From NCBI GenBank assembly GCA_000092065.1, contig CP000590.1: 64,000 nucleotides of DNA. One strand, written 5' to 3'. Made by a program: the position numbers and the translations under genes. Below are positions 1-64,000 of the stretch, piece after piece. Numbering within the stretch: position 1 is the first letter of the stretch; each line of letters begins with the position of its first letter. This stretch comes from Ostreococcus lucimarinus (taxonomy: Eukaryota). The notes beneath the pieces are model-generated. The model did not search any database. It was given only the letters and a program-made list of their open reading frames with translations, and had not been told where the DNA came from.

Positions 1-1
1 G

Positions 2-1606
2 CTCTCCGTTAAAGCAGCTGGGACCGGATTAGATTTCTCCACCGCATCGTGTGTGATTTTTGCCGAATTGCCGGACGACGCGTCTTTGCTGGAACAAGCC
101 GAGGATCGCGCGCATAGGCGAGGGAACGACAGCGGCGTCAACGTTTACTTTCTTTGCGCGCGAGGCGGCGCGTGCGCGCACGACGAAGACAGATGGGCGC
201 GTCTAGAAAGTCAATTGGATCTGTGCAGAGAAGCTTTGGACGGGGATGGAGAACGCGTGGGTTTGAACGTCGAGGCGTACGGGACGCAAATAGAACTCGA
301 GGCGACGAGAAAGAGTGCGTTTTCCGTCGCCACGACGTCCAAATCCGTCGCGACGGAGGTCGTCGCGGATGCGCTCGAATCCGCGCCCGAAATGAAGACG
401 GAGGAATGTCCGATGTGGTTTGAAGTCAGCGCTACGAGTGGACGACTGCATTTGCACGGGAAAGCGGATGGGAGCGCTCCGCTCGGTGCGAGCGTGAGTC
501 GGTCTCAGCTCACACGCGCTCGCTTGTCGGCCAAGTACGCGAAGGAGCTTCCCGAGCCGCTCGCGAGCGATCCCATCGCCTTTGCCGCCGCCGTGGATTT
601 CTCCAATACCTGGAACGCGATGACTGCGCGTGATCGTAACTCGATACTCGCCAGGCAACAGCCAGCGCGCGCGCACGAACTCAACGAGCTCGCCGAGGCG
701 CTCAACTCCAAAACCGCCGCCGCCACGTCCGCCACCGGATCCACGACTCGACATGGGCGATTAGTGCCGTTACCGAAGGAGGCCGATTGGCGCACGATTG
801 TCGTAACCGACATCGCGAAGGCGGGTAGGAAGTACGAGATGCGCGTGCCATGTCGATTCGCCGAGGGAACGTCCCGGCGTACGTTGCTGTGCTTGCACTG
901 CGTGAGCGACATAGATCGAATCACGACGGATGTCGCGAGACGCGTTGACTTGTTTTGCGGCGAAGAGTGCATGCGCGTGTACGATCAAGGTTCGCGCGCA
1001 TCGGCGCTTCGTCGCGCGCTCTTCGCCCTCGAGCGAGGCGTGTGCGTCGAGTGTAAACTCGATTGCGATGCGCTCGTGAAGAAGGTACGCGTGCACAGAA
1101 AGCGAAGCAAACGCGTGGCTGAAATCTTGCGATTCGCGCCCGCGTTCGGCGAGCGAGGAAGCAAGAGTTATCTCAACAGACTCGCCGAGAAGCCCTCCGG
1201 CGGACGCGCGTGGGAGTGCGATCACAAAATCGCCGTCTTCGAGGGCGGCGGCACGTGCGCCGTGGAAAACGCGCAGACGCTCTGCGTGATTTGCCACGCC
1301 AAGAAAACCAAGGCGCAAGCCAAGCAACGCGCGGCCAAACGCAAGCGCGTCGCCGACGCCGCATCTATCCGACGCTTCCTTCCCTCCGTCACCGCCCTGC
1401 CCGATTCTTCCGACAGCGATTGCGTCGTCGAAGACGCCGGCGACCTTCTCCCGACGACGACCTCGCGCGTCGTCGCTCGATCCCATCCCTTCGTCATCAT
1501 CGCCTCGTCCGACGACGACGTCGACGTCGACGTCGACGTCGACGATTCAAATCTCAACCCTTGCTTCGCGCATCCTTCGCGCGCGACGCCGTCGCGGTCT
1601 TTGTAA
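2..1606 (+). CDS. ZRANB3: ZRANB3-like SNF2-family annealing helicase, C-terminal part with HNH endonuclease domain (5' end lies outside the window)
   Basis: The frame is open from the window edge. It contains helicase motifs V-VI (GLDFSTASCVIF...QAEDRAHRRGN) and a C-terminal HNH motif (WECDHKIAVFEGGGTCAVENAQTLCVICHAKKT). A (GACGTC)n stretch encodes DVDVDVDV near the C-terminus. Confidence 0.7.
   Translation, partial: LSVKAAGTGLDFSTASCVIFAELPDDASLLEQAEDRAHRRGNDSGVNVYFLCARGGACAHDEDRWARLESQLDLCREALDGDGERVGLNVEAYGTQIELEATRKSAFSVATTSKSVATEVVADALESAPEMKTEECPMWFEVSATSGRLHLHGKADGSAPLGASVSRSQLTRARLSAKYAKELPEPLASDPIAFAAAVDFSNTWNAMTARDRNSILARQQPARAHELNELAEALNSKTAAATSATGSTTRHGRLVPLPKEADWRTIVVTDIAKAGRKYEMRVPCRFAEGTSRRTLLCLHCVSDIDRITTDVARRVDLFCGEECMRVYDQGSRASALRRALFALERGVCVECKLDCDALVKKVRVHRKRSKRVAEILRFAPAFGERGSKSYLNRLAEKPSGGRAWECDHKIAVFEGGGTCAVENAQTLCVICHAKKTKAQAKQRAAKRKRVADAASIRRFLPSVTALPDSSDSDCVVEDAGDLLPTTTSRVVARSHPFVIIASSDDDVDVDVDVDDSNLNPCFAHPSRATPSRSL
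1517..1544. repeat. (GACGTC)4 palindromic hexamer microsatellite in coding sequence
   Basis: Encodes DVDVDVDV in the ZRANB3-like C-terminus. The same repeat recurs at 43874-43907 in the GT2 gene, where it encodes (TS)n on the minus strand. Confidence 0.8.
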
Positions 1607-1750
1607 TTCACCCTCGCCGTCTCGCGCGTTCGCGCCTCGTCGCCGCGTCTCGCCGCGATCGATCGTCCCTCGCGTCTCGTCACACCGCGCCTCCTCGTCG
1701 ACCCGCGTCGAGTCGCTCGACGCCTCGATCGAAGACCGGACGAAGCGGTC

Positions 1751-3604
1751 ATGCGCGACGACGATGCCGAGCCCGAGCGCGCGCTCGGTCGCGTGCGCAA
1801 GGTCTCCGGCCCCGTCGTCGTCGCCGATAACATGTACGGCGCGGCGATGTACGAACTCGTCCGCGTCGGCGGCGACGCGCTGGTCGGTGAGATCATCCGG
1901 CTCGAGCGCGACACGGCCACGATCCAGTGCTACGAAGAGACGAGCGGGCTCGCGGTCGGTGACCCGGTGGAGCGCACGAGACAGCCGCTGAGCGTGGATT
2001 TGGGACCGGGGGCGCTGGAAAACATCTTCGACGGGATTCAGCGACCGCTGAACGCGATCGCGGCGATGTGCGGCGATTGCTTCATACCGCGAGGAGTGAA
2101 CGTGCCGGCGCTGGACGCGTCGAAGACGTGGGAGTTCGTGAGCGGGAGGAGCGGGGTGAAGGCGGGCGATCACGTGAGCGGCGGCGATATATACGCGACG
2201 GTGCAAGAGAACGCGTTGATCGAACATCGGTTGATGGTGCCGCCGAACGCGAAGGGAAAGGTGACGTGGATCGCGCCGGATGGAGAATATAGCATCGATG
2301 AGAAGGTGATCGAGATCGAGTTCGGGGGAGTGGTGAAGGAGTTTTCGATGAAGCAACAGTGGCCGGTGCGAGCGCCGAGGCCGGTGGCGGAGAAGTTGAT
2401 GGCGGATCATCCGTTGTTGACGGGACAGCGCGTGCTCGATGTGATGTTTCCGAGCGTGCGAGGGGGGACTTGTGCGATTCCCGGCGCGTTCGGGTGCGGG
2501 AAGACTGTTATTTCTCAGGCGTTGTCGAAGTATTCCAACTCTGACGGGATTATTTACGTCGGATGCGGCGAACGCGGGAACGAAATGGCGGAAGTTTTGT
2601 ACGATTTCCCCGAGCTCACGATGACTATGCCGGACGGACGCGAGGAATCAATCATGAAGCGTACGACTCTGGTGGCGAACACGTCAAACATGCCCGTCGC
2701 CGCGCGCGAAGCGAGTATTTACACGGGCATCACGCTCGCCGAATACTTTCGCGATCAAGGGTACAACTTTTCCATGATGGCTGACTCTACTTCGCGCTGG
2801 GCCGAGGCGTTGCGTGAAATCTCCGGTCGTCTCGCGGAAATGCCCGCGGATAGCGGATATCCCGCTTACCTCGGCGCTCGACTGGCGTCCTTCTACGAGC
2901 GCGCCGGTCGCGTGCGATGCCTCGGCAGCCCGAATCGCGAGGGCTCCGTCACCGTCGTCGGCGCCGTGTCCCCCCCTGGTGGAGACTTCTCCGACCCCGT
3001 CACCTCGGCCACGCTCGGTATCGTGCAGGTATTCTGGGGTTTGGATAAAAAACTCGCGCAGCGCAAGCACTTTCCTTCGGTGAACTGGTTGATTTCGTAC
3101 TCCAAGTACACCAACGCGTTGGAGCCGTTTTACGAAAAGACGGATCCAGAGTTTGTGCAATTGCGCGTCGTCGCGCGCGAGGTGTTGCAAAAGGAGGACG
3201 AACTGAACGAAATCGTGCAGTTGGTCGGTAAGGATTCGTTGGCGGAGACGGATAAGGTTGTCTTGGAGACGGCAAAATTCTTAAAGGAGGACTTCTTGCA
3301 GCAAAACTCCTTCACGGCGTACGACAAGTATTGCCCCTTTTACAAATCCATCGGCATGTTGCGAAACATGATTCGTTTCCACGCGCTCGCCACGGCCGCC
3401 GTCGAGCGCGCGGCAACGACGAGCGATGGGCCGAAGATTACGTTTAACGTCATTCGAGCGCGCATGAGCGAGCTCATCTATCGCATCGCGAGCATGAAGT
3501 TTGAAGATCCTGTGGACGGCGAAGACGCGATTCGCGCTCGCTTCGCCGAGCTCGAAGACGACATCGTGTCCGCCTTCCGCGCGCTCGAGGACGAGTTCCG
3601 ATGA
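1751..3604 (+). CDS. VHA-A: V-type H+-ATPase catalytic subunit A
   Basis: A 617-aa uninterrupted ORF. It carries the Walker A motif GAFGCGKTV and typical V-ATPase A blocks ([21 protein letters not shown]) near the N-terminus. Confidence 0.95.
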
Positions 3605-3686
3605 TCGATGATAATTACATTAGAACCAGGATTGATACAGTAACACTACATTAGAAGACGATCGATCGCCCGCGCGACGAAATCCG

Positions 3687-4349
3687 TCACGACGTCTGCG
3701 TCGCGCCTATCGCGAACAAATCCTCGCGCAACGACCTCGACATCGCCTCAAACTCCTCGTCCGAAACGCACGCGCGCAGCGCGGACGCGTCGTCGACGAC
3801 CCACGCGTCGGTGTCGACCCACGACTTGCACCCCCCGTACCGCTCGTCGTCGGGATCGATCGTCAGCCCCTCCCGCGCCTCGTAGCATCGAACCTCCAAA
3901 ATCACCAACGGCGCGTCCGGTTTCCAATTCGCCCGCCGCGCGAACAAATCTTCCGGCCAGCCCGATCGCGCGCTGAGGACCCTCAGCGCCTTCGGCGCGT
4001 CCTCCGCGCGCACCTCAAACGTTCCCGTCGCCGCCGCGAGCGCGTCCAGCGCCTTCGGCGCGCTCGCCGTCCCCGCCGCGCGCGCGTACGCCGATAGATC
4101 CGCGTGAAACGCCGTCGGAAACAACCAGAACGCGTCCGCGCGCAGCTCGAACCCGCGCGCGTCGCGGAGGCCTCCCTTGCGCGCGAGCGCGATTTGTTCG
4201 CCGCGTCGCAGCGCGTCGACGACGAACGCCCACTCCTTCAGCGCGACGTCCACGCGCTCGACCGCGCGCCGCGGCGCCGGACCGCGGTCGACGCGACGCG
4301 ACGCGCGCGACGCGCGAGGCGGGACGCGCGCGCCCAGCGCGCGGCACAT
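3687..4349 (-). CDS. Conserved hypothetical protein, DUF1802-like (bacterial-type)
   Basis: The N-terminal block ALKEWAFVVDALRRGEQIALARKGG resembles bacterial DUF1802 proteins. This is from memory and unverified. Confidence 0.4.
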   Translation of the reverse strand: MCRALGARVPPRASRASRRVDRGPAPRRAVERVDVALKEWAFVVDALRRGEQIALARKGGLRDARGFELRADAFWLFPTAFHADLSAYARAAGTASAPKALDALAAATGTFEVRAEDAPKALRVLSARSGWPEDLFARRANWKPDAPLVILEVRCYEAREGLTIDPDDERYGGCKSWVDTDAWVVDDASALRACVSDEEFEAMSRSLREDLFAIGATQTS

Positions 4350-4360
4350 CGCGACGCGAA

Positions 4361-5779
4361 GTGATGCCGAACGACGCCCTGTTCGATTGGCTGCGACGCA
4401 CCGCGGGCGCGGACGTCGCCGACGCGAGCGATCTGTACGACGGAAAGGTACTGCTCGACGCGCTCGCGCGCGCGACGGGCGCGGAGGAGGCGCGCGCGGC
4501 GCGCGCGGACGAGGATTCGATTCAAATCTTGGGGCGACAGCTGCGCCGCGCGGGCGTGTTCGATGGCTCGGACGCGCTGCGCGCGCGCGACGCGCGAGGA
4601 ACGATGCGGGTGGTGCGAGAAATATATGCGGAGAGTCTGCGGCGACGAGTGGCGGCGTTCGCGGTGGACGCGGCGAGGGACGAGGGGGCGAGATTCGGGG
4701 ACGCGACGCCGTCGCCGTCGAGACGACGCGACGAAGACGAAGACGAAGACGAAGACGAAGACAAAGAGGAGGAAGGACGAGATTTGCTCGGCGCGTTTGA
4801 GATCGAAGGTGATGACGTTGACGCGGGTGCGTTCGACGAGGACGTGGATGAGTTGGATTTAACGGAGGATTGGCGGGCGTTGGAATCGCCCGCGGCGAAA
4901 TCGACGAAGGCGCGAGTCGACGCCGGGTTCGTCAAGGCTTCGGATATGTTGCAGGAGTTGAGTTTAAACGCGCTCGATGAAGATGTGTGTGATGATTTCG
5001 GTAGCGATGCGTACTGTCGCGGCACGCGCGCGGCGTCGCGGGAGACGAAGACGCTGACGAGAACGCCGCCGCCGGTGCCGAAAGCGCTTCGCTTGATTCC
5101 GTCCCCGTCCGCGAAACCGGTGAAGTGGGACGTCGTGTTCGACGAACCGAAACCATCGGGGCGCGTGCCGACCTGGTTTCCCGGTCGCAATGCGCGGCTG
5201 ATGGCGTCGACGTCGTCGAGTGAGACGTCGCCGCCGTCGAAGCCCATCGCGGTGTCGTGGTTCGGCGAACGCGACGACGACGGCGACGACGCGGCGAGTC
5301 TGCAACGCGCGGCGCAAAGACGCGGACGTTTGGCGTCGTCGCTGTCGCCCGTCGCGCGTCGCGGGGCTTCGTCTCCCGAACGCCGTAGAAGCGATATCGG
5401 CGTCGCCGCGTGCTACGTTCCCGCGCGCGCGCCTTCGAACAAGCGCCTCATTCGCAACGCGCTTCGCGTGCTCGTCGGGCCGCCCGATCGCGATGATTAC
5501 GTCGCCGCCGTGCGTGCGATTGACAAATGCGAGTTCCCATCGGTGGTTTTGTTGCTGAAAGGATCGGCCGAAGTCGCGCCGCGAAAGTTGCGAGGCGTGT
5601 ACGCCGTCGTCGACGAGGATACGCTGAAACGCATCCACGGCTCTGGACCAGAATACGTCGCCGGCTCGTCCGTTTTGGCGTCGCTCAAATTCGACACAGC
5701 GACGATGAGCTTCGCACCGCTTGCGAGTCGCGCGATCACGCCCACCGTCGCGGCGATTAGCTTGACGCGCGCTAAATAG
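4361..5779 (+). CDS. CAMSAP: CAMSAP/Patronin-like microtubule minus-end binding protein (N-terminal CH domain, C-terminal CKK domain)
   Basis: The N-terminus is CH-like (LFDWLRR...DLYDGKVLLDAL). The C-terminus is CKK-like (CEFPSVVLLLKGS...RGVYAVVDEDTLKRIHGSGPEYVAGS...LKFDTATMSFAPL). The middle is an acidic low-complexity linker. Confidence 0.6.
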   Translation: MMPNDALFDWLRRTAGADVADASDLYDGKVLLDALARATGAEEARAARADEDSIQILGRQLRRAGVFDGSDALRARDARGTMRVVREIYAESLRRRVAAFAVDAARDEGARFGDATPSPSRRRDEDEDEDEDEDKEEEGRDLLGAFEIEGDDVDAGAFDEDVDELDLTEDWRALESPAAKSTKARVDAGFVKASDMLQELSLNALDEDVCDDFGSDAYCRGTRAASRETKTLTRTPPPVPKALRLIPSPSAKPVKWDVVFDEPKPSGRVPTWFPGRNARLMASTSSSETSPPSKPIAVSWFGERDDDGDDAASLQRAAQRRGRLASSLSPVARRGASSPERRRSDIGVAACYVPARAPSNKRLIRNALRVLVGPPDRDDYVAAVRAIDKCEFPSVVLLLKGSAEVAPRKLRGVYAVVDEDTLKRIHGSGPEYVAGSSVLASLKFDTATMSFAPLASRAITPTVAAISLTRAK

Positions 5780-5817
5780 AAATAATAATCGCTACGAAGT
5801 CGATATTGCAACGTCGC

Positions 5818-6648
5818 TCACCAACCGAGCAAAAGCGGAAACATCCCTAGCAGACATCCCACGGTGACCCCCCCCGTGGCGCCCGCGACTTTGGCCCATC
5901 GCACCGCCGCCGTCATTCGCTGCGCCTGGGTCAAATTCTGCGGCGCCTGGAACCCCAACCGCTCGGCGAAGGTTTCGATCTTGCTCGACAACCCGATCCC
6001 CACGACGTCGCTCACCGTGTTCCCGAACCCCGCCGCCGCCATCGTGCTCAGCCCCAACCCCACCCCGAGCGCCGTCTCGATAGACTCCCCCGCCATGATC
6101 ATCACCGCGTTATCGCACAGCCCGAACCCCACGAACGGCACCGCCTGACTCAGCGCCACCGCTCGCAACTGCGCCGCCGTCGCGCTCGCCGTCGCGCTCG
6201 CCTCCTCCCGCCCCACCGACGCCGCGTCCCGCCGTTCGTCGCGACTCAGCGCCATCAAAAATTCCTTCTTATCCAAAACCCCGTCCCCGTTCGCGTCCGC
6301 GTCCTCGAACGCGCGATCGAGCGTCCCCGCGCTCGCGAGCGTCGCCATCACCGCGTCCCGCGTCGCCGCGTCCTCCGCCGCCACCGTCCCCACCGCCCGC
6401 GCGCGCGCCTCCGGCGCCATCGCTCGCAGCGCCCGCACCACCGCGCGCTCGTCCTCGCGCGCCGTCGCGCCCTGCGTCCGCCATCGCCGCTCGACGCGAT
6501 GCGGCTCGCGCGCGCGATGATTTCGTCCGACGTCTTCGCCGCGCCGTCGCGCGTCGCGCGCGCCGCCGCATCGCGCGCCGCGCTCGAGCGCGTCGCCGAC
6601 CATCGCCACCGACCGCGCGAGCGGTCTCGCGACGCGACGCGACGCCAT
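5818..6648 (-). CDS. TMEM65: TMEM65-like membrane protein with EF-hand
   Basis: An EF-hand loop DANGDGVLDKKEF is present. The C-terminal block GFGLCDNAVMIMAGESIE...GNTVSDVVGIGLS...GCLLGMFPLLLGW matches the TMEM65/DUF2453 family. The ORF extends to 6750, but the start was chosen at the internal Met at 6648. Confidence 0.6.
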   Translation of the reverse strand: MASRRVARPLARSVAMVGDALERGARCGGARDARRRGEDVGRNHRAREPHRVERRWRTQGATAREDERAVVRALRAMAPEARARAVGTVAAEDAATRDAVMATLASAGTLDRAFEDADANGDGVLDKKEFLMALSRDERRDAASVGREEASATASATAAQLRAVALSQAVPFVGFGLCDNAVMIMAGESIETALGVGLGLSTMAAAGFGNTVSDVVGIGLSSKIETFAERLGFQAPQNLTQAQRMTAAVRWAKVAGATGGVTVGCLLGMFPLLLGW

Positions 6649-6770
6649 GCGACGCGACGCGCGCGCGAATGGCGCCGAGGCTTCACATCGCGACGCGACG
6701 CGACGCGAATCGACGACGCGACGGCGCGCGCGAACGCGCGCGCGCGCCAAGGCACGAACGCGCAGACAGC

Positions 6771-7070
6771 ATGGCGCGCGGACTGAGCCGCGAGCTGGCG
6801 AAGGAGAAGGCGCAAAAAAAGCAAGGGAAAAACGCGTCCAAGGGCAACAAGGAGGATTTGACGCCGGCGCGGCGCGCGGAGCGAGACGCGAAGACGCTGC
6901 GCGAGAAGACGGCGAGGAAGGAGGCGGCGCGCGCGGCGCTCGCGGCGAGCGGAGAGGCGGGCGCGGCGGCGGTGAAGGCGGAGGAGGCGAAGAAGGCGGC
7001 GATGCGGGCGAAACAGAGGGAAAATAAATTGGCGGCGGCGAATCCGTTGTTGGCGAAGAAGCGAGGGTGA
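6771..7070 (+). CDS. SERF: SERF/4F5-family small EDRK-rich protein
   Basis: The N-terminus MARGLSRELAKEKAQKKQGK matches the SERF N-terminal motif MARGNQRELARQKN. The protein is about 100 aa and Lys/Ala/Glu-rich. Confidence 0.55.
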   Translation: MARGLSRELAKEKAQKKQGKNASKGNKEDLTPARRAERDAKTLREKTARKEAARAALAASGEAGAAAVKAEEAKKAAMRAKQRENKLAAANPLLAKKRG

Positions 7071-7253
7071 CGCGCGAGGGCGAGCGCGAGGGAGACGGAC
7101 GGCGCGAGCGAGACGGCGTGGATCGATGATGGGCGCGGTGAAGAAGGCGGCGAAAAGGGATGATCGATCGGGGACGAGAGGGACGCGCGGATGCGTGGAT
7201 TTTTTATGTCGGCGCGAGTGTAACGCCAACGCCACAACGAGACGCGCGGAACG

Positions 7254-8000
7254 ATGAAACGCGCGCGCGCGACGACGAAGAACGAGAACGACGAGACGAA
7301 CGCGACGACGACGACGCGCGCGGCGCTCACGCTCGAGGCGGAAAAGTTACGCGTGGAGGCGGAGAACGCGAGGCTGAAAGCGGAACTCGAGGACGCCGCG
7401 AGCGACGCGGCGAAGCGCGCGCGCGCCGCGGAGCGCGCGGAACGGCGCGTCGTCGAGCGCGACGCCACGATACGCGCGCTCGAGCAGCGCATTCGGGAAC
7501 TCCAGGCCGAACTCAAGGCTTCCGTGGAGCTGAAAGATGAATACGCGCGCGCGCTCGACGCGCGCGTCGGCGAAGTCGACGCGTTGATCCGCGTGGACTC
7601 GGACGCGGACGCCGAGACGCTCCGCGAACGCGTCGACGAGGGACTCCTGCGCGCCGCCAACGAGCTCGTGCACGTCAAACGCGAGTGCGAAACGTTTCGC
7701 GCGGCGCATCGCCGTCTCGAAAAAGTCATCGAGCTCGTCGATCTCGACGTGTCCCGCGTCAAGGACAACGTCGCGGCGGCTGAAAAGGCGCTCGCCGACA
7801 AATCCGACGAGACGCGAGCGCACGCGGAACGCATCGCCGACATGGAGCGCGAGCTCACCGACGGCGTCGCTCTCGTCGCGCGCTGTCGCGAGCGCGAGTC
7901 CGATCGCGAACGCGAAATATCAGCCCTTCGCAGGGCGCTCGCGGCGTCTCGCGCGCAAACCAGGCGCTTAGAAACCGAATTAGACGCCGCCGCCGTGTAG
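7254..8000 (+). CDS. Coiled-coil protein, function unknown
   Basis: Heptad-rich sequence in an Ala/Glu/Arg/Leu-rich ORF of 248 aa. Confidence 0.45.
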   Translation: MKRARATTKNENDETNATTTTRAALTLEAEKLRVEAENARLKAELEDAASDAAKRARAAERAERRVVERDATIRALEQRIRELQAELKASVELKDEYARALDARVGEVDALIRVDSDADAETLRERVDEGLLRAANELVHVKRECETFRAAHRRLEKVIELVDLDVSRVKDNVAAAEKALADKSDETRAHAERIADMERELTDGVALVARCRERESDREREISALRRALAASRAQTRRLETELDAAAV

Positions 8001-8038
8001 CTCGCCAGTCCCTCGCCATAATTCGCCTCGCGATCGCC

Positions 8039-9904
8039 ATGACGACGAATGCGGCGTCCACGGATTGGTGGACGTCGCTCCAGGAGACCGTCGCGTCGTA
8101 CGCGCCAGCCTTCGGCACCGCGAGCGCGTCCGGCACCGCGAGCGCGTCCACGACGACGCTCAGCGACGAGGATTATCGCAGGCGCATGATTACGAAGATG
8201 GACTCATCCATGCGCACGAAATACGGCCAAGGCGCGACGTATAACTTCAAACTCGTCCTGCGCGGCGACGTGGCGACGGGAAAGTCGACGCTTCTTCGAC
8301 GCCTGCGCGGAGGGACGTTCGTGGCGGCGTATGAGACGACGAAGGAGATAAAAACGGCGCACGTGAGCTGGCGAGCGAAATCGTGCCCGGAGGACGTCGT
8401 GGCGTTGGAGGTTTGGGACGTCGTGGATAAGGCACCGAAGCGAGACGTGAGCGATAATTTGACGCTGGCGAAGAAGGCGAGCGCGGCGGGGAGCGGAGCG
8501 CACACATTTCCGTTGGATGCGACGGTGATGGATGTGTATCGAGGCGCGCACGCGTGTTGCGTGTTGGTCGATCCGAGCAAGCGATGGACGTTTGAGTACG
8601 CGATGCGAGAGCTTGAGAAGTTACCGAAACACATTCCGAGCGCGTTGATCATGAACTTTAGGGATTATCCGGATGAGAAGCGAGGTTTGAGCGTGGGTGA
8701 GGTGGAGGCGGCGTTGGAGGACGCGTTCGGCGATAGGCCGTTTACGCCAGTGGTGATCGAGACGTCGTTGTTGAATTGTTACGGTTTGAGCGCGGTGTCG
8801 ACGTTTTTGCACGTGCCGTTTCTATGTCTGAAACGCATGACGTTGGAACAGGCGTTGACGCTGAACACGACGGCGACGGTGCAGGCGCAAGAGGCTTTGG
8901 AAAAGATTAAAGAATCTTCGTACGACGCGTACACTCGCAAGCTCGGGATTCATCAGCCAACGCCCGAGGAGCAGGAGGCGAAGGAAAAGGCAGAGAACGG
9001 TGAGGGGGGTGCGGTGAAAGCACCCGAAGAGAGTTCATTTAGTTGGAGCAAGCTGAGCAACATGACGGTCGGGGAAATTCCTCTCGTCGTCGCCGGCGCC
9101 GCGCTCTCTTCCACGGCTTCGGCGGTGTCCAACATCGCGCGAAAGACGCCCGCCGAGCTATCGGAAGATTTAGCCAACAATTTGAAAACTTTTGCCACAC
9201 TCGGCGGCAAGTCCGCCGAATCGGACGGAAAGAACCCGGACGAGCCACAACTCCCCCCGCAGTTTAGCCATCTAGGACCGGGCGGCGTCGAGCGCTCGGC
9301 GTTCGGCGGCCGAGACATCGCCGACGAGGACAAAGCCGCGATCGAGGCCATGGTGCAAAAGAAGGGTGGCGGCGATGACCATTGGCTCGACGACGACGAG
9401 GAGGGTGGTGATGATGAGAACGATGGGTACGAGGACGACGAGGACGCGGGACGCGACGTCGCGATGAAGATGGACGGATGGGATGACGAAGACGACGACG
9501 ACAGCGACGGCGAAGTCGACGCGGAATCGCCCGCACACTTTATTCGTCAGATTAGCAAAGACGATCCTTTTTTCGGGAAGTCGGACGAGAAACCGAAGAA
9601 CGGAAACGGGAAATCAAAACCGCCGACGTCGCCGTCCGCAGTCGATCTCGATCCCGAGCGTCTCGCCGCTGCGTTCGACGCGACGCCGAGCGCGGATGAG
9701 TACGAAAAAGTTGAAGATCCGCTCGGATTGGCGCTCGCGCGCTCGGCGACGATGAGCTCGAGCGAGATGCTCTCGGGTAGCGAGGGTAAGAAGAAGAAGA
9801 AGGAAAAAAAGGCAAAAAAGGAAAAGAAAGAGAAAAAGGGTGAAAAAAGCGCGAGTAAGTCAAAGTCTGGCAAATCTATGCGTGACTGGGACGAAAGCGA
9901 CTAA
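8039..9904 (+). CDS. RABL6: RABL6-like atypical small GTPase with long acidic/K-rich tail
   Basis: The G-domain motifs are LVLRGDVATGKSTLLRRLRGG...EVWDVVDKA. The C-terminus is disordered and acidic, followed by a (KKEKK)n tail. Confidence 0.65.
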   Translation: MTTNAASTDWWTSLQETVASYAPAFGTASASGTASASTTTLSDEDYRRRMITKMDSSMRTKYGQGATYNFKLVLRGDVATGKSTLLRRLRGGTFVAAYETTKEIKTAHVSWRAKSCPEDVVALEVWDVVDKAPKRDVSDNLTLAKKASAAGSGAHTFPLDATVMDVYRGAHACCVLVDPSKRWTFEYAMRELEKLPKHIPSALIMNFRDYPDEKRGLSVGEVEAALEDAFGDRPFTPVVIETSLLNCYGLSAVSTFLHVPFLCLKRMTLEQALTLNTTATVQAQEALEKIKESSYDAYTRKLGIHQPTPEEQEAKEKAENGEGGAVKAPEESSFSWSKLSNMTVGEIPLVVAGAALSSTASAVSNIARKTPAELSEDLANNLKTFATLGGKSAESDGKNPDEPQLPPQFSHLGPGGVERSAFGGRDIADEDKAAIEAMVQKKGGGDDHWLDDDEEGGDDENDGYEDDEDAGRDVAMKMDGWDDEDDDDSDGEVDAESPAHFIRQISKDDPFFGKSDEKPKNGNGKSKPPTSPSAVDLDPERLAAAFDATPSADEYEKVEDPLGLALARSATMSSSEMLSGSEGKKKKKEKKAKKEKKEKKGEKSASKSKSGKSMRDWDESD

Positions 9905-9940
9905 AATGATGTTGTAATTCTATTCTCAATACTTCTAAGT

Positions 9941-11341
9941 CTACTGCACGACGCAACGCGACGACGAAGAGTCCACGCCAACAAAAGTTTCATCCACATC
10001 GTATCGTTGAGGGGTGAAATACGATTCGCGATTCACGTACCACACCACCGAGAAACGATCGCCACTGTATCCGCGAACCCAGTGCACGGATCTGCCGTCG
10101 AATCTCGCCAAACGCTCGCGCGTATCAATCATCCAGCGCGTCTTTCCGTCCTTGCTTTCTACGCATAACTCACCACCACCGGTAAAAGTGCCGAAAGACA
10201 TCGAGTACTGATGAGATTTGTCATCCTTGTCCAAGTGCGCCGAGGAGATGAAATTTTTCGTTATCGCTAGGCTATCGTAGGGGAACGTCTCGTCGACGGT
10301 TCGCATCAATCTCTCGCACGCATCCTTGAGTTTGGCGTACGGATCATTCGGCGACAATTCACGCTTCAAAACTATGTAGCCATCACTTTTCACGCCGCGG
10401 CGATGCGAACGCGCCGGCCACTTCGATCGAAGGAGTTCATCCTTCAAGCGCTGCGTCGCGGCGCTGTCCACCGCGACGCCTCGAAGGTTGACGTACGACG
10501 CCGCCTCGTTCGACGCCACCGCTTCATCGATGAGAGCTGCGTGTGTCATGCCGCGCGCCAGCGCGCGCTGTTCCAAGTCTTTTGCCGTCCACGCCATGAA
10601 AATCTCTCTCGCGGGCGGGTGCTCTCCGGGAGGCAACGCGCGAGCGGGAGGAGCAACTGCCGCCGGCGCAGCTTTCGCATCATTCGTCTTGTTCTTATAC
10701 GCCGCGGGCCTCGCCTTCAGTACGCTCGTGACTCCATCTTTCAACGTCACACTCACTTCATTCATAGCCGCCTGGAGCACGCGCGCCTCATCCGCGTCTC
10801 TGCACTGTAAAAACGCAAACGCTTTCCACTCTCCATTGACTTTATAACCCCTACGCTTTATGAACTTCACCTGCGGCTGTGGCAAGTCTGAGTTATGCGG
10901 CATCGCGTGCCAGATGACCTGGCGCACCCCTTTCATCGTGCCCGCGCTCCCGGACAGTCCACCGAGCCATAAATCAGCCGCCGGGTCGCCCGCCGCCGTC
11001 CCGCTCGAGTCGCCGCCTCGCGCTCTCAGTTCCTTCCGTATCGCCGCGCGCTTCCTGCGCCTTTCGTTCAGCGCCCGCACCTCTTCCTTCGTCATGTCCC
11101 TTTCCTTCTTGTGGCTCCTTCCGCTGCTCGCGTACGCGAGCGTCGGACCGTCCTCCCCGCGCGCCCTGGCGTCGAACGCCCTCGCCACCGACGTCTTGTG
11201 GACGCCCGCGCGCGCGCCCATCGACGACGTCGACGCATCGTCGGCATCGTCGATCGCGCGACACGGTCCGTCGCGCCTGAGATGACGGAACAGCGCGTTT
11301 CTCGACGCGAACGCCGTCCCGCACGTCGCGCACGACGCCAT
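9941..11341 (-). CDS. Hypothetical protein with N-terminal C2H2-like zinc finger and C-terminal putative 2OG-Fe(II) oxygenase fold
   Basis: C2H2-like finger CATCGTAFASRNALFRHLRR at the N-terminus. The C-terminus has HLD (HxD), then about 50 aa, then HWV, then about 9 aa, then RFS (RxS), which is the spacing typical of 2OG oxygenases. Confidence 0.4.
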   Translation of the reverse strand: MASCATCGTAFASRNALFRHLRRDGPCRAIDDADDASTSSMGARAGVHKTSVARAFDARARGEDGPTLAYASSGRSHKKERDMTKEEVRALNERRRKRAAIRKELRARGGDSSGTAAGDPAADLWLGGLSGSAGTMKGVRQVIWHAMPHNSDLPQPQVKFIKRRGYKVNGEWKAFAFLQCRDADEARVLQAAMNEVSVTLKDGVTSVLKARPAAYKNKTNDAKAAPAAVAPPARALPPGEHPPAREIFMAWTAKDLEQRALARGMTHAALIDEAVASNEAASYVNLRGVAVDSAATQRLKDELLRSKWPARSHRRGVKSDGYIVLKRELSPNDPYAKLKDACERLMRTVDETFPYDSLAITKNFISSAHLDKDDKSHQYSMSFGTFTGGGELCVESKDGKTRWMIDTRERLARFDGRSVHWVRGYSGDRFSVVWYVNRESYFTPQRYDVDETFVGVDSSSSRCVVQ

Positions 11342-11384
11342 GCGAAGAGTGCGGCGAGTCGCCGAGCGGAACGCTCAAGTCACC

Positions 11385-12020
11385 TCACGCGCCGTTCGAA
11401 TCCTCCGTCGGCGCGACGTTTTCATCGCACTCACTAAACTCGACCTTGCGTCTTTTCTTCTTCGCGGACGTCGCTCGCACCGCCTCCGCGAACGTCTTCT
11501 TCGTCGTCGCGTCGCCGTCGTCGAGCGCCGCCGCGCGCGCGCGCTCCGCGTCCAACTCCGCCGCGATCTCCGCCATCCGTCGCACGTCTGAGTCGTACTT
11601 CATTAAATCCACAGATTCCAAGCACTCGCGATCGCGCTTTTTCGTTCCGCTTCGCGATGCGTTCTTCGGCGTGACGTTCCGCTTCGGCGTCGTCGAATAT
11701 TTGGACGGGACGCCGCGCGGCGTCGTCGCGAAGTCCTTCGCGTCCACCATCTCCCCTCGGCGCTCGGAGTTCGTGATCCAGAGCGGTGACACGACCTTGA
11801 CCTTGGACGCGAGCTTCATCTCGGCCAGTTTGCGGTGCAGCGCGACGCCTCGCGCGGCGTCCGCGGCGCGAAAGATGACGTGCGTGGTCGTTGGACAAAT
11901 GTTCACCGTGACTTTCGCGCCCTTCGCGACGAGTTTCGCGCGAAACGGCGCGCTGGCGTCGACGTTACCGGTGAGCGTGACGTCGACGTAGGCGCTGACG
12001 CCGTCGAAGATCGGACGCAT
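11385..12020 (-). CDS. BRCT-domain protein with basic SPKK-like tail
   Basis: An N-terminal BRCT-like block (FDGVSAYVDV...THVIFRAAD...KVVSPLWITNS) is followed by a K/R/TP-rich region and KKKRRK (an NLS-like motif). Confidence 0.5.
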   Translation of the reverse strand: MRPIFDGVSAYVDVTLTGNVDASAPFRAKLVAKGAKVTVNICPTTTHVIFRAADAARGVALHRKLAEMKLASKVKVVSPLWITNSERRGEMVDAKDFATTPRGVPSKYSTTPKRNVTPKNASRSGTKKRDRECLESVDLMKYDSDVRRMAEIAAELDAERARAAALDDGDATTKKTFAEAVRATSAKKKRRKVEFSECDENVAPTEDSNGA

Positions 12021-12111
12021 CGGAAGATCGGGGCGGGGTTTGCGGAACCGCGACGGGAGGGGGACTGACTGTTCGTATTCATCGCGCGAGCGCTAGGCGC
12101 GAATGTGGGCG

Positions 12112-13743
12112 TTAGTTGCCGACGAATAAGTACTCGTACGCGATGAGATGCAAGAGCACGAGGTAGGAACCGATGATAAATCGCCTGTGACGCAGAACGC
12201 TCTCGAGCCTGCGGTTGAGCGGACGCTTGTACGCGAGCGGCGTCAAAGTTTCGGCGCCGACGACGGCGTTGGCGACGGTCGGGGTGGCGACACCGGTGAC
12301 GGCACCGCGTTTTTCCATCGTCGAACGCCACGCGAGGTCGGTGAATCGTCGAGTGAGAGAATCGATCTCTTCGTTCTTCTTCAGCACGAGCGCTTCGCTC
12401 TCGGCGAGTCGGCGAGAGAGCGAAGCCAAGGACGCGTTCGCGGGCGACGACGCGGAGCTATCGCGGGCGCGTTCGGCCGCCAAGGCGGCGAGTTCACGGC
12501 GCGTCTCTTCGAGAGCGCTCTCGGCTTCTTTCGCGCGCTGTTCCGCGGCTAGGACATCCGCAGCCGTGCTGGTTTCGCTCGAAGCGCCGCCATCCGCGCG
12601 CAAGTTGTTCATCTGCGTCTCGTACGCCTCCCTCGCCGCAGACGCCTGCGCCATGGCGGCTTGCGCGCGTTCTTTCCACACGCTCTCTGACGCGCGCGCT
12701 GCGAGCGCACTTTCGGTGGCATCGCTCGATTTCAGCCGATCGATTTCGTCTTGCGCCTCGCGAAGCGCGTGTCTCGCTTGCGCGAGCTCCGTCTCGATTC
12801 TCTTGACGTCGGCGCGATCGACGGTTGACTCACCCTGCGCGCTCTGCGTCACGGCTGCAATTTTACCTTCGTACTCTTCCTGTTTCGCTGCGAACGCTTC
12901 CGTGAGATGCGCCAAGCGTCCGTTCGCTGCGCGGTTCTCTTCGCTCAACTTTTCCAGCTCGGCTTCGAGCGTCGTCACTCGCGCCTCCGCCTCCGCTCGC
13001 GCGTGTACGCTCGCTACGTGCTCACTCTCCGCTTGCGCCCGAGCACTCGCCGCGAGCTCTCTCTCTTCAACAGCTGCCCTCTTCGCCGCCTCCGCCGCGA
13101 GTTTCTCCGCATTCGCCGCCGCCGTCGCGTTCGCCGTCTCGCTTCGCAAATCGTTCAACGCGAGCGTCAATTTTTCATTCTCCTCCACCGCCTTGGCGAT
13201 GCGCAACCGCATCCGAGCCGCCTTCGACGTCTTTCTCGACTTCCCCCCGCGCCCGATGGACCCACCGCTGTCCTCTCGATCGCTTCCATCGCTCCCGTCG
13301 TCGCTCTCGTCGTCGCTCTCGTCGCTCGACGCCTCCGCCGCGTCCAACTTCTCCCTCAGCGCCTCGTTCTCCGCCTTAAAACTCTCCAACTCCGCCCGCA
13401 ACACCGCGACTTTCGTCTCCAGCGCCTTCTCGTTCCCTCCCGTCGCCTCCGCGTCCTCGCGCGCGTTCGCACCGCTCGCTCGACGCGCGTCCTCCAACAA
13501 TTTCGCCAACGCCTCGCGCTCCTTCTCGATCGTTTTCCCCTTCTTCACCGCCCCCCTGAGCTTCTCCCGCAGCTCCGCCACGCGCGCGCGCTCTTCCTCG
13601 AGCGTCGCGTTCGCTCGCGCGCGCTCGTCGTCGCTCGCGCGCGACGCCATCGCGGCTCGAAGTGCCGCGTCGGCGCCTTCGCGTCCACACTTCGCGACGA
13701 TGCGTCGCCTCCCGATCGTCGACGACGCCACGCGCGCGCGCAC
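12112..13743 (-). CDS. Tail-anchored long coiled-coil protein, golgin-84-like
   Basis: About 500 aa of coiled coil, then a single C-terminal transmembrane segment (IIGSYLVLLHLIAYEYLFVG). The start codon is uncertain. Confidence 0.45.
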   Translation of the reverse strand: MRARVASSTIGRRRIVAKCGREGADAALRAAMASRASDDERARANATLEEERARVAELREKLRGAVKKGKTIEKEREALAKLLEDARRASGANAREDAEATGGNEKALETKVAVLRAELESFKAENEALREKLDAAEASSDESDDESDDGSDGSDREDSGGSIGRGGKSRKTSKAARMRLRIAKAVEENEKLTLALNDLRSETANATAAANAEKLAAEAAKRAAVEERELAASARAQAESEHVASVHARAEAEARVTTLEAELEKLSEENRAANGRLAHLTEAFAAKQEEYEGKIAAVTQSAQGESTVDRADVKRIETELAQARHALREAQDEIDRLKSSDATESALAARASESVWKERAQAAMAQASAAREAYETQMNNLRADGGASSETSTAADVLAAEQRAKEAESALEETRRELAALAAERARDSSASSPANASLASLSRRLAESEALVLKKNEEIDSLTRRFTDLAWRSTMEKRGAVTGVATPTVANAVVGAETLTPLAYKRPLNRRLESVLRHRRFIIGSYLVLLHLIAYEYLFVGN

Positions 13744-14443
13744 GCGGTGCGCGATGTGCTGGGGGACGCTTCACCGCGCGTGTCTGCCGTCGACGTGCGC
13801 GCACGCGACGTGCGAGGCGTGCTTCAAGGCGAGAGAACCCGACGCGAGCTGCGCCGTGTGCGGAGAGAAATATCTCGCGCGCGGCGCGCCGGGTGCGTTC
13901 GCGCGCGACGCGGCGCGCGACGCGGAGTGCGAGCGGGTGTACGGCGACGCGCGCGAGGCGTACGACGCGGAGGAGGATCGGCGGGCGCTGCGGACGCTGA
14001 AGGAATGTTTTGGGTACGAGACGTCGACGGCGTTCGCGGCGCGCGACGGCGACGGCGACGAAGACGAAGACGAAGACAAAGACGCGGCGACGCGAACGGA
14101 GACGGTGGACGAGGACGATGGGGCGTACGAGATAGAGTTTAGGGACGTCGCGGCGGCGCGGCAGACGTCGGGTGAGCCGGATGAGACGCGGGCTCGGTTA
14201 CCCGTGGAGTTCGCGTCGGCGCCGAAGACGGCGAAGGTGGAGGCGCTGCGGAGGTTCGTCGAAGAGCAGGGCAGAGGGAAGTACGCGCTTTGCGACGAAC
14301 ACGGTCGTTATCGGTGGTCGCGCGCGCACGGGTCGGACAAAGATTCCGTTTTAGATCCAACGAAGACGTTGGAAGATTTTTTTGAGCCGCAGCTCCGTCG
14401 CGGAGAGCCCATAGTGGCGTGGTTCGTTTCGTTTCGTGAGTGA
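13699..14443 (+). CDS. RING/zinc-finger protein (hypothetical)
   Basis: A Cys/His cluster CAMCWGTLHRACLPSTCAHATCEACF...CAVCGEKY, an acidic (DE)n stretch and a conserved-looking C-terminal domain. Confidence 0.45.
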
Positions 14444-14660
14444 GTTGTTTCTGTGAGTGAACTGTTTCGTGGCGTGGTTCGTTTCGAAGAAGCGGGTCGG
14501 CGACTAGGCCACTGCTCGGTCGAAGATCGGAGGGTGCGCGGAGACGGATTCGGTAAAGTCGGGCTGGTGTACATCACGAGATACAATGGCGGATTACGAG
14601 CATGTGTACGCGGCGAAGAGTTCGGCGCAGCCGTGCTGGAGCTGAGACATAACGACGCGC

Positions 14661-15737
14661 GTGATGGCAACGATGCAGACATCACGGCGGTTCTTTCTCT
14701 TTTTGCTCATGTGCTGCGTCACGCGCGCGCGCGCCGATTTGACAACTGAGAGCACGTTTGAGCGCGTCGAGAGAGACGGAACTGAAGGGACTTTCGAACT
14801 GGTGGGAAAGTACACCATTAGAAACGACGGCGCGAATGACGTGAACCTCGCCGGGCAAGCCCTGATGTTGCGATTCCCAGGATATGTTCGCGTGAAGAAC
14901 GACGATGATCCAGCACAGTCGACGTTGACGAGAGCGCTCCCGCGCGACTGGATCTTCGAGTGTTTCTGGTCTTACGTCGAAGGGCGATACAACGGGACGA
15001 ACGTGTGTCCCTCGATCGATTTCGTCGTTTCGTCGAATGTGGTGGAGGTACGATTCGTGAACACCTTGATTTTATGTCCAGGATGCACGCTGAGGGGGGA
15101 CTCGTCGTACACGTCCTTCGTTCTTAAGCATCGTGCGTATTTCCCCATCTTTGAAAATGGCGACATGCTCAAATCGATGGGCATGCGAACGTTTTTCGAC
15201 GCACCGCCACCGCCGCCGCCTCGAGGCAGGCGGGTGTGTTTCCCTCGCGAAGTTGATTTTTCATTTAAAGTGTCAAGCTACCCGAGCCGTTTCGCGGCGG
15301 ATGACGAGTCGGCGTCCTCAGACGACGCCGTCGTGCCGTTGGGCACGGCGGGCTTCGACGCGTTCTTACGCGTCTTCTTAGACGTGCGCAATCGACAATC
15401 TTTCGATTACGACATGTCTTCAGTCGTCATCGTCGTCCCCTTTGATTGGAAAATCTCTCCGAGCGAGAGCTCGGGCAAAATTCAGCAAACGCCGGATGAT
15501 TTCTTCGCGCGATGCCACGGGCAAGGCACGACGCTGTGCGACGTCGCTTACGTACTCAAGGAATCGTCGGGATTCCAAATTCGATTCAATCCAGGATTCA
15601 CCCTCTGCCCTGGATGCTCGCTGCGAGGCAAAGGTCCACAAGGCGCCGCATTCGAACTGTACTCGCCATTTCTTTTTCCGCTCGACATAGAAAGCGTTCG
15701 AGGCGCGTCGGCGTTTTGCGACGACGCCCAACTGTAA
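14661..15737 (+). CDS. Secreted protein with two internally duplicated Cys-motif domains (novel, no family recognised)
   Basis: A signal peptide (FFLFLLMCCVTRARADL) is followed by two homologous modules ending in RF(V/N)xxx(I/T)LCPGC(T/S)LRG. The gene sits in a GC-poorer island. Confidence 0.55.
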   Translation: MMATMQTSRRFFLFLLMCCVTRARADLTTESTFERVERDGTEGTFELVGKYTIRNDGANDVNLAGQALMLRFPGYVRVKNDDDPAQSTLTRALPRDWIFECFWSYVEGRYNGTNVCPSIDFVVSSNVVEVRFVNTLILCPGCTLRGDSSYTSFVLKHRAYFPIFENGDMLKSMGMRTFFDAPPPPPPRGRRVCFPREVDFSFKVSSYPSRFAADDESASSDDAVVPLGTAGFDAFLRVFLDVRNRQSFDYDMSSVVIVVPFDWKISPSESSGKIQQTPDDFFARCHGQGTTLCDVAYVLKESSGFQIRFNPGFTLCPGCSLRGKGPQGAAFELYSPFLFPLDIESVRGASAFCDDAQL

Positions 15738-15781
15738 AATCCAACTGTACAACGCCCGCGCGTCCGCACATTCCAGCGTCC

Positions 15782-16621
15782 ATGATCGACGTCGACGACC
15801 CCGTCGTGCGCAAACACGTCGAAGAGAAAGCGCGCCTGCGCGAGCGCGCCGCCCGCGCGTCGTCGCGCGCGTCGTCCTCGCGCAGCGCCGGCGGCGCTTC
15901 GGGACAGCGCGAGGTTCAACGCTGGATAAAACTCGACTTGGGGCGCCCCGTCCCGGCGACGCACGACCCGTGGGCCGAGGGCGACGCGTTCGAACTGACG
16001 TTTTCGTGCGAATCGGGCGGCGCGACGTCGGTCAGCGTGGGCGCGCTGAAAGCGGCGAACGGTGGTTGCTGGAGCGCGTTCGGGACGAGTTGGCACTGCG
16101 TCACCGGGTGGAGTCGACTGGGCTTGGATTTTCGAGGCGTGGCGCTGGAAGTCGCGTTGGAGTGCGCGTTCGGCGAACGCGACGTCGGTGGTTGGCGGTG
16201 TTTGTACCAGACGAGTGCGGATGGGTACACGGTTGGCGTGGACGCGCGCGACTGCGAAGGCGCGTTTCTCGCCGTTACGGACGCCGACGGCGCGATGCTT
16301 TCGCGCGACCACGGTGGACCCAGGCTCGTGTTTCCCGCGTTGTACGGCTGGAAGAGCGCGAAGTATTTATCTCGAATCGAGCTCAAGACGTCGTACGAGA
16401 ATGGGTTTTGGGAAAACTTGGGGTGTCACGCTCGCGGTCGATGGCGCTACGATGAGCGATGGAAGCCGGGGACGTCCGCGCGAGTGTGGAACGTATTGGC
16501 GTGGATCACGGATCGATACTACATCGGTGGTGAACGGGTGTGGATATGGGTCATGGTGTACGGCGGGCGGGCGTTGGGGATGGTCGCGTCTCTGTTCGCC
16601 AAGAAGAATAGGGTAGACTAA
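15782..16621 (+). CDS. Sulfite-oxidase-family molybdopterin-binding oxidoreductase domain protein (MsrP/YedY-like, single domain)
   Basis: The Moco-domain signature is GGPRLVFPALYGWKSAKYLSRIEL (compare PLRLVVPxxYGxKSxKWxxRIE), with upstream CxxGWS and GV blocks. The protein is about 280 aa with no cytochrome b5 or dimerisation domains. Confidence 0.65.
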   Translation: MIDVDDPVVRKHVEEKARLRERAARASSRASSSRSAGGASGQREVQRWIKLDLGRPVPATHDPWAEGDAFELTFSCESGGATSVSVGALKAANGGCWSAFGTSWHCVTGWSRLGLDFRGVALEVALECAFGERDVGGWRCLYQTSADGYTVGVDARDCEGAFLAVTDADGAMLSRDHGGPRLVFPALYGWKSAKYLSRIELKTSYENGFWENLGCHARGRWRYDERWKPGTSARVWNVLAWITDRYYIGGERVWIWVMVYGGRALGMVASLFAKKNRVD

Positions 16622-16663
16622 AAAATAGGCAGAGCGGCGCTTCGCTCGTGTAATGCAACTCAC

Positions 16664-17620
16664 TCACAGTTCGGTGTGAGCGTCGAGCGACGCGATCTCG
16701 TCGACGATGGCGAGGAACAACGAAGAACTGTCCTGCACGTCCTGCCCGAGTTCCCATATCATCACCCCGCCGAATCCCATTCGTCGAGCCACGCGGACTT
16801 TTTTTCGAACGACGCCGACGGAGTCGAACGCCCAATCTCCGACTACATTTTGATCTTTGTCGAGATTCTCTGAACTCGCAAACTCGCGACGAATCTCCTC
16901 GTACGTTTTCGCTTCGCCCGTTCGCATTGAGCGAGCGTAAAACGGTATCCCGACCGTGAATTTACTGACGTCGTCGAACTCGCGCTTGACGTACTCCATC
17001 AAACTCTCCACGAAACTCATCGCGGCGTGTCCGCGCGGATCGCGCGAGTCGTACGCCATGATGTGCACGTAGTCCACGTATTTCATCAAATCAAACTTCA
17101 CCATCGCCTCGAACGTCGCCACCGTCGGATGAATCGCGAAACTCAAGCGCTTGCGCTCGCCTTCCATCTCGTCGAGCGCGTCGCGCGTCGCGCGCAGCAG
17201 CTCCCCGAACGCCATCCAATCGCTCTCGCGCGCCGGGTACTCCCAATCGTACGACACTCCATCGAACGCGTGCGTCTCCACCGCGCGCTTCACCGCCGCC
17301 ACGAGGGCGGTGGGAGACTCCGCCGCCGCTCCGAATCCGTCGCTTCGGCCGCCGCCGCCGACCACCAAATCGCTCGCGCAGTCACCGTCCTCGTCCGTCT
17401 TCTTCCACACCCCATCCAGGCCGTCCAGCGCGCGACCAGACGACGACGGCGCGGCGGAGAACGCCAGCACGCGCGCACCGCGCGCGCACGCTCGCGCGGC
17501 GGCGGTCGCGGGTCGGTAATCTGGAAGGTACCCGTGCACAGAAAACGTCTTCGCGGCGACCGCGCCGTGCGAACGGGACGCGAGAGCCGCGAGCGCGAGG
17601 ACGAACGCGCGCAGACGCAT
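16664..17620 (-). CDS. Glycoside hydrolase family 18 (chitinase-like) protein, secreted or ER
   Basis: The GH18 catalytic motif is FDGVSYDWEYP (DxxDxDxE). An N-terminal signal peptide MRLRAFVLALAALASRSHG is present and the C-terminus ends in HTEL. Confidence 0.85.
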   Translation of the reverse strand: MRLRAFVLALAALASRSHGAVAAKTFSVHGYLPDYRPATAAARACARGARVLAFSAAPSSSGRALDGLDGVWKKTDEDGDCASDLVVGGGGRSDGFGAAAESPTALVAAVKRAVETHAFDGVSYDWEYPARESDWMAFGELLRATRDALDEMEGERKRLSFAIHPTVATFEAMVKFDLMKYVDYVHIMAYDSRDPRGHAAMSFVESLMEYVKREFDDVSKFTVGIPFYARSMRTGEAKTYEEIRREFASSENLDKDQNVVGDWAFDSVGVVRKKVRVARRMGFGGVMIWELGQDVQDSSSLFLAIVDEIASLDAHTEL

Positions 17621-17786
17621 ATCTTTTCGCGGCGACGCGCGACGAGGGGAGACTCGCGAGGGGAGATCTGCGGCGAAGGCGCGCGGCGCGGCGTAAACTG
17701 TCGCGTAAACTAACTTCTTCGGTTACAACCGACGAACTCTGAAAATGTCGTGATCACTCGAAAGTCGAACTAGAAGGCGAGCGCGA

Positions 17787-18545
17787 TCAGGTAGCGTCCA
17801 TGGCGTCGACTTCACCGTCGGCGAGTCGCTTGGCGGCCGCGCGCGCGGGCTCGGCGATGTCCTCGGGCACGCGGACGAACTCGCCGTCGCTCGCGTCGCA
17901 AATCCAGCTCAACTCGCACTCAAACTCCTTGTCTTTCACGTCGTGCGTGGCGTACACGATGCGCGCCAACTCTTTCACCGCCTCCGCGCACGTGATTTCA
18001 CTAAAATTTAACTTTTCAACCTCCGTCTTCGCCGCGCTTTTCCCCTTACCGACGCACGCGCCCTTCATCTTCGCGCACTCGCCGTTTTGCTCGAGGAGAT
18101 ACAAGTGATAGCCGTCGAAATCCTTCACCGCCAGCACGCTCGAGCACCCGAACGGGCGCACGCTCCAGTACAGCGTGAACAGATGATAATAATGCGCCAT
18201 GCGATCGGCCAGAACTTTCGCCGGGATCGCGTCGCCGTAAAACGACTTGTACTGCGCGCACTCCGCTCGCGCGCGGTCTCGCACCGCCTTCAAATCCGGG
18301 TTATACCCACTCCCGCCCATTCCCGCGTGTCGCGCCACCGCGCACACGCGTCGATTCGTCCCCGGCGTGTGCAATTTACTCGGCACGAGCTTCTCGCACG
18401 CGATGACGCATCCGTCCGCGCACCGCACCCCCACGGTCAACCCGCCGTTGTCCACCGCCTTCCCCGCGTACTCCACCTGGAACACGCGTCCGTCGGGCGA
18501 GTACGTCGTCGTGCTCAGGTCGTATCCCGAGCCGATCCCGCTCAT
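17787..18545 (-). CDS. PSMA3: 20S proteasome subunit alpha type-3
   Basis: The N-terminus is MSGIGSGYDLSTTTYSPDGRVFQVEYAGKAV. The protein is 252 aa. Confidence 0.95.
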   Translation of the reverse strand: MSGIGSGYDLSTTTYSPDGRVFQVEYAGKAVDNGGLTVGVRCADGCVIACEKLVPSKLHTPGTNRRVCAVARHAGMGGSGYNPDLKAVRDRARAECAQYKSFYGDAIPAKVLADRMAHYYHLFTLYWSVRPFGCSSVLAVKDFDGYHLYLLEQNGECAKMKGACVGKGKSAAKTEVEKLNFSEITCAEAVKELARIVYATHDVKDKEFECELSWICDASDGEFVRVPEDIAEPARAAAKRLADGEVDAMDAT

Positions 18546-18792
18546 CGCGCGCGCCTCGCGCCGCCCTCACCGCCGTCGCGCGGCGGTTTCGTTCAGATTC
18601 GATCGCGCGCCGGCTCGACGACCTCGATCGTTCGTCGTCGCGCGTCGCGAACGCGCGTCGTCGGGAACCGGCGCGCGGCGCGCGCGACGACGCGTTCGCG
18701 CGACCCGCGAATCGCGCGACGCGTCGCTCGTCGACGCTCGGCGCGTGGCGTCGCGCAGTGCGGCGAATCCGCGGCAGATCGCCGCGCGCGCG

Positions 18793-19527
18793 ATGCGGTC
18801 GACGCGTTGGCGCGTCGACGCGCGGTTCGCGACGCGCGGGCGCGGACGCGCGCGGACGCGCTTGAACGCGAGCGCGGAGCCGGCGCGCACGCGCGCGTTC
18901 GACCCGACGCGGGCGAAGGATCTGAAGCTGCTCGGCGCGAAGGAAAATCTGTTGGATGCGATCGAAAGAAACGACGCCCAGAGGATCGACGCGGCGATCG
19001 ACGAGTGCGGTGCGCTGTACGACGGCGAACGACGCTCGCCCGCGACGTCGCGGGCGCTGCGCGGGCGATGGCGCCTGGTGCACTCGAAGCAAGCGGCGAA
19101 CGCGAATCCGTTTCAGATTTTGTTTCAAGGCGCGGCGAAAAACTATCAAACGTTCGACGAGGACGACGGCGTGCGGAACGCGGTGGAGTTGGGAATGCTC
19201 AGGATCGAGGCGTTCGCGACGAGCGAGAACGCGGGAGCGGTGCGGACGAACATCGAGATTCGCACGGTGGACGTGAGTTTCGGCGGTCGAAGATTGAAGA
19301 CGTTTGAGCTGAATCCGAAACCGGGCGCGGGTCGCGGCTGGGTGGAACAGCGGTTCTTGGATGAGGAAGTGCGAATTAGCGTCGGGAATAAGGGGAGCGT
19401 GTTCGTGCACGTCAAGGACGACGAAGGAGAATCGGCGAAGGAGGCGAAGGAAACGACCGACGCGGCGACGACGACGACGAGCGCGTTGGCGCGCGTCGAG
19501 CGCCGCGCGGACGAGGACGAGGACTAA
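18793..19527 (+). CDS. Plastid lipid-associated protein / fibrillin family protein
   Basis: An Arg-rich transit-peptide-like N-terminus is followed by PAP_fibrillin blocks (KDLKLLGAKENLLDAI...LRGRWRLVHSK...LKTFELNP). Confidence 0.75.
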   Translation: MRSTRWRVDARFATRGRGRARTRLNASAEPARTRAFDPTRAKDLKLLGAKENLLDAIERNDAQRIDAAIDECGALYDGERRSPATSRALRGRWRLVHSKQAANANPFQILFQGAAKNYQTFDEDDGVRNAVELGMLRIEAFATSENAGAVRTNIEIRTVDVSFGGRRLKTFELNPKPGAGRGWVEQRFLDEEVRISVGNKGSVFVHVKDDEGESAKEAKETTDAATTTTSALARVERRADEDED

Positions 19528-19582
19528 ATTTGATCATCGTTCGTGTAATACATACAGTAGCGCGCATTGCTTACTCGATGTT

Positions 19583-20377
19583 TCACCCGTGAAACCTCGG
19601 ATCGGAGCTCGACACGGGCGCGCGCGGATCGGCCGATTGCGCGGGCGCCTGCGCGATGTCTTGCGTCGTCGCCTTGCTCGCCGCGCCGTATCGCTTGGCG
19701 TACGGCAGCTCTCGCTCGCCAGCCTCCAACGCCGCGACGTTGCTCTCCAACACCTCGCGCGGAAACTTACCGACGATGAATCCCTCGCTCTCACCCGCGG
19801 CGTCCAAAAACTCCAAATGCGGTATCCCATCCACCCCGTACGCGTCCATCTCGTCGCTCCACTTCGCGTTGTCGATGTTCAACATCACAAAGTTCACCGC
19901 CTTCCCGTGCGCCGTCTCCACCGCGTACACCGTCGGCGCCGATTCCTTGCACACCTCGCACCAATCCGCGTAAAACTCCAACACCGTCGGCCTCCCATTC
20001 CTCAGCGCGTCGTCCAGCGGCGTCGACGCTCGCTCCAACTTGGCCAAATTCGCCGTCGCCGCGTTCGCCGCGCCGCCGTTTCCCGAATCTCCCACCGTCG
20101 TCGTCGCCGTCAGCGCGAACGACGCCGCGCCGACCGCGAATCCCGCCAGCGCGATCGCGCGTCCGCGTCGCCGCGTCGCGTCGTTCTCCGCCTCGAGCGC
20201 TCCGCGCGCGTCGCCGTTTCCGTCCGCGTCGTTCGCGCGCACCGCGCATCCGCGTCTCATTCGTCGCGGTCGTCGCGCCGTCGCGACGCCGCGCGCTTCG
20301 GCGACGCGCGAGGACGTCGCTCGCATCGCGATGTATCGCCCGAGCGCGCGCCGACGCGGACGCGCGACTGCGATCAC
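19583..20377 (-). CDS. HCF164: Thylakoid thioredoxin-like protein HCF164
   Basis: A WCEVC redox motif sits in the block LEFYADWCEVCKESAPTVYAVE...VNFVMLNIDNAKWSDEMDAYGVDGIPHLEFLD, which is very similar to plant HCF164. The start codon is uncertain. Confidence 0.8.
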   Translation of the reverse strand: MIAVARPRRRALGRYIAMRATSSRVAEARGVATARRPRRMRRGCAVRANDADGNGDARGALEAENDATRRRGRAIALAGFAVGAASFALTATTTVGDSGNGGAANAATANLAKLERASTPLDDALRNGRPTVLEFYADWCEVCKESAPTVYAVETAHGKAVNFVMLNIDNAKWSDEMDAYGVDGIPHLEFLDAAGESEGFIVGKFPREVLESNVAALEAGERELPYAKRYGAASKATTQDIAQAPAQSADPRAPVSSSDPRFHG

Positions 20378-20403
20378 CGACCGTCGCGCGATGACGCGAC
20401 TCG

Positions 20404-21030
20404 ATGGCGCGCGCGACGCCCTCGACGCGCGTCGGCGCGCTCGCGCGCGTCGCCGCGCGCGCGTGCGCGAAGACGGCGTGCGTCGGCGCGGGCGCGGGCC
20501 TCGGCGCGATCGCGGGCGCGGTGCTCGGCGCGCGCGCGCGGCGAGGCGCGCTCGCGGGCGCGGCGCGAGGCGCGCTCGCGGGCGCGCGCGCGCTGCTCGA
20601 GACGCTCGACGACGCGCGCGACGCGCACTATCGCGTGTTCACGGACGAACGAGGACGATTGAGGGTTGTGGAGACGTCGATACCGCGAGCGATGCGGTTC
20701 GGCGACGTCGTGCGCGCGATGCTGGAGCTGGAGTCGACGTACGAGGCGCTGGAGGCGGGCGCGGGCGCGGAGACGCGAGGCGCGAGCGCGAACGTTCTCG
20801 CGCGATTGCCGAGACGAGAGTACAGAGGGACGACGATGACGACGCGGGTGTGCGCGGTGTGTCTGGAGACGTTCGTGGACGGGGAAGTGGTGAAGCGGGC
20901 GTCGTCGACGTGTTCGCACGAGTTTCACGACGCGTGCATCGACGCGTGGCTCGCGCGACGGGATTGTTGTCCGATGTGTCGAACGCGCGCGGAGGCGCCG
21001 ACGGGACGGGTGGAATTTGAAATCGATTGA
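20404..21030 (+). CDS. RING-H2 E3 ubiquitin ligase-like protein
   Basis: A C-terminal RING-H2 domain: CAVCLETFVDGEVVKRASSTCSHEFHDACIDAWLARRDCCPMCR. Confidence 0.75.
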   Translation: MARATPSTRVGALARVAARACAKTACVGAGAGLGAIAGAVLGARARRGALAGAARGALAGARALLETLDDARDAHYRVFTDERGRLRVVETSIPRAMRFGDVVRAMLELESTYEALEAGAGAETRGASANVLARLPRREYRGTTMTTRVCAVCLETFVDGEVVKRASSTCSHEFHDACIDAWLARRDCCPMCRTRAEAPTGRVEFEID

Positions 21031-21233
21031 CGACGACGCTCGATGACGTCGTCGACTTTGACGACGAATGGGTGTTTCTCTGTACAGTACCGTAGTGTAA
21101 CTTTGACGCGACGACGATCGCGATGTAATGGACGACGCAAACGCGCGCGCCGACGCGGCGCGCCACTTCAAGACGCACGCTCTGACGACAGCGCGCGAAC
21201 GAAAAACGACGAACGCGCGCTCGCACCGAAATC

Positions 21234-21983
21234 ATGTCGCAACCCGAAGAGAGCCAACCGATGGATTCGCAACCGACGCCGTCGCAAGGCGCCGTCACCC
21301 TTCCCGAATACGCCGCGCCAGAGTGGTTGAACTCCGCGGGCGCGAGTCAGCGCGGGTTCTTCATCACGCGACAAGGCGCGAGCGAAATCGCGCTCGCGAG
21401 CGATGAAGCGCAGAAAATCATCGAAAGCGCGGCGCCGGAGTGGAAGAAAGGACACGGCAAGGACGACGCGAAGCCGTACGAGAGCGCGAAGATTGTTTCG
21501 TTGCCCGACGTCGACAACGCGGCGTACGTCGCTTTGGAACCGAGCGATTGTTCGACGGATGTCGGCGCGTTGGCGACGTGGATCGTCGAACAATTGGGCG
21601 AAGGCGCGAAATTCTTGCAACGTCCAACGCACATCAGCCGCATGATTCCCGTCGAGGGCATTTCGGGTGAGCTGGATCTCGTCGCGCTCGCCGCAAACGT
21701 CTTGCCGAAACATTTCGACGCCATCCGTCGTCGCGGTTTGCGATCGGCGACGTACGAGGTGATTTACGAGGAGTTGCATCCATCCGTGCACTTGTTTCCG
21801 AGCATCGTGAACGCGGCGATCGGGGACTGTCTGCCGGAAGGATACGAGATCGATCTCAAAAAGCCTTCGCACTCGATCATTTGCGTCGTCGCCGGCGCGA
21901 CGGCGTTCATGTCCGTCGTCGAGCACTATCGCGAAAAGTCGAAGCACTTCGCGTTGCACAAAGCGTTGAGTGCGGCGGCGTGA
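21234..21983 (+). CDS. THUMP-domain protein (THUMPD1-like)
   Basis: Weak similarity in an N-terminal ferredoxin-like block (GFFITRQGASEIALASDEA) and a THUMP-like block (ISRMIPVEGISGELDLVALAANVL). Confidence 0.4.
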   Translation: MSQPEESQPMDSQPTPSQGAVTLPEYAAPEWLNSAGASQRGFFITRQGASEIALASDEAQKIIESAAPEWKKGHGKDDAKPYESAKIVSLPDVDNAAYVALEPSDCSTDVGALATWIVEQLGEGAKFLQRPTHISRMIPVEGISGELDLVALAANVLPKHFDAIRRRGLRSATYEVIYEELHPSVHLFPSIVNAAIGDCLPEGYEIDLKKPSHSIICVVAGATAFMSVVEHYREKSKHFALHKALSAAA

Positions 21984-22100
21984 GTTCTCGCCCGCGGGAC
22001 GGCGAAAGCGTCGTCAATCAAGACCATGATGACTACCGATACAAATCTTTCAATACAACAGAATCAAATCAAAGAATATAAAGAATGAATCGCTCCGCGC

Positions 22101-23621
22101 TCACGGCTGGGCGCTGAAATCGCTTCGACTCGACGTTCGCCGAGGCCGTCGCGGTTTGTTCAGATCGAGCGAAAGTCGACGACTTAATACCGTCAGCGAC
22201 ACGAATCCTAAACCTATGACCACGAAAGGCCAAACATCTCGCCCGGGCGTGCCCGGTTTCATCGCCACCATCATCGCCACCAAGGAACCGCCGATGAGAG
22301 GCGCCACGCCTCGAGCGGCGTTGCCAAAGGTTCCGCTAAAGCCATTCACCGCGCCCAGCGTGTCCCTGGGTGAGGCGTTGTTCAAAATCAGCGAACTCCC
22401 GCCCATGATGATCGGACCGCTCATCCCACGCGCGAGACCGAGGCAAACGACGGCGACCCATGTCCACGCCTTGGACTTTTTCGCCGCGACGTGCGCGATC
22501 GGATGCAGCGGAAACGCCACGGCGTTCACCAGCAACGCGTACGTCAACAGCGTCACGATGCCGTACGCGCGACAGAGTCTGGTGAACAGAAACACTTGAA
22601 ACAGTAAAATAACGCACCCCATCACGGTGCCGAACGCACCGATTTCCAGCGAAGTCCAACCCAAACCGCCGTTCGCGACGGACGTCGCCATCCAAAGCGG
22701 CGTCATCTCCGCCCCGCACAAGACGACGGCGGTGCACCCCACCTGCGACGCGATCGCCGCGCGCACGTTCACGTCGCGCCACCACACGACCTCGTCCTCT
22801 ATACTTTCCACAGCCTTCTTCGTCGCCGCCGCCGCGTCCGCGTCCACCGCCGTCGTCTCCGCCGCGGCGTCGTCTTCGCTCGCATCCGGAAGCAGCTCCA
22901 ATTCCACGACGACCTCGACGTCGTCTCTGTTTCGATGCTTATCGATCTGCATCCACCCCCTCGCGTACGCCATCAACGTCGGCGCCGCGAGCGCCGCGAT
23001 CCATATGTTGCTCAAAAAGAACGGACGTCGCCTCAAAAACGTCGGGCACCGCGCGCCTCGCTCGCCCTCGAACGCCTTCCAATTTTCGCACGGCTCGCTC
23101 AACGCCGCCGCCAACGCCGGCGCCAGCGCGCTCGCCACCCCGTACGCCACCCCCGTCGTCGCGAACGCCCTCGCCACGTTCGTCTCGTCGCTCACCAGCG
23201 CCAACGCCGGTTTCTGCATCACCACCATCCCGTCCGCCAGCCCCTGGCACGCGCGCGCCGCGAACGCGCCGCTCGTCGTCCTCGCCATCGCGAACGCCGC
23301 CGTCGCGATCGCGTGCGCCACGCCGCTCGCGCATATCGCGCGTTCGAACCCTCGCGCGTCGCCCAGCCGTCCCCACGCCAGCGACGACGCCCCGCTCGCG
23401 AGCGGTTTCGTCGCCGTGAGCGCGCCGGCGACGAGCGCGCGCGAAGCCTCGCTCGCCTCGGGCCGCAGCGCGCGCGCCGCGAAGTACGCCGTGCTGAACA
23501 GCGCCGTCGTCCCGGCGATGGAGAGCATCGAGAACATCTGCACGACGGCGATCGTGCGCCAGTCCAGCGGCGTCTCGTCCGCGGGCGCGCGCGCGAATTC
23601 GAACGCGCGACGACGCGTCAT
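22101..23621 (-). CDS. Major facilitator superfamily transporter
   Basis: Twelve predicted hydrophobic segments. Start chosen at the Met at 23621. The ORF caller's extension to 23873 is Arg-rich and probably non-coding. Confidence 0.7.
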   Translation of the reverse strand: MTRRRAFEFARAPADETPLDWRTIAVVQMFSMLSIAGTTALFSTAYFAARALRPEASEASRALVAGALTATKPLASGASSLAWGRLGDARGFERAICASGVAHAIATAAFAMARTTSGAFAARACQGLADGMVVMQKPALALVSDETNVARAFATTGVAYGVASALAPALAAALSEPCENWKAFEGERGARCPTFLRRRPFFLSNIWIAALAAPTLMAYARGWMQIDKHRNRDDVEVVVELELLPDASEDDAAAETTAVDADAAAATKKAVESIEDEVVWWRDVNVRAAIASQVGCTAVVLCGAEMTPLWMATSVANGGLGWTSLEIGAFGTVMGCVILLFQVFLFTRLCRAYGIVTLLTYALLVNAVAFPLHPIAHVAAKKSKAWTWVAVVCLGLARGMSGPIIMGGSSLILNNASPRDTLGAVNGFSGTFGNAARGVAPLIGGSLVAMMVAMKPGTPGRDVWPFVVIGLGFVSLTVLSRRLSLDLNKPRRPRRTSSRSDFSAQP

Positions 23622-23672
23622 TAAGTGACGACTTGAACGCGAATCCGCGCGCGTCTCGTCTCGTCCGCGGGC

Positions 23673-23702
23673 GCGTCTGCGAATTCGAAGATTCGCAGAC
23701 GC
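23673..23702. promoter_or_regulatory. Perfect 12-bp-arm palindrome GCGTCTGCGAAT-tcgaag-ATTCGCAGACGC in divergent intergenic region
   Basis: The arms are exact reverse complements and the element contains GAATTC. Confidence 0.6.
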
Positions 23703-23811
23703 GCCATAAAGTGACGACGCGCGCGCGAATCGCGACGCCGCGCATCGCGACGCGACGCACGACACGCGATGCGGTGCGGCGAGACGCTCGCGACGCGCGC
23801 GCACGACGCGC

Positions 23812-23867
23812 GACGCGCGATTCGAGCGCGCGAATTCGTGACGCGCGATTCGAGCGCGCGAATTCGT
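23812..23867. repeat. Tandem duplication of a 28-nt unit GACGCGCGATTCGAGCGCGCGAATTCGT in the bidirectional promoter
   Basis: Two identical copies at 23812-23839 and 23840-23867. Confidence 0.8.
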
Positions 23868-23993
23868 AATCATCGATCGCGTCGTCGGCGCGCGCGTCGC
23901 GGACGTCTCGATGGACGCGCGGGCGCGCGCGACGCGCGAGCGCGCGCCGAGGCGACGCCGGAGACGTCGGGGATCGATTCGGACGACGGCGCG

Positions 23994-25370
23994 ATGAAGA
24001 GCGGGACGGCGGGCGCGACGGGGGGGCTGCTGGCGAGCTTTTTAGCCATGCGGCGCGGGTCGAGATTCGCGCACCAAGAGTTCTGCGCGCGGTGCGCGAG
24101 GGCGCATCGCGAGCGCGGCGTCTCGGTGACGGACGCGAGGCTGGAGAGCGCGATGATGGGGCTGTCGAGCGCGATGAAGTTCGGGACGAGCGAACAGGAC
24201 GCGTTCGCGAGCGCGGTGGCGATGGTGACGCTGACGCTGTATCGGTTCGATCGAATCGAAGCCGAGGGCGGGGAGGGAGAGGGAGAGGGAGAGGGAGAGG
24301 GAGAGGGAGAGGGAGAGGGAAGGTTGAGCGCGCGGACGTTGGAGGAGGCGAGAAAGCGCGTGGAAGAGGATAAGGAGGCGATGGGGATGTTGAAGTACAT
24401 CGAGATGACGAATAAGAACGCGGATGAGGGGTACACGCTTCGCAGGATGGAGCTCGAGCGACGATTCGCGAGCGGGGGCGAAAAGCGAACGCCGACCCCG
24501 GGCGAGTCCATCATGCGGATGAATTGCAAGCTCACGCTGTTGACGAGGGAGATGATAGAACTCGAACGCGGGATCACGCACGCGAGAAGAGGGCTGGAGG
24601 CGATGGAGGACGTCGACGCGACGGTGGACGAGACTGAAATTATTGAAATCGAGGCGCAACAGCAGTTGGCGTTGGCGTGGTGCACGAGAGAGCGCACGCC
24701 CGCGCGAGAGCTCGCGGCGGACATGCTCGTCGCGTTTTTCAGCGTCTTGACGAACCATCCAGTGGGGTACCGCGAGTTCGTTCGCGCGGCGCGAAGCGCG
24801 TACGAGGCTGGGATCTCTGCGGATGAAATCACGGGCGCGCTCGACGCCCCGGAATTCGACGTCGAGGGCACGCAGCGAGGGATGTTCGGTCGCGCCGCAG
24901 ACGCGCCAAAGATCTTCGCCGGCTTAGTCACGACAGCGTACGTGGCGTTCGAGGCCGAAGGCTTGCCTCTGCCTGCCGCTGCGAAAGGGGATGAAGATTT
25001 ATTCGCCTACGCCTCGCATCCGCGCGCATCGGACGAAGACGCCGAGTTCCAGCGACCGACAGACGAAGACACGAGACGCGCCCGCGCGCGAGGTTTGCGA
25101 AAGGCTGTCGAAGGTTGGATGGCGATGGATCGCGACGAGCTCGCGAACGAAGTTAGCGCGTCGCTATCGATCGACGAATCGATCGACGACGACGCGGCGC
25201 AGCCTTTCGCGGGATCGACGACGACGAAATCGACGGCCCCGGGCGACGGCTCTTTCGCCGTCGTCCGCGATGAGGCGTTTGGTGCTTCCTCCATAACACT
25301 CGTCACGCTACGACACCAGCGTAACATCGTGAGTTTCGTGCGAAACGATCTCGCCGTCCAAGGCGCTTAG
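23994..25370 (+). CDS. Hypothetical protein with (GE)8 repeat
   Basis: A long ORF with biased composition, including a (GGAGAG)n microsatellite that encodes EGEGEGEG. No family recognised. Confidence 0.4.
   Translation: MKSGTAGATGGLLASFLAMRRGSRFAHQEFCARCARAHRERGVSVTDARLESAMMGLSSAMKFGTSEQDAFASAVAMVTLTLYRFDRIEAEGGEGEGEGEGEGEGEGEGRLSARTLEEARKRVEEDKEAMGMLKYIEMTNKNADEGYTLRRMELERRFASGGEKRTPTPGESIMRMNCKLTLLTREMIELERGITHARRGLEAMEDVDATVDETEIIEIEAQQQLALAWCTRERTPARELAADMLVAFFSVLTNHPVGYREFVRAARSAYEAGISADEITGALDAPEFDVEGTQRGMFGRAADAPKIFAGLVTTAYVAFEAEGLPLPAAAKGDEDLFAYASHPRASDEDAEFQRPTDEDTRRARARGLRKAVEGWMAMDRDELANEVSASLSIDESIDDDAAQPFAGSTTTKSTAPGDGSFAVVRDEAFGASSITLVTLRHQRNIVSFVRNDLAVQGA
24271..24322. repeat. 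(GGAGAG)n coding microsatellite
   Basis: About 8 units, encoding (EG)n. Confidence 0.8.
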
Positions 25371-25451
25371 CCGCCGCGGTGTAACAACGAGATTTCCGAG
25401 GTCCCGACGCGAACCCAACTTCTAACCGCAAACCACCGCGCTCGGCCGACA

Positions 25452-25919
25452 ATGGCGGCGACGGTCCCGTTCGAAACGATCGATGAGTTCATCAACGCGC
25501 TCGCGAAGATTGAACTGATTCATCGACTCATAGCGAAACACGACGCGGATGACAGAGAAACGCTGGCGCCCGGCGACGATTTCTACCTTACCCCGACGAG
25601 CATTCAACGCGTGTCGCCGCGCCATAACAGATACGAATTGCTTTTCACATCCTACAAAGTGCGACAACCGCACCGCGACGCCGTGGACCAGCTGGGCTAT
25701 CTCGGCGCCGACATCAAACTCGGTTTCGACGCCGTTCGCGGCACGCAGAGCGCGAGTCTGTGCGAAGACAACAAATCGGACCGGGACATCAACGATGCAT
25801 TCTACGACAAGTGCGTGAAACGCGCGAGCGAAGTTCTCGGCGTCGAGTATCCGAGCGAATGGCTCTCGAAGTACTGCGAATTCGTCGCCAACCATTGGCC
25901 AAAGTTACCGTATCGTTGA
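25452..25919 (+). CDS. Hypothetical protein (155 aa)
   Basis: A clean ORF of typical composition with no recognisable motifs. Confidence 0.4.
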   Translation: MAATVPFETIDEFINALAKIELIHRLIAKHDADDRETLAPGDDFYLTPTSIQRVSPRHNRYELLFTSYKVRQPHRDAVDQLGYLGADIKLGFDAVRGTQSASLCEDNKSDRDINDAFYDKCVKRASEVLGVEYPSEWLSKYCEFVANHWPKLPYR

Positions 25920-25985
25920 GTCTCCGCGCGCGCGCTTCCTTCGTACATAGATTACACACAGACTACGCATCACAGACTACACACA

Positions 25986-26552
25986 TCACAGGCCCGCCTC
26001 GCGTCGCAGTTCCTCGAGGGCTCGCTTGGCGTACGAGCACGTCGCGTCCACGTGTCGCGCGAGCGCCACCTTGTAGCGATCCTCGCGCGTCCGGCCCGGA
26101 AGCTCGCCGAAAATCTTGCGCGCGACGACGAACTCCACGCACCCTCGCACCGCCTTCTTCCCCAATCCGCGTCCTCGAAGCGCTTCCGGCGTCCACGTGT
26201 GTTCCACCACGAACGTCTCGATCGTCGAGCTGCATTCTCCCGACGCGTACGCGAAGCTCAGTCCTCGCTCGTCGGGCGCCGGGTCGACGCGCGACGCCAC
26301 GGCTGACAAAATCTCGATCTCAGCGCTCTTCGGCGCGACCGAAAGCGCGCACGCGCGCGCGTGATCGAGTTTCCGCCGACTTCCGTCGTCGTCCCGCGCC
26401 GACGGCGCGCACCGACACGCCATCGCGCGATCGAGGTCGAGCGGTTCGTTGAGGACGCTGACGCACCAGTACGCGTCCGAGCCGTCGCCGCCCGCGGTGG
26501 GCGACCACGCGCCGTGGGCGCGATCGAAAAGGTCGGCGTCCTCGTCGGGCAT
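25986..26552 (-). CDS. NATD1: NATD1-like GNAT-fold protein
   Basis: The block FVVEHTWTPEALRGRGLGKKAVRGCVEFV resembles the NATD1/Gtlf3b C-terminal GNAT half. Confidence 0.55.
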   Translation of the reverse strand: MPDEDADLFDRAHGAWSPTAGGDGSDAYWCVSVLNEPLDLDRAMACRCAPSARDDDGSRRKLDHARACALSVAPKSAEIEILSAVASRVDPAPDERGLSFAYASGECSSTIETFVVEHTWTPEALRGRGLGKKAVRGCVEFVVARKIFGELPGRTREDRYKVALARHVDATCSYAKRALEELRREAGL

Positions 26553-26642
26553 GGGCGTCGAGGCGCGTCGAAGGACGCGCGCGCTCGATCCGCGCGCGGC
26601 GCTGTGGGGCGCGTCGCGTCTTCACACGTCGCCGCCGCGAAC

Positions 26643-27536
26643 ATGTCGATCCCCGATCGACCGCGCGCGCGCGGTCTCGCGTCGGCGCGGACGATACTGT
26701 TCGTCGTTTGCGCGTTCGCGATCGCGCGCGCCGCGCGCGTGGACGCTTCGGCGACGCACGCGCGGCGCGCGATGTCGTCAACACCATCGTCCGAAGCGTC
26801 CGTCGACGACGCCAAACTCCGCGCGGACTTCGCGCTGGAGGACTCCGCGCGCGCGGTGGACGTCATCGTGTACGAGGGTCCGGCGTACGACGGGTGCTGC
26901 CCGCTCGCCGGGAAGAACGAGGTCGAAGGCGGCGAGGAGATGCTCGCGTGCTGCTCGAGCGGAGGGTGTTGTCCGAGCACCGAGCCCGGCGGCGGGTTCG
27001 GGAAACATTTAGCGTGCTGCGAGAGTAAACAAGGGAGCGAGGAGCACAATAGAGCGCGATCAAGGGTGTGGTACTCCGGGCCGTCGTACGATGGGTGCTG
27101 TCCGAACGCCGATGGGGATGATTTGGCGTGTTGCGGCGCGAGCGCGGGGTGCTGTCCCGCGGACGGCGGTCGAAGGCACTCGTGTTGTCCAGATCTTCCG
27201 GTCGTACCGGCGGTCGCGCAAGGGCAGGACGAATACGAGTACGAAGACGCAGTCGATGATGGTGAGGAGCGCGAAGAGTGGGGACGATCGACGTACGACT
27301 CACAAGGTTTAGACGGCGAGGGCGAGTCGTGGACCAAGGGCGGTCGCGCCGGTCTGGAGGAATACTCTGACGTAGAGGACACATCAGTGGATGAGAATAG
27401 CTCGTCCACGATGTACTTACAACTAGCGGCGTGCGTGTGTGTGGTGGTGTGGGCCTCGGCGTTAGCCGCGGGGACGTTTTACGCACCGACGGATGGGCGC
27501 CGGGACGACGCACAAGAACACTTGCGGTTGATTTAG
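26643..27536 (+). CDS. Cys-rich type I membrane protein with duplicated vicinal-cysteine (CC) modules
   Basis: Signal peptide, then two repeats of YDGCCP...LACC...GCCP...CC, then an acidic stretch and a C-terminal transmembrane segment LAACVCVVVWASALAAG. Confidence 0.55.
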   Translation: MSIPDRPRARGLASARTILFVVCAFAIARAARVDASATHARRAMSSTPSSEASVDDAKLRADFALEDSARAVDVIVYEGPAYDGCCPLAGKNEVEGGEEMLACCSSGGCCPSTEPGGGFGKHLACCESKQGSEEHNRARSRVWYSGPSYDGCCPNADGDDLACCGASAGCCPADGGRRHSCCPDLPVVPAVAQGQDEYEYEDAVDDGEEREEWGRSTYDSQGLDGEGESWTKGGRAGLEEYSDVEDTSVDENSSSTMYLQLAACVCVVVWASALAAGTFYAPTDGRRDDAQEHLRLI

Positions 27537-27611
27537 AATTTTTAGCTTGTCAGAATAGTGAATTAAGGCGTGATGAATTACATTTCTCCTAACGAGTGCA
27601 AAATGTGATTT

Positions 27612-30600
27612 TTAAGCGGTTTGAGCGACGGCGACTTCCACAGCCGCGCGGCTCGCGACGAGGTTTCTGTCGCCGTAGACGTCGTCGATGCGAGAGGTTT
27701 GCGGCCAGAACTTGTGAGAGCGAGTCCATTCAACCGGGAACGCACCGAGATCGCGCGGGTACGGGCGGTTCCACTCCTTCGCGGTGACGACCTCCGCGGT
27801 GTGCGGGGCGTTCTTGAGAACGTTGTTCTCGCGGTCCACCTTACCGTCCTCAATGTCGCGGATTTCACCACGAATCGCGATGAGAGCGTCGCAGAATCGA
27901 TCGAGCTCCGCCTTGGACTCGGACTCGGTCGGCTCAATCATCAACGTACCGGCGACCGGCCAAGACATCGTCGGCGAGTGGAAACCGTAATCCATCAAGC
28001 GCTTCGCGATGTCCGCGACTTCGACGCCGGTGGCATCCTTGATCGGGCGCATGTCGAGGATGAACTCGTGCGCGCACGTGTCGTTCTTGCCGCTGAAGAG
28101 CACCGGGTAGTAATCCTCCAAGCGCTTGGACATGTAGTTGGCGTTCAAGATGGCGCGCTTAGACGCGTTCGCCAAACCTTCGGAACCCATCATAGCGATG
28201 TAAGAGAAGGAAATCGGTAAAATGAGCGCGGATCCGTACGGGGCAGCCGCGACGACACCGAAGGGCTTGTCCCCGCCGACGGCGACGGCACCATCCTTCA
28301 TGGACGGGTGATCCGGCATGAAGGGCGCCAAGTGCGCCTTGACACCGATCGGGCCCATACCCGGGCCACCACCACCGTGCGGAATGCAGAAAGTCTTGTG
28401 CAAGTTCAAGTGGCACACATCCGCACCAATGAAACCCGGAGAAGTCAAACCGACTTGGGCGTTCATGTTGGCGCCGTCCATGTACACTTGACCGCCGTGT
28501 TGGTGAATGACTTCGCAAATTTCCTTGATGTCTTCCTCGTAGACACCGTGCGTCGACGGGTACGTAACCATGAGAGCCGCCAAGTTCGCGGAGTGCTTTT
28601 CGGCCGCAGCCTTGAGCTCGGCGACGTTGATGTTACCCTTGGCGTCGGTGCCAATGACGACGATCTTCATGCCGCACATCGCGGCGGACGCCGGGTTGGT
28701 ACCGTGCGCGGAAACCGGGATGATGCACACGTCACGGTGGTGGTCACCGCGAGATTGGTGGTAGGCACGGATACCCATCAAACCAGCGTACTCACCAGAC
28801 GCACCAGAGTTCGGCTGGAGGGACATGGCGTCGAAGCCGGTGATCTCGCAGAGTTGCTTTTCGAGACCGCGGAACATCTCTTGGTAACCAAGCGTTTGAT
28901 CTTTCGGCGCGAACGGGTGAATGTTCGCAAGCTCCGGCCACGTGATCGGAATCATTTCAGTCGTTGCGTTGAGCTTCATCGTGCAAGAGCCGAGAGCGAT
29001 CATGGAGTGAACCAAGGAGAGATCCTTCTCTTCCAAGCGCTTGAGGTAGCGCACCATCTCGTGTTCACTGTGGTACTGGTTGAACACCGGGTGGGTCATG
29101 AATTCAGACTTACGCGCCATCGGCATGGTCGTGTTCACAGACGGCGCAACTTGCGCGACGGTGGGCGCGGCAGCGCCACCAGCGAACACCTTGAAGAGAG
29201 CGTCGACGTCGGCGATTTCTGTGGTTTCGTCAAACGCCAAAGAGACGTGGTCGGCGTCCATCTTGCGAATGTTGATGCCAGCGGACGCGCACGCCTTGAC
29301 GATGGCATCCGCGCCACTCGGGCACTTCAGCGTGACGGTGTCGAAGAACTCCGGGGTGGTGTTCTTGAAGCCAAGCTTTTCGGCACCGGCGGCGAAGACG
29401 GCGGCAAAGTCGTGCGAGCGCTTGGCGATTTGCTTCAAGCCCTCCGGACCGTGGTAAACACCGTACATGGCAGCTATGTTGGCCAACAACGCTTGCGCGG
29501 TGCAAATGTTCGAAGTCGCCTTGTCACGACGGATGTGTTGCTCGCGCGTTTGCATCGCCATGCGAAGCGCCGGCTTGCCTTCGGCGTCGATGGACTCGCC
29601 GATGATGCGGCCCGGCATCAAACGCTTGCAGTCGTGCGTCGTCGCCAAGAAGGCAGCGTGCGGACCACCGTAGCCCATGGGCACGCCGAATCGCTGAGAT
29701 GAACCGATGACGATGTCAGCACCCCATTCACCCGGAGGTTGTAACATGGTGAGCGACAACAAGTCGGCGGCGGCGACGACGCGAATGCCGTTGGCTTGCG
29801 CCTGGGACACGATGGGCTTGTAGTCGATGATCGAACCATCCGTGGCCGGGTATTGCACGAGAACGCCGCAGACATCCTTCGCGGTGTAATCGAAAGAGTT
29901 CTCATCGCCCACGACGGCTTCGAGACCCAAACCTTCGGCGCGCGTCTGCACCACCGCGATGGTTTGCGGGTGGCACTTGTTCGACACGTAGAACTTCGGC
30001 TTCTTACCGCGGTTCAACGCAGAGCACATCGTCATCGCCTCCGCCGCAGCCGTGCCTTCGTCCAACAACGACGAGTTAGACAGCGGCATGCCGGTCAAGT
30101 CGGTAATCATCGTTTGAAAGTTCAACAACGATTCCAGGCGTCCTTGCGACGCCTCCGCCTGGTACGGCGTGTACTGCGTGTACCACCCCGGATTTTCCAA
30201 AATGTTACGCAAAATCACCGTCGGCACGTGCGTGCCGTGATACCCGGTCCCGATGTAGTTCTTAAAAACCTTATTCTTGCTCGCCATGTTCTTCATCATC
30301 GTCAAGAATTCGCTCTCCGTGAGCGGCTGCGTGTACTCGCCCATGTCCATCGTCTTCTTCAGGCGAATATTTTCCGGCACCGTCGCGTCGATCAGCGCGT
30401 CGATGTCCTTGAACCCGATCACCGCGCACATCTCCGCCACTTCTTGCGTCGTTCCGGAGTTATGTCGTCGCTCGAACGTGTCCAGCGGCTTCAGCGCTTC
30501 GGTCGAGACCGCCCGCGCGCCGGATGCGATGAGCGACGTCATCCCCCCTCTCGCGCGCGCCGTCGTCGCGGCGACGCCCGCGCTGCGTCGCGCGATCGCC

Positions 30601-30761
30601 GCGCGCGCGCCGTGGGCGTACGCGCGACCGTTCGCGAGCGCTCGAGCGCCCGCGGGCGCGCCGATCGCGCTCGTGACGGACGGCGACGCGGCGACGGGCG
30701 CCGATCCCCCCTGGAGGCGCGCGATGCGCGTCAACGCATCGCTCGCGCGACGACGAAACAT
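27612..30761 (-). CDS. GLDC: Glycine dehydrogenase (decarboxylating), glycine cleavage system P-protein
   Basis: Full-length P-protein homology, including the PLP-lysine region. Start chosen at the Met at 30761. The ORF extends to 31025 and may carry a mitochondrial presequence. Confidence 0.95.
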
Positions 30762-31041
30762 CGCGCGCGGGCGGTCTTGAGCGCGCGAGAGCGCGGGCGA
30801 AGCGGTCGGCGCGTGCGAGGCGCTCGAGCGTGCGTCGCGGCGACGGGCGCGCGCGAATGCCGCGCGACGCGCGTCGCGACGAGTGGATAATCTTTTTCCA
30901 GGGGTGACTCGAGGGGTGACTCGCGACGGTTCGTGACTCAAGAAAGCGATCCGATCCCCGACGGTTGGCGACCGGGTCTGGACGCGTTTTGGCGCTGCTC
31001 CGCGTTTCGGCGCCGTTCTAATCAAAAGAGGCTAAAGCGCG

Positions 31042-32793
31042 TCACGCGACGTCGATCGGAACGCCGTCGAGCTTGGCTTGTAAGATGCGATCGACGAGAG
31101 ATGGATTGGCGCGACCGCCGCTGGCCTTGAGACACGCGCCGACGAAGAAACCCTTGAGCTTGGTTTTGCCGGCGCGATACTGCTCGAGCTGCCCGGCGTT
31201 GGCTTCGAGGACGCCGTCAACCAAGGCTTCGATCTCGCGCGGGTCGGAAACTTGGGACAAGCCGCGGTCGGCGACGAGTTTTTTCGCGCTTCCGCCTTTT
31301 TCTAAGAGCTCGGGGAGGAGATCTTTGCCGATTTTACCGCTGATTTCTCCGGCGTCGATCATGGCGCAAAACTCGCCGAGCGCCTCGGGCGAGAGCGGGA
31401 GCTGGGAAACATTTTCCATCTTTGAGTTCTTCAGGTGGGCCATGATGTCTCCCGTGAGCCAGTTGGCGACTTGTTTCGCCGATGGTTTCGCGCTCGAGCT
31501 CAGCGCGGCGTCGAAATACGTCACGAGCTCTTTGTCCTCGACGAGCACTTGCACGTCGGCGGGCGGCAAGCCGAGCGCGGCGTATCGCGCGCGAACCATC
31601 GACGGCAGCTCGGGCATGGACGCCACGACGTTCGAGATGAACTCTTCCGATAGCCTCAGCTTGGGGATGTCCGGTTCTGGGAAGTAGCGATAATCCGCCA
31701 AGCCTTCCTTCTTGCGCATGGCGACGGTTTTCTGCGCGGCCTCGTCCCACGTGCGCGTCTCTTGCACGATTTCATCGCCTCGCCCTGATCGAATGAGCTC
31801 CTCTTGGCGCGCGATCTCGTAGTCGATCGCGCGCGCCATCGCGTTGAACGAGTTCATGTTCTTCACCTCGACTTTGGTGCCGAATCGCTCGCGACCCACC
31901 GGTCGGATGCTCACGTTGACGTCGTTTCGCATTGACCCTCGGGACATGTCCCCGTCGCACGCATCCAAAAACCGCACTATTCGTCGCAATTCCGAACCGT
32001 ACGCCGCGACCTCGCGTCCTGTGCGCAAATCGGGCTCGGTGACGATCTCCAGCAGCGCCACGCCCGCTCGATTAAAGTCGGCGTACGAGTACTTTTTCCC
32101 ATCCTCGCCCTTCGCGTGCGTCAATTTTCCCGCATCTTCCTCCAAGTGCGCGCGCGTGATCCCCACCCGCTTCACCTCTCCGCCGTCTTCCACTGGTAAA
32201 ACCACGTCGATGGATCCGTCGTAACACAGCGGCTCGTCAAACTGCGAAATCTGATACCCTTTCGGCAAATCCGGGTAAAAGTACTGCTTACGATCGAACT
32301 TGCTCGTCCTTCGTATCTTCGCCCCGAGCGCGGTCCCGATCGCGATCCCCTTCTTCACCACCGCCGAGTTCAGCACCGGAAGCGTCCCCGGATGTCCCAT
32401 GCACGTCGGACACACCCTCGTGTTCGGTTCCGCGCCGTACTCGTACGCGCACCGACAAAACGCCTTCGTCCTCGAGTTCAGCTGCACGTGCGTCTCGATC
32501 CCGATCACCGCCTCGAACCTCGTCTCCGGCGTGATCTCGATGTCCGCCTTTCCCTCGTCGTTCTCCACGCGCACGCTCGCCGCGCGCGCGCGTCGCGCGC
32601 CCTCGCGTCGCGCGCCCTCGCGCGTCCCCGTCCCCGGGCGTCGTCCTCGTCGTCGCGTCGTCGACGCGCTCGCCGCGCGCGATCGCGCCGCGCGCGACGC
32701 GACCGGGGACGCGACCGTCATCGACGTCGTTCCGCGCGCGCGCGCCGCCGTCGCGTCGCGCGCGTCGAGCTCTCGCGTCGCGCGCGCGCGCAA
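31042..32793 (-). CDS. gatB: Glutamyl-tRNA(Gln)/aspartyl-tRNA(Asn) amidotransferase subunit B
   Basis: The GatB catalytic and tail domains are conserved (GIETHVQL, GatB_Yqey C-terminus). The N-terminal Arg-rich stretch looks like an organellar presequence. Confidence 0.9.
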   Translation of the reverse strand: MRARATRELDARDATAARARGTTSMTVASPVASRAARSRAASASTTRRRGRRPGTGTREGARREGARRARAASVRVENDEGKADIEITPETRFEAVIGIETHVQLNSRTKAFCRCAYEYGAEPNTRVCPTCMGHPGTLPVLNSAVVKKGIAIGTALGAKIRRTSKFDRKQYFYPDLPKGYQISQFDEPLCYDGSIDVVLPVEDGGEVKRVGITRAHLEEDAGKLTHAKGEDGKKYSYADFNRAGVALLEIVTEPDLRTGREVAAYGSELRRIVRFLDACDGDMSRGSMRNDVNVSIRPVGRERFGTKVEVKNMNSFNAMARAIDYEIARQEELIRSGRGDEIVQETRTWDEAAQKTVAMRKKEGLADYRYFPEPDIPKLRLSEEFISNVVASMPELPSMVRARYAALGLPPADVQVLVEDKELVTYFDAALSSSAKPSAKQVANWLTGDIMAHLKNSKMENVSQLPLSPEALGEFCAMIDAGEISGKIGKDLLPELLEKGGSAKKLVADRGLSQVSDPREIEALVDGVLEANAGQLEQYRAGKTKLKGFFVGACLKASGGRANPSLVDRILQAKLDGVPIDVA

Positions 32794-33276
32794 ACCCTCT
32801 CGTCACTTTCTCGGCACTTTTGTATGGGCAAACAGTGAGACGGCAATGTCCCGGAGCCAATGCGTCGCGCGCGATGGCGCGGCGCCGCACACGCCGTCGC
32901 GCGATGGCGACGACGGCGCCGATGGCGCGCGCGATCCGCGGCGTCGCGCCGCGCGCGCGCGCGACGCGCGCGGCGTCGGCGACGCGCGCGACGACGACGA
33001 CGACGCGACGCGGCGGCGCGCGAGCGGTGCGTTTGAACGCGCGAGACGCTTCGAGGACGCGCGCGTCGACGACGCGCGCGGACGCGCGCGAGGGAGGAGG
33101 GAAAAAGACGCGCGAACGATCGACGCGCTCGAACGCGGACGCCGAGGACGGCGCGCGCGGACGCGGCGGCGCGGAAACGGCGATCGCGGACGACGCGCGA
33201 GGCGTTTGAACGCGCGGGACGGGACGCGTCGACGAAAAAGAGATCGCGGAGACTGACGACGCGCGGAATCGAACAG

Positions 33277-34380
33277 GTGCGGACGGTGGTGCGCGCCGCG
33301 GCGGGCGAAGACGTGTTCTCGCGAGGAAACTTCCGACCGGGAGCGACGTCGGGGGTGTTTAACGAGATGGCGAACTCGAGGTTCGGCGCGCGCGACGACG
33401 AGCACGAAGATCAAGGCGGTGAGGCGGTGCTGCGCCGTCGGTTGAAGGTGTTTTCGGGAACGGCGCACACGTCGCTGAGTGAGGAGATTGCGAATTATTT
33501 AGGGATAGAGCTCGGGAAGTCGACGATTAAGCGTTTCGCCGACGGGGAGATTTACGTTCAAATAAAAGAGTCGATTCGCGGTTGCGACGTCTTCATCGTC
33601 CAGCCCACGTGTCCGCCGACGAACGACAGCTTGATGGAGTTGTTGGTGATGATTGATGCGTGCAGACGCGCGTCTTGCCGATCGATCACGACTGTGATTC
33701 CGTACTTTGGTTACGCGCGCGCCGACCGAAGGACGTCTGGACGCGAATCCATCGCCGCTAAGCTCGTCGCCAACTTGCTCACCGAGGCGGGCGCGACGCG
33801 ATGCGTGTTGATGGATATTCACTCGTTGCAAACGATCGGGTACTACGACATTCCCGTCGATCACATTTACGGCGAGTCGGTCATCTTGGACTATCTCACG
33901 TCGAAGGACTTTCATCCAGACGACATCGTCATCGTCTCTCCGGATGTCGGTGGCGTCCCGCGCGCTCGCGCGTTCGCGAAAAAGCTCAACGATGCGCCGT
34001 TGGCCATCATCGATAAGCGACGCACCGGTCATAACAAGGCACAAGTGATGAACTTGATTGGCGAAGTCGATGGCAAAATCGCCGTGCTCCTCGACGACAT
34101 GATTGACACCGGAGGTACCTTGCTCGCGGGCGCCGAGCTGTTGCGCGAACGTGGCGCGCGTGAGGTCTACGCGTGCGCGACGCACGCGGTGTTTTCCCCA
34201 CCCGCTGTTGATCGACTTTCCAACAGTGCGTTCACCGAAGTCATCGTCACGAATTCCATTCCGCACACGCCGGAGCGCGATTTCCCGCAGCTCACGGTTT
34301 TGAGCGTCGGTAACCTTCTGGGAGAGACGATCTGGCGAGTACACAACGACTTTCGCGTTGGGAACTCTACCCTAAGCTAG
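33277..34380 (+). CDS. PRPS: Ribose-phosphate pyrophosphokinase (PRPP synthetase)
   Basis: The blocks KVFSGTAHTSLSEEIANYLGIELGK...FADGEIYVQIKESIRGCDVFIVQ and the PRPP-binding loop DDMIDTGGTL. Confidence 0.95.
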   Translation: MRTVVRAAAGEDVFSRGNFRPGATSGVFNEMANSRFGARDDEHEDQGGEAVLRRRLKVFSGTAHTSLSEEIANYLGIELGKSTIKRFADGEIYVQIKESIRGCDVFIVQPTCPPTNDSLMELLVMIDACRRASCRSITTVIPYFGYARADRRTSGRESIAAKLVANLLTEAGATRCVLMDIHSLQTIGYYDIPVDHIYGESVILDYLTSKDFHPDDIVIVSPDVGGVPRARAFAKKLNDAPLAIIDKRRTGHNKAQVMNLIGEVDGKIAVLLDDMIDTGGTLLAGAELLRERGAREVYACATHAVFSPPAVDRLSNSAFTEVIVTNSIPHTPERDFPQLTVLSVGNLLGETIWRVHNDFRVGNSTLS

Positions 34381-34393
34381 GCGGCGGGAGCTC

Positions 34394-34419
34394 GTCTGTT
34401 TTCTCCCGGGAAAACAGAC
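34394..34419. other. Near-perfect 26-nt palindrome / hairpin 14 nt downstream of PRPS stop codon
   Basis: GTCTGTTTTcTCCCGGGAAAACAGAC has 9-bp outer arms and a TCCC/GGGA core. Confidence 0.6.
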
Positions 34420-34694
34420 TCTGAACATCGTACGTCGACGTCCCTCTTGTTCAACACGACGCGCGCCGCGAGGACGTGGCCGTTTTGACCTTTGTTGACA
34501 AAAGTAAACATAGCATCAGCCGAGTACAGTTTTGTTTTGTAACGCAAATTGTTCTACTCAAAGTCTGCGGACCAAGGATTTATGGAAAGTCGTCCTCGAA
34601 CGACGTCTAATCGCGACGCCTTGATTTTTGTATGTAACGCACAAAGAAGACTTTTGTCCACCCGCGGCGCGACTTCACGCGGCGACGCGCGGGA

Positions 34695-35915
34695 ATGCCT
34701 CGCGTTCCCGACGCCGTGTCCTACGTCGGGCGAAACGTCAGCGACTGCGGGTACTGCGCGTCGCCCGACGCGTCCGTGAGCGACGGCGCCGTCGCGCACG
34801 GGCTGTCGACGAAGAGGTACGGCGAATTGATTGACGACGGCTGGAGACGCAGCGGAACGTGGATTTACAAGCCCGCGATCGACGTCTCGTGCTGCGCGCA
34901 GCACACGATTCGCGTCAGCGTGGACGCGTTCAGGCCGTCCAAAAAGCAGCGGCAGGTGCTGCGCAGATTGGACGCGTATCTGCGGCGCGAGAGAGATGAG
35001 GGAAGCGACGGCGGCGACGAGGACGGCGCGCGAGCGGCGCGAAAGTTGGAGATAACGACGGCGCGTTCGACGTTCGTGCGCGAGGAATTTGAATTGTGGA
35101 AAAGGTATCAAGCCGCCGTGCACGGAGACGAGGCGTCGGAACTCAAGGAAGCGAGTTTTAGAAGATTTTTAGTGGACTCGCCATTCGTCGAGGACGAGAC
35201 GCCGAACGAGACGTCTGCGCCGAGCATCGGACTCGGCGCGTTTCATCAGCAGTACAGGATCGATGGGAAGCTCGTCGCCGTGGGTGTGGTCGACATTTTG
35301 CCGAAAGGTTTGAGTTCGAAGTACTTTTTCTGGGACCCCGAGTACGCGAAGTTGAGTCTGGGCAAAGTCAGCGCGCTGAAAGAAATTGAGTTCGTCGCGG
35401 ACGAGCGACGTCGACGGCCAGAGGCGACGCGAGAGTTTGAGTTCTACTACATGGGGTATTACATTCACGATTGTCAAAAGATGAAATATAAAGCGGACTA
35501 CGCGCCGAGCGAGCTGCGGTGCTCGACGACGAATCGATGGGTTCCCGTCGACGACGCCGACGTTCAGAAGAAGCTCGACGCTCGCGAACACTGTCGGCTG
35601 AGCGACGAAGCAGCCTTGCCGCGCGAGTGTTGCGAACCATTGAAGTCCATGGTAGGTCTAGCGCTTCGCGGCCAGCTCGTGAGCGTTACCACGTTGGGTG
35701 ATTTGCCCGGTTTACTCGAAAGCATCGGCGTGAACTTGGGCTCCAGCCGCGGCGTGCGTCGATTCGCGGACGAGCAAGCCGAGTGGTGCGAGCGGAGCGG
35801 GCGAGCGGGGATGACCATCATGAATTTAGTCGACATTGAACGGAATTTACTCGCTTACGAAGATAGCGACGAAGTAGACGAGCATTCGGATGATGAACTA
35901 GCAGGTATAGCATAG
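34695..35915 (+). CDS. ATE1: Arginyl-tRNA--protein transferase
   Basis: An ATE_N Cys motif (CGYC...SCC) and an ATE_C block FEFYYMGYYIHDCQKMKYKADYAPSELRC. Confidence 0.9.
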   Translation: MPRVPDAVSYVGRNVSDCGYCASPDASVSDGAVAHGLSTKRYGELIDDGWRRSGTWIYKPAIDVSCCAQHTIRVSVDAFRPSKKQRQVLRRLDAYLRRERDEGSDGGDEDGARAARKLEITTARSTFVREEFELWKRYQAAVHGDEASELKEASFRRFLVDSPFVEDETPNETSAPSIGLGAFHQQYRIDGKLVAVGVVDILPKGLSSKYFFWDPEYAKLSLGKVSALKEIEFVADERRRRPEATREFEFYYMGYYIHDCQKMKYKADYAPSELRCSTTNRWVPVDDADVQKKLDAREHCRLSDEAALPRECCEPLKSMVGLALRGQLVSVTTLGDLPGLLESIGVNLGSSRGVRRFADEQAEWCERSGRAGMTIMNLVDIERNLLAYEDSDEVDEHSDDELAGIA

Positions 35916-35971
35916 CTTAGATGAAAGAATGAACCGCTTGATTTTACAACAAAGCTCGCCGCCCATTACTG

Positions 35972-38900
35972 TTAGACATTTTCGCTGTTGTCTCGCGCCG
36001 TCACCGTCGCCGTTCGTTTCGCCGCCGGGAGCGTGAACGGTATTTTCGCGGGAAACGATGTGTTCGCCATCGCCACCGGTTGTTTCGTCGTCATGGCGAC
36101 CGCGATTGCGGACTCGCGTTCTTCTTCGAGTCTTTCGAATTCGCCCACGCAGTGAATCTGTTTCAACTCCTCGCGATTGTTTCGCTCGCGCAAGATGCTC
36201 ATACCGTTGAAAATAACCAAAAGAGCTGTTCCAACGTCTACCGCGATCGCTTGCCACAAGCCCGTGTAGCCGAGGATGGAGAGAACGAGGACCACGAGCT
36301 TGGTAGTGACGGAGAAGATGACGTTTTGTCGAATCTTGCGCACACACTCGCGACCGAGCACGATGGTGTCCACCAGTAAACTCAGATCGTTTGTCATCAA
36401 CGCCACGTCGGCGGTTTCCATCGCCGCAGCCGTACCGGCGACGCCCATAGCGACGCCAACGTCCGCCGCAGTCAACGCTGGAGCGTCGTTGATTCCGTCG
36501 CCCACCATCGCCACCGTGCCTCGGCCGAAGAGCTTCAAGGCGATTTTGGACGACTTATTCTCTAACGCCTCGATCGCTTCGCCGATGATACGGAGTTTGT
36601 CTTGCGGTTTGAGTGAAGCACGTACGTGCGTTGGATTGACGCCTACTCGCGCTCGCAAGTACTCGGCCGACCCAGGATTGTCTCCAGTGATCATCTCCAC
36701 CTCTGCGCCTATTTTTCTCAAGTCATCCACCGCTTTCGCCGCCGTAGGGCGAACGACGTCATCACATCGAATGATGCCCGCGAGACGACCGTCGACCCCG
36801 ACCCATACCACGGTACCTCCTTCGCTTTCCCACGTATTCGCCATGTTCGTCAGCTCGACATCGTTCGCGTCCCACGCGTTCTCCAACGCGAGCTCGCCGT
36901 TGCCGACTTCGACGCGCCTGCCGTCGACGATAGCTTTCGCGCCTTGCCCGTCGATAGTTTCAAAGTCTTCTACGACACATTGTTCCGAAGCTACGCGGAC
37001 TGCCGCACCGGCGCCACGCAAGACAGCGTGCGCGAGCGGATGTGACGAACGCGATTCCAGGGCGCAAAGCCATCGAAGGAGGGCGCCGACGCCGAGCGCC
37101 GGACGTTGGTTCTCGTCGCCGTTTCTCGCCGGACGCACCAAACGCACCGCAGTGAGCGTGAAAGAACCGCGCGTGAGCGTGCCCGTTTTATCCATGAACA
37201 CGCGCTCGATGCGGCCGAGTCTTTCGAGGTGCGCAGAGCCCTTGACCAAGACGCCGCGTTGCGCGCACACCGTGAGTGCGCTCACGGCAACGACGGGAGT
37301 GCTCAATACGAGCGCACATGGACACGCGATGACAAGTAAGACGCACGCCAAATACGCCGGCTCGTTCCCTTTGACCCCAGAACTGTACTGTACGATCATG
37401 ACGAGCGCGGCGGCGATGATGACGACCGGCGTGTAGACCCTCGCGAATCTCTCAATGGCGAGCTCGCTCGAGCTCCGCGACGCTTGCGCTTCTTCGATGA
37501 GACGGACGAGCCGCGAGACTGCTGAATCCGCGGCGACGCACGAGACACGAATCTCTAAGATCCCACCTTGATTCAGTGTGCCGCCGTACACGACGTCACC
37601 GACACGTTTAGGCACGGGCATGGACTCGCCCGTGAGCGCGCTTTCGTCAATCGCGCTCGCGCCGGCGACGATTTCGCCGTCGAGTGGCACCTTCTCTCCA
37701 GGCTTGACGAGGACGACTTCACGCACTTTAACCTCTTCCACCGCCACGAGTGCCGTATCGCCTCGACGCCGCGCCGTTTCCGGTCGAAGCGCCAGCACTG
37801 CGCCTATCGCGCGCGACGTTTTCGCCATAGCGCGCGCCTCGAGCCATTCTGAGAGCGCAAAGAGCGCCACCACCGCGGCGGCTTCGCCGAAATCTTGAAG
37901 CGCACAAGCGCCGACGATGGCGATCCCCATCAGCGTGTTAATATCGACGATACCATTTCGTAAGCTCCCGAACGCTTTCAGGGCGATTTCGGGAATACCA
38001 ACCGCAACGGACGCCAGAGCGACGTAGCGTAAATGTCGCGCGTCTCCGCCCAAGTAGTGAAACAGCGACACGACGAAGAAGAAGCACGCCAACGTGATTC
38101 GAAACGGTGGCCTCGCGAACGCATCGCTCGATTGCGCGTCATCGCGAGCTGAGGTACCGTCGCTCGGACCTTTCGTATCGCTCACGTGCGCCTGCAAACG
38201 CACCGCGTTCAAAGCGTCCACGATGGTCTCCGCGCTCACCGCCGACGCCGCGTGCTCGACGAGCACCGTCTTCGTGGGCACGACGACTTTGACGTCTCGC
38301 ACGCCCTCCATCTTATCTAAAACCCTATGAATCAGCGGTACCTCACTCGGACAGCATATTCCGTTCACGAGCAAGCGCGTGTGCGTGCTCTGTTCCGTCC
38401 CGCCCTTTGATTCCAGCGCCCATCTCGCGACGACGGCGTCGGAATCGTCCGCGTCGTTCGCGCCCTCCCGCGTCGACGGAAACGGCTTGTAATCCCCCCC
38501 ATCCACCCCACCGCGTCGATGTCGCAACACCTTCACCCACCCGTGATCTTCCACGTGCGTCTTCGTCTTTAACGCGCACCCGTCGCCGCAACAGTCCGCG
38601 TTTGAAAAATGCACCAACCGCTCGCCCACGAGAAAATCGACGTGGTCGTCGTGCGGCACCGTCTCGCACTTCCTCGCCACCAACCGCGCCCGCGCCTCTT
38701 CCACGTCCGGCGGGCACCCGATCGCGCCGAACAGCTCCACCATCCTCTCGCGTTCCTCGCGCGCCGCGCCCTCCGCCTTCGCCCCGCGTCCCGTCGTCGT
38801 CGTCGTCGTCGTCGCGCTCGTCGCCCGCGCCGCCGCCCACGACCCATCCTCTCGCGCCACCACGAGCGCGCCCTCGATCAGGAACGCATCGAGAGGCGCG

Positions 38901-39148
38901 CTTCCGTCGCTCGCGCCGCTCGCCGCGCCGCCGTCGACGCGCTCGACGCTCGTCGCGCAAATCTTCGTCGGGTCCAGGCACAAGCCTTGCTCCGCGCACG
39001 GCGTCGTCTCGCCGCACCACGCGCATCGCGCGTCGCGAAACGCCGCGGCGACGCGCGCGGGCATCGACGCGCGCCGCGTCGCGACGCCGCGCGAGCTGGA
39101 CGCGCGAGCGCGACGGCGAGCGCGACGCGAACTGCGGTCGTCACTCAT
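35972..39148 (-). CDS. HMA: Heavy-metal P1B-type ATPase, Zn/Cd (HMA2/4-like)
   Basis: The CPC transmembrane motif (VIACPCALV), [15 protein letters not shown], and an HMA domain with GICCPSE that is typical of Zn/Cd pumps. The true start is probably an internal Met (about 39067). Confidence 0.9.
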
Positions 39149-39163
39149 CGACGCGCCGCGGCA

Positions 39164-40650
39164 TGGCGCCGGCGCGCGACGCGGCGACGGCGTCGACGAG
39201 CGCGGCCGACGGCGCGTTCGTCGCGTTTCTGTGCGCGCTCGCGCCGCGCGAGCTGGACGCGCTGTACGCGTCGTCGCCGTGGAGCGCGCTCGCGGTGCTG
39301 CGCGCGTGCGATTCGATCGCGAAACAAATCATCCTGCGCCTGGCGTACGTCGACGACGGCGCGGACGCGCGCGAGTGCGCGAAGTGGTGCGGCGACGGCG
39401 CGAGCGATGCGCGCGCGCTGGAGCGCGCGATGGCGCGGTTGGCGCGGTTGAGGGTGACGACGGCGCTGGGCGAGGGCGAAGACGCGCGCGTCGTCGCGAA
39501 CGAGGCGTTCGCGAATAATCTGCGACGCGCGCTCGAGCGAGGATTCGTGAATTTGGACGATGGCGACGGGGCAGACGCGCGGGAGGACGCGGGCGTGGCG
39601 GCCAAGGTGCCGGATCGAGCGACGCTGAACGCGTACGCGAAGGCGAAGTGGGAAGACTTGCTGCTCACGCTCACGGGGGCGTCGAACGCGTTCTCGAGGC
39701 CGGGGGCCAAGGTGAAGGGACGATTGGACGCGCAGGCGCTGTTTCGAGCCGCGGGGCTGACGACGGCGACGACGGCGGCGCTGAAGAAGGGCGGACAGAA
39801 GCGGTTGAAGAACGCGGGCGTCACCGCGGAGGGATTCGCGTTTTTGTTGCAGACGGCGCAAGAGCAAATATGGGTGCTGTTGACGCAGTACATACGCGAT
39901 TCGCAGAAGACGTCGGCGACGAGCGCGATCAGTTTCTTGCTCAGGCTGACGTTTCAGGAACCGGGGCGCGCGTACGCGATGACGGGGGTGCTGAGCGACA
40001 CGGAGCAAGACGTCGTGCTCGATTTGACGCATCTCGGGTTGCTGTACACGTTTGAGGTGAAGAAAAAGTTCTACTACGTCCCCACGCTCCTCGCCAGTGG
40101 CTTGTCCGGCGGATTCACCGGGGATGACGGCGATACCAAGGCGGCGGCGGCGGCGGCGGAAGGACACATCATAGTCGAGACGAATTATCGCGTGTACGCG
40201 TACACGTCCAGCGCCGTGGAGATGGAGATTTTGCGGCTGTTCACGCGCGCGGATTATCGCTTGCCCAACTTGTACGTCGGTATGTTGACGCGCGAGAGCG
40301 TGCAAAACGCACTTCGCGCGGGTGTGGACGCAGAACAGATCGTGGGGTACATTCGCGCGCACGCGCACAAGCAAGTTCGCCGAAAAAAGCCGAGTGTACC
40401 GAGCACGGTGTGCGACCAAATTCGTCTTTGGGCGCGCGACATGGAACGCATGGAAGCAGAGGAATGCGTGCTGTACTGCGATTTCCCGCAGGCCGGTACT
40501 TTTTACGGCGCCGTCGTGAGCGAGGCGGAAAAACGAGGCGCGCTGTTGTGGCGAGACGACGCGTCGAGGCGGTTGACTGTCCGCGCGTCGGCGCACGACG
40601 AGATGAAAGCCGTCGTCGGCGCGCTGAAGCAAAAGTTAGACGCGGTGTAA
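39164..40650 (+). CDS. TFB2: TFIIH core subunit p52 (Tfb2)
   Basis: The N-terminus [45 protein letters not shown] matches the p52 N-terminus. The gene is divergent from HMA. Confidence 0.8.
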
Positions 40651-40688
40651 AATCAATGAATAGTTTAGCAGCATATTATTCCATCACG

Positions 40689-41957
40689 TCACGGCGGGAT
40701 CGCGATGCGCGCTTGTAACGGAAGGTGGTCGCTCGGAAATCCAAACGTCGGCAATCCGACGTCGCTCGGGATTTCGCTCTCGTCCGGTAGCTTGGCCACG
40801 CTCACCACTTTGCTTCCTCGATGGGCCGAGTAGAGGATGTAATCGATCGTGTGTTTGACTTCTCCGGTCTTGAACAACCCGGTGCGCGTCTTCCACGTCG
40901 AAAATCTGTTTGAGTTTTTATCGCCGAGGGCCGCGCTCATGTCCTCGTACGCGTTGCGCATGCCGCGTCCGCGCAAGTGCACCACGCACGCCTCGTTGGG
41001 CGTCGCGTTCAAATCTCCGGCGATGATGATTTGGACTTTATCCACGTCCGCGCACAAACTCGTGGCGAACGCGTTCAAGTGTCGGCACAACTCTTTCGTT
41101 TGCTCCAGTCGAGTGATGATGCCGTCGACGGTTTTCGCCGACTCGAGATGGGTGGTGACGACGACGATTTCTTGGAGATCCTCTCCCGAGAACACGGGCT
41201 TGGCGTTGCCGCGAATGAGCGTACCGATCGCGTTGCGGATTCCAGACTCGCTTCGAGGATCCTTCTTCAACCGAAACCTCGCCATTAACGTCTTCCCGGC
41301 GTTGAGCGCCGGGTCGTCCTTGCGCGCGCGCGGCGTCCCCGGCGCGTGCGACGACAACAGCTCGAGTTTGTCAGTTTTGTAAAAGATGCACACGCCATCG
41401 CACGGCGCGCCGAATTTACGACAAGGCGACCACTGATCTTCCTTGTACAACCCCGCGTACCCGAGTTTCTTCAGCTCGGGCTCGAAGAAATCGTAGTAGT
41501 GATCGCACTCTTGCATGCAAATGACGTCCGGCGCCGTCGTCGAATCATTCGACGTGATCGCTCGAAGCAAATCCTTCGACCGTTTCGTCCAATTCAAATC
41601 ATACATTTCCTCGTTCGCCTCGGCGTCGTCCTCGCCGTAGTACGCGCTCGCGAACGCGTCGTTCAGCGCCAACGCGTCGGCGAGCGCGTTGTACTGGCAC
41701 ACCTGAATCGTCCTCGCGCCCGACGTCGACGTCGTCATCGACGCGTCGTCCCGGTTCGGGTCGTACACGTACCTCGACGCGTCGTCGTCCGTTTCGCTCG
41801 ACGCCTCGCGCGCGCGCCGTCGCGCGTCGTCGTCGTCGTCACCGGTCTTTTCGTCGTCACCGGTCGTCGCGGGCGCGTCGACGCGCGTCGCGCGCGCGTC
41901 GTCGGCGTCGTCGCGCGCGCCGTTCGCGGCGGCGCCGTTCGCGGTCTCGGCGAACAT
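40689..41957 (-). CDS. CCR4/nocturnin-like endonuclease-exonuclease-phosphatase family deadenylase
   Basis: EEP motifs (IQVCQYNALAD...CMQECDHYY...GDLNATPNEA...SDHLPL). Start chosen at the Met at 41957. The ORF caller's upstream extension runs through a tRNA gene. Confidence 0.8.
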   Translation of the reverse strand: MFAETANGAAANGARDDADDARATRVDAPATTGDDEKTGDDDDDARRRAREASSETDDDASRYVYDPNRDDASMTTSTSGARTIQVCQYNALADALALNDAFASAYYGEDDAEANEEMYDLNWTKRSKDLLRAITSNDSTTAPDVICMQECDHYYDFFEPELKKLGYAGLYKEDQWSPCRKFGAPCDGVCIFYKTDKLELLSSHAPGTPRARKDDPALNAGKTLMARFRLKKDPRSESGIRNAIGTLIRGNAKPVFSGEDLQEIVVVTTHLESAKTVDGIITRLEQTKELCRHLNAFATSLCADVDKVQIIIAGDLNATPNEACVVHLRGRGMRNAYEDMSAALGDKNSNRFSTWKTRTGLFKTGEVKHTIDYILYSAHRGSKVVSVAKLPDESEIPSDVGLPTFGFPSDHLPLQARIAIPP

Positions 41958-42101
41958 CGCGCGCGTCGACGCGAACTCGCGATCGGCGCGACGCGCGGCG
42001 CGGTGTGGCGCGCGCACGGATCGGCGATTCGGCGATTCGACGCGCGCGAACGATGGGCGACAGGCGCGGGCAAAAAGAGCGCGACACGACAAAAAGAAAC
42101 G

Positions 42102-42248
42102 AGGTCCTACCTGGATTCGAACCAGAGTCGCTGGATTACTGCGTGCGCAATCCGAGGGCGAGAGCGCGCCGTTCGACCGGCGCTCGCGTATGGACACTTT
42201 GCGTGTGAATTCAAAGTCCAGAGTGATAACCAACTACACTATAAGACC
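42102..42248 (-). tRNA. tRNA-Gln (anticodon UUG) with a 74-nt intron at the canonical 37/38 position
   Basis: The reverse complement reads GGTCTTATAGTGTAGTTGGTTATCACTCTGGACTTTGAA-[74 nt]-TCCAGCGACTCTGGTTCGAATCCAGGTAGGACCT. The acceptor stem GGTCTTA/TAGGACC pairs, the T-loop is GGTTCGAATCC, and exon sequence is near-identical to eukaryotic tRNA-Gln-TTG. Confidence 0.85.
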
Positions 42249-42375
42249 GTGACGGAAACTGATGGGCTTCACGTCGCCTTAACTACTCCACATGCCAAAC
42301 GATGTCGCCGTCGCCCCCGTAAAGTTGGCGGCGCCAAAGTTATGGGTTTTCCGCGCGCCGCGCGGGCGGCCGCGC

Positions 42376-42696
42376 TCACAGCGCGAGGTCCGCGAGCGCC
42401 TCCGCGACGGCGCCGTCGCTCGAGACCTCGCACGACGCGCGCTGGATCTCGGACAGGAGAATCATGTTGATCGTGCGCTGCGGCGCGGTGGCCTCGGAAC
42501 CGTCGTCCGCGATCGCGGCGTCGAGCGAGGCGTACTCGCGCGCGTCGGAGACGACGATGTTCCTCTGCTTGTCGACGCACCGAAGGGTGCCGACGAAGCA
42601 GCGCCCGTCGCGCGTGGTGGTGCGTATCGTCGCTCCGATGTAGTTTTCACGAAACGAGGACGAAGACGGGGACGAGGACGCCGGTGGAATCATCAC
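42376..42696 (-). CDS. NAA38: Sm-like protein, NAA38/LSMD1-like
   Basis: The Sm fold block IGATIRTTTRDGRCFVGTLRCVDKQRNIVVSDAREY resembles NAA38. Confidence 0.55.
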   Translation of the reverse strand: MMIPPASSSPSSSSFRENYIGATIRTTTRDGRCFVGTLRCVDKQRNIVVSDAREYASLDAAIADDGSEATAPQRTINMILLSEIQRASCEVSSDGAVAEALADLAL

Positions 42697-42777
42697 CGAG
42701 CGTCAAAGTGAGGCGAACGCGGCGGTCGATTTACACGCGAGCTAATAATTTTCCAAAGGGCGCCGACGCCGCGCGCG

Positions 42778-43989
42778 TCACCGCACGTCGCGGTAACACC
42801 AGTCGTACAGTTTACGCAATTTCTCCGGACCGACGCCAAAGTTCCAGCTGCACGCGATCAAGACGTGTATGCACGTCGCCTTGAAGTTGCCGAGTTGCTC
42901 TATACGTCGGCCCGAGGTGGTGACGACGCGGTCCAAGAGCTTCACTCGTCCGCGGTACCGCCCGCGACCTTTGACGTGCATGCGCACGCATAAATCCGCG
43001 TCTTCCATGATGGACAGCGAACCGTCGAAGCCGCCGACGGCGTTAAAATCGTCGAGGCGACAAAACATGGCTTGGTCGCCGAACAGGATGCGAAAGCCTC
43101 GAAGGTAGCCAAAAGGGCGACTAATCACAGCGCAATACGTCGTCTTGACGACGTTGTGATACGACATCGCCCAAAACGTGCGCGACTTGGTCTCTATGAG
43201 CGACACGAACCCGCCCACGACGGTCTTTTGATCGCGAAGCTGTCGACGAATGACGTCCACGACGTCCGCCGGCGGCGTCGTATCCGCGTGCAAAAACAAT
43301 ACGTAATCCCCAGTCGCGATTCGCGCGCCCGCGTTCATCTGATTCCCTCGTCCCTTTGCTCCCGAAACCACGATCGCGCCGTGCGCGGCGGCGATCGCCG
43401 CCGTGTCATCCACCGAGTCGCCGACGCTGACTATAACCTCCGCCGCCTCGGGCTCGAGCGCGCGTCGCAGTTGCTTCAACAACCGCCCGATCGCCTTGCT
43501 TTCGTTCCGAGCCGGGACCACGATCGAGACGCGTTTTTGCTCCCACGCGTCGTCATCGGGCGCGTCGTGCGCCGGTCGATCGTTCCACGCGATGACCTCG
43601 TGCGTCGTCCAGTTGAGCGCCACCGCCCCCGCGAACAACCTCATCCACGCGTTAAACTTCCTCGACGCCCCGTCGTGGTCGGGATCGTCGTCGTCGTCGC
43701 GCCAACGCCGCGCGCCGTCGTCGTCGTTCCCACCGAACCCACCGAGCCCGCCGCCGTCGAGCGCGGCGGCGGCGACGCGCGAAGCCTCGCGACGGCGCGA
43801 GGCCCGAGGCGCGGCGCGCGCGCTCGCGCGTCGTCCACCGCGCCGCCGCGCCGCCGCGTCCAACCGCGCGCGCGACGTCGACGTCGACGTCGATGTAGAC
43901 GTCGACGCGAAAGCCGCGGACATCGCGACGCGCGTCGCGCGACCGAATGTGCGGCGGACGCGCTTCGCGTCGAGTCGTCCCGTCGTCAC
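42778..43989 (-). CDS. Glycosyltransferase family 2 membrane protein
   Basis: The GT-A motif IVVPARNESKAIGRLL...VIVSVGDSVDDT...YVLFLHADT, with an N-terminal transmembrane segment. Confidence 0.75.
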   Translation of the reverse strand: MTTGRLDAKRVRRTFGRATRVAMSAAFASTSTSTSTSTSRARLDAAARRRGGRRASARAAPRASRRREASRVAAAALDGGGLGGFGGNDDDGARRWRDDDDDPDHDGASRKFNAWMRLFAGAVALNWTTHEVIAWNDRPAHDAPDDDAWEQKRVSIVVPARNESKAIGRLLKQLRRALEPEAAEVIVSVGDSVDDTAAIAAAHGAIVVSGAKGRGNQMNAGARIATGDYVLFLHADTTPPADVVDVIRRQLRDQKTVVGGFVSLIETKSRTFWAMSYHNVVKTTYCAVISRPFGYLRGFRILFGDQAMFCRLDDFNAVGGFDGSLSIMEDADLCVRMHVKGRGRYRGRVKLLDRVVTTSGRRIEQLGNFKATCIHVLIACSWNFGVGPEKLRKLYDWCYRDVR

Positions 43990-44889
43990 GCCGACGTCGC
44001 CTCGACACCGCGCGCGCGCGCCTCGTCATCGTCGTCCTCGACGCGCGCGCGCGCGTCCTCGTCCGCGCGCGCGTCAACCGCGCGCCGCCGCTCTCTCGAC
44101 CCGCCGTCCCGTCGCTCGACGTACTCGCAATACTCTGCGTAAAAGGCGTCCTCGCGCGGCGCGCGCGTCGTCGTCGCCTCTCGCGCCTCGCCCCAATCCC
44201 GCTCGACGCCCGGCATCCCTCGACGATCCCACACCTTTCGCCCGCGTTCCAGCGCCCGCGTGTGCTCGCGCACGCGCTCCAGCGCCGCCATCTGCGCGGC
44301 GTCGTCGCGATCGCACTTCGCCTCGAACGCGCGCAGCGCGTCTCGCAGCGCGTCGCGCCCGTCGTCGACCCGCGCTTCGCCGTACACCGCCGCGCCGCGA
44401 CTCGCGCCCGTGTCCGCGCGCGCGCGCACGTTTCGTCGCGCGACGCCCGCGCGCGTCGCGCCCTTCGCGTCGTCGTCGTCGCGCGTCGCCATCTCGCGTC
44501 GTCGTCGCGCGTCTCGGCGAGCGTTTTTTTTTCCGTTTTCACCGTCGCGACGACGTCGCGTCCGACGCGTCGCGACGCGCGGTCGCGACGACGACGGACG
44601 TCGACGACGACGCGACGACGACGACGCGAGGGGCGACGCCTCGACGCGCGCGCGTCGATTCGCGAAAGAGCGAACGCGCGTTCGCACCGCGCGCGACGGC
44701 GACCGCGCGCGACGCCTCGAGGCGCGACCGCGCGGTCGCCCTCGCGACGCGCGCGCGCGACTTACGGGTTTTTCGCGCCGTCGCGCGTCGCGCGTCGCGC
44801 GTCATTCGTCACTCGTCGGCGCGCGTCGACGCGCGTCGGGCTTCGTCGACGCCCGTCGCGTCGATCGATCGTACATTGAAGCGCGCGGC

Positions 44890-47505
44890 ATGCTCGCGCG
44901 CGTCGCGGTGCGCGCGCCCGCGCGCGACGCGCGACGCGACGCGACGAGGACGAGGACGAGGACGACGAAGCGTTCGAAGATGACGATGACGACGACGACG
45001 ACGACGACGACGCGCGCGATGGCGCGCGCGATGACGACGACGACGACGCGCGCGACGCGCGGGACGGTCGTCGTCGTCGGTGGGCGCGCGCGCGCGCGCG
45101 AGGGACGCGAGGGCGCGCGCTCGGGACGGACGCGAAGGGAGGCGCGAGGGCGCGAGGACGAGGACGAGACGGGCGAGGACGAGGCGCGAGGCGCGAGCGC
45201 GGAGGGATCGAGCGAAACGACGACGGGAGGCTCGGAAACGTCGACGTCCGAGACGGCGGCGACGGCGACGGGACGCGAGGGGGGGAAAGCGTCGTGGATA
45301 AGGGCGAAGGCGAAGGCGTTCGCGGACGGTTTACCCTTCGCGGCGAATAAAAAGAAGTGGGACGCGCTCTTCGCCGACGCCGACGCGAGTCCGCTGGACG
45401 CGGCGAAGCAGGACGTGTTGATGCGAGAGCTGTTGGCGTACGATAGGAACGATGATTTGATGAAGCGGTTCGAGACGAGACGGTACGCGAGCGGGCCGGT
45501 GTCGGTGCTCGCGTACGTCACGGCGCTCGTGCGGACGAATAGATTGGAACACTTCGTCGCGGGCGGCGATGCGGGATTCGGGAAGCCGTTGCCGAGCTTC
45601 GACGAGTCCACGGCGTATCGCAAGCTTCCGGATTTGTTGGGCGATCTCTCCGAACGCTCGAAAGGCGCGGACGCGCTCGTGCCTTTGGAGACGGGGAAGA
45701 GCGCGCAGGCGCCGTTGCACGTCGCCTTTGTCGGTGGTGTCGGTGGATTGGCGCCGCCGCAAAGCGCGGGGCGGCGATTGTTGAATGCGTTTTTAGGTTT
45801 CATGCTCTTCATCGCGAGTTTAAGCTTCTTGAGCACGCTGGCGTTGCGTCACATCGCGGTTCGCGTCATCGAGAGCGGGCCGAGTCACAGTTCGAGTCAC
45901 TCGTTGCCGGCGCCGCGAGACGAATCGGGCTCGTCTGCGTCTTCGAGCTTGGGGCCGGGTTCGAACGGTGGTGGACCGAACTTTGACCCGAAGCAGTTCA
46001 ACAAAGACACGATGCCGGAGAAGAGTTTGAAGACGTTCGACGACGTCAAAGGGTGCGACGAGGCCAAGGACGAGCTCGCGGAAATCGTCGAGTATTTGAG
46101 AAATCCGGAAAAGTTTACGCGACTCGGTGGCAAGTTGCCGAAGGGCGTCTTACTCACGGGTCCACCGGGAACGGGTAAGACCTTGCTCGCGCGCGCGGTC
46201 GCGGGCGAGGCGGACGTGCCATTCTTTTATCGAAGCGGGAGCGAGTTCGAAGAAATGTTCGTGGGCGTGGGGTCCAAGCGCGTTCGCCAGCTCTTCGCCG
46301 CGGCGAAGAAGAAGACGCCGTGCATCGTCTTCATCGACGAAATCGATTCCATCGGTACGTCGCGCAAGTCCATCGAGAACCAGCACCGAAAGACGCTGAA
46401 CCAGTTGTTGACGGAGATGGATGGGTTCGAGCAAAACGACGGCATCATCGTCCTGGCGGCGACGAACATCCCGGAGTCGCTCGACCCCGCGCTCACGCGT
46501 CCGGGGCGATTCGATCGCATGGTGCACGTGCCTAATCCCGATATCGGTGGCCGCCGCGAGATCCTCGAGCATTACTTGGACGACAAGCCGACGACGAGCG
46601 ACGTGGACGTCGACAAAATCGCGCGCGGCACCGCCGGATTTAGCGGCGCCGAGTTGTTCAACCTGGTGAACATGGCGGCGGTGCAAGCGGCGATGGCAGA
46701 CGCGCCGGCGATCACCGCCGCGGATCTTGATTGGGCGCGCGATCGCGTGTTGATGGGTGCCGAGCGCAAATCCGCGGTATTGAGCGAAGAAAACCGAAAG
46801 TTGACGGCGTACCACGAAGCCGGACACGCGCTCGTGGCGTTGAAATCCGACGCGGCGCTTCCGATTCATAAAGCCACCATCATGCCTCGAGGGTCGGCGC
46901 TGGGGATGGTGATGCAACTTCCCGACAAGGACGAGACAAGCGTGAATCGCAAGCAACTCATGGCGCGTTTGGACGTGTGCATGGGCGGTCGCTTGGCCGA
47001 GGAGCTCATCTTTGGCTCGGACGAAGTCACCACGGGGGCGAGCGGGGATCTGCAGCAAGCCACACGTTTGGCGTTTTACATGATTAGCGACGTCGGCATG
47101 AACACCAACTTAGGTCCGGTGCATCTTTCGAGCATTCGCGGTGGAAACGCCGGACGCGGTGCTTCTGGGTCCACGGAGTCCGCCGTCGACGGCGAAGTCA
47201 TCAAGCTCTTGAAGGATTCGCAAACGCGCGTGCAAAAGCTGTTAAAATCCAACCTGAGCGATTTGCACACCATCGCCAAGGCGTTGATGGAGAAGGAAAC
47301 GCTCACGGGGAACGAAATCCGCGCGCTCATCGGGATGCCTCCGGCGAAAGAACCGGTGGCCGTCGTATCGCGCGCCAAGCCCAAGGCGCCGAAGCCCAAG
47401 GCGCCCGAGGCCAAGGCGGAAAAACCGAGCGAAGACGCGGCGGAGGAGGACGAAACGACGATCATCGTCATTCAGCTCAAGGACGAGGACGATTCGCCCA
47501 AGTAG
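44890..47505 (+). CDS. YME1: ATP-dependent zinc metalloprotease FtsH, i-AAA (YME1/FTSH4-like)
   Basis: The AAA block [46 protein letters not shown], the zinc-binding HEAGHALVA motif and a single transmembrane segment. The ORF's 5' extension from 44260 is probably non-coding. Confidence 0.9.
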
Positions 47506-47610
47506 TTTACGCCCGAGGACGAGGAGCGACGAGGAGCGACGATGTACGACGGACACACTATGACTAGCTATCTTTCACATTACGAATACAGTACCAACAC
47601 GACGTTTCCT

Positions 47611-48612
47611 TCACGACGACCGCAGCCTGGCCAACTCGCACGCGATGTCCGCGCCGATTTTAGCGTTGTTCATCACCAACGCGATGTTCGCCTTCAAACT
47701 CGCCCCGCCCGTGAGCTCGGCGACGCGTTTCAGGACGTACGGCGTGACGTCGCGGCCCGCGACGCCTCGTTCTTCGGTTTCGCGCAACGCGCGCGCCGTC
47801 GCGCTCTCGATGCTCGCCCCCAGCGCCTCGTGCTCGAGCGGTATCGGCACCGCGAAAACGCTTCCGCTGTTTAGATTCAGCCGCAGTCCCGCGTCGATGA
47901 CCTTCGCCGCCTCCAGAGGCGTGTCCACGCGCGCCGGCGCCTCGCATCCGCTCGATCTCGTGAAAAAAGCTGGAAATTCGTCGACGCCGTACGCGCACAC
48001 CGTCACCCCGTTCGTCTCCAGCACCTCCAGCGTCCTCGGAATGTCCAGAATCGACTTCGCCCCCGCGCACACCACCGCCACCGGCGTTCTTCCGAGCTCC
48101 ATCAGATCCGCGCTCACGTCCATCGTGTCCTGCCCCCCCACGTGCACGCCACCGATCCCTCCCGTGACGAACACGTCCACGCCCGCCGCGCGCGCCAGCA
48201 CCATCGTCCCGCTCACCGTCGTCGCCGCCGTCTTTCCCGTCCCGCACGCCGCGCTCAGGTCTCGTCTCGACGCCTTCGCGCACGCCGTCCCCATGCGCGC
48301 CACGCGCTCGAGTTCACCGTCCGTCGCGCCGACGACGCAGACGCCGTCCACGATCGCCACCGTCGCCGGCGTCGCGCCTCGCGCGCGCACCGCGCGCTCG
48401 ACCGCGCGCGCCGTTTCGAGATTTTCTGGATGCGGCATCCCGTGCGCGACGATGGTGCTCTCGAGCGCGACGACGGCGCCGCCGCGCGCCAGCGTCGCGC
48501 GCACCTCGTCCGAGACGCGCACGGCGACGTCGGCGCGCGCCGTCGGCGCGACGTGCGTCGAGAGACGCGCGATGCGTCGCCGCGGGGCGTCGGCATCGCC
48601 GACGCGCGGCAT
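47611..48612 (-). CDS. psuG: Pseudouridine-5'-phosphate glycosidase
   Basis: The Indigoidine-synthase-A-like blocks are VVALESTIVAHGMPHPENLETA...DGELERVA. Confidence 0.85.
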   Translation of the reverse strand: MPRVGDADAPRRRIARLSTHVAPTARADVAVRVSDEVRATLARGGAVVALESTIVAHGMPHPENLETARAVERAVRARGATPATVAIVDGVCVVGATDGELERVARMGTACAKASRRDLSAACGTGKTAATTVSGTMVLARAAGVDVFVTGGIGGVHVGGQDTMDVSADLMELGRTPVAVVCAGAKSILDIPRTLEVLETNGVTVCAYGVDEFPAFFTRSSGCEAPARVDTPLEAAKVIDAGLRLNLNSGSVFAVPIPLEHEALGASIESATARALRETEERGVAGRDVTPYVLKRVAELTGGASLKANIALVMNNAKIGADIACELARLRSS

Positions 48613-48679
48613 CGCGACGCGAAGTGTCGCCGCACTCCGACCCGCAGCGCGCGCCGATCGCGCGACGCGACGCGACGCG

Positions 48680-49762
48680 ATGCCCGCGGTGACGCTGTAC
48701 GCGCGCCAGCGCTCGATCGGGGACGCGCCGACGCACGACGGCGTGGAGAGCGCGCACGTCGCGGCGCTGCTGCTGACGTCGAGCGTCGAACATCGCGTCG
48801 AGCGGTGCGCGACGGCGGCGAGCTCGCCCTCGGGCGCGCTGCCGTGCGTGGAGATCGATGGTGACGTCGACGGGGACGCCTCGGGGGCGGGACCGGCGCC
48901 GCGGAGCGCGCGAGAGGCGGCGCACAGATGCGCGACGGCGACGCGGACGCGGACGCGAGACTGCGACGGCGACGCGAGCGCGGATGAACGCGCGATGATC
49001 GCGGGATTGCACGCGCTGGCGCGAGAAAATTTGAGACTGGCGAGCGAATACTTTGCGTACGTCGACGCGGTGGGATACGAGGCGCGAAAGGAGGAATTGG
49101 CGAAGACGCTGCCGTGGCCGCTGAGCGCGTGGACGGCGCGAAGCGCGGCGAAGGAGGCGAAGCGAGAGCTCGATAGGGCGGGCGTGGACGGCGAACGGGC
49201 GTGCGCGATGGCGGTGGAGGCGTATGGGGCGTTGAATAATCGATTGGTGAACTCGAACGCGAGGCACGGAGATGGGTATTGGTTGTGCGGGGCGAAACCG
49301 AGGAGCTGCGACGCGGCGGCGTACGCGCAGTTGAGTTATCACGCGCGGTCGCCCTCGTGCGGGCCGCTGCGAGCGGAGATGAAGCGGTATCCGCGGTTGA
49401 TACAGTACGTGAACGATGTCACGGAACGATTGGTGGAGATGGAGAAGACGCTGGTGCAGAACGCGGACGACGTCGAGCCCTCGCGAGGAACGGCGCCGAC
49501 GGTGGATCCGAGCGCGTGGGGCGACAGGTACGACTCGAATCACGCCGAGCGTCGAACGGGATGGAAACCGCGCACGACCAAGGCGAAGAAAATGAGCGAG
49601 AAAGATAAGGATATGCGCAGGAAGGCGTGGTACTCGGTCGGTTTCGCCGCGGCGTCGGTGATTTCGTACATGTTTCTCGGCGGCTTCATTCAACTCGATT
49701 TCGACGACGAAGACGACGAAGACGAAGATCACGCGGCGGACGACGTCGACGACGACGAATGA
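48680..49762 (+). CDS. MTX: Metaxin-like mitochondrial outer membrane import protein (GST-C fold)
   Basis: An N-terminal metaxin-like block and a GST_C-like region, with a hydrophobic C-terminal anchor followed by an acidic tail. Confidence 0.65.
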   Translation: MPAVTLYARQRSIGDAPTHDGVESAHVAALLLTSSVEHRVERCATAASSPSGALPCVEIDGDVDGDASGAGPAPRSAREAAHRCATATRTRTRDCDGDASADERAMIAGLHALARENLRLASEYFAYVDAVGYEARKEELAKTLPWPLSAWTARSAAKEAKRELDRAGVDGERACAMAVEAYGALNNRLVNSNARHGDGYWLCGAKPRSCDAAAYAQLSYHARSPSCGPLRAEMKRYPRLIQYVNDVTERLVEMEKTLVQNADDVEPSRGTAPTVDPSAWGDRYDSNHAERRTGWKPRTTKAKKMSEKDKDMRRKAWYSVGFAAASVISYMFLGGFIQLDFDDEDDEDEDHAADDVDDDE

Positions 49763-49816
49763 GTGCGTTCGCTACAAACTAAAAGATATATGCAATACAA
49801 AACGCTAATCGTGCCT

Positions 49817-50746
49817 TCAACGATGCATACAGCAGCCAAAGAGGGCGCCGGAGAGGCGCTCAAAAAACGTCGCCGGCGGTTTTTTCGCGTTCGCCAGACG
49901 CGCCGCCTTTTTCCGATACACCGCGGTGTTCTTGTAGTCCATCCTCTGGCGCACCTTGCGCTGATCGTCCTCGTGCGAGAACGATATCGCCCTTTGGAAT
50001 TCCTTGGCGAGAGCATCCACCGACGACGACGCGTTTTCCTTCTTCGCCGCCGCCGCCGCCTCGGCGGCTTCGCGTCGCAGTCTATCCTTCTTATCCTTCT
50101 TCGCCTTGAGTGCGGCCTCGTAATCTTTCCGCGCCTTGTCGTATTTCTCCACAACTTTCTGCGGCACCACGGCGGAGCCGATGTGATGGGCGCCTTGTCG
50201 CTTCTTCGTAGCTTCGTCGTCCAAGTCCTCGTCGTCCCAAATCTTTGGGGTTTCCCCTCCCAACGCGTTTAATAAACCGTTCACGCCCACGTTCACGGAG
50301 CTCCCATCTTGCGTGCTTCGCTCGTCCGCGAAATCCGGATCCACGCTCTCCGTGCTCGCGAGCATCGACCCTCCGCGCGGCCCTCGACTCGAGTGCCTCG
50401 AGCTCGCGCGCGACCCCCGTCGACTCGACCGCGCGCTCGAGCTCGAGTACCCAGCCTCGCTCCTCGCCTGATCGATCTTCTCCCGCAATTTCTCCAGCTC
50501 CGCCCGCGTGATCTCGATCGCCTCGTTCTCGGCTTCGTATTCGCTGTGTCGCGACGCCGACCGTCCCGCGTACACCGCGCCGAGCGCGTCGCGTCGGTTC
50601 AATCGCTTCGTCGACCGTCCCCGTCGACCGTCGTCGCTCGCGTCGCCCTCGTCCTCGCTCAACCACGCGTGCGCGTCGCCCGAGTCATCGTTCGCGCGCG
50701 CGCGCGCGTCGAACGACGCGAGACGTCCCGCCGCGGCGCGCGACAT
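49817..50746 (-). CDS. Hypothetical Ser/Arg/Lys-rich protein
   Basis: ORF only. The C-terminus ends in CCMHR (a possible lipidation site). No family recognised. Confidence 0.35.
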   Translation of the reverse strand: MSRAAAGRLASFDARARANDDSGDAHAWLSEDEGDASDDGRRGRSTKRLNRRDALGAVYAGRSASRHSEYEAENEAIEITRAELEKLREKIDQARSEAGYSSSSARSSRRGSRASSRHSSRGPRGGSMLASTESVDPDFADERSTQDGSSVNVGVNGLLNALGGETPKIWDDEDLDDEATKKRQGAHHIGSAVVPQKVVEKYDKARKDYEAALKAKKDKKDRLRREAAEAAAAAKKENASSSVDALAKEFQRAISFSHEDDQRKVRQRMDYKNTAVYRKKAARLANAKKPPATFFERLSGALFGCCMHR

Positions 50747-51078
50747 TCCGGAGGGTGTTACGAGTGCGAACGCGCGCGCGTCGCGCGCGCGTCGCGCGCG
50801 CGTCGCGAGCGCGTCGCGCGTCGAGCGTCGCGGTCGGCGCGCGTTCGAGCGTCGGGACGAACCGGCGCGGCGTCGCGGCGCGCGGCGTCGTGACGCGCGG
50901 GCGGGCGGTCGTGAATGTCGAGGGGCGCGCGTCGACGCGCGCGCGCTCGAGTCCCCTCGCTCGAGTCCTGAACCGTCGATGGAGCGTTTTTTGAGCGTTT
51001 TTCGTCGGGAACGACGACGACGCGGGACCGAGGCGCGACAGAGCGACGCGCGACGCGACGCGCGAGGCGTCGAACGAC

Positions 51079-51489
51079 ATGGCGAAGATCACCGAAGTCG
51101 ACGACGGGCGCGATGGGGACGCGACGCTGGGAAAGGCGCGCACGAGGCACGAAGAGATGAAGGAATTGCAAGCGCTGGCGGATGAAATCACCGAGGACGC
51201 GCGCGATGGTTCGGGGGACGACGAGGACGAGGACGACGACGGCGAGAGCGAGAGCGAGGAGGAAATCGTGAACGGGGAGTTCGTCACCGGACCGACGGTG
51301 TGGGAAGCCGCGGCGGACGAAGAAATTCCGGAAAACCATTGGGAGTATCACATGCGCAAGAATATGAACGACGGGCGCGGCGACTCGGTGGCTCGAAACT
51401 TGGCGTACGTACCTGTGTGTAACTGCATGCCGGTGTGCGCGGGGGAGGAGTGCAGAAATCCTTATTTCATGTGGACGAAGAAGAAGTGA
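51079..51489 (+). CDS. Hypothetical acidic protein with C-terminal Cys cluster
   Basis: ORF only. The C-terminal motif is CNCMPVCAGEEC. Confidence 0.3.
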   Translation: MAKITEVDDGRDGDATLGKARTRHEEMKELQALADEITEDARDGSGDDEDEDDDGESESEEEIVNGEFVTGPTVWEAAADEEIPENHWEYHMRKNMNDGRGDSVARNLAYVPVCNCMPVCAGEECRNPYFMWTKKK

Positions 51490-51548
51490 ACGACGTTATT
51501 GCTGTATGAAATGAAATAAATACATTTACAACACTCGAGCGCTCGACG

Positions 51549-53187
51549 CTAAAAATTCGTCGGCGTCGCCTCGACGGGGTCGCCGCGATCGTTTCTTCGC
51601 ATGATCTCGCGCGCCAGACGCACTTGTCGACCGAGCACGAGAACAGACACGCGCCCTTCGCCCAACGCGCCGCGCGCGGTGCGCCCGACTCGTCGAACGT
51701 ACTCGCTCGGGTCGCGCGGGAAATCAAACAAGATGACGTGCTTGACTCGCGAAGCGTCCAAACCTCGAGACGCGCGGTCCGTGCACACGAGAATGTGCGG
51801 CATCTTCGACGGCGACGTGATGAACTCTTTCAGGTTTCTCTGCTGCTGCTCGCGCGACAGCGCGGCGTGGTACGGTAGTATCTTGTACTTGTCGCCGTCG
51901 CGATCGGCGCGCGTGAGCATGTTTTCGAGCTTTCTGCACGTCTCGATTTTGTTGCAAAACAGCAACGCCCGGTCGGCTTTGTCGACCTCGAGCAAATCGA
52001 GCAAGGCTTTGAACTTGCGATAAAATCCCGATTGGTCATCGAAGACGTCACCACCGCTACAATCGATGAGACGCTCGAGCATACCAGCCGAAGGACGATG
52101 AAGACCCGGGCCTTGCACGACGCGAATATCGCGCTCGAAAAACTTTTTCAGTTGCTTCAACACTTCGTCCGGGATCGTGGCGGTGACGAGCACGAACTGC
52201 GTGTCTGATTTCACCGCGTTTCGAATCGGCGCGACTTGTTCGGCGAACTCAAAGCTTTCACCGAGCAAGACGTCGCACTCGTCCAAAACCACCGCGTCGA
52301 CGTCGTCCGTGAACATTTTGCCTTCCTCGATGAGCCTCGCCACGCGCCCGGGAGTGCCGACGACGATGTCTACGCCGTCTACGAGAGCTTCAATTTGCGT
52401 TCGCGACTTACTGACGTTGTTTGCCAGGAGCGAGCGCGAGCGAAGGCCGCCGAAAGAGAGTTGCTTTACGACGTCTCGCACTTGCGTCGCGAGCTCGCTC
52501 GTCGGCGTCAAAACCAAAAGCCGCGGCTTTTTCGATTTGCTTCGCCCTTGCTCGACTTCGATCTTTTGCACGCGCTGCAGCAGCGGCAACAAGTACGCCA
52601 ACGTCTTTCCACTTCCCGCTTGATCGGCCAACAAAACGTGGCCGTCGTAGCGCGGCGCGGACGCGCCCGCGACGTCGCCGCTGAGCACGCGGTACGATTG
52701 CGCTTGAATGTGCGACGGACGATCTATTTTGAAACTCTCCTTCAACGCCGCGCGCACCTCGTCGCTCGCGCCGAGCTGGTTGAACCGCGCGCCGGAAAAG
52801 AACGAGTACTCGTCCAAATCATCCGGCTCGCGCGTGTACACCATGGGTTCGAAGTCGTCCTCGACGTACTTGCTCAAGAGTTCGGGGAGGTACTGTTTTC
52901 TCTCCTCGCCCCATCGACGTCCGTCCTCGAGTTCGTCCTCCAGCCCTCGCAACAACCAATCGTCATCGTCGTCATCGAACGCGCGATCGTCTTCGTCCAT
53001 CACGTCGTCACCTCCCTCGTACTCGCTCCTCGCGTCGTAATACCGATCCCGCCGCTCGTACGCGTCGTCGCCATCGCCTCGAAACCCTCGCGCGCCGCCC
53101 TCGCGTCCGCGCGCGCCGTCGTCACCGACCGCTCCGCGTCCAAATCGTCCCCGCCCGCGTTCGCCGTCCCGCTCGGCGCCGTCGAAC

Positions 53188-53230
<43 letters not shown>

Positions 53231-53726
53231 CCTCGCGCGCGCCGCCGCGACCGCCGCGACCCCGCCGTCCTCCCTCGCGCGCGCGTCCACCGCCGTCCGC
53301 CTCGAACCTCGACCCGAACCGCGCGTCGTCTCTTTCTCTCCGCGCGAATCCGTCGTCTCTTTCTCTCCGCGCTCGCCGCGCGTCGTCGCCGTCGTCGCCG
53401 TCGTCGCCGCGCCTCGCGTCCGCGTCGCCCGGCCGCGAGCCGTCGCCGCGCTCGATGATTCGAAACCCGCCTCGCCGCTCGGCGTCGCGCTCGCGCGCGT
53501 CGCGCTGGTGCGCGCGCTCGTCGGCGTCGTCGCGCCGATGCGTCCCTCGCGCGCGAGACGCGCGCGCGTCGTCGTCGTCGCGAAACGCGGCGGCGGCGGC
53601 GCGACGGGGCGCGCGCGCGCGCGCGAGGGACGCGCGCGAGACGCGCGAGGACGCGCGACGCGCGAGGGCGACGACGCCGACGCGCGTCGCGCGCGCGCGC
53701 GAGGGCGCGGTCGCGGCGGAGGTCAT
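51549..53726 (-). CDS. DEAD-box ATP-dependent RNA helicase with N-terminal RG/GRG-rich region
   Basis: Q-motif, GSGKT, DECD, SAT and HRVGRTAR-like (RRVGRTAR) motifs are present. The N-terminus is RG-rich and includes a (DE)n stretch. Confidence 0.9.
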
Positions 53727-53980
53727 CGCGCGGCGGGGTGTGAGGATGCGCGACGACGACTGGCGTTACAAGAGCGTCCGGGCGCGGACGACGCGCGCGG
53801 GACGGCGCGGCTCGCGAAGCCGGCGCTCGCGAGATTTAAAACACAACAACAACGCGCGTGAGGGAAACCTCGCGCGAGGGATAACGACGGGGGAGAAAAT
53901 TTGACCGGGAGCGGCGGCGCCGACGAGACGCGGGACGCGCGCCGCGCGCGTTTCGGCGGCGGCGCGAGAACGCGTCGCGA

Positions 53981-54847
53981 TCAAGACGTCGCGGATTCGG
54001 ACAAGCCGAAAACGCCGATCTCGACGTTGAAGGCGCTGGGATCGTCCTCGCGCGCGAGGTCCATCGTCACGGATTCCGCGCGCGACGCCTCCTCGGCGTC
54101 GACGGCGACGAATCTGTAAAAGCCTTCCATCGTACCGCGCTTGGTCTTCAAAGGCGTCGACGACGCGTACTCGAAGCTCGCGCCCGGTTTGATCGTCGGT
54201 TGCTTGCCCACGACCCCGGCTCCGCGCACGGCTTCCGTTCGTCCCTCGTCGTCCGTGATCAACCAGCTTCGACTCAACAACTTGACGCTGGAGTCGGAGA
54301 CGTTTGTAATCGTCACGACGTACTGGAAAAACCACATAGATTCCTTTGGCGAGCTTCGATCGATCACGCATCGCGATTTCACCCGCACGCGCACGCCGCG
54401 CGTCGTGCGATCGCTCTCGCACGGCGACAGCCCGTCCACGACGGCGTCTCGCTCGAGTTCCTCGATCAACATCTTCACGCTCGCCGCCTTTTCGTAGTCT
54501 TCGCGCAAAATCAGCTCCGCCAAGTCGTCCTCCGCCCGCGCCAGCGGATCGCGTCGTCGCAGCGCGCGCAGCTCGTCCCGCACGTTCGCCGCCGCCGCAA
54601 AATTCTCACACGCGATCGCGTCCGCCAACCTCTCGTCCAGCCGCATCGCTCGTCTCCTGAGCGCGGGATCCGTGAACGCCTCCGCCGTCGTCCTCAACCG
54701 TTTCGTGTTCCCGTCCTCCCCCGCGCCGCCCGCGCGCGCCGCGCACCGCGCCGCGCGCCGCGCGCGCGCGCCCCCGCGACGATCCCGCGTCCGCGTCACC
54801 GCCCGCGACGCCCGCGCGTCGCCCGAACGCATCGCACGCGTCGCCAT
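53981..54847 (-). CDS. UVR-motif + ApaG-domain protein
   Basis: A UVR-like helix (ENFAAAANVRDELRALR) and an ApaG/DUF525 beta-sandwich block (FQYVVTITNVSDSSVKLLSRSWLITDDEGR...GKQPTIKPGASFEY). Confidence 0.7.
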   Translation of the reverse strand: MATRAMRSGDARASRAVTRTRDRRGGARARRAARCAARAGGAGEDGNTKRLRTTAEAFTDPALRRRAMRLDERLADAIACENFAAAANVRDELRALRRRDPLARAEDDLAELILREDYEKAASVKMLIEELERDAVVDGLSPCESDRTTRGVRVRVKSRCVIDRSSPKESMWFFQYVVTITNVSDSSVKLLSRSWLITDDEGRTEAVRGAGVVGKQPTIKPGASFEYASSTPLKTKRGTMEGFYRFVAVDAEEASRAESVTMDLAREDDPSAFNVEIGVFGLSESATS

Positions 54848-55248
54848 CGCGAATCAGATCGCTGATCGCGAAAAAGCGATCAATCCAATCGCGCGATCGA
54901 TGGATGAATCGACGCCGTCGTCGTTCGTCGCGATCGACCGAATCCGGCGTTCGCGACGAAGCGCGCGCGCGATGAAGAGCCGCACCGACGCCCGAAGTCG
55001 CGCGCCGAGCGCGTCGCGGTCGCGTCGCGCTTCTGTGACGCGCGAACGCCGCGTCGGATCGTCGCGCGCGCGATCGCTTTTTCGCGAAAAAGCGCCTCGA
55101 GCGGCGCGATCGACGCGTCCGACGCCCGCGTCGATCGATCGCGCGGTCGATCGATCGATCGCGCGATCGTCGCGCGGTCGATCGCGCGATGGTTTCGCGA
55201 TCGATCGATCGCGCGCGCGGCGCGCGGGCGCGAGGACGCGACGCGCGG

Positions 55249-56137
55249 ATGGCGACGACGGCGACGACGCGGGCGTGGGAGGATCTGCGCAAGGATGCGC
55301 GACGGACGGAGAGCGCGATAGAGCGCGAGCTCGGGGAGCTGAGCGCGCTCGGTGCGCGCGCGACGCGACGCGACGCGACCATCCGACGACGCGGGCGATT
55401 CGCGCGCGACGCGACCATCCGACGACGCGACGCGACGCGACGCGACGCGATGGCGCGAGCGGGCGATTGACGAGCGGCGACGGTGACGGACGATAGGAGC
55501 GAAAGCGCGGTACGGCGGCGCGGACGCGCGCGCGGCGACGCGGGACGCGGTCGAGACGATGGAAAGGGTGGAGCGAGAGATCGCGCGACTGCGAGCGATC
55601 GACGAGGACATGGCGCGCGCGCTGGAGGCGGATGACGAACGGGCGAGAAGCGCGAGCGGACGGGAGGGGGAGGGCGCGACGAGCGCGGGGTATCGAGACT
55701 CGCGGAGACACACGCTGCAGAGACATCGAGACGTGCTGCAGGAATACGCGGACGAGCTGCGGCGGTTGAGAAGAGACGCCGAGGACGCGGCGGAGCGGGA
55801 GAGTTTGTTGGGAGGACGCGCGGGGTCGAGCGCTTCGGGCGGACCCGACGAGAGCGCGGAGGCGAGGTTGATTCGTGAGCGCGCGCGCATAGCGGGGAGC
55901 GCGAGCGCGATGGACGATATCATCAGCGTGGCGCAGAACACGGCGCGAGAGCTCTTCGCGCAACGCGGAATTTTACAAAACGCCGGGGCGAAAATTTTAA
56001 CCATGACGAGCAAGTTTCCGGTGTTGAATAACTTGGTGCTGGCGATCAAGCGGAAAAAGAATAAAGATGCGATGATTTTAGCCGCCGTCGTCGCCGCGTG
56101 CACGACGTTCGTCCTGCTCTACTACTTGTCTAAATAG
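55249..56137 (+). CDS. GOS1: Golgi Qb-SNARE GOS1/GS28. The coding sequence is interrupted between about 55352 and 55556 by an intron or a frameshift.
   Basis: Exon 1 encodes WEDLRKDARRTESAIEREL, the GS28 N-terminal signature. The downstream ORF encodes HTLQRHRDVLQEY and the SNARE motif plus transmembrane segment KFPVLNNLVLAIKRKKNKDAMILAAVVAACT. The two parts are in different frames. Confidence 0.75.
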
Positions 56138-56139
56138 CC

Positions 56140-57609
56140 GTGTCATCGAAAGCCGAGAAATTGTTCGCGCTCGCGAGGGACTTCACGTCACACGCCGGCG
56201 CGATGCGTCGCCCCGTGTTTTGCGTGGTCGTATGCATCGCCTTTTCGTCGTTCCACGTCGGCGACGCCGCGGAGTCATCGTGCCAAACGCTCGTGTTCTC
56301 CGGGCTTTCCACGTCGTGCAACTTGAACGGCGGACAGAGCTCGAGCGAGGACGCGTGTTGTCGAGCGCTCGACAAAGCGAACGCAAAACGCTGTTTTTGC
56401 GACAATCAACTTATGACGACGATTCAGTTAGTGATTGGAGAAAACGGCATCCAGTTTTTTCGAGACTTCGCGATTGGTTCGTGCTCTGGAGAACTCACGG
56501 AGGGTGAGGCGTGCGACGACGTCGCCGGCGACGACGGATCCGAGTGGGACGGCGTCATCGCGCCGCCGCCGCCGATGGACCACACACACACACATCGCGA
56601 TTTGGAGTTATCCGAGATTGAGTATTACACGCAAGACGTGCGAGGTTCGCCACCACCCGATCGTCGGCCGACGCCGCTGTTCCCAACGCGAGCGCCTCCG
56701 GAACGAGAAACCATCGCAAATTTCATACTCGATCCCAGACGCGACGCGGAGATTGGATTTACGGCGGACGCTCTCACGCTCACCGGCGTTCGGAACGACT
56801 TGGATTCCAATCAAACTTCAACGGTTTTCGTACCGACAAACGAGGCGTGGTACGCCCTGCTCTTTCGTCTCGGCGTCACGAAGGAGGAACTGTTCGCCGA
56901 CACGATTTGGCTGGCCGACGCGCTTCGATACCACATCGTCCGCGACATCGCGCACACCTCAAACATGGGTTTCGGAACTTCGCTTATGACTGATCTCGAC
57001 GACGAAGAGTTGCATGTGGAGAAGTATACCGATAGCAGGCGTTCGAACGTTCCCGTTCGCGTCAACGGATGCTTTGTTCATCCCGCGGCGAATCGCCGCG
57101 ACGTCAGAGTCGGCGACCACGGCGTCGTACACTATATCGATTGTGTTTTACTACCACCGCGGCACCCATTACCCACGTCGCGCACGCTGGCGCAATATAT
57201 TTCGTCAGAGCCGAGCGTGTCGATGTTCGCCAACGCGTTGGCGGGCTCGACGTTGATGTCCGAGCTCTGGAACGAATCCCGTAGGTTCACCGTCTTCGCG
57301 CCGACGAACGATGCGTTCGTGCGATTCTTGGGAGATCCACGCGTCGGGGCGACATTTTACGACGACGGCGTCTTTCGAGACATGCTGTCTCGCCACGTCG
57401 CGCTCGGATTCCACGAAATCTCTGAACTTGCCACCGGGCGCGCCTTGAAATCGCTCACCACCGTCGCCGGCGACGACGATCAAAGTCGCGTGTACGTGGA
57501 GACGCGACGACGAGGCGAAGTCTTCGTAAACGGATGCGCCGTCATCGGTGAACAAATTTTCGCGCGCGACGGCGCCGTACACTTCATCGACTGCGTGCTG
57601 ACTGACTGA
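56140..57609 (+). CDS. Secreted fasciclin (FAS1) domain protein, two FAS1 repeats
   Basis: A signal peptide and two FAS1 signatures (TVFVPTNEAW...YHIV and TVFAPTNDAF...HFIDCVL). The start may be the Met at 56203. Confidence 0.8.
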   Translation: MSSKAEKLFALARDFTSHAGAMRRPVFCVVVCIAFSSFHVGDAAESSCQTLVFSGLSTSCNLNGGQSSSEDACCRALDKANAKRCFCDNQLMTTIQLVIGENGIQFFRDFAIGSCSGELTEGEACDDVAGDDGSEWDGVIAPPPPMDHTHTHRDLELSEIEYYTQDVRGSPPPDRRPTPLFPTRAPPERETIANFILDPRRDAEIGFTADALTLTGVRNDLDSNQTSTVFVPTNEAWYALLFRLGVTKEELFADTIWLADALRYHIVRDIAHTSNMGFGTSLMTDLDDEELHVEKYTDSRRSNVPVRVNGCFVHPAANRRDVRVGDHGVVHYIDCVLLPPRHPLPTSRTLAQYISSEPSVSMFANALAGSTLMSELWNESRRFTVFAPTNDAFVRFLGDPRVGATFYDDGVFRDMLSRHVALGFHEISELATGRALKSLTTVAGDDDQSRVYVETRRRGEVFVNGCAVIGEQIFARDGAVHFIDCVLTD

Positions 57610-57649
57610 AGACTGTATACGTAATGATACAACGTAATGATACAACAAA

Positions 57650-58369
57650 CTAAAACTCGAGCGAAGCGTCGCCGCCACCGTAATGAATCATCTCTGCCAT
57701 CGCGCACGCCACGCACAACGCAGCCACGCCGCCGAACACGCGATAAAACTCCCCCCACTCCACGTCGTCGCTCGCCGCGTTGTCGCTCGATCGACTCGGC
57801 GCCAACAACGAAAACACCTTGGCGTAACACCGCCACCCGAGCATCACCCCCAGCGCGGTGAGCGTCGACACCAGCAGCCCGTGAGATGCCTCTTGCGCTA
57901 ATCCGCCTTTCGTCGCGAACACGACCCCGACCGCTTGCAACGGCGCCCACACCGCCCACGTTTGGACGACTTCGCTCGTCGCGCGCCGCACCGACGGCGT
58001 CTCGTCCCAGTCGATTTCGTAACTCTTCGTCAAAACCGCGCTCACCACCACCCACAAGATCAGCGACCACGCCGCGTCGATCGAAAACGCCGCCGCGCTC
58101 CGCGCCGTGACCTCGATCGGGGCCAACCATCCTGGGAAATCCGCCGCCGCGCTCACCGCGGAGACTTTTTTATACAACAGAAACAGCCACAGCACCGTCA
58201 CGTCGCCGAGGACGAGCAGCCCGTCCTCGAGCGCGCGTCCTCGGTCGCGCGCGTCCTCTCGCGGGCGCGCGTCGTCGTCGCGCGCGTCGTCCGCGTCGTC
58301 GTCCAGCGCGCGCGTCGTTCGCGCGCGCGACGAACGCGCGCGCGCGGGTCTCGAGCGCCACGTCAGCAT
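57650..58369 (-). CDS. Hypothetical multi-pass membrane protein
   Basis: Five or six hydrophobic segments downstream of the Met at 58369. The ORF's upstream Arg/Ala-rich extension is discarded. Confidence 0.4.
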   Translation of the reverse strand: MLTWRSRPARARSSRARTTRALDDDADDARDDDARPREDARDRGRALEDGLLVLGDVTVLWLFLLYKKVSAVSAAADFPGWLAPIEVTARSAAAFSIDAAWSLILWVVVSAVLTKSYEIDWDETPSVRRATSEVVQTWAVWAPLQAVGVVFATKGGLAQEASHGLLVSTLTALGVMLGWRCYAKVFSLLAPSRSSDNAASDDVEWGEFYRVFGGVAALCVACAMAEMIHYGGGDASLEF

Positions 58370-58651
58370 CGAGACCGCCTCGCGCGCGCGCGCGCGGCGC
58401 GCGGGGCGCGCGGGGCGCGCGCGCGCGATCCACGCGCGCGTCGCGCGATCGGCGACCGCGCCGCGCGTCGCGCGACCGCGCGCCGCGACGCGCGCGAGCG
58501 CCATCGGCGACGACGCGTCAGTCTGTGCCGCGCCTCGCGCATGCGCTCGACGTCGACGCGGTCGACGAACGCGACGCGCGGCGCGCGACGCGACGCGACG
58601 CGCGAGAGCGCGCGCGTCTCGAGGCGCGGAACGGCGCGCGACGCGCGCGCG

Positions 58652-59980
58652 ATGCGGCGCGCGCGCGCGAGCGCGAGCGATGGGTGGTTGTACTGCGGCT
58701 TGGACTTTGGGACGTCGAGCGCGCGCCTGGCGCTCGTGGACGATCGAGGCGCGCTCGTCGGCGTGCGAACGAGGGCGTACGACGACGCGAACGCGAGCGT
58801 CGCGCGGGCGTGGGAGCGCGCGCTGTTCGAGCTGCTCGAGGACGCGATGGACGCGGAGGAGCGCGAGCGGTGCCAAGGCGTGGCGGTGGACGGCACGAGC
58901 GGGACGGTGGTCATCGTCGACGCGCGCGACGGGCGAGCGCTGCGAGAACCGTACATGTATAACGAAACGTTTCCAGACGAAGTAGAACGCGTGCGAGCGC
59001 TGAGGAACGGGCCGGGGAAGGATTCGACGGAGAGCGCGTCGAGCGCGGCGTGTAAACTTTCGAGATGGTTTCGCGTGGACGCGGAGGGAGACAGAGAGCA
59101 CGCGGCGCTGTTGCATCACGCGGATTGGTTGGCGTATCTGCTGCACAAGAAGATGGGCATGAGTGATTTCAATAACGCGTTGAAGCTTGGGTTCGATCCA
59201 GCGCCGGGGGTGGAGGCGTTTCCGGGATGGTTGCGAGACGCGCCGTTTGGGTACATGTTGCCGACGGACGTTCGCGCGCCGGGAACGTCGTTCGGCGTCA
59301 TGGACGCCGATGTGGCGAAGCGGTTAGGATTTCCGTCGACGTGTGAAGTCATCGCAGGGACGACGGATAGCGTCGCCGCGTTCGTGGCGTCGAAGGCGGC
59401 CGAATCGGGAGAGTGCGCGACGAGTCTCGGGAGCACGCTCGCGTTGAAACTCATCTCCGACACGCGCGTCGACGACCTGAGCTCGGGCGTGTACTCGCAC
59501 CGTCTCAACGGTCGGTGGCTCGTGGGCGGGGCGTCGAATCTGGGAGGATGGATTTTACGCAGATTCTTTTCCAACGACGCCCTCGAGTCGCTGAGCGAGA
59601 AAATAGCAAACGAAGGTTACGTCGCGACGGAGGATTATTTCGACGGGGTGATGCTAGGTTTCGGTCTGAGCGTCGACGAGGCGTCGGCGATCGTGGAAAA
59701 GTCACGACCGGCGGACGACGCGCAATTCGTGGTGAACATTCTCAGTTCCATCGCCAACGTCGAGGCGAGATGCTACGAGCGCATGCGAACGCTCGGGGCG
59801 TCGCACGGCGCGCGCAAAGTGTACACCGCGGGAGGTGGGGCGAAGAACGGCGTGTGGAGTGGCATGCGCTCGAAAGCCATGGGAGATATCCCTGTCGAAC
59901 GATCGGCGTGCGACGAAGCCGCGTACGGCGCGGCGCTCCTCGCTCGACAGGGAAGGAAACGGTTATCCGGCTACATTTAA
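58652..59980 (+). CDS. FGGY-family carbohydrate kinase (plant XK-1 / D-ribulokinase-like)
   Basis: N-terminal actin-fold motifs LYCGLDFGTSSARLAL and GTSGT, a C-terminal block YTAGGGAKNGVW, and an Arg-rich presequence. Confidence 0.8.
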   Translation: MRRARASASDGWLYCGLDFGTSSARLALVDDRGALVGVRTRAYDDANASVARAWERALFELLEDAMDAEERERCQGVAVDGTSGTVVIVDARDGRALREPYMYNETFPDEVERVRALRNGPGKDSTESASSAACKLSRWFRVDAEGDREHAALLHHADWLAYLLHKKMGMSDFNNALKLGFDPAPGVEAFPGWLRDAPFGYMLPTDVRAPGTSFGVMDADVAKRLGFPSTCEVIAGTTDSVAAFVASKAAESGECATSLGSTLALKLISDTRVDDLSSGVYSHRLNGRWLVGGASNLGGWILRRFFSNDALESLSEKIANEGYVATEDYFDGVMLGFGLSVDEASAIVEKSRPADDAQFVVNILSSIANVEARCYERMRTLGASHGARKVYTAGGGAKNGVWSGMRSKAMGDIPVERSACDEAAYGAALLARQGRKRLSGYI

Positions 59981-60061
59981 CGCTGCGAGCCTTTCGCCGT
60001 TCGCTCGGCGGTGAGTGCCTACATTTAATAGAATTCGATATCGCAACGCTGACTAAGCCAA

Positions 60062-60775
60062 TTAGTTATCGTACGGGTTCAGCATCTTTTTGAACTTGGA
60101 CAACAAGTCATTCTCTTCCGCGCCCGCCGTCGTCGAATCGTCATCCTTGGTGAGTAAAATGACGTCGTCGAACGGATTCTTCTGACCTTGCTTTTCACGA
60201 ATTTGTTCCTCGGTGATCTTAGAGCTTTCGTCACGCTCGCGATAACCGTACTCAACTCTTCCGAACGCCGGCGGTTTCGCCAACGCGGGATACATCTTAA
60301 ACGCCGCCTCCTTCAAAGGCTTCTCCGCCGCCCAAATTTCCTTCTTGATATTACGCGGGCTCTCGCTCGCGAGAGGTCCCACGGGGAACCATTGATTAGG
60401 CCCAGCGGCGCGCACGAACACTTCGAAGATCGCTCCACCCTTCGCGACGATGGCGTCGAAGCGTTCCGCCGCCGCGACTTCCTCCGCGCTCGGCGGTTTC
60501 GCCTTCATCTGCTCCCCTTGCTTCCCACCGGTCTTCGCCTTACGCCTTTGAGGCTTTTGCGGTTTCGGCATCGGTTTGCCTCGTTTCGTCAACGCCGGCG
60601 CCTCGCTCGGCGCGACGAACGGCGATGGCGCGGCGCCATCGTTCGCGGCATCATCGTTCGCGGCGCGGCGAACGCACGCGACGCGACGCTCGTTCTTCGC
60701 CGCGCGCCGCGTCGTCGTCGTTCGCGTCGTCATTCGCGTCGTCGTTCGCGTCGCCGTCGCCATCGTCGTCGCCAT
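60062..60775 (-). CDS. Hypothetical protein with Thr/Arg-rich N-terminal presequence
   Basis: ORF with a transit-peptide-like N-terminus and a conserved-looking block WFPVGPLASESPRNIKKEIWAAEKPL. No family recognised. Confidence 0.4.
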   Translation of the reverse strand: MATTMATATRTTTRMTTRTTTTRRAAKNERRVACVRRAANDDAANDGAAPSPFVAPSEAPALTKRGKPMPKPQKPQRRKAKTGGKQGEQMKAKPPSAEEVAAAERFDAIVAKGGAIFEVFVRAAGPNQWFPVGPLASESPRNIKKEIWAAEKPLKEAAFKMYPALAKPPAFGRVEYGYRERDESSKITEEQIREKQGQKNPFDDVILLTKDDDSTTAGAEENDLLSKFKKMLNPYDN

Positions 60776-60850
60776 CGCGTCGCGAGTCGGCGTGAGTATA
60801 TGTGACGTCAGATGTGACGTCGTTATCCACTGAAAAAGGTCGGGACGCGT

Positions 60851-60907
60851 TTCGATTCAGTTTGGTTCGGTTCGGTTCGGTTCGATTCAGTGCTACGCTA
60901 CGCTACG
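60851..60907. repeat. (GGTTC)4 and (GCTAC)3 microsatellites flanked by 11-nt direct repeat TTCGATTCAGT
   Basis: Read directly in the spacer between the DDB1 3' end and the 60062-60775 gene start. Confidence 0.8.
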
Positions 60908-60920
60908 TGTACGTTCATCG

Positions 60921-63900
60921 TTAATGCGTCAAGCGCTGAAGCTCTTCGACGCGACGAATGATTTCGGCGCGATCGCACTTCATGTCAGCGGCGACGACGT
61001 CGGCTTGCTCGACTTTTAAGTCGAGAAACGATTCGACGAGGTCGCCGTCGACGAAATTCCTCGAAGGATCGCTCTTGCGGCGAAGCGTGTGGCGGAATGA
61101 ACGCCACTCCGCGTGTTTCAAGCCACCGACGCCTTGGATGTGCTTGTTCATGGAGGTTTGAAGGCGCTCGGCGAAATCGTAGGCGTCCTTCGGCAGACTG
61201 GCCAAGACGCCGATGACGCCGTTACCAGTGCCGAAGAGCAAAGTGGGGACTTCTAAACTGTCGCCATCTTTGAGGCTCATGACGAGTGAACCAGGAGAGA
61301 ACACGTTGACGAACTCACCTAGGTGATACTCGCCCGTGATTTCCAAACGACTACGCTCTTCGTCCGTCATAGCGTTCATGTTGCGAGCGACGGTAAACAG
61401 GTTCAAGCTGTTCTCGGCGCCGAGATAGGTTTCGTCATCGTCTAACATCGCCACCGCAGTCATCCAATTTGCGTTAAAGTCTCTCGCGATCTCGTCGATC
61501 GCGCCTTCTTCGGGCTTGTACTGTAACAGCGACATGGACTTAAGCAAATCGCCGACGAGAATCCAATCGCCTCTCGTCTTGACGGAGAACGTGATGATTT
61601 GGCCGTGGTGCGAGCACTCGCTCACCAGCTCGTGCGCGTCGTCTTCGCGCGGTGTCCATTTGAATAGCTCTAGCTTAGAATTGATCCCCGCGAGAAGTTT
61701 ACCCTTGAATGCGTTCAAGTTGTACACGGCGCCTCGAACTTCTTTCTCGGATACGAGTTCAAGGGCGTCCGCCTCAACGCGTAAGACGAGAATGCGCCCG
61801 CGCGACGGTTCATCTTCTTGCTCGTAAGCAAACCCCGTACCGACGACGTAGTACTCTCTCGAATCGCCCGCGAACGAGCACGACATCAAGGAACTCGCCA
61901 ATTCGTGCTCTTCTAATCGAAACTGGTGGAGCGTGTCAAACGAACCGTCGTCGATGAGTCTGATGAAGAGTTCTTGATCACCCTTCGACATCAAATGCTC
62001 GACCGCGACCGCGAATGTGTTCGTGTCGACCTGATGCGCGATCCTACGCGGGTGACCACCGAGTGGGATCGTGCGAATGTGCAGCTTTTGAATGTCGTCA
62101 ATCCCGCCGATGGTTAAATCTTCGTCGCCCGCCAACGCGAGAGCGTCCGGGAACGCTTCGCTGCTGAACGGACAGACATGCAACACCTCTTGCACGTTGA
62201 CGTTGGAGTAGATTAGCTTTTTGTTGTTGCTGAAGATCACCGTCGGCCTATCCGACGCCGCGAACACACTACTCACATTCGTCGCATGGCTCTTAAACGT
62301 TTGCAACGTAATCGGCTTGGTACCGAGGCTCAATTTTTTGCGCCCGCTCAAAGCCCCAGTGTTCTGATCTAAAACGTACGTGATCAACTGACCGTCACCT
62401 AAGCCTACGAACAAGTATGGAATGTCTTCGAACGAACACAGCAACGTCGATCGAGGGATGATGTCTTCATCTGTACTTTCTTTCGTGATGACGCTCAAGT
62501 CACTCATTGACGCGAGCACGATATCCATGGACCACAAACCAACCGCGCACACCGGCGAGCTCATCCCATCGCCCATGGGCGTGCAATCTAAGCAAGCTAT
62601 TTCGTTCTCGAATGTCTTACTCGCCAAGAGGACGATTTTGCCCTTCGCCACGTTCAAGCAGTGTAACTGCCCGCCCGCCGCTGCAACAAGAATTTGAGTC
62701 GGGTTGCACTTCGCCGAAAGAATCTCCGCACCGTCCTTTGGCTTCCATTCATCGAGTAAGTCGCCACCTCTTGAGACGAGGCGGACGCCCCTGTGCGTCA
62801 CTTGAAGGAAAACATTGCCTTGCATGTTGCCACAGCACAAAGTTTGCGCTTCAGCGTCGAAACCCGCAATTTCTGTCTCGTCCAACGTGTCCCCTTCGTC
62901 CCCGACAAAGCCCAAGATGCGAGTTTCGTTTATGAATGTGACGACCAAGTACTTATCCATTTGGCTATCGTCGCTATCGCGAAGTGAAAACAAGCCTTTG
63001 ACACCGGGAAGCTGAATCACCGCTTGCTCGTCAATGCCTATGCCGTTGCGCACTACGCGTAAACTCCCATCTTTTAACGCCCCGCTACACGTAACCACTT
63101 GCCCTTGACCGTGCCGCTCTAAGTCAACGAATGCAAAGTCTACAATGGGACCGAGATTGGTGAACTCTTCTAAAATTTGCACGTACGTCGGGTTGCCGTC
63201 TTTATCGATGCTCGTCTTCTCCGCGTGCAGCTTGATGAGTTGCGAGTCGCCGTACGTGCTACCGACGAATACCACGCCGTTATCGAGATAGCTAAGCGTA
63301 CTCGCGATTGACGTGTCGCCAAGTCTCTCAATTTTAAGCTCTCGAACGCGCTTGCCGTCGTGTAAGATGACGAGCAAGTAGAGCATGCCGTCCGCGTCGC
63401 CCAGCAGGTAGCGCGAGCCGTCCGGATCAATAGCGCCGTAGCACGTGATGTTCGTCCGATCGGGGATGTTGGGGATGTTGATCGCTTTGAGAAACACATC
63501 TGCGTCGTCTTCGAACTTGTTCAAGTACACGATAATTTCCTGCCCCAAGACGACGACACCGCCGATGGGCGCGGGGACCGGAATTATTTTATTCGAGCCA
63601 CCCTCTAAATCGTTCTGCGCCCAAGGCGACGACACGAATTCCTTCTCGCGAATGCCGATCTCGTACGTCTTAATGTGTACCGCATCTTTAGTGTCTCGGT
63701 AAAGCACCGCGATCGTCGGCTTGGGCGTGCCGTGCAAGAACTTGATGTCCTCCACGCGCAACTCCTCGAGGCGAATGTTAAACGCCTCCTTCACCCCGCC
63801 CTTTTCGTCGCACGGAATCACCTTGAATAATCCGTCGTACAGCCGCAACCCGATCGCTCGACACGTGTCATCCACGATCCCAATCTGTCCATCATCCGCC

Positions 63901-64000
63901 GGTCGACCGATATTATCCTGCACGTCCCCGAACGCCTCCGTCTTCAACTCTTCGTTCGCCTCGTCGTACGACAGCACCGTAAACCCATACCTCTCCGTCG
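60921..64000 (-). CDS. DDB1: DNA damage-binding protein 1 (DDB1), C-terminal ~1020 aa; the N-terminus lies beyond the window
   Basis: A continuous ORF runs to the window edge. The C-terminus ...DRAEIIRRVEELQRLTH matches DDB1 (EELTRIH), and there is a triple beta-propeller MMS1_N/CPSF_A architecture. Confidence 0.85.
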   Translation of the reverse strand, partial: TERYGFTVLSYDEANEELKTEAFGDVQDNIGRPADDGQIGIVDDTCRAIGLRLYDGLFKVIPCDEKGGVKEAFNIRLEELRVEDIKFLHGTPKPTIAVLYRDTKDAVHIKTYEIGIREKEFVSSPWAQNDLEGGSNKIIPVPAPIGGVVVLGQEIIVYLNKFEDDADVFLKAINIPNIPDRTNITCYGAIDPDGSRYLLGDADGMLYLLVILHDGKRVRELKIERLGDTSIASTLSYLDNGVVFVGSTYGDSQLIKLHAEKTSIDKDGNPTYVQILEEFTNLGPIVDFAFVDLERHGQGQVVTCSGALKDGSLRVVRNGIGIDEQAVIQLPGVKGLFSLRDSDDSQMDKYLVVTFINETRILGFVGDEGDTLDETEIAGFDAEAQTLCCGNMQGNVFLQVTHRGVRLVSRGGDLLDEWKPKDGAEILSAKCNPTQILVAAAGGQLHCLNVAKGKIVLLASKTFENEIACLDCTPMGDGMSSPVCAVGLWSMDIVLASMSDLSVITKESTDEDIIPRSTLLCSFEDIPYLFVGLGDGQLITYVLDQNTGALSGRKKLSLGTKPITLQTFKSHATNVSSVFAASDRPTVIFSNNKKLIYSNVNVQEVLHVCPFSSEAFPDALALAGDEDLTIGGIDDIQKLHIRTIPLGGHPRRIAHQVDTNTFAVAVEHLMSKGDQELFIRLIDDGSFDTLHQFRLEEHELASSLMSCSFAGDSREYYVVGTGFAYEQEDEPSRGRILVLRVEADALELVSEKEVRGAVYNLNAFKGKLLAGINSKLELFKWTPREDDAHELVSECSHHGQIITFSVKTRGDWILVGDLLKSMSLLQYKPEEGAIDEIARDFNANWMTAVAMLDDDETYLGAENSLNLFTVARNMNAMTDEERSRLEITGEYHLGEFVNVFSPGSLVMSLKDGDSLEVPTLLFGTGNGVIGVLASLPKDAYDFAERLQTSMNKHIQGVGGLKHAEWRSFRHTLRRKSDPSRNFVDGDLVESFLDLKVEQADVVAADMKCDRAEIIRRVEELQRLTH

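Follow-up and report, generated by a model that had tools for sequence, protein, structure and literature searches.

Which kind of protein is encoded at positions 14,661 to 15,737 of a 64,000-nucleotide stretch of Ostreococcus lucimarinus DNA (contig CP000590.1 of assembly GCA_000092065.1; this whole stretch is called the window), and does the gene belong to its surroundings? A sequence-only reading of the locus had proposed a secreted protein with two copies of a novel domain, placed in a GC-poor island and possibly acquired recently from a virus or by horizontal transfer. The 358-aa mechanical ORF begins with GTG at 14,661, which is a mechanical start only; from the first ATG (14,664) the ORF listing gives a protein of 357 aa on the + strand (Table 1).

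The N-terminus forms a hydrophobic leader, FFLFLLMCCVTRARA, with the positive - hydrophobic - small-residue layout of a signal peptide (MATMQTSRRFFLFLLMCCVTRARA followed by DL). It contains the strongest hydrophobic 15-residue window within the first 35 residues (KD 1.65) and is common to all full-length orthologues and distant relatives. No transmembrane-like segment is present outside the leader (highest 19-residue window 1.48), and the same holds for every full-length orthologue. Judged from hydrophobicity only, the protein would enter the secretory pathway and then be released or kept at the surface, and the clear signal peptide noticed earlier is retained as a hydrophobic N-terminal leader with no other segment of this kind.

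The two modules of about 150 aa are homologous, as the sequence-only reading had suggested: BLASTP aligns residues 26-181 with residues 187-357 at E 1e-7 (24% identity over 112 aa), and the profiles of module 1 and module 2 match with an hhalign probability of 96.8% (E 2.9e-10, 106 columns). The LCPGC(T/S)LRG motif occurs in both, as VEVRFVNTLILCPGCTLRGD in module 1 and FQIRFNPGFTLCPGCSLRGK in module 2, but it does not end them, as about 35 residues, comprising two more strands, lie C-terminal to the motif in each. Module 2 possesses a terminal Cys pair (C192/C352) besides its four core cysteines, and an acidic loop of low model confidence at residues ~211-229. The spacer, formerly read as PPPPPPP, consists of six prolines.

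Table 1. Parts of the target gene and other features of the window (residue numbers refer to the 357-aa protein).
Feature	Position	Strand	Remarks
512-aa gene	12112-13650		covered in antisense by the 742-aa ORF
742-aa ORF	12215-14443	+	spurious
RING-like ORF, ~233 aa	13742-14443	+	just upstream of the target; embedded in the 742-aa mechanical ORF
Mechanical ORF of the target	14661-15737	+	358 aa
Complete single-exon CDS, 357 aa + stop	14664-15737	+	predicted secreted tandem CBM3-like protein; collinear with 13 full-length orthologues
Putative signal peptide, residues 1-25, MATMQTSRRFFLFLLMCCVTRARA before D	14664-14738	+	hydrophobic window KD15 1.65; cleavage site predicted
Module 1, residues ~26-178, predicted CBM3-like beta-sandwich	14739-15197	+	invariant C100, C115, C138, C141; LCPGCTLRG at 137-145
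Six-proline spacer, residues 181-186	15204-15221	+	Pro-rich yet variable among orthologues
Module 2, residues 190-357, predicted CBM3-like beta-sandwich	15231-15734	+	invariant C284, C292, C315, C318; LCPGCSLRG at 314-322
Oxidored_molyb gene	15782-16621	+	directly downstream of the target
GH18 family gene	16664-17620	-	
821-aa ORF	60921-63386	-	lowest GC in the window

A word-indexed search of 5.8 billion clusters returns 14 matches, 12 of them full-length (343-366 aa, 50-98% identity), and none of these orthologue matches carries a Pfam domain. Full-length orthologues share 50-99% identity with the target; that of Ostreococcus tauri, an "unnamed product", shares 60%. The full-length alignment (A1) contains 72 invariant columns, and all ten cysteines of the mature protein (C100, C115, C138, C141, C192, C284, C292, C315, C318 and C352) are invariant in it. 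One metagenomic orthologue, P0010 (266 aa), is 85% identical across module 1; beyond it lies an out-of-frame, Arg-rich tail, pointing to either a pseudogene or a frameshift in the assembly.

The identity of the modules is not revealed by family searches of the conventional kind. A Pfam scan of the target protein at E<=10 gives no match, scans of 39 modules and 19 full-length relatives assign no family, and none of the 39 modules scores above a gathering score. The weak matches among these modules are CBM_3 in one (E 0.061, far below the gathering score of that family), the Lamin Tail Domain in two (E 0.003), and scattered, chance-like single matches to other families. The full-length profile A1 likewise has no match among PDB sequences at E<=10.

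Structure models point to a known fold. AlphaFold2 on A1 predicts two beta-rich modules with a mean pLDDT of 76, the leader, spacer and acidic loop being the parts of low confidence; the models are built on shallow alignments of 12-14 close orthologues. Foldseek against the PDB places CBM3a/b at the top (E 5.5e-5, probability 1.0), and each modelled module is a beta-sandwich of about 150 aa that superposes on solved CBM3 structures. According to these models, both modules have a CBM3-like fold.

Profiles of single modules recover the same family weakly. The HMM of A2, the alignment of 39 modules, was compared with 177,635 distinct PDB sequences at E<=10, and 13 of its 14 matches are CBM3 (best E 0.0034). 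With hhalign, A2 matches CBM3a of CipA (query sequence checked to be identical to 1NBC) at a probability of 61% (E 8e-5, 83 columns) and a 13-sequence CBM3 alignment at 45-57% (E 1-2e-4, 83-84 columns), both below the usual 90% criterion; the latter alignment is shallow, as the CBM3a search gave just 12 sequences. No single sequence-level test of CBM3 membership is thus conventionally significant, with hhalign reaching at most 61%. CBM2 was rejected as the closest family, hhalign of A2 against the Cex CBM2 giving a probability of only 2.4%.

The alignment register is constant in all runs and follows the pattern xVxNxGxxxxxLxxLxLRF, conserved Cys, xLEVxFxGGxL-[CPGC/EPGA]. It pairs FKVTNTGSSAIDLSKLTLRYY with YTIRNDGANDVNLAGQALMLRF, TFWCDHA with IFECFWSY, so that Cys55, nearly invariant in CBM3, is matched by the invariant first Cys, and YLEISFTGGTLEPGAHV with VEVRFVNT-LILCPGCTL. 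Given this constancy, the CPGC would be the beta7-beta8 turn of CBM3, E-P-G-A, flanked on either side by a cysteine. D56-H57 of CBM3a, which belong to the cellulose-binding strip, are aligned to F/W/Y followed by W/G in most algal modules. The C-terminal third of the modules is not reliably alignable to CBM3, and R112/W118 and the Ca2+ ligands fall there. By fold, and weakly by sequence, the modules thus appear as a divergent, Cys-stapled, green-algal CBM3-like variant, so far unannotated. The domain called novel in the sequence-only reading does lack any Pfam match, but its novelty is reduced to divergence from a known secreted family, matched in part.

The module is more widespread than the orthologue group. 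An exhaustive comparison of the A1 HMM with 1.84 billion cluster representatives yields 24 matches: fragments that belong to the orthologue group and, in addition, longer proteins (185-2142 aa). Full-length distant relatives combine a hydrophobic leader with two to four modules and Pro-rich, HRGP-like linkers. P0019 and P0020 possess an N-terminal F5/8-type-C (discoidin) domain, and two very large relatives add a PAN domain and/or MgtE_N/FliG-like repeats. The latter are the metagenomic P0022 (1666 aa) and P0034 (2142 aa), with several LCPxC modules and 7-11 MgtE_N/FliG-like repeats, one of them also with the PAN domain; each could be a genuine giant surface protein or a gene-model fusion. P0036 was discarded as a false positive of the profile search, being a tandem-repeat protein without the cysteines.

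The consensus of A2 reads EL...(I/V)xNxG...(V)xLxG(V/L)x(L)x(F) ... (D/E)(F/W)xxxC(W/F/Y)... nxC ... Gxx(V/I)xFxGGxLCPGCxLxG ... (F)xxxHxxYxPL ... C. Its first two cysteines (C75, C90) are invariant, and those of the CPGC pair (C113, C116) are conserved in at least 90%. In several multi-module relatives the last module is of the module-2 type, with an N-terminal Cys, ...FPLxI... and a later final Cys, from which it follows that the module-1 and module-2 subtypes are older than the Ostreococcus protein.

None of the sources queried offers a functional name for any relative; a few are labelled just "hypothetical protein" and most are nameless. A word-indexed search with A2 finds no protein with a name either, its matches all being fragments from within the family. 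The name of a YedYZ-type molybdopterin subunit appears in one cluster (cluster 8) and was rejected, since it belongs to 290-aa members, the size of the neighbouring Oxidored_molyb gene. Their presence in one cluster with the CBM3-like orthologues is probably an artefact of gene calls that overlap or are fused, such as the gene at 3867-4826 of locus L003, which overlaps the end of the target.

We propose that the target is, with fair probability, a secreted bivalent binder of glycans or glycoproteins built of two CBM3-like modules. It would be a soluble protein of the secretory pathway, with two anciently duplicated beta-sandwiches of ~150 aa on a short polyproline hinge. Each sandwich would represent a highly divergent member of the CBM3-like fold, in which the L-E-P-G-A of the CipA CBM3a beta7-beta8 turn is replaced by L-C-P-G-C. 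The four core cysteines of a module probably form two disulfides that staple the CPGC hairpin to the strand with the conserved Cys and to the following loop. In module 2, C192-C352 may additionally tie the two ends together, as in CBM2, which has a disulfide between its N- and C-terminus. Each module may offer a binding face, the residue after the conserved Cys being aromatic in most algal modules, and with two of them in one chain the protein would act as a bivalent, non-catalytic binder or cross-linker (a lectin or matrix component) of a glycan or glycoconjugate. Candidate sites of action are the cell surface, the extracellular space and the endomembrane space.

Carbohydrate binding by the modules is suggested by analogy, and the discoidin and PAN domains of the relatives, both extracellular binding domains, are counted in favour of a binding role. 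Ostreococcus is described as wall-less, so that an obvious polysaccharide ligand is missing. As some CBM3 modules are non-binding, the wall-less host also leaves room for modules that bind a protein or serve structure alone.

Among the other readings of the protein, an unlikely one sees a pherophorin-like matrix glycoprotein, in which disulfides of the CPGC cross-link or self-assemble a coat and carbohydrate recognition is not primary. The architecture mirrors that of volvocine pherophorins (PMC9818292), the distant relatives have long PPSPPPP-type linkers typical of algal HRGPs, and the invariance of all ten mature cysteines would fit a cross-linked coat. However, PF12499 matches none of the 39 modules, none of the 19 full-length relatives and nothing in the target (modules and target at E<=10), while the positive control, the PhG domains of Volvox, is recovered with PF12499 at E 9e-25 and 6e-18. 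The PhG control domain was stitched from Volvox genomic sequence (PMC9818292, Supplemental Fig. S1). The PhG C-domain matches A2 with an hhalign probability of 0.05% (E 0.81), the CCP end motif is absent from the target, and the spacer with its six prolines is short and variable among orthologues. On the hhalign result and the missing PF12499 match, pherophorin domain identity was rejected.

Quite unlikely, too, is a module for protein-protein interaction (a cargo, adhesin-like or mu-homology-like peptide binder) with no carbohydrate ligand. The Lamin Tail Domain matches of two modules speak for it, but CBM3 matches are consistently higher in both models, CBM3 alone is recovered by the sequence profile as well, and glycan binding or adhesion is the typical role of the discoidin and PAN domains that accompany the modules.

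A stronger version of the glycan-binding proposal is rather improbable: the modules would form a genuine, functional eukaryotic CBM3 branch whose ligand is either a chitin- or cellulose-like polysaccharide in crystalline or fibrillar form, or a surface glycan, produced by Ostreococcus cells that are supposedly naked. The tandem protein, with a predicted secreted GH18 always encoded two genes away, would then be a component of an unrecognised extracellular glycan layer. If true, such a layer might affect aggregation, grazing or the adsorption of prasinoviruses, and polysaccharide binding by the modules would mean an undescribed surface glycan biology in wall-less Mamiellales.

CxxC is a classic redox or metal motif, and the CPGC is a CxxC pair. 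A redox-active or metal-binding module, with the CPGC and the two upstream cysteines serving in thiol-disulfide exchange or as a Cys4 metal site, would agree with four cysteines per module that are invariant or nearly so in 39 diverse modules. It is nevertheless very doubtful: the modelled fold is a beta-sandwich and not thioredoxin-like, the secretory pathway is oxidising and paired cysteines are usually structural there, the motif is aligned to a plain beta-turn (EPGA) in CBM3, and it exists in versions without Cys (AIPPGGVLRAP in P0019_395_545 and VVLPPGHTIEP in P0019_180_322).

As to the second question, the gene is embedded in a conserved region. The gene order in the window is Roc/Ras - unannotated - BRCT - 512-aa ORF - small RING-like gene - target - Oxidored_molyb - GH18 - proteasome alpha. 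The 512-aa ORF has no Pfam match and is coiled-coil-like by its Ala/Glu/Arg-rich sequence. Chromosome 10 of O. tauri, where the orthologue is at CAID01000010.2:514010-515059, has the same order, and so have four metagenomic loci, whose orthologues share 50-56% identity with the target. IMG/VR viral contigs scanned with family patterns from A1 contain no relative, and the exhaustive profile search of 1.84 billion representatives reveals no credible bacterial one.

The GC content of the window is 0.633 overall. For comparison, 42 ORFs were used, the target included; all have 150 aa or more, do not overlap one another, and show a GC by codon position like that of coding sequence. The target ranks second lowest in GC (0.555; the other 41 ORFs 0.642 ± 0.047, z -1.85) and lowest in GC3 (0.656; others 0.782 ± 0.052, z -2.42). 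The gene is accordingly less GC-rich, as the sequence-only reading stated, but its neighbours are at 0.63-0.65 and not near 70%. The O. tauri orthologue (GC 0.580, its neighbours 0.583-0.702) shows the same mild dip. With a z of -1.85, a still lower ORF elsewhere in the window and the dip in O. tauri, the target lies at the low end of normal gene-to-gene variance and not in an island; 1-kb windows at GC 0.53-0.60 are many within the 64,000 nucleotides. The low GC is partly due to amino-acid composition, FYMINK residues amounting to 22.7% in the target (window mean 17.1%) and GARP residues to 27.7% (35.5%). Amino-acid composition and weak codon bias, rather than foreign origin, would explain the slightly low value.

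With a GC of 0.535 (GC3 0.672), the 821-aa ORF on the - strand is the lowest in the window. The final 3 kb of the window are GC-poor too (0.53-0.55), and that region deviates more than the target gene.

That the target is a recently acquired viral or bacterial gene in a GC-poor island, a view that could draw on its GC and GC3 ranks and on a fold best known from bacteria (all PDB matches are bacterial), is extremely improbable in the face of synteny that persists at 50-60% protein identity, in O. tauri as well as in four further lineages, the modest GC deviation shared by the O. tauri orthologue and explained in part by amino-acid composition, and the lack of viral relatives in IMG/VR and of credible bacterial relatives among the 1.84 billion representatives. 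Shared synteny in five other loci and the missing IMG/VR relative argue for vertical descent and contradict the recent acquisition once considered; by this evidence from gene order and homology searches, the gene is vertically inherited within Ostreococcus-type picoalgae (Mamiellales). That the algal family as a whole stems from bacteria is conceivable, but as an ancient event and not a recent one.

Several neighbours deserve separate mention. The RING-like ORF upstream of the target has a sub-threshold match to zf-RING_5 (E 3e-4, 21 bits, cut-off 27.9). A 240-aa gene occupies its position in two of the loci (L003 and L004), and none is called there in the O. tauri record. The 742-aa ORF in which it is embedded runs antisense to the 512-aa gene, and many similar loci exist; long spurious ORFs are typical of a high-GC genome, so that ORF length alone is no evidence of coding here. 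The gene directly downstream of the target encodes an Oxidored_molyb (YedY/sulfite-oxidase-like molybdopterin) domain. The GH18 family protein (E 2e-31) starts with a hydrophobic leader, and its catalytic-region motif FDGVSYDWEYP carries Ser for the middle Asp of DxxDxDxE. In each of the six loci, window included, its gene is the second one downstream of the CBM3-like gene. A functional link between the two, e.g. in chitin or N-glycan handling, is speculative, and the proximity carries little weight because the whole region is collinear.

The assignment provides a structural and evolutionary handle for a conserved hypothetical family of ecologically dominant marine picoalgae, which Pfam does not cover, and defines a module that recurs two to four times in larger secreted proteins with discoidin or PAN domains. 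It is useful for the annotation of picoalgal secretomes, mildly surprising in a naked alga, and removes a false lead, as the gene is neither a viral nor a horizontal acquisition according to the evidence above. A literature search on pherophorin or CBM3 in Ostreococcus and green algae found nothing on the LCPGC-module family.

Among known systems, pherophorins (PF12499) resemble the target in architecture only. They are green-algal, secreted, and possess two globular domains around a Pro-rich spacer; in volvocine algae a Hyp-rich spacer separates the N-domain (~170 aa) from the C-domain (~155 aa; PMC9818292). The HRGP-like linkers of the target's relatives add to this likeness. Sequence relationship is not detectable, and the end motif is CCP in the stitched PhG domain but LCPGC in the algal modules.

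CBM2 (Cellulomonas fimi Cex CBD, 1EXG; Streptomyces ChiC, 2RTT) shares the VxNxG hairpin motif, and its terminal disulfide recalls C192/C352 of module 2. It is smaller, however (~100 aa, compared with ~150 aa in the algal modules), and its structural scores are below those of CBM3.

CBM3 (PF00942; e.g. Clostridium thermocellum CipA CBM3a, 1NBC, and the RsgI-type sensor CBM3, 4B9C) comes closest. The algal modules differ in being eukaryotic, in remaining under every family threshold (best CBM_3 E 0.061, in one of the 39), and in having four invariant cysteines, among them the CPGC where CBM3 has E-P-G-A. Their C-terminal third is unalignable, the residues of the planar strip and of Ca2+ binding are not demonstrably conserved, and none of the relatives seen joins a glycoside hydrolase to LCPGC modules. 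The likeness lies in the modelled fold, in the size of ~150 aa (PMC7410926), in the N-terminal hairpin xVxNxGxxxIxLxxLxLRY, the strand-4 Cys and the xLEIxFxGGxLxPG turn, and in the extracellular, modular context of domains joined by linkers.

Follow-up and report, generated by a model that had tools for sequence, protein, structure and literature searches.

The open reading frame at 26643..27536 on the plus strand of the window, the 64,000-nucleotide stretch of Ostreococcus lucimarinus CCE9901 DNA that was analysed, is a genuine, conserved, single-copy gene of Mamiellales-type green picoalgae. The sequence of its product strongly indicates a type I membrane protein, with the N-terminal part in the ER lumen and an 18-aa tail in the cytosol, in which eight CC doublets are arranged in two repeats.

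A conserved single-copy gene on the plus strand

The coding sequence begins at 26643 with the first in-frame ATG 3′ of the divergent GNAT gene and can be divided into the following features, given in window coordinates.

26643..27536, plus strand: complete intronless coding sequence, 297 aa plus TAG (ATG at 26643, TAG at 27534-27536)
26643..26753, plus strand: predicted signal peptide, about residues 1-37, with an Arg-rich n-region and the core TILFVVCAFAIA (residues 17-28), from hydropathy and an AlphaFold2 helix
26817..26864, plus strand: pre-module segment LRADFxxEDxARAxDV, residues 59-74, with L59, A61, F63, E66, A69, R70 and D73 nearly invariant
26856..27029, plus strand: CC module 1, residues 72-129, VxYEGPAYDG-CC-P x13 LA-CC x3 G-CC-P x10 HLA-CC, its four doublets invariant in all homologues
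27030..27056, plus strand: inter-module linker QGSEEHNRA, residues 130-138, with G131 and N136 invariant
27057..27197, plus strand: CC module 2, residues 139-185, SRVWYSGPSYDG-CC-P x6 LA-CC x4 G-CC-P x6 HS-CC-PDL, from the homologue alignment
27198..27392, plus strand: acidic stalk, residues 186-250, weakly conserved, from alignment, dN/dS and AlphaFold2
27393..27479, plus strand: predicted transmembrane (TM) helix YLQLAAxxCVVVWxxAL, residues 251-279 (AlphaFold2 helix 252-279, pLDDT up to 88; hydropathy peak 264-273)
27480..27533, plus strand: predicted cytosolic tail YAPTDGRRDDAQEHLRLI, residues 280-297, from alignment and tail motif counts
27516-27533, plus strand: putative acidic dileucine-type motif EHLRLI, residues 292-297, at the C-terminus, a match to [DE]xxxL[LI]

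We found about 25 homologues, which retain all CC doublets and their spacing. A profile search of 1.84 billion representatives returned 16 matches at E <= 0.001, of which 14 were genuine; P0025 and P0027 were rejected as family members, being spurious repeat proteins. No other domain architecture occurred among the matches from these 1.84 billion representatives, and no member could be placed outside Mamiellales-type genomes. The O. tauri orthologue is Q00ZJ5, recorded as an "unnamed product", and a literature search found no mention of Q00ZJ5, CAL56287 or XP_003081762. Viral homologues, as prasinovirus capture would leave, were absent from IMG/VR.

Substitutions were concentrated at third codon positions, with 11, 7 and 22 differences at positions 1, 2 and 3 relative to the close relative L003. 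Overall dN/dS against L003 was 0.28, and in the CC region it was 0.024 (11 synonymous changes and 1 non-synonymous change); CC-region values against L001 and L005 were 0.17-0.18. The order GC3 > GC1 > GC2 held in the 26643..27536 frame, as in the adjacent GcvP gene. Positional orthologues adjoin GDC-P (glycine dehydrogenase) and GatB in loci of 43%, 59%, 63% and 67% GC; one of them is intron-rich, and in the intron-split orthologue only the exons are conserved. L005, L010 and L011, short contigs that bear homologues, are genomic sequence and not transcripts: they also contain the convergent neighbour. The retained doublets and spacing, dN/dS, the codon pattern, the positional orthologues and the intron-split orthologue together establish the reading frame as a gene.

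The sequence-only reading had cautioned that long antisense open reading frames are common here, and both strands of the window, at 63% GC, do carry long open reading frames throughout. A chance frame in GC-rich DNA, or the shadow of an opposite-strand gene (the 383-aa antisense frame at 26258..27409), would also fit the finding that neither the exact 297-aa product nor a 254-aa product from Met44 has a record among called genes. Against this, the substitutions, dN/dS, cysteine framework, position and intron-split orthologue all track the plus frame, more than 100 environmental contigs carry called products that are nearly identical, and at a GC2 of 0.71 the antisense frame looks like a typical shadow. 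We consider a non-gene origin barely credible. The substitution pattern and dN/dS rule out 26258..27409 as a gene, since purifying selection acts on the plus frame and not on the antisense one.

Paired-cysteine modules, topology and tail

The doublets start at residues 85, 103, 109, 125, 152, 163, 170 and 181, so that the eight Cys-Cys pairs which the sequence-only reading had placed in about 120 aa, as two repeats, lie within 98 residues. The remaining three cysteines are in the signal peptide and TM helix. When the protein was shuffled 200,000 times, the number of CC doublets averaged 1.09 and reached at most 6. Each module holds exactly eight cysteines (15% of the module region), as CC doublets only, and a motif scan of the ectodomain found zero CxC or CxxC. 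Across 28 aligned modules from 14 proteins all eight cysteines are invariant and G8, P9, Y11, G13, G31 and P34 are conserved in at least 90%. Mean identity of the modules among homologues is 70%; within the window protein, modules 1 and 2 share 46% identity.

Spacing between doublets is conserved in orthologues, as the sequence-only reading had asked ([9-20, 4, 14, 25, 9, 4-5, 8-9] from CC to CC). Within a module the CC2-CC3 gap is rigid at 4-5 residues, and the other two loops vary (6-20 and 9-24). The aromatic, Gly and Pro positions of Y-x-G-P-x-Y-D-G-CC-P are invariant, and conserved aromatics are Y77, Y82, W143, Y144 and Y149. No part of the protein is more conserved than module 2, in which S140, R141, V142, Y144, G146-P154, C163, C164, G169-P172 and C181-P183 are invariant. 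The pre-module segment is partly mirrored by an NRAxSRV stretch ahead of module 2. The repeat pattern first proposed for the modules was right as to the repeats and inexact in detail: the first gap of module 2 is 6 residues (NADGDD) rather than 8-14, and the supposed (H)xCC is HxxCC at the end of module 1 (H-L-A-CC), where the His is not conserved and distant members have F/L-L-[DE]-CC.

The order of signal peptide, duplicated CC modules, acidic stretch and one C-terminal TM helix, which had been read as a type I architecture, recurs in all complete homologues. At the N-terminus, hydropathy peaks at residues 18-27 within an AlphaFold2 helix at 15-36, and candidate AxA-type cleavage sites, judged by eye, follow A28, A35 or A37. 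Every complete homologue has a hydrophobic N-terminus, yet sequence identity there is merely 18%. The n-regions of P0013, P0019, P0021 and P0022, with 5-10 residues before the hydrophobic core, are too short to accommodate an organellar transit peptide, and we rejected chloroplast or thylakoid targeting on that ground. A tail-anchored topology from Met44 would fit the position of the TM helix; we rejected it because ATG 26643 and the hydrophobic N-terminus are conserved in all complete orthologues, and the 254-aa versions that start at Met44 (P0029) stem from automatic gene callers.

The stalk is strongly acidic (21 D/E against 4 K/R, counted over the 64 residues 187-250) and weakly constrained, with a mean identity of 20%, dN/dS of 0.28-0.60 and AlphaFold2 pLDDT below 50; it contains one small conserved motif, YD[SA][QK]G[LI]. 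The acidic stretch YEYEDAVDDGEEREEW, previously described as juxtamembrane, occupies residues 197-212 and thus lies within the stalk, about 40 residues ahead of the TM helix. The helix itself is unusually conserved at a mean identity of 63%, with L259, A262, C266, V267, V268, W270 and L274 conserved in at least 90% and A263 in all. The charges around it, D/E before and K/R after, are those of a protein with a cytosolic C-terminus.

Just past the membrane the tail has a DGR motif in which G285 is invariant and R286 nearly so, and the rest of the tail is only 29% identical. A strict [DE]xxxL[LI] match is present in 13/18 complete homologue tails (0.6 expected from shuffled tails) and a relaxed form in 17/18 (1.0 expected), although linear motifs as short as ExxxLL readily appear by chance. 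Tails of the O. tauri type end the motif in L-V or L-F (EDARLV in O. tauri), P0026 is without the motif, and one homologue ends in a C-terminal YASV instead. C-terminal acidic dileucine signals are familiar from LIMP-II (DERAPLI) and the mannose-6-phosphate receptor tails. The window protein resembles such dileucine-sorted single-pass proteins in its short tail, its acidic cluster, a [DE]xxxL[LI] no more than a few residues from the C-terminus, and a motif that is kept while the remaining tail drifts. In plants this signal, which AP sigma subunits recognise, targets VIT1, NRAMP3 and NRAMP4 to the vacuole (PMC8905187). Adaptor binding of the motif is a prediction here, there is no sequence kinship with LIMP-II, the mannose-6-phosphate receptor or these three transporters, and the ectodomains are unrelated.

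Fold of the module and comparison with granulins

The sequence-only reading did not recognise the architecture, and fairly so: none of 14 family members has a Pfam match, and we found no sequence relative in the PDB, where the module profile gave 0 matches at E <= 10. A full-length profile did return presenilin-1 from the PDB (E 0.013-0.037), which we dismissed as a TM and low-complexity coincidence over the acidic stretch, TM1 and 'FYTRKDG'. AlphaFold2 reached a pLDDT of 43.3 for the full length (16 sequences) and 54.8 for a single module (28 module sequences), scores too low for either model to be usable, and Foldseek found 0 matches in the PDB for this low-confidence module model. AlphaFold is known to struggle with cystine-rich peptides of the granulin type (PMC11035057).

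Granulin homology was the first lead, from the run of CC-CC-CC-CC with GCCP and HxCCP strings, and green algae do possess granulins (PMC4527844). The likeness lies in modules of the secretory pathway that are built on four consecutive CC doublets and repeated in tandem, and in the local strings G-CC-P ... [AL]-x-CC ... x4 ... [GH]-CC-P. The module nevertheless departs from the 12-Cys granulin framework C-C-CC-CC-CC-CC-C-C, having the four central doublets only and lacking the four flanking single cysteines. Granulin spacing is fixed at about 8, 6 and 5 (seven human repeats), whereas the CC-module family has 6-20, 4-5 and 9-24, so that two of three loops are variable. Algal and plant granulins are moreover C-terminal extensions of cysteine proteases and not membrane proteins.

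Profile comparisons pointed the same way. Neither the full protein nor the ectodomain nor module 2 matched PF00396 at E <= 10, while a human granulin control scored 7.2e-19; the model also matched 0/14 family members. Alignment with hhalign against seven human granulin repeats gave probabilities of 4.7% (13 columns) and 11.9% (8 columns). We therefore rejected granulin homology; since such homology is undetectable, the resemblance is at most a structural analogy.

As an analogy it suggests a candidate fold. In granulins, stacked beta-hairpins carry the doublets, which tie each layer to those above and below it (PMC11035057). Neighbouring residues of a beta-strand face opposite sides, so an all-CC framework is what a granulin-like, stacked-hairpin disulfide ladder would be expected to show. 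The invariant Gly, Pro, Tyr and Asp around the doublets, the eight cysteines per module, the lack of CxC and CxxC and the rigid CC2-CC3 gap argue for a fixed fold and not a floppy thiolate peptide. The low-confidence AlphaFold2 models and the empty Foldseek search lend the ladder no structural support. The module may represent a novel disulfide-rich fold, a cystine ladder made of vicinal pairs alone and lacking granulin's terminal cysteines, a proposal that we put forward tentatively and hold a little below even confidence.

Candidate functions and significance

Our best reading, which we judge about evenly poised between right and wrong, is a disulfide-laddered lumenal or extracellular domain carried on a protein that AP adaptors sort among surface, endosome and vacuole. 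A cleavable signal peptide would take the N-terminal part into the ER lumen, and the conserved TM helix would anchor it. The ectodomain probably comprises two copies of an undescribed 45-60-residue module, in which the eight cysteines, as four doublets alternating between G-CC-P and L-x-CC, would form four disulfides, as far as topology can tell. The variable CC1-CC2 and CC3-CC4 loops would be hairpin tips, the invariant Y-x-G-P-x-Y-D-G cap a likely ligand or partner surface, and the stalk a flexible acidic spacer that may keep the domain off the membrane. An AP-complex sigma subunit is predicted to read [DE]xxxL[LI] in the tail, so that the protein would be sorted or cycled between the TGN or plasma membrane on one side and an endosomal or vacuolar compartment on the other. 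It could behave as a receptor for cargo or a ligand, or it could accompany another membrane protein as an accessory subunit, and the conserved TM helix favours a partner that also lies within the membrane.

The last of these roles can also be taken further, with the protein serving a multi-pass transporter, pump or channel as its single-pass accessory or regulatory subunit. The TM helix and the juxtamembrane Y-x-[KR]-x-DGR would dock on the partner, the Cys domain would form a lumenal cap and the tail would sort the complex. We think this unlikely as a whole and in its detailed division of roles, although several observations suit it: the helix (63% identity) is nearly as conserved as the modules (70%) and far more so than the stalk (20%), A263 is invariant and C266, V267, V268 and W270 nearly so, G285 and R286 are invariant or nearly so, and there is a single copy of the gene per genome. 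Homo-oligomerisation could equally explain the conserved helix, however, and the window neighbours GNAT, GDC-P and GatB are unrelated housekeeping genes that offer no partner. A subunit role overlaps with our best reading and does not compete with it.

Nothing that we computed supports the metal-binding surface protein put forward by the sequence-only reading. Lumenal or extracellular cysteines, exactly eight per module and in doublets only, the lack of CxC and CxxC, invariant aromatic, Gly and Pro positions and the unconserved His lean against a metallothionein-like site; metal binding of the ectodomain, with which our results are compatible, is only a guess. Stated as an alternative, a membrane-tethered lumenal or extracellular protein would keep its CC doublets reduced, or have them reduced in an acidic compartment. 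As thiolate sites for Zn(II), Cd(II) or Cu(I), they would buffer the metal or pass it on at the trans side of metal pumps, the dileucine tail leading to a vacuolar or acidocalcisome-like store. Both the binding and this role seem improbable to us. The precedent is that CC dyads are proven Zn/Cd ligands in plant HMA2/4, in the GxCCxxE motif of P1B-2 pumps (PMC3411818), and that the vacuolar metal transporters VIT1, NRAMP3 and NRAMP4 are sorted by dileucine motifs (PMC8905187). The dyad and the CC-module protein share the green lineage and even the window, where the pump carries GICCPSE and the protein has dyads in a similar Gly/Pro/Ser/Glu context (GGCCPSTE in module 1, and AGCCPAD); many doublets are also flanked by acidic residues.

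These likenesses weaken on closer comparison. Relative to GxCCxxE, the acidic residue is displaced by one position (GGCCPSTE is GxCCxxxE) or is unconserved, the E/D after CCxx being N in P0002 and S in P0013, and the candidate His becomes F or L in distant members. In the pump each HMA domain, which is cytosolic and ferredoxin-like, has a single dyad, whereas here eight dyads form a lumenal or extracellular repeat, and neither the CC-module protein nor any of 14 members matches HMA (PF00403). A conserved signal peptide puts the domain on the oxidising side of the membrane, and cysteines there are as a rule oxidised. Motifs of the CxC, CxxC, Met-rich or His-rich kinds are lacking, and there are no metallothionein Pfam matches. 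Some metallothioneins contain CC and CCP strings, and the protein shares with that class a composition that is rich in Cys and in Gly/Ser/Pro and poor in hydrophobic residues. Metallothioneins, however, are small and cytosolic, without signal peptide, TM helix or aromatics, and mix CxC, CxxC and CC; the CC-module protein has CC only, conserved Tyr/Trp/Phe, 15% Cys in its module region and type I topology.

Proximity to the pump does not alter this balance. The functional link to a nearby HMA pump that had been suggested, as speculation, is not supported: the pump is 8.4 kb and five genes away, and the neighbourhood shows no more than ordinary block synteny. Past GatB the gene content of the Bathycoccus-like locus L007 is already different, and no pump is among the genes seen before the locus ends. 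We rejected a functional tie to the P1B pump on these grounds. In its most specific form the metal proposal becomes a 'transmembrane metallothionein', with 16 thiols in an acidic vacuolar or acidocalcisome-like lumen, delivered by the dileucine motif to serve as a Zn/Cd/Cu(I) sink or hand-over chaperone on the trans side of P1B pumps. We regard this version as decidedly improbable; if true, it would be an undescribed way of buffering metal inside an organelle.

As it stands, the CC-module family is a lineage-specific orphan of modest interest; its cysteine framework is unusual, but it is no breakthrough. With eight invariant cysteines in doublets only, no Pfam or PDB relative and 14 genuine clusters among 1.84 billion representatives, the module merits a Pfam entry, and the O. 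lucimarinus copy, which appears absent or mis-modelled among called proteins, an annotation fix. Mamiellales (Ostreococcus, Micromonas and Bathycoccus) rank with the most abundant eukaryotic phytoplankton, and their genomes are very compact; in such genomes a single-copy, strongly constrained gene that keeps one chromosomal position across the group is likely to be needed by the cell. If the module is a disulfide ladder, the cystine-rich folds would gain a scaffold that is compact and probably very stable; if the ectodomain holds metal, it would offer a testable route to trace-metal storage in picoalgae.

Cysteine-doublet modules and their conservation

The CC gene encodes a membrane protein in which sequence, hydropathy and AlphaFold2 helices distinguish seven parts.

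The CC gene and the parts of its product
26643..27536 (+): CC gene ORF, 297 aa, ATG 26643 to TAG 27536 (ORF reading)
N-terminus: Arg-rich, then hydrophobic core TILFVVCAFAIA
After the hydrophobic core: conserved segment LRADFxxEDxARAxDV
Residues 72-129: module 1
Between the modules: linker of 9 residues
Residues 139-185: module 2
Acidic stalk: 65 residues, with 21 D/E against 4 K/R in the counted stretch
Residues 252-279: hydrophobic (TM) helix, followed by an 18-residue tail

Of the protein's 19 cysteines, 16 stand in eight CC doublets, all inside 98 residues, whereas shuffled versions of the protein held a mean of 1.09 and a maximum of 6 doublets (200,000 shuffles); the pattern had no second occurrence in a six-frame translation of the window. 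The sequence-only reading described this protein correctly overall, apart from minor spacing details and an acidic stretch that it called juxtamembrane and that lies ~40 residues away from the membrane.

We aligned 28 modules from 14 proteins and obtained the unit [φ]-[SD]-x-V-x-[YF]-x-G-P-[AS]-Y-[DE]-G-CC-[PD] ... [LM]-x-CC-x3-4-G-CC-P ... [L]-x-CC, along which two doublet types, G-CC-P and L-x-CC, alternate. The connection between the second and third doublets is fixed at 4-5 residues, the loops between the first and second (6-20 residues) and the third and fourth (9-24 residues) vary, and invariant Gly, Pro, Tyr and Asp positions lead up to the first doublet. Every complete family member keeps all eight doublets, and the alignment confirmed that their spacing is kept in orthologues ([9-20, 4, 14, 25, 9, 4-5, 8-9] across homologues). 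Judged by this alignment, the module would have a small, well-defined fold in which two loops vary, rather than being a flexible thiolate peptide. In P0026, the most divergent orthologue (locus L007, 6001..7125), module 2 has no GPxY cap. Another homologue, P0014, matches the modules but loses all similarity ahead of the TM region, apparently through a frameshift or an assembly error in its contig and not because its architecture differs.

Fifteen homologues at 47-61% identity came from a protein search, together with environmental copies at 99%, and a profile search found five more; the 1.84 billion cluster representatives, searched exhaustively with hmmsearch (E <= 0.001), gave only 16 matches, two of them spurious repeat proteins. 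Compared with its close relative in locus L003, the CC gene differed at 11/7/22 sites in codon positions 1/2/3, and dN/dS (Nei-Gojobori) was 0.28 over the whole gene, falling to 0.024 in the CC region (11 synonymous changes, 1 non-synonymous). Against two more distant orthologues, dN/dS was 0.17-0.18 in the CC region and 0.28-0.60 in the stalk. GC at codon positions 1/2/3 (0.65/0.56/0.74) follows the coding pattern of the neighbouring glycine dehydrogenase P-protein gene (GDC-P, or GcvP). The substitution pattern tracks the + frame, and the CC gene is a real gene. The 383-aa antisense ORF was rejected as a shadow frame (GC2 = 0.71).

Locus, positional orthologues and gene model

A GNAT gene (25986..26552, -) diverges from the CC gene across 90 bp, and the GDC-P gene converges on it at a distance of 75 bp, with GatB next. 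The order CC gene, GDC-P(-), GatB(-) recurs in several other loci, namely L001 (homologue 57% identical), L003 (a close variant), L007 (43% GC genome, with the very divergent P0026), L009 (67% GC genome, with P0022) and L012 (an intron-rich, 59% GC genome). The CC genes of these loci are single-copy positional orthologues across Mamiellales-type genomes. Exons of the L012 gene hold module 1, the first half of module 2, its second half and the TM segment. Several short introns interrupt that gene (L012 6001..7900), so its exons turn up in prokaryotic gene calls as distinct 'proteins' (P0019 and P0028); family members that seem to have a single module are artefacts of this exon-wise calling.

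The window (22101..32793) and L007 share a longer order of MFS transporter(-), unknown protein(+), CC protein(+), GDC-P(-) and GatB(-). Loci with 59%, 63% and 67% GC retain the CC, GDC-P and GatB portion; upstream, L009 and L012 instead carry a gene of pullulanase type. The GNAT gene seems specific to Ostreococcus-type loci. At 23769..25370 (+) lies a 533-aa ORF that has no Pfam match; given its positional counterparts in L003 (544 aa) and L007 (712 aa), it may be a second conserved orphan adjoining the CC gene. The 75-bp convergent spacer (27537..27611) is markedly AT-rich compared with the window at 63% GC (GC ~0.54 in surrounding 300-bp windows), and is presumably a common 3' end and polyadenylation region for the CC and GDC-P genes.

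Homologue cluster P0004 includes O. tauri XP_003081762.1 / Q00ZJ5, annotated 'unnamed product', of which a literature search found no mention. Neither the exact 297-aa product nor a 254-aa form from Met44 occurs among recorded called proteins, and other window ORFs match O. lucimarinus CCE9901 entries exactly (for example, 9944..11341 (-) is XP_001420199.1). Starts in automatic and environmental gene calls vary among Met44, which drops the signal peptide, upstream GTG codons, which add sequence antisense to the GNAT gene, and an internal TTG, which yields the 137-aa P0039. Given the unrecorded product and these variable starts, the reference model may be missing or wrong.

Membrane topology and tail motifs

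All complete members have an N-terminal hydrophobic segment, which at only 18% identity is conserved as a property. Several members have just 5-10 residues ahead of it; n-regions this short suit an ER signal peptide better than an organellar presequence. The TM helix has acidic residues on its N-terminal side and K/R on its C-terminal side, where G285 is also invariant and R286 nearly so (DGR motif). Together, the N-terminal segment and these flanking charges indicate that the Cys-rich part should be lumenal or extracellular. Mean identity in the TM helix (63%) is near that of the modules (70%) and far above that of the stalk (20%), a pattern suggestive of intramembrane contacts.

At its C-terminus the tail has an acidic dileucine-type motif, EHLRLI, with ERTGLL, EHRALL, EDERLL, EAEALL, ETRGLL and others in homologues. 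It was found in 13 of 18 tails under a strict definition and 17 of 18 under a relaxed one, against 0.6 and 1.0 expected from shuffled tails, and the tail outside it is only 29% identical. Neither this motif nor the TM-helix conservation figured in the sequence-only reading. The signal [D/E]XXXL[L/I] is recognised by AP adaptor sigma subunits and in plants sends VIT1, NRAMP3 and NRAMP4 to the vacuole (PMC8905187). The P0026 tail has no acidic dileucine motif and ends in KAYASV, whose last residues read as a YxxΦ-type motif; one adaptor signal may have been exchanged for another. A divergent clade from GC-rich genomes (P0015, P0022, P0023 and P0024 from L006 and L009, and L012 6876..7559) has a much longer stalk with conserved DPxYGxFAxx[DE]PGGxGYY and LHTK[RT]WW[ED]R[YH] directly before the TM helix; Ostreococcus-type stalks have YD[SA][QK]G[LI] in common instead.

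Known families, possible metal binding and proposed role

At E <= 10 Pfam had no match to the protein, whether searched whole, as the ectodomain or as one module, and none to any of the 14 family members examined (positive control, human granulin, 7e-19). The closest analogue in cysteine arrangement is granulin, but none of the granulin membership tests that were run placed the CC protein there, and we rejected membership on the Pfam result and on profile-profile probabilities of 4.7% (13 columns) and 11.9% (8 columns) against seven human granulin repeats. PDB sequence searches returned nothing beyond a weak match of the presenilin-1 N-terminus and TM1 to the family profile (E 0.013-0.037; CC residues 251-286, 27393..27500 +), pairing a 22-residue stretch with VCVVVWASALAAGTFYAPTDGR. 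This is probably a coincidence of TM and low-complexity sequence; an odd FY-x3-DG follows the helix in both proteins. AlphaFold2 was unsuccessful on the ectodomain (pLDDT 43 and 55), and AlphaFold is known to be weak on cystine-rich peptides (PMC11035057). A Foldseek search of the PDB with the module model gave 0 matches, and IMG/VR held no viral copy. The family is undescribed at the domain level.

The type I architecture with duplicated modules was borne out, and the suggested functional link to the nearby pump was not: the pump is five genes off and genes past GatB already differ in L007, so proximity counts for nothing. That pump (35972..39148, -) is a plant-type P1B-2 (Zn/Cd) ATPase with CPC at residue 609, DKTGT at 653, HP at 703 and GDGIND at 883; its N-terminal GICCPSE fits the GxCCxxE signature of plant HMA2/3/4. 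Its long N-terminal extension has an additional NADCCGDGC string, and Pfam at 1e-5 reported E1-E2_ATPase and Hydrolase only, with no HMA domain. Metal binding by the CC protein itself could draw on the CC-dyad precedent in plant HMA2/4 (PMC3411818) and on the resemblance of its GGCCPSTE to the pump motif, but the predicted lumenal or extracellular side of the Cys-rich part, the absence of CxC and CxxC from the ectodomain in a motif scan, and the conservation of aromatic residues rather than candidate His and acidic ligands make it unlikely.

Our preferred reading, in which we place middling confidence, is a type I protein with disulfide-locked modules, sorted by AP adaptors and serving as a receptor or accessory subunit. 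The gene, its architecture, its conservation and the motifs are established by the analysis, whereas the disulfides, the fold, the cellular location and a ligand are inferred. Each of the two 8-Cys modules would be locked by four disulfides, probably as stacked hairpins with the two cysteines of a doublet facing opposite sides, and would be carried on the acidic stalk. AP adaptors would move the protein between the TGN or surface and an endosomal or vacuolar compartment, and its role would be that of a receptor for a putative ligand or an accessory subunit to another membrane protein. We assign the CC protein to the cystine-rich ectodomain proteins, a broad class within which its cysteine-doublet module is undescribed and restricted to one lineage; the membrane protein that carries the module is probably adaptor-sorted.

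Follow-up and report, generated by a model that had tools for sequence, protein, structure and literature searches.

An intron-bearing tRNA-Gln(UUG) gene of Ostreococcus lucimarinus and its intron-free, intron-bearing and circularly permuted orthologues

The minus strand of the window (the whole 64-kb stretch of Ostreococcus lucimarinus DNA that was analysed) carries a nuclear tRNA-Gln(UUG) gene that is complete and interrupted by a 74-nt intron, and orthologues of this gene at the same position in related lineages are intron-free, carry shorter introns or are circularly permuted. We are highly confident that this nuclear tRNA-Gln(UUG) gene is functional and belongs either to O. lucimarinus or to a very close relative, probably as a single copy. 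The gene, its exon/intron boundaries and the covariation of its cloverleaf are observed directly, and the open reading frame (ORF) that overlaps it is non-coding. The parts of the gene are as follows.

42102–42248, minus strand: complete nuclear tRNA-Gln(UUG) gene, pre-tRNA body of 147 nt (Rfam, ARAGORN with introns)
42211–42248, minus strand: 5′ exon, 38 nt, tRNA positions 1–37 (boundary set by intron-free orthologues)
42214–42212, minus strand: anticodon TTG, within the 5′ exon
42230–42241, minus strand: putative A box of the internal Pol III promoter, TAGTGTAGTTGG, positions 8–19 (consensus match by inspection)
42137–42210, minus strand: 74-nt intron at the canonical 37/38 position (Rfam, ARAGORN, sequence)
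42102–42136, minus strand: 3′ exon, 35 nt, positions 38–73, with discriminator U73
42113–42123, minus strand: B box and T arm, GGTTCGAATCC (exact match, the only one in the window)
42091–42095, minus strand: T5 run 6 nt beyond the tRNA 3′ end, a likely Pol III terminator judging by Pol III biology

A search of the whole 64-kb window against Rfam matched positions 42248–42102 of the minus strand to RF00005 (tRNA) with 47.7 bits (E = 4e-7; gathering score 29 bits). All model positions (1–71 of 71) were matched, with a 76-nt unaligned block in the anticodon loop. This was the sole Rfam hit in the window, and a search of 41700–42700 at E ≤ 1 returned nothing besides it. ARAGORN with introns allowed reported c[42101,42248] with a 74-nt intron. 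Under its default (bacterial, no-intron) settings the program found zero tRNAs in the window; we rejected this null as evidence against the gene, as it is a limitation of the tool settings. With introns allowed, the program also proposed a tRNA-Ala(ggc) at c[6289,6500] with a 119-nt intron; we discarded this call as a false positive (75% GC, a 3-bp D stem and no Rfam hit).

The minus-strand sequence from 42248 to 42102 is GGTCTTATAGTGTAGTTGGTTATCACTCTGGACTTTGA, 74 nt of intron and ATCCAGCGACTCTGGTTCGAATCCAGGTAGGACCT. Its D arm is TAGTGTAGTTGGTTATCAC and its anticodon loop is CTTTGA|A. On re-inspection, the acceptor (7 bp) and T (5 bp) stems pair fully, as does the anticodon stem (5 bp). The D stem has three pairs and a U13·U22 mismatch, the single non-pair of the gene, which is also present in the orthologues. 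Every invariant tRNA nucleotide is present, along with the perfect B box and the T5 terminator; a second T5 run lies at about 42073–42069. The original prediction, which described a reverse-strand tRNA with a pairing acceptor stem, D arm, anticodon loop and T loop at exactly these coordinates, is thus supported on each motif. Its placement of a 74-nt insert at 37/38 agrees with the ARAGORN intron, with the Rfam insertion in the anticodon loop and with alignment to intron-free orthologues. Because the intron and the 3′ exon both begin with A, the boundary can slide by 1 nt (to 38/39) with no change in the product.

Orthologous loci were reached through homologues of the adjacent nuclease gene (64–76% identity). 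The order GT2, LSM, tRNA, nuclease, Tfb2, P-type ATPase was found in at least six Ostreococcus-like lineages. The tRNA gene takes the following forms.

Window and L001–L006 (O. lucimarinus): 74-nt intron, same strand as the nuclease gene
L011, L016, L012 and L013: intron-free, same strand as the nuclease gene
L010 and L017: intron-free, strand opposite to the nuclease gene
L014: intron-free and beyond the LSM gene, strand opposite to the nuclease gene
L009 and L015: introns of 42 and 44 nt (40.9 and 40.7 bits with Rfam), strand opposite to the nuclease gene
L007 and L008: circularly permuted, strand opposite to the nuclease gene

These orthologues bear on the identity of the tRNA. When the gene is spliced at the canonical 37/38 position, the loop reads CUUUGAA and the junction ...GGACUUUGAAUCCAG..., and ARAGORN labels this spliced product Gln(ttg). 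With introns allowed, the same program calls the unspliced gene tRNA-Lys(ttt), placing a 74-nt intron (starting GAATTC...) 2 nt further 5′, inside the anticodon; the product of this register, with the junction ...CUUUUAAUCC..., likewise scores as a tRNA. We consider the lysine reading extremely unlikely. It would need a splice between anticodon nucleotides, not at the canonical 37/38 position of eukaryotic endonucleases (PMC4090602). The intron-bearing orthologues L009 and L015 are called Gln by ARAGORN itself, and a G at intron position −3 stands opposite C32 in the canonical register only. Most directly, syntenic orthologues carry an unsplit tRNA-Gln(UUG) (Rfam 57.7 bits for L011 and 54.9 bits for L010), so the gene is better read as Gln than as Lys. 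The intron-free orthologues have the loop CUUUGAA, and the joined exons of the window are identical at 54–63 of 73 positions to the orthologous Gln(UUG) genes, whether intron-free, intron-bearing (L009) or permuted (L007). The discriminator of the window's gene, U73, is typical of eukaryotic tRNA-Gln. On these comparative grounds we assign the gene to tRNA-Gln(UUG), as had been predicted.

The cloverleaf in the canonical register is also supported by covariation. Across six distinct orthologous sequences, 94.4% of the stem positions are paired and eight pairs are changed on both sides. None of 500 shuffles reached the covariation score for these six sequences, and slid registers also fell far below it.

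The tRNA gene lies within the 418-bp spacer between two protein-coding genes, running from the LSM-protein gene to the nocturnin-like nuclease gene.

42376–42693, minus strand: LSM-domain protein, 105 aa, the upstream neighbour (identical to O. lucimarinus XP_001420210.1)
40689–41957, minus strand: nocturnin/CCR4-like EEP nuclease coding sequence, 422 aa, with its start Met at 41957 (ORF list, Pfam PF03372, public gene calls)

The LSM protein anchors both the species and the synteny. It was found in the public assembly collection in 1289 blocks, and six of the contigs concerned (L001–L006) were retrieved. The neighbouring Tfb2 protein, a TFIIH subunit, falls in a cluster with XP_001420034.1 of O. 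lucimarinus. The nuclease is labelled "nocturnin" by JGI, and Met 41957 is 144 nt downstream of the tRNA 3′ end, close to the roughly 145 bp first estimated. The ORF list also holds a longer frame, 40689–42233 on the minus strand, that begins at a TTG (MVITLDFEF...) and runs for 514 codons.

This longer frame crosses the tRNA without interruption, and some public prokaryote-style calls extend upstream of Met 41957, both of which would fit a region that codes for the nuclease N-terminus (MVITLDFEF...) and resembles a tRNA only incidentally. We give this explanation next to no chance of being correct. Four of the seven population copies have a 2-nt GC insertion at 42016, between the tRNA and Met 41957, that breaks the extension frame. 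The ORF starts at a TTG, and DNA of 63% GC, which is the composition of the window, keeps ORFs open in several frames. In relatives the tRNA of this spacer lies on the other strand or is permuted, and both the tRNA score and the covariation greatly exceed chance expectation. In public gene calls, the nuclease either begins at Met 41957 and has 422 aa, or begins at a TTG within the Pol III terminator and has 466–467 aa. The frame-breaking indel and the public gene starts therefore place the beginning of the nuclease at 41957, and the ORF extension upstream of it, to 42233, is spurious. The original prediction had reached the same view of the read-through ORF and of the start codon.

We used the population copies (the window and contigs L001–L006) to look for constraint on the gene. 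All 147 nt of the gene are invariant in these seven independent assemblies, and the 271-nt flanking spacer has six SNPs and a 2-nt indel. From the flank rate across the seven assemblies, about 3.8 variants would be expected in the gene and none was observed (Poisson P about 0.02).

Transcription, splicing and translational use of the tRNA would follow from its structure through steps drawn from established eukaryotic tRNA biology. RNA polymerase III would use the internal A and B boxes, spaced about 74 nt wider than in an unsplit gene, and would stop at the T5 run. RNase P and tRNase Z would trim the ends of the pre-tRNA. The tRNA splicing endonuclease, measuring from the mature domain, would cut after A37 and before A38, and tRNA ligase would join the exons into a 73-nt tRNA with the anticodon loop CUUUGAA, to which CCA would then be added.

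Published surveys count 44 tRNA genes in O. lucimarinus, four of them permuted (PMC3673656, PMC3978253). With only 44 tRNA genes in the genome, a tRNA that reads CAA through a UUG anticodon is unlikely to be redundant, and the gene will already have been within earlier surveys of O. lucimarinus tRNA genes. We searched metagenome contigs from JGI for copies of the 5′ exon followed by other sequence, in a scan that had no positive control and is blind to an intron with T as its third base, and found no intron-free sibling. Its sole match was an unrelated AT-rich eukaryote.

In folding predictions, the most stable structure of the whole precursor (−51.1 kcal/mol) differs from a cloverleaf, and a cloverleaf-constrained fold reaches −44.4 kcal/mol. 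The GC-rich intron could therefore promote misfolding in vitro. Together with the clear dispensability of introns at this locus over evolutionary time, this effect of a long GC-rich intron would suit a decaying or silent pseudogene whose functional, intron-free copy lies elsewhere. Such a pseudogene is very unlikely here. Stems, invariant nucleotides, B box and terminator are all intact, polymorphism is seen in the flanks and none in the gene, the metagenome scan returned no sibling copy, and the species' set of 44 tRNA genes is near-minimal (PMC3673656). A functional gene remains the reading that we favour.

The intron was examined for its splice sites, its fold and its length. Two of its internal features are used below.

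42192–42201, minus strand: intron segment CAAAGTGTCC, complementary to GGACUUUG of the anticodon arm except for a 2-nt bulge (sequence)
42158–42187, minus strand: GC-rich intron hairpin, GCGAGCGCCG...CGGCGC...UCGC (constrained and free folds)

The intron ends in ...CAGUA, so that G(−3) and A(−4) are complementary to C32 and U33, respectively. Such pairing would leave U(−2), A(−1) and A38 as a 3-nt bulge containing the 3′ splice site. The 42- and 44-nt introns of L009 and L015 end in ...GAGUC and the leader of the permuted L007 gene ends in ...GAAGUG, so the sequence AGUN before A38 is common to the window intron, the L009 and L015 introns and the L007 leader. We searched the predicted folds for an anticodon–intron (A–I) pair and for a bulge-helix-bulge (BHB) motif, and neither was predicted. 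The predicted probability of the C32:G(−3) pair is about 0.01, and forcing the pairs costs 2.8–3.6 kcal/mol. Thus the sequence alone, and not the predicted fold, supports the proposed splice-site geometry.

The window's intron resembles the introns of yeast and vertebrate pre-tRNAs, which are cut by the Sen endonuclease using a ruler and the A–I pair. It likewise lies at 37/38, has a potential C32:G(−3) pair with a 3-nt bulge, and contains one segment complementary to the anticodon. Yeast tRNA introns are 14–60 nt and human ones shorter, and to our knowledge tRNA-Gln carries no intron in yeast or human. The window's intron differs in being longer, in interrupting a Gln isoacceptor and in having no A–I helix predicted by folding. 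Archaeal hBHBh′ introns are likewise spliced by proteins, lie in the anticodon loop and can have the 3′ splice site in a 3-nt bulge. A strict archaeal BHB is not found in the window's intron, however: its central helix would be C-G, U-A, U·C and U-G (three of four pairs), there is no outer helix and no fold contains the motif. At best, the window's intron has the relaxed hBH form of green-algal junctions (PMC3978253).

The hairpin is about 10 bp long and stable in the constrained fold. The presence of a GC-rich hairpin in the intron had been predicted, and it appears at 42187–42158 in both constrained and free folds. A further claim, that the intron is complementary to the anticodon region, holds in part. 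The complementarity of CAAAGTGTCC to GGACUUUG is present in the sequence, but the pairing is absent from both constrained and unconstrained folds and is not conserved in the 42- and 44-nt introns of relatives. Neither the hairpin nor the anticodon-complementary segment has a counterpart in other introns or an Rfam family, and we regard both as passengers. A blastn-short comparison of the 74-nt intron with nine loci of relatives (L007–L011) gave only chance 9–14-mers.

A length of 74 nt had been described as long for a nuclear tRNA intron. This description does not hold: canonical eukaryotic tRNA introns span 6–133 nt (PMC4090602), and one report, citing Maruyama 2010, gives O. tauri "unusually long introns (~64 nt)" beside permuted genes (PMC13578239). 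In PlantRNA, introns occur in many tRNA families of green algae, and a figure legend places Q among the intron-less families for one of two green algae (PMC3531208). The long canonical introns of O. tauri and other Mamiellophyceae (PMC13578239; PlantRNA, PMC3531208) are the closest parallel, being in the same genus and at the same 37/38 position, at about 64 nt compared to 74 nt here. Shared as well is a minimal tRNA set in the host genome, of 44–48 genes. Since 74 nt falls within the published range for eukaryotes and is comparable to the length reported for O. tauri, the intron is ordinary: an intron-bearing tRNA-Gln(UUG) gene is real here, and of a kind already known in Ostreococcus.

The length and the hairpin would have an explanation if the intron had a function of its own, as a snoRNA-like or regulatory RNA or as a checkpoint that slows tRNA-Gln maturation. 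The hairpin of about 10 bp is stable, the intron is invariant across the seven assemblies, and archaeal tRNA introns and the dicistronic tRNA units of plants and O. tauri can host or accompany snoRNAs (PMC7671301; bioRxiv 10.64898/2026.07.10.737489). Set against these points, the region matches no Rfam family even at E ≤ 1, no C/D or H/ACA box motifs are visible, and the lack of variants in 74 nt is not significant alone (about 1.9 expected). In addition, orthologous introns are unrelated in sequence and length, or are absent in near-identical relatives. We give very little credence to an independent function. The GC-rich 74-nt intron most likely belongs to the long type normal in the genus and is a neutral passenger. 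Signs of constraint within it appear limited to the 3′ end, namely AGUA and the possible C32:G(−3) pair beside the 3-nt bulge.

The near-identical relatives provide a direct comparison of intron presence and absence. L009/L015 and L010/L017 share their exons except for a compensatory change at 7:66, and their upstream flanks can be aligned. They differ in the clean presence or absence of the 42–44-nt intron exactly at 37/38. Because their flanking nuclease and Tfb2 proteins are 94–95% identical, this would be a clean case of recent and precise intron gain or loss.

We built a neighbour-joining tree from the nuclease and Tfb2 proteins (738 aligned positions) for the wider set of loci. O. lucimarinus, L007, L009/L015 and L010 form a group (bootstrap 79%) that excludes the intron-free L011/L012 and L014; the deeper nodes are weak. 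This arrangement would fit one gain of the intron, after which its length changed, it was precisely lost once and the gene was permuted once. Two observations stand against such a simple single-gain reading: the D and T loops of L007 are closer to those of L011 than to those of its tree neighbours, and the deeper nodes carry little support. In the Bathycoccus-like outgroup L140, nuclease–Tfb2 synteny is kept and no tRNA was found within about 900 nt upstream. It is an evenly balanced question for us whether the LSM–nuclease spacer is a hot spot in which a single tRNA-Gln(UUG) gene has been rebuilt repeatedly between close lineages, with flips of orientation.

The most divergent architecture is that of the permuted orthologue. 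Permuted tRNA genes were reportedly described by Soma in 2007 (C. merolae) and by Maruyama in 2010 (Mamiellophyceae). On its minus strand, L007 has the 3′ half first (2836–2802), then a 10-nt linker, CGTATTATAC, and then the 5′ half (2791–2755). L008, which comes from another sample, is identical except for one linker base. When the halves of L007 are rejoined they form a perfect cloverleaf, which ARAGORN identifies as Gln(ttg). Compared to the other orthologues, both members of the anticodon-stem pairs A27-U43 and A28-U42 have changed, even though separate halves encode the two strands of this stem. A colinear reading of the L007 locus reaches 23.7 bits with Rfam as a T-arm-less tRNA, which is below threshold.

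Compared to the permuted genes known from Mamiellophyceae and Cyanidioschyzon merolae (PMC3978253), the L007/L008 gene is of type II (junction at 37/38) with a 10-nt linker. The 2014 review lists 19 permuted genes of green algae, none of which is for Gln(UUG) (PMC3978253). The L007 leader ends in AGUN, as does the window's intron. The window's own gene differs from permuted genes in being colinear, and no extra tRNA-Gln halves were found in the window.

The 31 nt that follow the 5′ half of L007 align with AAGTG plus the 3′ half, minus about 8 nt of the T arm. The alignment score of 27 was equalled by 34 of 5000 shuffles in a post hoc test, and the pattern of ATCCTT followed by CGAGAGC, also chosen post hoc, arose in 0.04% of shuffles. 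If it is what it appears to be, this stretch may be a decayed copy of the intron end and 3′ half, as predicted by the duplication-and-decay model of permuted tRNA genes (PMC3978253). No comparable signal was found for a 5′-half remnant upstream of the L007 3′ half, where 3253 of 5000 shuffles scored as well. If the interpretation is true, the decayed half would be an intermediate caught in the act, for the model in which a tRNA gene is duplicated in tandem and becomes permuted once the outer halves are lost.

Genes for the same isoacceptor are also carried by viruses of these algae. The prasinoviruses OtV5, OlV1 and MpV1 encode tRNA-Gln(UUG), with a eukaryote-type body like that of the window's gene (PMC3673656). 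Viral contigs (putative prasinovirus) carry intron-free genes that are identical to the window's spliced tRNA at up to 63 of 73 positions. The viral copies differ from the window's gene in having no intron, and are no closer to it than to the genes of other lineages.

For annotation, this gene escapes both prokaryote-style ORF callers and tRNA finders used on default settings, and public metagenome annotations run the nuclease into the Pol III terminator. Gene models for this alga, which is abundant in the sea, should start the nuclease at Met 41957 and annotate the intron-bearing tRNA-Gln(UUG).

As far as the accessible literature shows, two aspects of these data are new: the rapid turnover of architecture of one orthologous tRNA gene within a genus, and a permuted tRNA-Gln(UUG) gene with an adjoining remnant half. 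Arguments about how permuted tRNA genes arose, and about how tRNA introns are gained and lost, have so far relied mainly on indirect evidence. With cultured Ostreococcus clades, a set of orthologues from a single genus that includes a remnant 3′ half next to a permuted gene would make models of permutation and of intron gain and loss directly testable.

Among seven independent O. lucimarinus assemblies, no variant falls within the 147-nt tRNA-Gln(UUG) gene, intron included; the surrounding spacer is polymorphic. The spacer variants are as follows, in window coordinates.

42292, 42264, 42086, 42072, 42061 and 42053: spacer SNPs, population polymorphism
42016: 2-nt GC indel, between the tRNA and the nuclease start Met at 41957, polymorphic among the seven assemblies

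In public prokaryote-style annotation of three O. lucimarinus contigs (L003, L004 and L005), the nuclease gene calls begin at about window 42087-42092, at a TTG that lies within the Pol III terminator of the tRNA; this places the start 44-45 codons too far upstream of the true Met. The same spurious extension is present in P0017 (466 aa), which represents the nuclease cluster at 90% identity.

At the syntenic loci of Ostreococcus-like relatives (L007-L017), the strand of the tRNA in the spacer upstream of the nuclease gene varies by lineage. The tRNA is co-oriented with the nuclease in the window, L011, L012 and L016, whereas L007, L009, L010, L015 and L017 carry it on the other strand. In L014 it is found beyond the LSM gene, on the far side. 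Across these loci, tRNA exon sequence types do not match the protein tree.

The intron varies as well, as seen in four of these loci.

L009 2857-2971: tRNA-Gln with intron
L015 2878-2994: tRNA-Gln with intron
L010 2834-2906: tRNA-Gln without intron
L017 1559-1631: tRNA-Gln without intron

A 42-44-nt intron at position 37/38 is exactly present in the first pair and exactly absent from the second, in tRNA-Gln genes that are otherwise near-identical. Because the flanking proteins of the two sets of lineages are 94-95% identical, we infer that the tRNA intron was gained or lost recently.

A further arrangement occupies the syntenic position in two relatives.

L007 2836..2723, minus strand: circularly permuted tRNA-Gln(UUG) plus a decayed 3'-half copy (L008 alike)

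The permuted gene has its junction at 37/38 and runs from the 3' half through a 10-nt linker to the 5' half. The decayed 3'-half copy, which follows the permuted gene in both loci, has lost some of the T arm. The published list of green-algal permuted tRNAs (PMC3978253) does not include Gln(UUG).

T-stem pair 51:63 is mismatched mid-stem in some orthologues (U.U in L009 and L010, C.A in L011), and is also marked by Rfam. The mismatch is present in unsplit and intron-bearing genes alike and is kept within each lineage.

With introns allowed, ARAGORN made a further call in the window at 6289-6500 (minus strand), namely tRNA-Ala(ggc) interrupted by a 119-nt intron. We rejected this candidate as almost certainly a false positive: its GC content is 75%, its D arm is weak, Rfam gives no match to it, and it lies within long ORFs.

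A tRNA-Gln(UUG) on an unrelated AT-rich eukaryotic contig (L019, 850-1200, minus strand) has a 5' exon that shares the 24-base stretch GTTGGTTATCACTCTGGACTTTGA with that of the window. Directly upstream of this tRNA sits another tRNA-like sequence.

Intron-free, eukaryote-type tRNA-Gln(UUG) genes were detected on more than 120 IMG/VR contigs (loci L020-L139), with identity to the window's spliced tRNA of up to 63/73. The best-matching contigs are 38-48% GC. Since prasinoviruses of Ostreococcus encode tRNA-Gln(UUG) (PMC3673656), a host tRNA that depends on splicing may also be provided in ready-made form by a virus.

What the first reader, a model, noticed from the sequence alone, without database searches (positions are those of the whole stretch)
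55249..56137. GOS1/GS28 SNARE gene split into two frames at a tandem-repeat patch: rare intron (introner-like?) or assembly frameshift
The GS28 N-terminal signature (WEDLRKDARRTESAIEREL) is in frame 1 and stops at 55468. The rest of the protein (MERVEREIARL...HTLQRHRDVLQEY...SNARE motif and transmembrane segment) is in frame 2, which opens at 55487. The gap contains two copies of GACGCGACCATCCGACGACGCG plus (GACGCG)n. Either a spliceosomal intron lies here, with a possible GT donor near 55352, or a single-base frameshift in 55467-55487 fuses the halves through an RD-rich linker. Nearly all other genes in the window are uninterrupted. A repeat-bearing intron in an otherwise intron-poor, Micromonas-like genome would recall introner elements.
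Basis: partly seen in the sequence, partly recalled or inferred. Interest (0 to 1): 0.5.

Follow-up and report, generated by a model that had tools for sequence, protein, structure and literature searches.

The report
Ordinary intron in Ostreococcus GS28 gene
The two-frame split in this Golgi SNARE gene is one ordinary, already annotated spliceosomal intron of the green picoalga Ostreococcus lucimarinus, shared with its relatives; it is neither a mobile "introner" nor a sequencing error, though the public gene model probably places the 3' end of the intron 99 bases too far downstream.

Summary
The GS28/GOSR1 N-terminus (ATG 55249) runs in one frame to a TGA at 55468, and the rest of the protein is in the next frame, ending at 56137.

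The window matches Ostreococcus lucimarinus CCE9901, not Micromonas. The deposited protein XP_001420038.1 is reproduced exactly by splicing donor 55352 to acceptor 55595, so an intron is already annotated here.

I place the intron at 55352-55496 (145 nt, phase 1). It carries the published O. lucimarinus signals: donor GTGCGCG, branch motif GATTGACG, and 23 nt from that motif to the first usable AG.

Seven related picoalgal lineages have a phase-1 intron at the same codon with the same branch motif. One groups with O. tauri, whose deposited model XP_022839859.1 has the same junction. The intron interiors otherwise differ, each with its own simple repeats.

A single-base frameshift cannot fuse the halves, because all three frames close within 55468-55496.

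The intron's 20-mer recurs in metagenomes only at this same locus, and (GACGC)n also occurs in intergenic DNA. Nothing supports an introner.

The one small new point is the deposited acceptor. It skips 33 conserved residues, and a 247-aa product is more likely than the 214-aa one. No transcript evidence was available.

The parts
55249..55351 (+). Exon 1 of the GS28/GOSR1 (Golgi Qb-SNARE) gene. It holds the start codon, 34 codons and the first base of codon 35 (MATTATTRAWEDLRKDARRTESAIERELGELSAL + G).
   Evidence: ORF and translation. W10, R14, A17, R18, E21 and L28 are invariant across algal and animal GOSR1 proteins. There were no SNPs or indels among about 26 population contigs. The 49 nt upstream carry 14 SNP sites and many indels whose lengths are not multiples of three, so the ATG at 55249 is the start.
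55352..55496 (+). Spliceosomal intron, 145 nt, phase 1, GT-AG, 74% G+C.
   Evidence: It has the only frame-restoring GT donor. Its signals match the published O. lucimarinus non-chromosome-2 class. A phase-1 intron lies at the same codon in seven lineages, and the junction equals that of the deposited O. tauri model. Nine SNP sites and three indels of 1, 4 and 5 nt were seen in populations.
55352..55358 (+). 5' splice site GTGCGCG.
   Evidence: It matches 6 of 7 bases of the O. lucimarinus consensus GTGCGTG (Irimia and Roy 2008). The same GTGCG start is present in L011, L014, L009 and L007.
55355..55450 (+). Tandem-repeat patch: (GACGC)n pentamers plus a 36-nt unit repeated 2.7 times. Two exact 25-nt copies lie at 55369-55393 and 55405-55429.
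   Evidence: TRF, the repeat finder family D3 and the exact 22-mer positions. Copy number varies in populations: a 5-nt insertion (about one repeat-unit length) occurs in 4 contigs and a 4-nt insertion in 1. The nearest sister lineage, L011, has one copy of the unit and a (GAAT)n run instead.
55465..55472 (+). Branch-point motif GATTGACG (putative branch A at 55470). The frame-1 stop TGA 55468-70 lies inside it.
   Evidence: It matches 7 of 8 bases of the published GACTGACG. GAYTGACG is present in the intron of all seven lineages, 20-29 nt before the first usable AG. The motif is not enriched in the window as a whole (10 found, 9.65 expected), so the argument rests on its position and its conservation.
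55495..55499 (+). 3' splice site: AG 55495-96 is preferred. A second, in-frame AG at 55498-99 forms a NAGNAG pair.
   Evidence: AG 55495-96 is the first AG at least 10 nt past the branch motif, with N = 23 nt. Position 55498 is A in 15 and C in 14 population sequences. It is synonymous (GGA/GGC) if 55496 is the acceptor, and the C allele removes the second AG. L011 also lacks the second AG.
55497..56137 (+). Exon 2: the last two bases of codon 35 through the stop TAG. With exon 1 it gives a 247-aa product.
   Evidence: Translation, Pfam V-SNARE_C and alignment to O. tauri and animal GOSR1 proteins.
55497..55595 (+). The 99 nt (33 codons: AKARYGGADARAATRDAVETMERVEREIARLR) that the deposited model XP_001420038.1 treats as intron. 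Read here as coding.
   Evidence: The deposited model equals donor 55352 plus acceptor 55595. The segment aligns with a conserved helix in O. tauri, other lineages and animals. The indel against L011 is 9 nt, in frame. Both population SNPs are synonymous third positions. AlphaFold pLDDT is 80-96 across residues 31-80, as part of helices 2-39 and 43-87. The distal AG is 122 nt past the branch motif, with 9 other AGs in between. Against this: a 4-nt deletion at 55579-82 in contigs L005 and L006.
55865..56059 (+). SNARE motif (residues 158-222).
   Evidence: Pfam PF12352 V-SNARE_C, 40.1 bits against a cut-off of 27.1, E = 4.6e-10.
56072..56128 (+). C-terminal hydrophobic tail anchor (MILAAVVAACTTFVLLYYL).
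   Evidence: Read directly from the translation. It is conserved in all homologues and modelled as a helix.

Best explanation
The region is one gene for the Golgi Qb-SNARE GS28/GOSR1 (yeast Gos1) of Ostreococcus lucimarinus, or a nearly identical strain. It is interrupted after codon 34 by a single canonical U2-type spliceosomal intron.

Inferred mechanism:
- The pre-mRNA is cut at G|GTGCGCG (55351|55352).
- The lariat forms on the A of GATTGACG (55470).
- Exon 1 is joined to the first usable AG downstream (55495-96).
- This removes 145 nt in phase 1 and gives a 247-aa tail-anchored SNARE: exon 1 55249-55351 and exon 2 55497-56137.

The intron was already present in the common ancestor of the seven lineages examined. 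Only its splicing signals are constrained. Its interior drifts freely and has picked up the same CG-rich micro- and minisatellites that fill this genome's intergenic spacers. In this lineage that means a 36-nt tandem duplication and a (GACGC)n run whose length still varies between wild strains.

The deposited model uses the same donor but an acceptor 99 nt further on (55595). That is most likely a prediction error.

What is shown: the gene identity, the frames, the signals, the positional conservation and the lack of other copies. What is inferred: that splicing occurs, and the exact acceptor.
For: Identity
- The window's 192-aa exon-2 ORF lies in the same 90% cluster as XP_001420038.1 of O. 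lucimarinus CCE9901.
- That 214-aa protein is reproduced exactly from the window by joining 55249-55351 to 55596-56137.
- Pfam V-SNARE_C passes its threshold. Relatives carry precomputed PF27017 GOSR1_N plus PF12352.

Splicing signals
- Published O. lucimarinus non-chromosome-2 introns have 5'ss GTGCGTG, branch motif GACTGACG and a branch-to-AG distance of about 20-35 nt (PMC2483917).
- This intron has GTGCGCG, GATTGACG and 23 nt.

Conservation
- The window and six other lineages (L011, L014, L009, L007, L001, L060) all have a phase-1 intron after the same codon.
- All seven carry GAYTGACG 20-29 nt before the first usable AG. Interiors are unrelated between the distant lineages and carry different repeats: (GAAT)n, (GATT)n, (GAC)n.
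- L009 is an O. tauri-like contig. The junction predicted for it is the one in the deposited O. tauri model XP_022839859.1...ALSALAR|VQTSG....
- Gene order is the same in these loci: DEAD helicase, ApaG, GOSR1, fasciclin, FGGY.

Non-coding behaviour
- Among about 29 population sequences the intron has 9 SNP sites and indels of 1, 4 and 5 nt. Exon 1 has none. Exon 2 has 9 SNP sites, 7 of them at third codon positions.

Acceptor
- The 33 residues dropped by the distal acceptor align with a helix conserved from algae to animals.
- They are modelled with high confidence inside a three-helix N-terminal bundle.
Against: - No transcript evidence could be obtained. None of 13 candidate spliced products, from this lineage and five relatives, is in the protein collection. 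A junction-spanning peptide search found only exon-1 read-through ORFs.
- The branch motif differs from the consensus at one base, inside the ACTGAC core. The 3' end is GATAG rather than the preferred CGCAG.
- Contigs L005 and L006 carry a 4-nt deletion at 55579-82. It would frameshift the 247-aa product but would be harmless if the distal acceptor were used. They may derive from one sample, and 19 other contigs of the same haplotype group (protein P0074) are intact.
- Population SNP densities do not statistically separate the disputed 99 nt from the intron (Fisher p = 0.48 on the first nine-contig set).
Confidence: 0.85

Rival explanations
1. Same intron donor, but the deposited acceptor (AG 55594-95) is the true or main one. 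The intron would then be 244 nt and the product the 214-aa XP_001420038.1. Alternatively, both acceptors are used.
For: - This is the model in the public record.
- The 4-nt deletion in L005 and L006 (55579-82) is tolerated only under this model.
Against: - The distal AG lies 122 nt past the only branch motif, with 9 AGs in between, in a species whose confirmed introns peak at 20-35 nt. No branch-like motif lies near it.
- It deletes 33 residues that are conserved in the deposited O. tauri model, in six other lineages and in animals.
- Those residues are confidently helical in the model.
- The indel against the sister lineage is 9 nt, in frame. Both SNPs in the segment are synonymous third positions.
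Confidence: 0.07
2. Same intron, but the acceptor is one of the two other nearby in-frame AGs: 55498-99 (product lacks Gly35) or 55504-05 (product ...SAL-ARYGG...).
For: Both restore the frame. GATAGGAG is a classic NAGNAG tandem acceptor.
Against: - AG 55498-99 is absent in about half of the population sequences (C at 55498) and in sister lineage L011.
- The first AG beyond the branch point is normally used, and 55495-96 comes first.
Confidence: 0.06
3. The intron is, or contains, an introner-like mobile element that copied itself into this gene, as in Micromonas.
For: It is a repeat-bearing, GC-rich intron in an intron-poor genome. Its length (145 nt) is in the range of Micromonas introner elements.
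Against: - Introners sit at novel positions, but this position is shared by seven diverged lineages.
- An exact 20-mer from the intron found 18 metagenome contigs. Seven are this same locus. The other 11 share only 20-26 nt and have no similarity to the surrounding window sequence 54001-58000.
- Within the window, the matches are low-complexity (GACGC)n, and the best one lies in an intergenic spacer at 6627-6746.
- There are no terminal inverted repeats or target-site duplication.
- The fold is no better than shuffles, z = +0.41.
- None of the published Micromonas introner signatures are present: GACTGAC plus CAG ends, U-rich tracts.
- The introner papers I read describe introners in Micromonas but none in Ostreococcus.
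Confidence: 0.02
4. There is no intron. An assembly indel split one continuous ORF, or the two halves are separate genes or a pseudogene.
For: Frame 1 stays open for 39 codons past the donor, through an Arg/Asp-rich stretch.
Against: - All three frames have stops at 55468, 55484 and 55494, so at least two indels would be needed.
- About 29 independent assemblies show the same arrangement.
- Strains differ here by 1-, 4- and 5-nt indels. The read-through peptides differ between strains.
- In L011 all three frames are also closed.
- Exon 1 alone encodes only the conserved GOSR1 N-terminal helix.
Confidence: 0.01

Closest known systems
Canonical ("non-chromosome 2") spliceosomal introns of Ostreococcus lucimarinus, as characterised by Irimia and Roy 2008 (PLoS Genet 4:e1000148)
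   Same: - GT-AG boundaries.
- Atypical 5' splice site GTGCG(T/C)G.
- Extended branch motif GA(C/T)TGACG.
- Branch-to-AG spacing of 23 nt, within the 20-35 nt peak.
- High G+C.
- Location near the 5' end of the gene, in an intron-poor part of the genome.
   Different: There is one mismatch in the branch motif (T for C) and one in the 5' splice site. The 3' end is GATAG rather than the preferred CGCAG. The intron also carries an internal 36-nt tandem duplication.
Deposited gene models XP_001420038.1 / UniProt A4S463 (O. lucimarinus) and XP_022839859.1 (O. tauri), Golgi SNAP receptor complex member 1
   Same: Same gene, same exon 1, same donor and same intron phase. The O. tauri model uses the proximal type of acceptor and is 246 aa, against 247 aa for the model proposed here.
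   Different: The O. lucimarinus deposited model uses an acceptor 99 nt further downstream. It therefore lacks 33 residues, about half of the second helix of the N-terminal bundle.
Micromonas introner elements (D-IE/IE-A in M. pusilla CCMP1545; ABC-IE/IE-C in M. commoda RCC299)
   Same: Both are spliceosomal introns in GC-rich regions of a mamiellophyte genome. Both use a TGAC-type branch motif, and the sizes are similar.
   Different: Introner elements are multi-copy families with conserved sequence, at positions absent from orthologues. This intron is single-copy in everything searched, sits at an ancestral position and has no family motif.
Intronic microsatellites and minisatellites generated by replication slippage
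   Same: Tandem units of 5 nt and 36 nt. Unit-number polymorphism between near-identical strains. Different repeats in each lineage's copy of the same intron.
   Different: Nothing notable.

Membership tests
Canonical U2-type spliceosomal intron (O. lucimarinus non-chromosome-2 class) | GT...AG boundaries whose removal restores one open reading frame | tested here: met
   55352 GT and 55495-96 AG give a 744-nt CDS with no internal stop. It is the only GT donor that works.
Canonical U2-type spliceosomal intron (O. lucimarinus non-chromosome-2 class) | 5' splice site close to GTGCGTG | tested here: met
   GTGCGCG matches 6 of 7 bases.
Canonical U2-type spliceosomal intron (O. lucimarinus non-chromosome-2 class) | Branch motif ACTGAC / GACTGACG located 20-35 nt before the AG | tested here: met
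   GATTGACG at 55465-72 matches 7 of 8 bases, with a mismatch inside the ACTGAC core. N = 23 nt. The same arrangement is found in all seven lineages.
Canonical U2-type spliceosomal intron (O. lucimarinus non-chromosome-2 class) | Intron position shared with orthologues while the sequence is not conserved | tested here: met
   Phase 1, same codon, in seven lineages. The junction predicted for the O. tauri-like contig is the one in the deposited O. tauri model. The intron aligns with sister lineage L011 only through several gaps whose lengths are not multiples of three.
Canonical U2-type spliceosomal intron (O. lucimarinus non-chromosome-2 class) | Excision from the transcript | not testable with these tools
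   No RNA data are reachable. Spliced products are absent from the protein collection.
Introner / introner-like element | Many copies with recognisable sequence similarity in other introns of the same genome | tested here: not met
   The window has only low-complexity matches. The metagenome 20-mer scan found only the orthologous locus. The whole genome was not searchable.
Introner / introner-like element | Novel position: presence/absence polymorphism, absent from orthologues | tested here: not met
   The intron is present at the same codon in all seven lineages and in every population contig.
Introner / introner-like element | Family hallmarks: terminal inverted repeats or target-site duplication (transposon type), or a 5' splice-site-complementary hairpin and conserved motifs (Micromonas type) | tested here: not met
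   No inverted repeats at the intron termini and no flanking direct repeat. Fold z = +0.41. The published Micromonas features are absent.
GOSR1 / GS28 / Gos1 Qb-SNARE | C-terminal SNARE motif (V-SNARE_C) followed by a tail-anchor transmembrane segment | tested here: met
   PF12352 at 40.1 bits against a 27.1 cut-off, residues 158-222. The hydrophobic C-terminus is seen directly in the sequence.
GOSR1 / GS28 / Gos1 Qb-SNARE | N-terminal GOSR1_N helical domain beginning with the WE(D/E)LRK motif | tested here: met
   Invariant N-terminal residues align with animal GOSR1. Relatives carry precomputed PF27017. Three helices are modelled at pLDDT 80-96. Fold matches to syntaxin Habc domains are only weak, with E of 0.03 or more. 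PF27017 itself did not appear among the hits when I scanned the 247-aa protein against the local Pfam copy.
Assembly frameshift | The two reading frames overlap, so that one indel joins them | tested here: not met
   Stops at 55468 (frame 1), 55484 (frame 2) and 55494 (frame 3).

The most novel reading that the evidence does not exclude
Both acceptors are used. Alternative 3' splice-site choice (55496 against 55595) would give a long GS28 (247 aa) and a short one (214 aa) lacking half of the second N-terminal helix. The 4-nt deletion allele seen in L005 and L006 would persist in wild populations because it can still make the short isoform. That would be a rare case of regulated alternative splicing in an extremely intron-poor picoeukaryote with otherwise rigid branch-to-AG spacing.

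The introner reading is separate. I put it at 0.02 or less.
Probability: 0.05. Interest if true: 0.25.

Novelty: already known. Interest (0 to 1): 0.07.

Why it matters
It matters little for biology. It is a textbook example of the constrained intron class already described for O. lucimarinus, in a gene whose intron is already in the public annotation.

Two practical points follow:
- The deposited O. lucimarinus GOSR1 model (XP_001420038.1 / A4S463) probably omits 33 conserved residues because its acceptor is misplaced. This is a small annotation correction.
- Prokaryote-style gene callers split or read through this intron in metagenomic picoalgal contigs. That leaves truncated or chimeric "proteins" in large protein collections, for example the 192-aa, 216-aa and 284-aa forms.

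Tried and rejected
- Transcript-level proof. I made exact look-ups of 13 candidate spliced products: three acceptors, two possible starts, one allele, and the spliced forms of five relatives. None is in the collection. A junction-spanning 80-aa query found only exon-1 read-through ORFs.
- Looking up the contig of the deposited protein P0080: not on record.
Only the O. tauri and O. lucimarinus clusters carry names.
- Rfam scan of 54800-56300: only sub-threshold chance hits, in the palindromic CG-rich spacer upstream of the gene. Nothing in the intron.
- RNA fold of the intron: no better than shuffles.
- A crude intron census of the window, pairing branch motifs with donors and open frames. Long spurious ORFs in GC-rich DNA confound it, so I did not use it. 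The branch motif alone is not enriched in the window.
- Polymorphism statistics to choose the acceptor. The direction fits coding sequence but the test is not significant on the first nine contigs (p = 0.48, and p = 0.065 for intron against exon). The larger set of 29 gives densities of 6.2, 2.0 and 1.3 SNP sites per 100 nt for the intron, the disputed segment and the rest of exon 2. I did not test that set formally.
- Structure search against the PDB: only weak matches to three-helix bundles, syntaxin Habc domains among them. No match reached E of 0.001 or better.
- Supplement of the pan-eukaryote introner survey. In the passages shown, Ostreococcus appears only in a list of Tara genomes. The stored file is cut, so this is not proof of absence.
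Full report
**1. What is in the sequence**

- An ATG at 55249 opens a frame that encodes MATTATTRAWEDLRKDARRTESAIERELGELSAL... and runs to TGA 55468-70.
- The next frame is closed by TGA 55484-86. From 55487 to the stop at 56135-37 it encodes ...KARYGG...MERVEREIARL...HTLQRHRDVLQEY..., then a SNARE motif and a hydrophobic tail.
- Between the two halves lies a repeat patch. Two exact 25-nt copies sit 36 nt apart (55369-93 and 55405-29), embedded in (GACGC)n pentamers.
- The duplication is more than chance would give. It appears identically in seven independent metagenome contigs of this locus.

**2. Which organism and which gene**

- The 192-aa exon-2 ORF lies in the same 90% cluster as XP_001420038.1 / A4S463, "Golgi SNAP receptor complex member 1", of Ostreococcus lucimarinus CCE9901.
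- Joining window 55249-55351 to 55596-56137 reproduces that 214-aa protein exactly.
- The window is therefore O. lucimarinus or a nearly identical strain, not Micromonas. An intron with its donor at 55352 is already in the public annotation.
- The spliced product passes Pfam V-SNARE_C (40.1 bits against a 27.1 cut-off). Homologues carry GOSR1_N plus V-SNARE_C.
- The antisense ORFs and the frame read-through ORFs hit no Pfam family.

**3. A frameshift cannot explain the split**

- Stops close frame 1 at 55468, frame 2 at 55484 and frame 3 at 55494. The N-terminal and C-terminal frames never overlap, so no single indel can join them.
- About 29 independent population contigs, 97.6-99.6% identical, show the same arrangement.

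**4. Anatomy of the intron**

- GT at 55352 is the only GT donor between 55300 and 55470 that restores an open frame. In-frame acceptors end at 55496, 55499, 55505, 55577 and 55595.
- Irimia and Roy (2008, PMC2483917) described EST-confirmed O. lucimarinus introns outside chromosome 2. Their features are:
  - 5' splice site GTGCGTG;
  - branch motif ACTGAC in 87%, extended to GACTGACG in 66.5%;
  - a weak preference for CGCAG at the 3' end;
  - a branch-to-AG distance peaking at about 20-35 nt;
  - only about 400 predicted introns of this class in the genome.
- This intron has GTGCGCG, GATTGACG (55465-72) and 23 nt to AG 55495-96. That is the first AG at least 10 nt beyond the branch motif.
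- The frame-1 stop codon is simply the TGA inside the branch motif.
- The intron is thus 55352-55496: 145 nt, phase 1, 74% G+C.

**5. Comparison with relatives**

I fetched the orthologous locus from six other lineages. Gene order is the same in these loci: DEAD helicase, ApaG, GOSR1, fasciclin, FGGY. Protein identity to the window runs from about 93% down to 65% for five of them.

| Locus | Intron length (nt) | Phase | Branch motif | Branch-to-AG (nt) |
|---|---|---|---|---|
| Window | 145 | 1 | GATTGACG | 23 |
| L011 | 137 | 1 | GATTGACG | 29 |
| L014 | 101 | 1 | GACTGACG | 20 |
| L009 | 123 | 1 | GATTGACG | 22 |
| L007 | 157 | 1 | GACTGACG | 29 |
| L060 | 122 | 1 | GACTGACG | 27 |
| L001 (first usable AG) | 99 | 1 | GACTGACG | 26 |

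- Every lineage has a phase-1 GT-AG intron after the same codon.
- Interiors are otherwise unrelated between the distant lineages. Each carries its own simple repeats: (GAAT)n in L011, (GAC)n in L009, (GATT)n in L007.
- L009 falls in the cluster of O. tauri proteins. The junction I predicted for it (...ALSALAR|VQTSG...) is exactly that of the deposited O. tauri model XP_022839859.1, 246 aa.
- The intron therefore predates the divergence of these lineages. Only its splicing signals are under constraint.

**6. Behaviour in wild populations**

| Region | Length (nt) | SNP sites | Indels |
|---|---|---|---|
| 5' flank | 49 | 14 | many, mostly not multiples of 3 |
| Exon 1 | 103 | 0 | 0 |
| Intron | 145 | 9 | 3 (1, 4 and 5 nt) |
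| 55497-55595 | 99 | 2 (both third-position, synonymous) | one 4-nt deletion (L005, L006) |
| Rest of exon 2 | 542 | 7 (5 at third positions) | 0 |

- The 5-nt insertion, about one (GACGC) repeat-unit length, lies in the repeat patch and occurs in four contigs.
- The interior of the intron behaves as unconstrained, slippage-prone DNA.

**7. Not an introner**

- Introner elements are defined by many similar copies at novel gene positions (PMC3879977, PMC4540971, PMC4815162). The position here is ancestral.
- A 20-mer from the intron's distinctive unit was found in 18 contigs of the metagenome collection. Seven are this same locus at 97-99% identity. The other eleven share only 20-26 nt and have no similarity to the surrounding window sequence 54001-58000.
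- Inside the window the intron matches only CG-rich low-complexity patches. The best match, 6627-6746, lies between two divergently oriented genes.
- TRF lists some twenty such patches in the 64 kb.
- There are no terminal inverted repeats and no target-site duplication.
- The intron has no special fold (z = +0.41) and no Rfam match.
- The introner papers I read describe introners in Micromonas but none in Ostreococcus.
- The whole O. lucimarinus genome could not be searched here, and that is the remaining gap.

**8. Which acceptor**

The deposited model uses AG 55594-95. Four lines of evidence argue for 55495-96 instead.
- The distal AG is 122 nt past the only branch motif, with nine AGs in between, in a species with tight spacing.
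- The 33 residues it removes (AKARYGG...MERVEREIARLR) align with a helix conserved in the deposited O. tauri model, the other lineages and animal GOSR1, where the equivalent stretch reads MFETMSIEIEQLLSKL.
- Against the sister lineage L011, 26 of the 33 residues are identical and the only indel is 9 nt.
- An AlphaFold model built on a 19-sequence alignment (mean pLDDT 74) shows three long N-terminal helices: 2-39, 43-87 and 95-140. Its pLDDT is 80-96 across residues 31-80. The distal acceptor would cut out about half of the second helix. PDB fold matches to Habc-type bundles are weak.

The neighbouring AG at 55498-99 is missing in about half of the population and in L011. The A/C variant at 55498 is synonymous if 55496 is the acceptor.

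Evidence on the other side is the 4-nt deletion at 55579-82 in contigs L005 and L006. It would frameshift the long product but not the deposited one. Those two contigs start at the same base and may derive from one sample. Nineteen other contigs of the same haplotype group (protein P0074) are intact.

My estimates are:
- about 0.8 for 55496;
- about 0.06 for the two nearby in-frame AGs;
- about 0.07 for the distal site.

No transcript evidence was reachable.

**9. Verdict**

The frameshift, introner and Micromonas readings are not.
- This is a canonical, ancestral, already annotated intron of the known O. lucimarinus type, whose interior has accumulated ordinary micro- and minisatellites.
- The only new element is a probable mis-set acceptor in the deposited model.
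- Interest is low.

Noticed in passing
window 55579-55582; L005 and L006 around position 166: Two metagenome contigs 99% identical to the window lack 4 nt (GATC/ATCG) inside the codons for MERVEREIARLR. This would frameshift the 247-aa GS28 but not the deposited 214-aa model. Both contigs start at the same base inside the intron repeat, so they may not be independent.
   Followed up: partly
window 55596 (deposited acceptor) against 55497: The public O. lucimarinus model XP_001420038.1 / A4S463 appears to place the intron acceptor 99 nt too far downstream, dropping 33 conserved residues. The O. tauri orthologue model keeps them.
   Followed up: yes
window 55498: There is a balanced A/C polymorphism (15 A, 14 C among population contigs) at the second AG of a GATAGGAG tandem (NAGNAG) acceptor. 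About half of the population therefore has only the single acceptor.
   Followed up: partly
window 55127-55236: The spacer between the divergent ApaG and GS28 genes is a self-complementary (CGATCG)-rich tandem array of period 12/23. Its last 30 nt (55205-55236) are hypervariable between strains: 14 SNP sites and many small indels. It draws only sub-threshold, chance Rfam hits to miRNA and sRNA families.
   Followed up: partly
L001-L003 3086-3211 (protein P0003, 284 aa): In one related lineage the orthologous intron is 126 nt, a multiple of three, with no in-frame stop. Prokaryote-style gene callers therefore read through it and deposit a 284-aa "protein" with 42 intron-encoded residues. Other lineages yield N-terminally truncated or wrong-frame products, such as P0001 and P0081.
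   Followed up: yes
window 56137-56203: The GS28 stop codon ends at 56137. The first ATG of the downstream fasciclin-domain gene ORF, which begins an apparent signal peptide MRRPVFCVV..., is at about 56203. Only about 65 nt therefore separate the two same-strand coding regions.
   Followed up: no
window 6627-6746, 4290-4304, 48664-48678, 58587-58601: (GACGC)n-type pentamer arrays like the one in the intron recur at several places in the window. The array at 6627-6746, which I checked, lies in an intergenic spacer. TRF lists about twenty CG-rich tandem patches in the 64 kb.
   Followed up: partly
L028 (Ga0181420_1056015), positions 1-802 and 792-1257: This 1.26-kb metagenome contig joins window 55261-56062 to window 54550-55015 in opposite orientations, with a 10-nt overlap. 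It is probably a chimeric assembly at the CG-rich repeats.
   Followed up: no
window 55344-55369, 55390-55415 and 55459-55479: The sequence spanning the exon 1/intron junction (CGCGCTCGGTGCGCGCGCGACGCGAC) is 85% identical to an internal intron segment. GCGGGCGATT occurs twice, and the second copy carries the branch motif. This suggests the intron grew by tandem duplication of a 36-46 nt unit that included its own signals. The sequence is low-complexity, so this could be chance.
   Followed up: no
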